Shown here: positions 1-11,760 of the stretch, piece by piece
Numbering within the stretch: the first letter of the stretch is position 1
Layout of the letters: the number at the start of each line of letters is the position of its first letter
DNA from: Halobacteriaceae archaeon
GTDB lineage: Archaea; Halobacteriota; Halobacteria; Halobacteriales; Halobacteriaceae
Assembly (NCBI GenBank): GCA_042216675.1
Contig: JBDGTS010000031.1
Coordinates: 1-11,760, forward strand
Direction of reading: 5' to 3'
Length of the DNA: 11,760 bases
Notes under the pieces: generated by a model
Told to the model about the DNA's origin: nothing
What the model saw: only the letters and a program-made list of their open reading frames with translations
The model's database searches: none
Made by a program: the position numbers and the translations under genes

Positions 1-313
1 CGTCCTGTTCGCCGTCGTCGTCCATCTTCATCAGGGCGACGGGGCGGGCCTCGACGACGCACCCGGGGAACGTCTGGTCCTCGACGAGAACGAGGGCGTC
101 GAGGGGGTCCTCGTCGTCGTACCACGTCTGCGGGATGAAGCCGTAGTCACTCGGGTAGTGGACGTTGCTGTGGAGCACCCGGTCGAGGACGACGCCGGGC
201 ACGTCTTTGTCGTACTCGTACTTGTTCCGTTCGCCTTTGAGACACTCCACGACGACGTTGATCTCCTCGGGCGGGTTCGCGCCTGCTTCGAGGTCTTCCC
301 AGAGATTCACCAT
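1..313 (-). CDS. ipp: Inorganic pyrophosphatase (family I), 5' part; runs off the window start
   Basis: Manual translation from ATG at 313: MVNLWEDLEAGANPPEEINVVVECLKGERNKYEYDKDVPGVVLDRVLHSNVHYPSDYGFIPQTWYDDEDPLDALVLVEDQTFPGCVVEARPVALMKMDDDGEQD. Contains the KYE, YP.DYGFIPQT and D.DPLD motifs of family I PPases. Absent from the ORF track because it is truncated. Confidence 0.95.
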   Translation of the reverse strand, partial: MVNLWEDLEAGANPPEEINVVVECLKGERNKYEYDKDVPGVVLDRVLHSNVHYPSDYGFIPQTWYDDEDPLDALVLVEDQTFPGCVVEARPVALMKMDDDGEQD

Positions 314-335
314 ACGAACGCCTGCCCCGACGAGA

Positions 336-350
336 TTCTAATGCCTTTCG
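336..350 (-). promoter_or_regulatory. Putative BRE/TATA of ipp
   Basis: Minus strand reads CGAAAGGCATTAGAA. The AT-rich box lies about 23-29 nt upstream of the ATG at 313, consistent with a leaderless transcript. Confidence 0.4.
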
Positions 351-400
351 GAACGCGCTCTCACCCGCCAACGGCGGCGAATCGAGACGTATGCCAAGTG

Positions 401-408
401 TTTAAATA
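401..408 (+). promoter_or_regulatory. TATA box of the PadR/RosR gene
   Basis: TTTAAATA lies 23-30 nt upstream of the ATG at 431. Confidence 0.7.
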
Positions 409-430
409 GCCGGATGACATGTTTCGACTC

Positions 431-775
431 ATGCCGGAGGCACAACAGGCACAATCCACGGAGGCACGAGATCTGACTGCGTTCCAGAAGAACATCCTCG
501 TCGTGCTGTCGAACGAGCCACGCTACGGGCTCGCCATCAAGCGCGAACTCGAAGACTACTACGGGGAGGAAGTCAACCACGGCCGTCTCTACCCGAACCT
601 CGACGACCTCGTCAACAAGGGGCTCGTCGAGAAGAGCGAACTCGACAAGCGGACGAATCAGTACGCGCTGACCGACGCCGGCCACGAGGCCGTCGTCGGG
701 GACCTGTCGTGGATGCTCTCGCAGTTCGTCACCGACGAGGAGCGTGCGGACCTCGTCCGCGAACTCATCGAGTAG
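431..775 (+). CDS. rosR: PadR-family winged-helix regulator, RosR-like (oxidative stress regulator)
   Basis: DLTAFQKNILVVL..EPRYGLAIKRELEDYYGEEVNHGRLYPNLDDLV.KGLVEKSELDKRTNQY is a typical haloarchaeal PadR. The context ipp / hypothetical / rnhA / tfb matches my recollection of the Halobacterium rosR locus. Start 431 is preferred over 419 because of TATA spacing. Confidence 0.8.
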   Translation: MPEAQQAQSTEARDLTAFQKNILVVLSNEPRYGLAIKRELEDYYGEEVNHGRLYPNLDDLVNKGLVEKSELDKRTNQYALTDAGHEAVVGDLSWMLSQFVTDEERADLVRELIE

Positions 776-1334
776 GCGTCTCGCGACCCGCCACTTCGAA
801 CAGTATTTCCAAGGACTCCTCCAGCGACTGCTCCTGTTCCTCACTCGGCCACGCGTTGCGCCGGAAGTAGTCCTCGGTGAACGTCTCTATCTCGCGCTCG
901 GCGGCCGTCTCCACCGGGCGTGCGTAGTGGTTGCTCATGAACGCCGCGAACGCCTCCGCGGTGTCGCCGTGGACGTCCCCGTGTTTCTCGCGGACCTCGC
1001 GGGCGATTTCGCGGTTGTGTTCGGCCACGTCCGACCACTCGTCGGGGTCGCCCGGCCCGGCAAGGGGGACCTCGACGGCGCGGTTCGTGTCCTCCACGGC
1101 GTCGAAGCGAACGACGCCCTCGTCGTCGAGCCATTCGGCGGGGTGACAGACCAGCGTCACCGATTGTCCCTCCTCGCGGACACGGCAGTCGTAGTCGTAC
1201 TCGGCCAGCAGGTCCGCCCGCTCCTCGCGGTAGGCCGCGATTTCCTGTTCGTCGACGGCCCGCCGCGCGAGACGCGTCAGTCGCTCGACGGCCGCCACCG
1301 TCTCGTCGGGGAGGTCGGTGTCGTCAGTCGTCAT
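765..1334 (-). CDS. Conserved haloarchaeal hypothetical protein ('rnhA operon protein')
   Basis: 189-aa acidic ORF with halophilic composition. It overlaps the rnhA 3' end by 11 bp (probable operon) and overlaps the convergent PadR gene end by 11 bp. Confidence 0.8.
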   Translation of the reverse strand: MTTDDTDLPDETVAAVERLTRLARRAVDEQEIAAYREERADLLAEYDYDCRVREEGQSVTLVCHPAEWLDDEGVVRFDAVEDTNRAVEVPLAGPGDPDEWSDVAEHNREIAREVREKHGDVHGDTAEAFAAFMSNHYARPVETAAEREIETFTEDYFRRNAWPSEEQEQSLEESLEILFEVAGRETPTR

Positions 1335-1917
1335 CGAGAGCCTCGTTCGCTAAGTCGTCGGCCCGGTCGTTTACCTCCCTCGGAACGTGTGTCATCGACC
1401 ACTCCTCGAAACTGTCGAGCAGTTCCCGGGCGCGGACCCGCTTCTCCCGCAGGTCGGGGTCGTTCGTGTCCCACTGCCCGGTCACCTGACGGACGATGAG
1501 CTGGGAGTCGCCCCGAATCTCCACCTCGTCGAAGCCGTAGTCGGCGGCGACTTCCAGCCCTCGAATCAGCGCCTCGTACTCGGCCTGATTGTTCGTCGCG
1601 CGGCCGATGCGCTCGCCGCCCTCCGCGACGATACCGTCGCCGGAGACGAGCACCCATCCGATGGCCGAGGGTCCGGGGTTCCCCCGGCACGCGCCGTCGA
1701 AGTAGACGTGGACGCGCCCGCCACCGCCCTCGATGACGGCCGTGATGTCCGCCGGCCGGGAGCCCTGAACGACCACCTTGTCGTCGTAGGCGACGGCCGT
1801 CGCGTCCCCTCGCTCGGCGCGCCAGCGCTCGTGCGCCGTGTTTCCCTCACTCACGTCCGCGCCGGCGTCGCGGAGACGCTCTTTGGCCGCTGACACGTCG
1901 CAGTTGACGACCGGCAT
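1324..1917 (-). CDS. rnhA: Ribonuclease HI with haloarchaeal N-terminal domain
   Basis: Catalytic motifs VYFDGACRGNPG, TNNQAEYEAL, GDSQL and HVPREVNDRADDLAN. Start MPVV at 1917 is chosen because ATATAA (1942-1947, minus strand) sits about 25-30 nt upstream; an alternative ATG is at 1938. Confidence 0.93.
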   Translation of the reverse strand: MPVVNCDVSAAKERLRDAGADVSEGNTAHERWRAERGDATAVAYDDKVVVQGSRPADITAVIEGGGGRVHVYFDGACRGNPGPSAIGWVLVSGDGIVAEGGERIGRATNNQAEYEALIRGLEVAADYGFDEVEIRGDSQLIVRQVTGQWDTNDPDLREKRVRARELLDSFEEWSMTHVPREVNDRADDLANEALDDD

Positions 1918-1940
1918 CGGGGTGTCATCGCCGTTCATCT

Positions 1941-1948
1941 CTTATATC
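1941..1948 (-). promoter_or_regulatory. Putative TATA box of the rnhA operon
   Basis: Minus strand GATATAAG at canonical spacing from ATG 1917. Confidence 0.55.
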
Positions 1949-2050
1949 CCTTCGGCTTCATACAGGGAGGCCGGAGAGGTCCGAGGACGCGAGAGGCCGC
2001 GTTCCGCCCGCGTCGGCGCTTCCTGTCCTCTCAACTACGTCACAACCGCC

Positions 2051-2064
2051 CAAGGGTTTAAGTA
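2051..2064 (+). promoter_or_regulatory. BRE/TATA of tfb
   Basis: CAAGGG-TTTAAGTA, with the TATA 28-35 nt upstream of ATG 2092. A second AT-rich box, TTTATAAG, is at 2080-2087. Confidence 0.6.
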
Positions 2065-2091
2065 CCTGCAAACCGCACCTTTATAAGCACG

Positions 2092-3048
2092 ATGACACGG
2101 TCCACTCGCCAGCGAGAGCGCGAATCGGAGGCCGAGGAGGAGGAAGACGGTGTCCGGGTCTGCCCGGAGTGTGACTCCAACAACCTCGTGAAGAGCTCCG
2201 ACCGCGCAGAGCTGGTCTGTAACGACTGTGGACTGGTCGTCGAGGACGAGCAGATCGACCCCGGGCCGGAGTGGCGCGCGTTCAACCATCAGGAGCGACA
2301 GGAGAAGTCCCGCGTCGGCGCGCCGACGACGCAGACGATGCACGACAAGGGACTGACGACCACAATCGACTGGAAGGACAAGGACGCCTACGGGCGTTCG
2401 ATCTCCTCGAAGAAGCGCTCCCAGATGCATCGGCTCCGCAAGTGGCAAGAGCGCATCCGGACGAAGGACGCCGGCGAGCGGAATCTCCAGTTCGCACTCT
2501 CGGAGATCGATCGCATGGCGAGTGCGCTCGGCGTCCCCCGGTCTGTTCGGGAGGTCGCGTCGGTCATCTACCGGCGCGCGCTGAAGGAGGACCTCATCCG
2601 CGGGCGCTCCATCGAGGGCGTCGCCACGTCGGCGCTGTACGCGGCCTGTCGCAAGGAGGGCATCCCGCGTTCGCTGGAGGAAATCAGCGAGGTGTCCCGG
2701 GTCGAGCGAAAGGAAATCGGCCGGACGTATCGCTACATCTCCCAGGAACTCGGATTGGAGATGAAGCCTGTCGACCCCAAAAAGTACGTCCCCCGGTTCT
2801 GCTCGGAACTCGAACTCTCGGAGGAGGTGCAGTCGAAGGCCAACGAGATAATCGAGACGACGGCCGAGCAGGGACTGCTCTCGGGCAAGTCCCCGACGGG
2901 CTACGCCGCGGCGGCCATCTACGCCGCATCCCTGCTCTGTAACGAGAAGAAGACACAGCGAGAGGTCGCGGACGTGGCGCAGGTGACGGAGGTCACCATC
3001 CGGAACCGGTATCAGGAGCAGATCGAGGCGATGGGCATCCACGGCTGA
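2092..3048 (+). CDS. tfb: Transcription initiation factor IIB (TFB)
   Basis: Zn ribbon CPEC..C.DCG, B-reader [22 protein letters not shown], and two cyclin repeats ([31 protein letters not shown]). Confidence 0.97.
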
Positions 3049-3126
3049 CTCCACCAGTCTCGCTCTCACTTCCGCCCTCGCCCGCGCATCGAAGTTGTTT
3101 TGCGTCGCTGTTCAGTCTGCACAGGT

Positions 3127-3825
3127 ATGACCGCGCCGTGGGACTCGTGGGATCACGTCCTCAAGGTGGACCCCGACAAGGACCTGCCGAACGGGGAGAC
3201 CTACGAGGACGTCGCGCAGACGGGCACCGACGCCATCGAAATCGGGGGGACCCTCGACGTGACCGCCGACAAGACACAGCGGATCATCGACGCCTGCCGC
3301 AAACACGACGTCCCCCTGTATCAGGAGCCGAGCAATCCCGCCGTCGTCGTCGAGGACGACGCCCTCGCGGGCTACCTCGTCCCCATCGTGATGAACGCCG
3401 GCGAGGTGTCGTGGATCACGGGCGCGCACAAGGAGTGGGTCCGGATGGACGACGTGGACTGGACCCGGACGACGACGGAGGCGTACGTCGTCCTCAACTC
3501 CGACGCGTCCGTCGCCCAACTCACCGACGCCGACTGCGACCAGACGGCCGGCGACGTGGCCGCCTACGCAGAAGTCGCGGAACAGATGTTCGGACAGGAA
3601 ATCGTCTACGTCGAGTACTCCGGGATGCTGGGCGACACCGAGAAGGTCGGCGCCGCACACGACGCCCTCGACGACGCAACCCTGTTCTACGGCGGCGGCA
3701 TCCACGGCTACGAGGACGCCACCGAGATGGCCGCGCACTCGGACGTCATCGTCGTGGGCGACTTGCTCCACGACGAGGGCTGTGCGGCCGTCCGCGAGAC
3801 GGTCCGCGGCGCTCGCGACGCGTAG
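3127..3825 (+). CDS. pcrB: Group I geranylgeranylglyceryl-phosphate synthase / PcrB-family prenyltransferase
   Basis: [33 protein letters not shown] and LFYGGGI motifs of the GGGPS/HepGP TIM barrel. ATG at 3127. Confidence 0.9.
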
Positions 3826-3869
3826 CGTGGGACACAAGAACAAAGCCCCATCCCGTCTTTTCCCCCAGA

Positions 3870-4523
3870 ATGAGTATCGTCGCCGAGTTCGAAATCCGCT
3901 CGCCCGACCTCACGCTCGCGCCGACGTTCGATGCCATCGACGGCGTGACGTACGACCTCGTCACTGAGGCCGCGACGGACCCCGAGCGGCCGGTATTGTT
4001 CTTCTGGGTCTCCGCGCCCGACTTCGACGCGTTCGAGGCGGCCCTCGACGACGACCCGACGGTGACGGACGTGACCCGACACGCCGACGAGGGGGACCGC
4101 CGCCTCTACCGCGTGCGCCTCACGGAGAACGTCGAGGTGGTCCTCTATCCGCTCTGGGCTCGGCTGGGCGCGGACCTGCTTCACGCTCGGTTCCGGGACG
4201 GCTGGTGGCAGTTCCGGGTCCGCTTTCCGGACCGCGACGCGGTGGGCACTATCCGCGACTGGTTCGCCGACCACGGCGTCGAGTTCCGGCTCCAGAGCGT
4301 CGTGCAGGCCGCTGCAATCGACGCCGACGAACCGCTCTCGGCCGCCCAAGCCGAGGCGCTCGAACTCGCCTTCGAGCGTGGCTACTTCGCCGTGCCGCGC
4401 GAAGCCTCGCTCGGGGAGTTGGCCGACGAACTCGACGTGACCGCGCAGGCAGTCTCCGAACGCCTCCGGCGCGGAACCGCCAACCTGCTCGCGGACCACT
4501 TCGACGGCGACCCCATCGCGTGA
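3870..4523 (+). CDS. Bacterio-opsin-activator-type (HTH_10) transcription regulator
   Basis: C-terminal 217 aa of the 3138-4523 ORF, from ATG 3870 (MSIVAEFEI). The C-terminal LSAAQAEALELAFERGYFAVPREASLGELADELDVTAQAVSERLRRG is the classic haloarchaeal HTH_10 motif. Confidence 0.9.
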   Translation: MSIVAEFEIRSPDLTLAPTFDAIDGVTYDLVTEAATDPERPVLFFWVSAPDFDAFEAALDDDPTVTDVTRHADEGDRRLYRVRLTENVEVVLYPLWARLGADLLHARFRDGWWQFRVRFPDRDAVGTIRDWFADHGVEFRLQSVVQAAAIDADEPLSAAQAEALELAFERGYFAVPREASLGELADELDVTAQAVSERLRRGTANLLADHFDGDPIA

Positions 4524-4540
4524 CCCGACCAAATGGCCGC

Positions 4541-4548
4541 GTTTAAGG
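4541..4548 (+). promoter_or_regulatory. TATA box of aspS
   Basis: GTTTAAGG lies 23-30 nt upstream of ATG 4571. Confidence 0.65.
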
Positions 4549-4570
4549 CCGCGCCACCAGAAGCGGGGGT

Positions 4571-5875
4571 ATGGAAGGGCGAACCTACACCGCGGACGCG
4601 ACCCCCGGCGACCACGTCACCGTCGCCGGCTGGGTCCACGAGATCCGCGACCTCGGCGGCATCGCGTTCCTCATCCTCCGCGACAAGACCGGGCAGATTC
4701 AGGTCAAGTTCGAGAAAGACGAGATGGACGAGGACCTCGTGGAGACGGCGCTCGACGTCCACCGCGAGAGCGTCATCTCGGTCACTGGCGACGTGGAGGA
4801 GGAGGGCCGCGCCCCGACGGGCGTCGAAGTCGTCCCCGAGAGCGTCGACGTCATCGCGCCCGCGGACCCCGAACTCCCCCTCGACCCCTCGGGGAAGGTG
4901 GAGGCGGACCTCTCGACCCGACTGAACAACCGCACCCTCGACCTCCGGAAGCCCGAGACGAAGGCCATCTTCGAGATTCGGGCCGAGGTCCTGCGCGCGA
5001 CCCGGGAGGCGTTCCGCGGCCTCGGCTGCACCGAGATCAACACGCCGAAAATCGTCGCCACCGGGACGGAGGGCGGCACCGAGCTGTTCCCAATCACGTA
5101 CTTCGGCGAGGAGGCGTTCATGAACCAGAGCCCCCAGCTGTTCAAACAGCTGATGGTCGGCTCCGGGCTGGAACGCGTCTTCGAAATCGGCCCCATCTTC
5201 CGCGCCGAGGAGCACAACACGCCGCGCCACCTCAACGAGGCCACCTCCATCGACTTCGAGAGTGCGTTCGTCGACCACGAGGAGGCCATGGACGCCTGCG
5301 AGGCCGTCGTCGTCGCCGCGTACGACGCCGTCGCGGAGAACTGCGCCGAGCAGTTAGCGGCGCTGGGTATCGCCGACGAGTTCGAGGTGCCCGACGACGG
5401 TTTCCCCCGGCTCACCTACGAGGAGGCCATCGAGCGCGTGAACGCCTCGGGCGACCTCGACGAACAGTTGGTCTGGGGCGACGACCTCTCGACGGAGGCC
5501 GAACACGCGCTCGGCCAGACCGTCGGCGGCCACTACTTCGTCACCGACTGGCCCTCCAGCATCAAGCCGTTCTACATTCAGGACTACGAGGACGACCCCG
5601 ACGTGTCGAAGGGCTTCGACATGATGCATCCCCGGATGGAACTCGTCTCCGGCGGTCAGCGCGAGCACCGCCACGAGGCGCTGGTCGAGGGCTTCCGCCA
5701 GCAGGGGCTGGACCCCGACCAGTTCGAGTACTACACCAAGATGTTCCGCTACGGGATGCCGCCCCACGCCGGCTGGGGGCTGGGCGCCGAGCGCCTGCTG
5801 ATGACGATGCTTGACCTCGACAACATCCGGGAAGGCGTGCTGTTCCCGCGAGATCGTCAGCGCCTCTCGCCGTAG
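4571..5875 (+). CDS. aspS: Aspartate--tRNA(Asp/Asn) ligase, archaeal type
   Basis: OB-fold start ([19 protein letters not shown]), RL.NR.LDLR, motif 2 [13 protein letters not shown], motif 3 [16 protein letters not shown]-terminus [11 protein letters not shown]. Confidence 0.97.
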
Positions 5876-5893
5876 GCGACGGCGCAGACCATC
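5852..5893 (+). other. Imperfect hairpin centred on the aspS stop codon (possible 3'-end/terminator structure)
   Basis: GATCGTCAGCGCCTCTCGCC-GTA-GGCGACGGCGCAGACCATC: TCGCC/GGCGA, GCGCC/GGCGC, GTC/GAC and GAT/ATC can pair. Confidence 0.6.
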
Positions 5894-6017
5894 GAGCGGG
5901 TGCTTGCGGAATCTCTGATTCCGCTCTGTTCCCGCGAGACCGGCAGCGACTCTCTCCGTAGAGTCGGTGTCGAGCGGGTGCTTGCGGAATCTCTGATTCC
6001 GCTCTGTTCCCGCGAGA
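5892..6017 (+). repeat. Exact 48-bp direct repeat (5892-5939 = 5970-6017, period 78 bp)
   Basis: TCGAGCGGGTGCTTGCGGAATCTCTGATTCCGCTCTGTTCCCGCGAGA occurs twice. It contains the hairpin GCGGAATC-TCT-GATTCCGC and the aspS-derived CTGTTCCCGCGAGA. Confidence 0.95.
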
Positions 6018-6163
6018 TCGCCAACGGCTGAGCCCGTAACGAGGCCGAGCGAAGCGAGGCCTCGGGAATGCGAGCGGGAGCGAAGCGACACGCGAGCGGC
6101 GAAGCCGTTGGGAGCCAGCGAGACGCTACGTCTCGCACGGACCGGCAGCGACTCTCTCCGTAG
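5926..6163 (+). pseudogene. aspS: Three displaced fragments of the aspS 3' end (5926-5961, 6004-6039, 6140-6163)
   Basis: They translate to [22 protein letters not shown] and DRQRLSP*. Protein identical to the aspS C-terminus, with synonymous codon changes. Confidence 0.85.
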
Positions 6164-6171
6164 AGTCGGTG
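5938..6171 (+). repeat. Exact 32-bp direct repeat (5938-5969 = 6140-6171)
   Basis: GACCGGCAGCGACTCTCTCCGTAGAGTCGGTG occurs twice. It encodes DRQRLSP* and contains the hairpin CGACTCT-ctccgt-AGAGTCG. Confidence 0.95.
6040..6136. repeat. Cluster of short palindromes (REP-like)
   Basis: CGAGGCC-gagcgaagcga-GGCCTCG (6040-6064), a second GAGCGAAGCGA (6078-6088), CGGC-GAA-GCCG (6097-6107) and GCGAGACG-CTA-CGTCTCGC (6118-6136). Confidence 0.75.
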
Positions 6172-6282
6172 GCGCGCGGGGGCTCGTCAGGAGCGACAGT
6201 TCGGCCCGCTAGCACCGTGATAGCCGCCACGGACCGATTCGAGGGCTGACCTATTTGTTCGTGGCGTGTGAACGACGAACGC

Positions 6283-6516
6283 ATGACCGACGCGTACGTC
6301 AAAATCGTCTCCGACCCCGGCGCCGTCTCGCAAGCCGCACGAACCGTCGCGAACTTCGACGAGGTGAGCGACGCCCACGTCGTCACCGGCGAGTATGACA
6401 TCATCGCCCAACTCGAACTGAGCGACGACGAGGACCTGCCGGTGGTCGTGGGGGAACGCATCCACGGCGTCCCCGGGGTCATCGACACCGAGACCCACGT
6501 CGCGTTCGAACCCTGA
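6283..6516 (+). CDS. Stand-alone Lrp/AsnC ligand-binding (RAM) domain protein
   Basis: 77 aa, MTDAYVKI...V.DAHVVTGEYDIIAQLE...I.GVPGV.DTET.VAF, matches the AsnC C-terminal domain pattern with no HTH. Confidence 0.85.
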   Translation: MTDAYVKIVSDPGAVSQAARTVANFDEVSDAHVVTGEYDIIAQLELSDDEDLPVVVGERIHGVPGVIDTETHVAFEP

Positions 6517-6524
6517 AGGCAAGG

Positions 6525-6531
6525 TTTAACG
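6525..6531 (+). promoter_or_regulatory. TATA box of pantoate kinase
   Basis: AAGG-TTTAACG, with the TATA 25-31 nt upstream of ATG 6556. Confidence 0.55.
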
Positions 6532-6555
6532 ACCGGCCACCCGGATTCGCGGGGG

Positions 6556-7377
6556 ATGGGTAGCCCCGAGTCGGCGACGGCGTTCGCTCCGGGCCACGTC
6601 ACGGCCTTCTTCAGCGTCCACCGGCACGAGGACCCGGTCCGCGCGGGGTCCCGCGGCGCGGGCGTGGCGACGAGCGACGGCGTTACGACGACCGTCACCC
6701 CCGCCGACGAGACGACCGTCACGCTGAACGGTGCCGAAACGGTTATCGAACCGGTCGAGCGCGTCCTCGACACGCTCGGCGTGACCGCACACGTCGTCTG
6801 CGAGACGACGCTCCCCCTCGGGGCCGGGTTCGGCGTCTCCGGGGCCGCGGCGCTGGGGACGGCGTTCGCGGCCGACGCGGCCGTCGAGATGGGTCACTCG
6901 GAGAACCGACTCGTCACCGTCGCGCACGTCGCCGAAGTCCAGTCCGGAACCGGTCTCGGCGACGTGGTGGGGCAGGCCCGGGGGGGTCTGCCGGTCCGCC
7001 TCGACCCCGGCGCGCCAACCCAGGGCCGCCTCGACGGCGTGCCCGCGACGGGGCGCGTCGAGTATCTCACTTTCGGCGACCTCTCGACGGCCGAGGTCAT
7101 CGAGGGCGACGTGACCGACCTCTCGGCGGCGGGGGCGCGAGCCCTCGATTCGCTTCGGGACCGGCCGACGCCGGCCCGTCTCGTCGACGCCGGGCGGGCG
7201 TTCGCCCGAGAGGCCGACCTGCTCGTCGACGAGGTGCGCGCCGTGCTGGACGCCGTTCCCGAAGCGTCGATGGCGATGCTCGGCCGGAGCGTCTTCGCCT
7301 TCGGTACGGCGCTGACGGACGCGGGATACGACGCGTCCGTCTGCGAAATCGACCACGCTGGCGCCCGACGCCGCTGA
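6556..7377 (+). CDS. pok: Pantoate kinase (GHMP family; archaeal CoA biosynthesis)
   Basis: AFAPGHVTAFF, GSRGAG, GHMP motif LPLGAGFGVSGAAAL, AHVAEV..GTGLGDV, SMAMLG.SVF. Confidence 0.92.
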   Translation: MGSPESATAFAPGHVTAFFSVHRHEDPVRAGSRGAGVATSDGVTTTVTPADETTVTLNGAETVIEPVERVLDTLGVTAHVVCETTLPLGAGFGVSGAAALGTAFAADAAVEMGHSENRLVTVAHVAEVQSGTGLGDVVGQARGGLPVRLDPGAPTQGRLDGVPATGRVEYLTFGDLSTAEVIEGDVTDLSAAGARALDSLRDRPTPARLVDAGRAFAREADLLVDEVRAVLDAVPEASMAMLGRSVFAFGTALTDAGYDASVCEIDHAGARRR

Positions 7378-7424
7378 GACCGGCGCGTACCTTTTTGTCG
7401 GCGTTTGCCGTGTGTTCACGAGTG

Positions 7425-10205
7425 ATGGCTCTCGGCGACACGCGCCGTACGTTGTTCGAGTGGTACGACAAGTACGTCGGCGAGGCCGCGTCCCGCCGGG
7501 AGGTGTACGGCTACTGGACGTTCGTGCTGGGCTACGTCGTCGGCATCTCCGGTGTCCTCGTCTACCTGCTCGGACCGGGGGCGCCGGACAGTCCGCTGTT
7601 CCTGCAGATACGCGAGGTGGCCATCGTCCTCTCGGCGCTGGGCCTCTCGCTCGCGATGCTCGGCATCGCGTTCCAGTTGCCGGTGAGCAGGCTCGGGGTG
7701 AGGGCCGCCTCGGCGGGGGCCGTGATAGCCGTCGCGGGCGTCGGCTGGTTCGTCACCGTCTACCCGAACAACTGGCTCGGGCCGTCGAGCCCCCAGCGAA
7801 CAGTCATCGCCGTCTACGTCGCTGGCGTCGGCCTGATGGCCGGGGTGGCCGTGCTGGTGCCCGTCCTGACAGGGGAGCGCTCGCTGTTCTCGGACCGCGA
7901 CGCCGACCACGCAATCATCGCGGGGGAGGCCGACCGCGGTGGCCTGTTCGCCGTCTACCGGCAGAGTCCCGCGGACTGGCGCTGGCGACTGCTCGAACAG
8001 GAGGCCGTCGCGGACGGCGTCGAGGGCTTCGCGTCCCGGCCGGACGCCGAGGGCGCCGTCGACGTGATGCGCTCGAAGGTGTCCGAGGCGGGCCTGCTCG
8101 AAATCAACACGGCCGCGTTCCGCCTCTATGGCGGCGACGACACGTGGCGCTGGGACCTGCTGACGGAGGGCGGCGACACGTTGGCGACGGGCGCAGAGCG
8201 GTTCGACGACCGGGACGCGGCCGAGGAGGCGGTCAGCGTCCTGAAAGAAGACGGTCCCGACGCCGCTCTCCTCACTATCGACGGGGCGGCGTTTCAGGTC
8301 CAACGTGAGGGAACCCGCTGGCGCTGGCGACTCGTCGGTGAGGGCCGCGAACCGCTTGCGCTCGCGCCCGACACCGCCGACTCGCGGGACGCGGGCTTCG
8401 ACGCCACCGACGCCGTGCGCGACGCGGCGGGCGCGGCGGACGTCCTCGCTCTCGAACACGTCGGCTTCGAGGTCCGCGAGACGGACGCCGGCTACACGTG
8501 GCGCATCGTGGACCGGGCGGGCGCCGAACTCGGCGCCGCCACGGCGACGACGGACGACCGAGCGGCGACGCGGGCCCGCATCGACGACGTGCGCGAGTCC
8601 GCGGCCGACGCGCCCGTCTTTGCCGACCCGGACCCGCACTTCGAACTCGTGGCTGACGAGGACTGGCACTGGCGCTTCGACAGCGAGGGGCGCGTCGTCG
8701 CCACCGACGCCGGCGCCCACGACTCGCGGGCCGACGCCGAGGACACCATCGAGACGATTCAATCCGCTGCGGACGACGCCGACGTCGTCGAGGGCACCGC
8801 GACGGCCGTCGAACTGTACCGGGACGACGGGTGGCGCTGGCGCCTCGTCGCGCCCGACCGGACGGTCATCCAGCGCGGGACCGCGGCCCACGATTCGCGC
8901 GCCGACGCGGAGGACGCGGCCGAACGCGCCGCCGAGGTGGCGAGCGCGGCCGAACTCGTGGAGTTCGAGGAGGCGGCGTTCCAACTGTACGAGGCCGCGG
9001 GCGGCGACTGGCGCTGGCGCCTCGTCGAGGAGGGCGGCGAACTGCTCGCGGACTCCGGCGAGGACTACGAGACGCGGGAGGCCGCCGCGTCGGGGATGAC
9101 CGTCCTGAAGGAGAACGCGCCCGACGCGGACCTCCTCGAAATCGACGACGCCGCCATCGAGTTGTTCCGCGAGGACGGCGAGTGGGGGTGGCGCGTCGTG
9201 GACGAGACGGGCGAAACGGTCGCGGAGGGGCCGCCCCGCCACGAGTCGAAGGCCGCGGCGAAGTCGGCGGCTGAGGAGATGCGCGAGTCGTTCCCGGCCG
9301 CGCGCACCGACCGGGTCGGTCGCGGCGCGTTTCAGGTGTACGAGCGCACCGACGACGGCGCGGAGTGGCACTGGCGAGTCATCGCGGCCGATGGGCGGGT
9401 CCTCGCGGCCGCCGCAGAGGGCGAGACGACTCGGGACCGCGCCGTCGCCGCCATCGAGTCGTTCCGCGACGAGGCGCCCGCCGCGTCGTCGGCCGTCGTG
9501 GAGACGTTCGCGTTCGTCCTCGGCCGCGCGGACGGCGGGTGGACGTGGCGCCTCGTGGACCTGGGCCGCGAGGCCGTCGCCACGGGCGCCGCCGCGCCGG
9601 ACCGGAACACCGCCCGCGAGACTGTCGACGAAATCCGCGCGGACGCCGCCGACGCGGACGTGTTCGAGCTCACGGACCCCGTGTTCAGCGTGGCGCCCGC
9701 GGACGACGGGTGGACGTGGACGCTCGTGGACGCCGACTGGACGACGCTCGCCGAGGCGCCCGAGGCGTGGCCCGACCGAACGGCAGCCACGGATGCGGCA
9801 GAACGCGTCGGCGACCTCGCGCCCGACGCCGGCGAACTCTCCTACGAGGACGCCGCCTTCGAACTGTTCGAGGACGAGGACGGGTGGCGCTGGCGCTTCA
9901 TCGACGAGTCCGAACGGGAACTGGCGGAGAGCCCCGTCCGCTACCCGGACCGCGAGGCCGCACGCGCCACGGTGGACCGCCTGCGCGGCGTCGTCCCCGA
10001 AGCGAGCGTCCTCGAAATCGAGACGGCCTCCTTCGAACTGTACGAGGCCGCTGACGCCAGCGGCTGGAAATTCCGCCTCGTGGACCGCGACGGCGACACC
10101 GTCGCGCGGAGCGTCCGCACCTACGACACCCGCGCCGACGCCCGGGACGGGATGGGCACGCTGAAAGAACGCGCCCCGGAGGCCGGCGTCGTCGTCGCCG
10201 GGTAG
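7425..10205 (+). CDS. Membrane-anchored protein with about 4 N-terminal TM helices and 13 tandem DUF1508/YegP-like repeats
   Basis: Four hydrophobic segments in the first ~150 aa, then 13 units of ~56-61 aa with consensus F.lye..dgWrWRlvd..g..la.....y..r..A..a...l...apdA. ATG 7425 is preceded by CTTTTTGT (7391-7398). Confidence 0.85.
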   Translation: MALGDTRRTLFEWYDKYVGEAASRREVYGYWTFVLGYVVGISGVLVYLLGPGAPDSPLFLQIREVAIVLSALGLSLAMLGIAFQLPVSRLGVRAASAGAVIAVAGVGWFVTVYPNNWLGPSSPQRTVIAVYVAGVGLMAGVAVLVPVLTGERSLFSDRDADHAIIAGEADRGGLFAVYRQSPADWRWRLLEQEAVADGVEGFASRPDAEGAVDVMRSKVSEAGLLEINTAAFRLYGGDDTWRWDLLTEGGDTLATGAERFDDRDAAEEAVSVLKEDGPDAALLTIDGAAFQVQREGTRWRWRLVGEGREPLALAPDTADSRDAGFDATDAVRDAAGAADVLALEHVGFEVRETDAGYTWRIVDRAGAELGAATATTDDRAATRARIDDVRESAADAPVFADPDPHFELVADEDWHWRFDSEGRVVATDAGAHDSRADAEDTIETIQSAADDADVVEGTATAVELYRDDGWRWRLVAPDRTVIQRGTAAHDSRADAEDAAERAAEVASAAELVEFEEAAFQLYEAAGGDWRWRLVEEGGELLADSGEDYETREAAASGMTVLKENAPDADLLEIDDAAIELFREDGEWGWRVVDETGETVAEGPPRHESKAAAKSAAEEMRESFPAARTDRVGRGAFQVYERTDDGAEWHWRVIAADGRVLAAAAEGETTRDRAVAAIESFRDEAPAASSAVVETFAFVLGRADGGWTWRLVDLGREAVATGAAAPDRNTARETVDEIRADAADADVFELTDPVFSVAPADDGWTWTLVDADWTTLAEAPEAWPDRTAATDAAERVGDLAPDAGELSYEDAAFELFEDEDGWRWRFIDESERELAESPVRYPDREAARATVDRLRGVVPEASVLEIETASFELYEAADASGWKFRLVDRDGDTVARSVRTYDTRADARDGMGTLKERAPEAGVVVAG

Positions 10206-10244
10206 GGCGCGCCGCTTTTCACCCGCGCCGCCGAAGCGCGGTTC

Positions 10245-10988
10245 ATGACCGACGAGACGGTCCCCGAGGACCACCCCCGAGCGGCGTCGCTCCGCACCCG
10301 GCACCGACTCGAAGCAGGCGTCGAGGCCGGCATCACCTCCACGCAGGGCCTCATCGCGCAGGGCCGCGGCGAGGCCTTCGACTACCTGCTGGGCGAGCGA
10401 ACCATCGAGAGCGCCGACGCGGCCGAACGCGCCGCCGCGGCCCACCTCCTCCTCGCGGAGCATCCCGTCATCTCCGTGAACGGCAACGTCGCCGCACTCG
10501 TGCCCGACGAGGTTGTCGAACTCGCCGCGGTGGTGGACGCCGACGTCGAGGTCAACCTCTTCAACCGCACTCCCGAGCGGATGGAGGCCATCGCGGCTCA
10601 CCTTCGGGACCACGGCGCCGAGGACGTGAAGGGCCTCGCCGCTGACGCCCGGATTCCCGGCCTCTCCCACGAACGAGCGAAGGTGGACGAGGACGGCATC
10701 TACGACGCCGACGTGGTTCTCGTGCCCCTCGAAGACGGCGACAGGGCCGAAGCGCTCGGCGAGATGGGCAAGACCGAAATCGTCGTCGACCTCAATCCCC
10801 TCTCCCGGTCCCCACAGGTGGCGGCCGTGCCCATCGTGGACAACATCGTCCGCGCCCTGCCGAACGTCACGCGCCACGCCCGTGACCTGCGGGACGTCGA
10901 CTCCGAGGAACTGGAGGGAATCGTCGCCGCGTTCGACCGCGAGGCGACCCTCGCCGCCGCGGAGCGGGTGATGCGCGAGGGCATCTGA
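10245..10988 (+). CDS. pps: 4-phosphopantoate--beta-alanine ligase (phosphopantothenate synthetase)
   Basis: HPR..SL..R, GLIAQGRGEAFDYLLGE, PVISVNGN.AAL, EVNLF.RT.ER, ADVVLVPLEDGDR.EAL..MGK, DLNPLSR. Confidence 0.95.
   Translation: MTDETVPEDHPRAASLRTRHRLEAGVEAGITSTQGLIAQGRGEAFDYLLGERTIESADAAERAAAAHLLLAEHPVISVNGNVAALVPDEVVELAAVVDADVEVNLFNRTPERMEAIAAHLRDHGAEDVKGLAADARIPGLSHERAKVDEDGIYDADVVLVPLEDGDRAEALGEMGKTEIVVDLNPLSRSPQVAAVPIVDNIVRALPNVTRHARDLRDVDSEELEGIVAAFDREATLAAAERVMREGI

Positions 10989-11760
<772 letters not shown>

What the first reader, a model, noticed from the sequence alone, without database searches (positions are those of the whole stretch)
5840..6171. Stack of synonymously recoded aspS 3' ends: probable scar of repeated gene-end replacement
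Seen: the aspS end CTG TTC CCG CGA GAT CGT CAG CGC CTC TCG CCG TAG (5840-5875) is followed by CTG TTC CCG CGA GAC CGG CAG CGA CTC TCT CCG TAG (5926-5961; 4 changes, all at third positions), CTG TTC CCG CGA GAT CGC CAA CGG CTG AGC CCG TAA (6004-6039; 8 changes, all silent, including Ser TCG to AGC and stop TAG to TAA) and GAC CGG CAG CGA CTC TCT CCG TAG (6140-6163). The 14-bp CTGTTCCCGCGAGA is invariant in the three full versions. A neutrally decaying duplicate would not collect only silent changes, so each version probably once served as a real aspS terminus. Inference: something repeatedly enters at a fixed site about 12 codons from the end of this essential gene. It supplies a recoded replacement end and pushes the old end downstream, as integrative elements that restore their target gene do. 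Here, however, the modules are only ~80-140 bp with no integrase, which suggests a miniature non-autonomous element acting in trans, or a record of successive allele invasions. Recoding could also make the new allele immune to re-targeting.
Basis: partly seen in the sequence, partly recalled or inferred. Interest (0 to 1): 0.85.

Follow-up and report, generated by a model that had tools for sequence, protein, structure and literature searches.

The report
Stacked spare ends behind archaeal aspS
Behind the essential aspartyl-tRNA synthetase gene of this salt-loving archaeon lie three leftover, differently spelled copies of the gene's last codons, and about a quarter to a half of related species carry similar stacks, so this gene end is swapped again and again by a process nobody seems to have described.

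Summary
aspS (4571-5875) is followed by two full copies and one partial copy of its last codons; every difference from the real end is synonymous.

It is not a one-off. A strict pattern for this end gives 2-4 clustered copies in 107 of 401 Halobacteria genomes (my hand count), and 0 hits for the reversed control. 47 of 99 aspS loci carry at least one spare end. All spare ends lie within about 330 nt of the stop.

Each unit is 60-95 nt. It holds an end, an inverted copy of that same end (a palindrome centred on the stop) and a very stable small hairpin. Related genomes differ by single units added next to the gene. Distal ends are more decayed. The last 8 codons turn over faster than the rest of aspS.

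No integrase, virus match, distant copy or off-site copy was found.

Best reading: interchangeable "end cassettes" recombine at an invariant TTCCCGCGNGAY core and leave the old end behind. I cannot say whether host recombination or a trans-acting enzyme does this.

The scan noted similar recoded end copies on other DNA (mutL, gyrA, nrdJ); I did not check those notes. My literature searches found no description of the aspS stacks.

The parts
4571..5875 (+). aspS (aspartyl-tRNA synthetase), 434 aa
   Evidence: ORF list; Pfam tRNA-synt_2 E 6.6e-84 and tRNA_anti-codon
5840..5875 (+). End in use ([11 protein letters not shown] + TAG). 5840-5853 is the invariant core CTGTTCCCGCGAGA.
5876..5903 (+). 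Imperfect inverted copy of the real end. With 5843-5875 it forms a palindrome centred on the stop codon.
   Evidence: Read; the hairpin appears in the DNA fold; own-partner pairing is stronger than permuted pairing
5906..5924 (+). Small hairpin H, copy 1 (GCGGAAT-CTCTG-ATTCCGC)
   Evidence: the same 27-nt hairpin region occurs behind aspS of Natrinema limicola
5926..5961 (+). Spare end 1 (full length; out of frame with aspS; 4 synonymous differences)
5962..5981 (+). Inverted copy of spare end 1
   Evidence: (I6)
5984..6002 (+). Small hairpin H, copy 2 (part of the 48-nt exact repeat)
6004..6039 (+). Spare end 2 (full length; 8 synonymous differences; Ser AGC; stop TAA)
6040..6097 (+). Later insertion of a dispersed two-hairpin repeat into the loop of the palindrome of spare end 2
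   Evidence: Many copies in relatives' genomes. Metagenome contigs join 6035/6038 directly to 6098. Other copies in the window's own genome.
6098..6111 (+). Inverted copy of spare end 2 (pairs with 6021-6034)
   Evidence: (I5)
6112..6139 (+). 'Type II' hairpin GCGAGAC-GCTAC-GTCTCGC, which replaces the Phe-Pro-Arg codons in front of spare end 3
   Evidence: 34 of 73 units in relatives have this form
6140..6163 (+). Spare end 3 (DRQRLSP + TAG only), the oldest position in the stack
6164..6171 (+). Start of the inverted copy of spare end 3
   Evidence: I7
6283..6516 (+). Small Lrp/AsnC ligand-domain gene; variable filler between the stack and the GHMP kinase gene
6556..7377 (+). GHMP-kinase gene ('pok'), the conserved downstream neighbour of aspS
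   Evidence: Pfam. Found downstream on the same strand in 70 of 80 named loci, 7 nt to 4.6 kb after the aspS stop.

Best explanation
In Halobacteria the last 8-11 codons of aspS exist as several long-lived, differently spelled 'end cassettes'. A cassette is the coding end, an inverted copy of that end (so the stop codon sits in a long hairpin) and usually a second, very stable small hairpin.

All cassettes begin with the same invariant core, TTCCCGCGNGAY. Out-of-register recombination at this core joins the gene body to an incoming cassette and leaves the resident end just behind it. This could happen between chromosome copies of these polyploid cells, or with DNA from another lineage after mating or transfer.

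Selection keeps only products whose first end is intact. Identical neighbours would be lost quickly by repeat deletion, so only recoded neighbours persist. Ends that are no longer read decay, most strongly at the far side.

Shown here:
- the anatomy of the cassettes;
- that the stacks recur across the class;
- growth at the gene-proximal side;
- decay at the distal side;
- chimeric ends and duplicated two-cassette units;
- fast turnover of the terminal codons.

Inferred: that ordinary host recombination or repair, not a dedicated enzyme, does the joining, and that survivorship explains the recoding.

I put about 0.8 on 'repeated cassette replacement at the core' and about 0.45 on the host-recombination version.
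For: Recurrence:
- 107 of 401 genomes carry 2-4 strict copies; the reversed control gives 0 (the hand count fits the total of 454 hits).
- 47 of 99 loci carry a spare end.
- 52 of 84 loci do so by a nucleotide profile.

Only at aspS:
- 1 recoded case among 14650 ORF ends of the window's own genome.
- 26 of the 33 cases among 9685 ORF ends in 1.43 Mb of neighbouring DNA are aspS.

Growth at the gene-proximal side: the pairs L055/L068, L068/L089, L101/L111 and L108/L081 each differ by one unit of 71-119 nt next to the gene.

Order in Haloferax: X-Y-Z, Y-Z, W-Z and Y-X-W-Z. The distal part is shared.

Decay by position: intact ends are 33/52, 15/28, 4/15 and 0/4 at positions 1 to 4.

Recombination inside stacks:
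- a chimeric Y/Z end and a duplicated two-cassette unit in Haloferax sp. Q22;
- duplicated two-unit blocks in L028 and G094;
- an end replaced without its inverted copy in L017.

Terminal codon turnover: 24 TCN/AGY switches at the last Ser, against at most 10 at six other conserved Ser columns. Codon-state changes reach 38-41 at three of the last eight codons, against a gene-body maximum of 35 and a median of 12.

Spare ends differ from their own real end by 3 nt or more in 48 of 52 cases, yet lie 0-2 nt from another genome's real end in 51 of 52.
Against: - Cassette X (81 nt) is identical or 1 nt different in four Haloferax genomes whose aspS differs at 28-37 of 400 third codon positions. The last 100 nt of the gene differ at 2-6 sites in the six pairs examined, and the Pro and Val codons next to the cassette differ between G057 and G314. 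Long homologous exchange tracts would not give such a sharp-edged shared unit. It fits a discrete mobile unit, or strong constraint on the cassette.
- The homology available at the junction is only 9-14 nt. That is short for classical homologous recombination.
- The model does not explain why this happens at aspS only, nor how the palindromes arose.
- That the stacks persist across the whole class suggests drive or function rather than accident.
Confidence: 0.45

Rival explanations
1. The cassettes are tiny non-coding selfish elements. Each carries a working replacement end and is inserted site-specifically at the aspS core by an enzyme encoded elsewhere. Single-stranded hairpin recombination, as in integron attC sites or IS200/IS605-type ends, would be one way.
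For: - There are two fixed junction classes 9 nt apart: before TTCCC and at CGN|GAY.
- Cassette X is shared as a sharp-edged unit, more alike than the adjoining gene.
- The same hairpin region occurs in two different families, 26/27 alike.
- Entry is always at the first position.
- Palindromes and GCGAAGC-type loops are typical of single-strand DNA sites. The stability of this mini-hairpin is taken from the abstract of PMC13037366 in the listing.
- X and Y occur in both orders.
Against: - No enzyme was identified.
- Y1 transposase genes were found in 274 of 401 genomes, but not in the stack-bearing G000, G138, G317, G051 and G059.
- There are no off-site copies. Cassette X occurs once per genome in three g32 genomes, and in all 34 genomes with two or more listed pattern hits the hits are clustered.
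- The end-plus-palindrome part and the small hairpin assort independently (L068 versus L102), so the element has no constant boundaries.
- No free form was found in 2.9 million viral contigs or 50,697 phage records.
Confidence: 0.28
2. The stack is what remains of classical integrative viruses or plasmids that use the aspS 3' end as attachment site and restore it, as e14 and phage 21 do at icd. The element interiors have since been deleted.
For: - The layout of a replacement end followed by the displaced native end is that of e14 at icd/icdC (passages of PMC13626634).
- The aspS-to-kinase gap is a variable region of 7 nt to 4.6 kb with changing cargo.
Against: - No spare end lies beyond about 330 nt within +-10 kb in 80 loci, on either strand.
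- In 34 genomes with at least 2 listed hits, all copies lie within 220 nt of the next.
- Unit length is narrow: 64 of 73 units fall between 60 and 99 nt. Random interior deletions would not give this.
- No viral contig carries such an end.
- The cargo lies beyond the whole stack, not between two ends.
Confidence: 0.05
3. The units are functional parts of the aspS 3' untranslated region, such as terminator or RNA-stabilising hairpins. They are kept by selection, and the copies of the end are a by-product of needing an arm complementary to the coding end.
For: - Each end pairs best with its own downstream partner: mean duplex energy -31.3 versus -23.9 +- 0.43 kcal/mol for permuted partners, with 0 of 200 permutations reaching the observed value.
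- The region folds better than shuffles, z = -4.2.
- Cassette X is more conserved than synonymous sites of the gene.
- A 64-nt small RNA is listed in the intergenic region beside aspS of Haloferax mediterranei (one table passage of PMC5852579). I did not map it to the cassettes.
Against: - Five loci have aspS 7-25 nt from the next gene, with no palindrome at all. Several others have about 100-nt gaps without one. The structure is therefore dispensable.
- This reading does not explain intact stop-terminated coding copies with a Ser codon-family switch.
- Mismatches in the palindromes are not enriched for G.U-type pairs on the sense strand: 38 G.T against 96 A.C. This is a crude count on related sequences.
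Confidence: 0.12
4. A small hairpin element inserted once with a long target duplication of the gene end, and the copies then diverged in place.
For: In the window's own genome, 2 of 8 copies of another hairpin family (TTTTTGGTCCAGCTTTTTG-stem-CAAAAAGGTGG) are flanked by 62-nt and 33-nt direct duplications of a gene's 3' end. A 55-bp target duplication by ISH2 is reported in Halobacterium (passages of PMC7002104). Events of this kind could have founded the stack.
Against: - Divergence in place would hit non-synonymous sites in the unread copy. Yet 33 of 52 first-position spare ends are fully intact, while spare ends mostly differ from their own real end by 5 to 8 of 24 nt (35 of 52).
- The Ser TCN/AGY difference needs 2-3 coordinated changes.
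- Units within one genome are unlike each other but match units in other genera.
Confidence: 0.05
5. Assembly artefact: ends of several strains were chained together in a metagenome assembly.
For: The window is an 11.8-kb contig of a MAG that is 80% complete. It holds 48-nt and 32-nt exact repeats. No listed public contig spans 5922-5987.
Against: - Equivalent stacks occur in finished chromosomes of isolates, for example Natrinema zhouii CP059154, Halobellus marinus CP134946 and Halorarius litoreus CP101454.
- Four unique junction pieces of the window are matched exactly by contigs of two runs.
Confidence: 0.03

Closest known systems
e14 / phage 21 integration into icd of E. coli (icd plus the icdC remnant)
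   Same: An insertion near the 3' end of an essential or central gene brings a replacement end with synonymous differences and leaves the native end as a downstream remnant (passages of PMC13626634; the phage 21 case is recalled).
   Different: There the insert is a 15-kb prophage with its own integrase and there is a single remnant. Here the units are 60-95 nt without any gene, up to 4-5 are stacked, and no integrase or free form was found.
Mobile endonuclease ORFs (mORFs) that make gene hybrids in fungal mitochondria (atp6, atp9, cox2, nad3)
   Same: A foreign, recoded C-terminal coding piece is inserted and the native C-terminus is displaced downstream. The native piece matches close relatives (passages of PMC3630166).
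   Different: mORFs carry a LAGLIDADG or GIY-YIG endonuclease gene that drives the move. The aspS units carry no ORF.
REP / BIME palindromic repeats of bacteria
   Same: These are short imperfect palindromes just after genes, in mosaic arrays of units. GTAG-type REPs can even supply the TAG stop of the flanking ORF (passages of PMC3733652). The 58-nt piece at 6040-6097 behaves like such a dispersed repeat.
   Different: REPs are dispersed in tens to hundreds of copies and do not carry recoded gene ends. The aspS cassettes occur only at aspS. No RAYT-type partner was found.
Integron cassette arrays (recalled; no call)
   Same: Entry is at the first position, older units are pushed down, the unit ends are imperfect palindromes, and the enzyme need not lie inside the cassette.
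   Different: No IntI or attI was seen. The units carry no genes. The cargo genes behind the stack are not bounded by similar palindromes in the 4 loci checked.
SCCmec-type islands at the 3' end of rlmH/orfX (recalled; no call)
   Same: Tandem insertions leave a series of direct repeats that preserve the last codons of the target gene.
   Different: Those are large elements with serine recombinases, and the repeats are about 15-18 bp.

Membership tests
Integrase-borne integrative element that restores its target gene (e14/phage 21 type) | A replacement 3' end is read, and the native end is displaced downstream | tested here: met
Integrase-borne integrative element that restores its target gene (e14/phage 21 type) | The element carries an integrase/recombinase gene between the two ends | tested here: not met
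   Units are 60-95 nt without an ORF. No second end lies beyond about 330 nt in +-10 kb of 80 loci.
Integrase-borne integrative element that restores its target gene (e14/phage 21 type) | A free form (virus or plasmid) carries the attachment core | tested here: not met
   0 hits in viral contigs with two patterns. Only a 26-nt chance hit among phage records. Archaeal plasmids were not searched as such.
REP/BIME-like extragenic palindromes | A short imperfect palindrome immediately after a gene end | tested here: met
REP/BIME-like extragenic palindromes | Many dispersed copies per genome | tested here: not met
   Cassettes occur only behind aspS. The separate 6040-6097 piece is dispersed.
REP/BIME-like extragenic palindromes | An associated Y1 (RAYT/IS200-type) transposase | tested here: inconclusive
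   PF01797 is in 274 of 401 genomes, but was not found in G000 (80% complete), G033 (81% complete) or several complete stack-bearing genomes.
Mobile endonuclease ORF (mORF) gene hybrids | A homing endonuclease ORF between the inserted and the native C-terminus | tested here: not met
   No ORF fits in 40-60 nt spacers.
Integron | An integron integrase with attI next to the array | not tested
   ORFs in the gaps of 24 loci were only read by eye. No profile search for IntI was run.
Integron | Gene cassettes each ending in an attC-like palindrome | tested here: not met
   Units carry no genes. Hairpin scans of 4 cargo regions showed no shared palindrome at gene borders.
Ordinary tandem repeat evolving by unequal crossing-over | Units within one array are more alike than units between genomes (concerted evolution) | tested here: not met
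   48 of 52 spare ends differ by 3 nt or more of 24 from their own real end, while 51 of 52 are within 2 nt of another genome's real end.
CRISPR array | Identical repeats, variable spacers, cas genes or a leader | tested here: not met
   The repeats differ at synonymous sites and the spacers are conserved hairpins. cas genes were not searched for.

The most novel reading that the evidence does not exclude
The 60-95-nt units are a new kind of mobile DNA. They are gene-less palindromic 'end cassettes' that enter an essential gene a few codons before its stop, bring a differently spelled working end plus its own 3' hairpin, and are moved in trans by a so far unknown archaeal enzyme acting on hairpin DNA at the TTCCCGCGN|GAY core. 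The recoding may let the new allele escape whatever recognises the old end. Similar notes elsewhere in this scan (mutL, gyrA, nrdJ in bacteria; unchecked here) would then point to a widespread, overlooked class.
Probability: 0.28. Interest if true: 0.92.

Novelty: new variant of a known kind. Interest (0 to 1): 0.78.

Why it matters
An essential, highly conserved housekeeping gene turns out to have a fast-changing, modular 3' end across a whole class of archaea.

- The stacks are a readable record of successive replacements. The youngest unit sits next to the gene and the oldest is the most decayed. They could serve as lineage markers.
- They offer a natural assay for recombination between chromosome copies and between species in polyploid haloarchaea.
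- If an enzyme is behind it, this would be a new minimal mobile element that solves the problem of inserting into an essential gene with fewer than 100 nt.
- If not, it shows how palindromes plus a short invariant core can create cassette-like behaviour without any dedicated machinery.
- Practically, the repeats can mislead assembly, gene-end annotation and analyses of synonymous-site evolution.

Tried and rejected
- Rfam: only a sub-threshold microRNA match (14 bits against a 197-bit cut-off). No known RNA family.
- Viral contigs with the degenerate end pattern and with the hairpin-plus-core pattern: 0 hits. Phage records: one 26-nt chance hit, E = 0.1.
- Genome contigs with the 27-nt hairpin region: only Natrinema limicola, and there behind aspS.
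- Y1 transposase census: no tie to the stacks.
- GGGAGCCAGCGAGAC in 40 relatives: near background, except one genome (G033) with 19 copies of a dispersed repeat. G033's own aspS paralogs end differently and have no stack.
- Hairpin scan of cargo regions for attC-like borders: nothing shared.
- Wobble-type mismatch count meant to tell RNA-level from DNA-level selection: 38 G.T against 96 A.C, with many G.A. The method is crude and the sequences are related, so I treat it as inconclusive.
- Expression: no RNA holder was listed for this stretch.
- A small RNA is listed beside aspS in H. mediterranei. I could not map it, because that genome did not appear among the named loci. The paper's supplements, which I could not see, may hold its sequence.
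- Some joints (for example 5862>6007) come from short contig sides at 90% likeness and probably from other organisms. I did not use them as evidence for variants.
- Literature searches found no description of aspS end stacks. One search concerned the mini-hairpin only. Searches retrieved the closest known systems.
- An early note of mine gave 10 of 19 relatives with extra copies. The recount gives 8 of 19.
Full report
THE OBSERVATION. The window is a complete 11,760-nt contig (C55) of a 2.15-Mb, 80%-complete genome assembled from a metagenome. aspS is the 434-aa ORF at 4571-5875, with the class II synthetase core and the anticodon-binding OB fold. Its last 36 nt (5840-5875, [11 protein letters not shown] + TAG) recur three times:
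- at 5926-5961, with 4 differences;
- at 6004-6039, with 8 differences, including Ser TCG>AGC and TAG>TAA;
- at 6140-6163, as the last 24 nt only.

All differences are synonymous and all copies end in a stop. The 14-nt core occurs three times in the genome, all here.

- Each end is followed by an imperfect reverse complement of itself. The linker motif TCGAGCGGG..C is the complement of ..GTTCCCGCGAGA, so the stop codon sits in the middle of a long palindrome.
- Between one palindrome and the next end lies a small, very stable hairpin (5906-5924 and 5984-6002).
- 5892-5939 and 5970-6017 are a 48-nt exact repeat, and 5938-5969 equals 6140-6171.
- As single-stranded DNA, 5826-6190 folds at -108.6 kcal/mol against -90.6 +- 4.3 for shuffles (z = -4.2). 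The centroid structure shows just these hairpins.
- 6040-6097 is a later insertion of a dispersed two-hairpin repeat into the loop of the third palindrome. It has many copies in relatives and other copies in this genome. Metagenome contigs of other organisms join 6035/6038 directly to 6098.

IS IT REAL HERE? Public contigs of two runs of one study (possibly the source sample) match 5782-5921, 5988-6099, 6073-6169 and 6142-6500 without any difference. No listed piece crosses 5922-5987, which lies inside the repeats. The order and number of units in this MAG therefore rest on the original assembly. The general phenomenon does not depend on this contig, because finished chromosomes of isolates show the same thing.

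IT RECURS ACROSS THE CLASS, AND ONLY AT aspS.
- A degenerate pattern for [10 protein letters not shown] + stop hits 331 of 401 Halobacteria genomes, 454 times. The reversed control gives 0.
- By my hand count, 107 genomes have 2-4 hits. This count reproduces the total of 454.
- In all 34 genomes with at least two listed hits, the copies are on one strand and at most 220 nt apart.
- In 80 named loci with +-10 kb, 34 have extra copies (at least 8 of 11 residues, with stop). All lie within 323 nt after the real stop, none on the other strand and none elsewhere.
- With a looser rule, 47 of 99 loci carry 1-4 spare ends (some loci are duplicates). With a nucleotide profile, 52 of 84 do.
- In the window's own genome, 7 of 14650 ORF ends have a downstream copy of their tail, and only aspS is recoded.
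- In 1.43 Mb around aspS of 80 genomes, 33 of 9685 ORF ends have such a copy, and 26 of these are aspS.

ANATOMY OF THE UNITS. The 73 units measure mostly 60-95 nt.
- In 39 units the next end begins at the Phe codon (TTCCC...).
- In 34 units it begins exactly at the Asp codon, preceded by GCGAGAC-loop-GTCTCGC. The window's fourth end is of this second kind.
- Hairpin loops are often GAGCGAAGCGA, in either orientation. GCGAAGC is the known extraordinarily stable DNA mini-hairpin (abstract of PMC13037366 in the listing).
- Each end pairs with its own downstream partner far better than with partners of other units: -31.3 against -23.9 +- 0.43 kcal/mol, with 0 of 200 permutations reaching the observed value.

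EVIDENCE FOR REPEATED REPLACEMENT.

1. Related genomes differ by one unit at the gene-proximal side.
- Natrinema hispanicum CDM_6 (L068) has 86 nt more than strain DSM 18328 (L055).
- N. limicola (L089) has a further 73 nt.
- Natronorubrum texcoconense (L111) has 71 nt inserted exactly at CGN|GAC relative to Natronorubrum sp. DTA7 (L101), and its second end equals that strain's real end 24/24.
- Halopiger goleimassiliensis (L081) relates to Natrarchaeobius (L108) in the same way.

2. In 19 Haloferax-group loci (L136, identical to L140, is counted once), a few cassette types (X, Y, Z, W) occur in the orders X-Y-Z, Y-Z, W-Z and Y-X-W-Z. The distal Z unit and a decayed fossil are shared, and the proximal part varies.

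3. Spare ends decay with position. Fully intact ends are 33/52, 15/28, 4/15 and 0/4 at positions 1 to 4. The threshold lets in a few false hits far downstream.

4. Spare ends belong to the pool of real ends. 51 of 52 lie within 2 nt of another genome's real end and 11 are identical, while 48 of 52 differ by 3-10 nt from their own real end. An independent-codon null gives 9% identical.

5. On a FastTree of 79 aspS sequences built without the last 12 residues, the last Ser switches between TCN and AGY 24 times, against 7, 2, 10, 7, 0 and 0 for the other conserved Ser columns. Codon changes at the last eight codons are 32, 23, 38, 16, 41, 24, 38 and 13, against a gene-body median of 12 and maximum of 35.

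WHAT IT IS NOT.
- No integrase-sized insert lies between ends, and no virus carries such an end. Classical integrative elements are therefore unlikely.
- It is not an indispensable terminator. Five loci have aspS 7-25 nt from the next gene (a GHMP kinase that is syntenic in 70 of 80 loci) and show no palindrome. Several loci with about 100-nt gaps also lack one.
- It is not simple divergence in place after one duplication. Too many unread copies are intact.
- It is not concerted evolution. Neighbours are unlike each other.
- There is no Rfam family.

HOW IT MOST LIKELY WORKS. All cassettes share the invariant core TTCCCGCGNGAY, and recombination inside stacks is directly visible:
- a chimeric Y/Z end and a duplicated two-cassette block in Haloferax sp. 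Q22;
- two-unit duplications in L028 and G094;
- an end replaced without its inverted copy in L017;
- a pseudo-end that abuts the real stop in L052.

I therefore favour out-of-register recombination at the core, between genome copies or with foreign DNA, filtered by selection for an intact first end and by loss of identical neighbours. I put about 0.8 on cassette replacement as such and about 0.45 on the host-recombination version.

AGAINST THE HOST-RECOMBINATION VERSION. Cassette X is 0-1 nt different over 81 nt in four Haloferax genomes. Their aspS differs at 28-37 of 400 third positions, the last 100 nt of the gene differ at 2-6 sites in the pairs examined, and the Pro and Val codons beside the cassette differ between G057 and G314. 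X is also single-copy, with no off-site copies. This sharp-edged sharing fits a discrete mobile unit, or strong constraint on the cassette. A trans-mobilised mini-element therefore remains a serious rival (0.28). No enzyme could be tied to it.

A POSSIBLE FOUNDING MECHANISM. In the window's own genome, another hairpin family has 8 copies. Two of them are flanked by 62-nt and 33-nt direct duplications of a gene's 3' end. Long target duplications are also reported for ISH2 in Halobacterium (passages of PMC7002104).

COMPARISON WITH KNOWN SYSTEMS.
- The layout matches e14 at icd/icdC (passages of PMC13626634) and the mORF gene hybrids of fungal mitochondria (passages of PMC3630166). Both carry a gene for the enzyme that moves them; these units carry none.
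- REP/BIME elements share the palindromic, post-gene, mosaic character and can supply a TAG stop (passages of PMC3733652). They are dispersed and do not recode gene ends.
- Integron arrays and SCC elements at rlmH are recalled analogies, not tested here.
- My searches found no description of aspS end stacks.
- Earlier notes of this scan describe similar recoded end copies behind mutL, gyrA and nrdJ in bacteria. I did not check them.

VERDICT. The feature is a class-wide, aspS-specific stack of palindromic end cassettes. The agent remains open.

Noticed in passing
window 6040-6097; also G000 C19:27001-27200 and C1:108090-108150: A dispersed two-hairpin repeat of about 58 nt (CGAGGnn-GAGCGAAGCGA-nnCCTCG, then GRAAWG-CGAGCGG...). 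It lies directly after stop codons, occurs three times in tandem with a 61-nt period on C19, and has many copies in relatives' genomes. The stems vary and the loop is conserved.
   Followed up: partly
G000 C17 (minus strand, about 35.5 kb on the reverse complement) and C25:7397-7535: A second hairpin family (TTTTTGGTCCAGCTTTTTG-variable stem-CAAAAAGGTGG) has 8 copies. Two of them are flanked by 62-nt and 33-nt direct duplications of the 3' end of a 766-aa and a 311-aa ORF. In the C25 pair, two of the three differences are synonymous.
   Followed up: partly
L040, L041, L047, L050, L051, L105, L110: between the aspS stack and the GHMP kinase gene: The gap between aspS and its conserved neighbour ranges from 7 nt to 4.6 kb and holds changing cargo. 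A pair of small ORFs recurs in seven genera. By eye it looks like a ribbon-helix-helix antitoxin with a PIN-type toxin; no profile search was run.
   Followed up: no
G033 (loci L113-L131, L134, L135): One relative has at least 17 copies of a dispersed intergenic repeat that contains TTCCCGCGA(A/G) ... GAGCGGGAGCCAGCGAGAG-loop-CTCTCGC. These are the same motifs as in the aspS units. No Y1 transposase was found there, and its own aspS genes end differently.
   Followed up: partly
genus code g20: None of 52 genomes of one large genus matches the end pattern, so aspS probably has a different C-terminus there. Whether it has stacks of its own was not examined.
   Followed up: no
L206 (JAWODQ010000047.1): A contig labelled as a Bacillota MAG carries a haloarchaeal-type aspS, 85% identical to the Haloferax query. 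The contig is probably mis-binned.
   Followed up: no
Haloferax mediterranei, intergenic HFX_0639/HFX_0640 (from PMC5852579): A 64-nt small RNA (HM3_V) is listed in the intergenic region beside aspS. It may be a stable RNA derived from a cassette hairpin. It was not mapped here.
   Followed up: no
window 3138-4523: The gene upstream of aspS encodes a BAT/HTH_10 (bacterio-opsin-activator-like) regulator. A homologue lies upstream of aspS in only a minority of the 80 loci.
   Followed up: no
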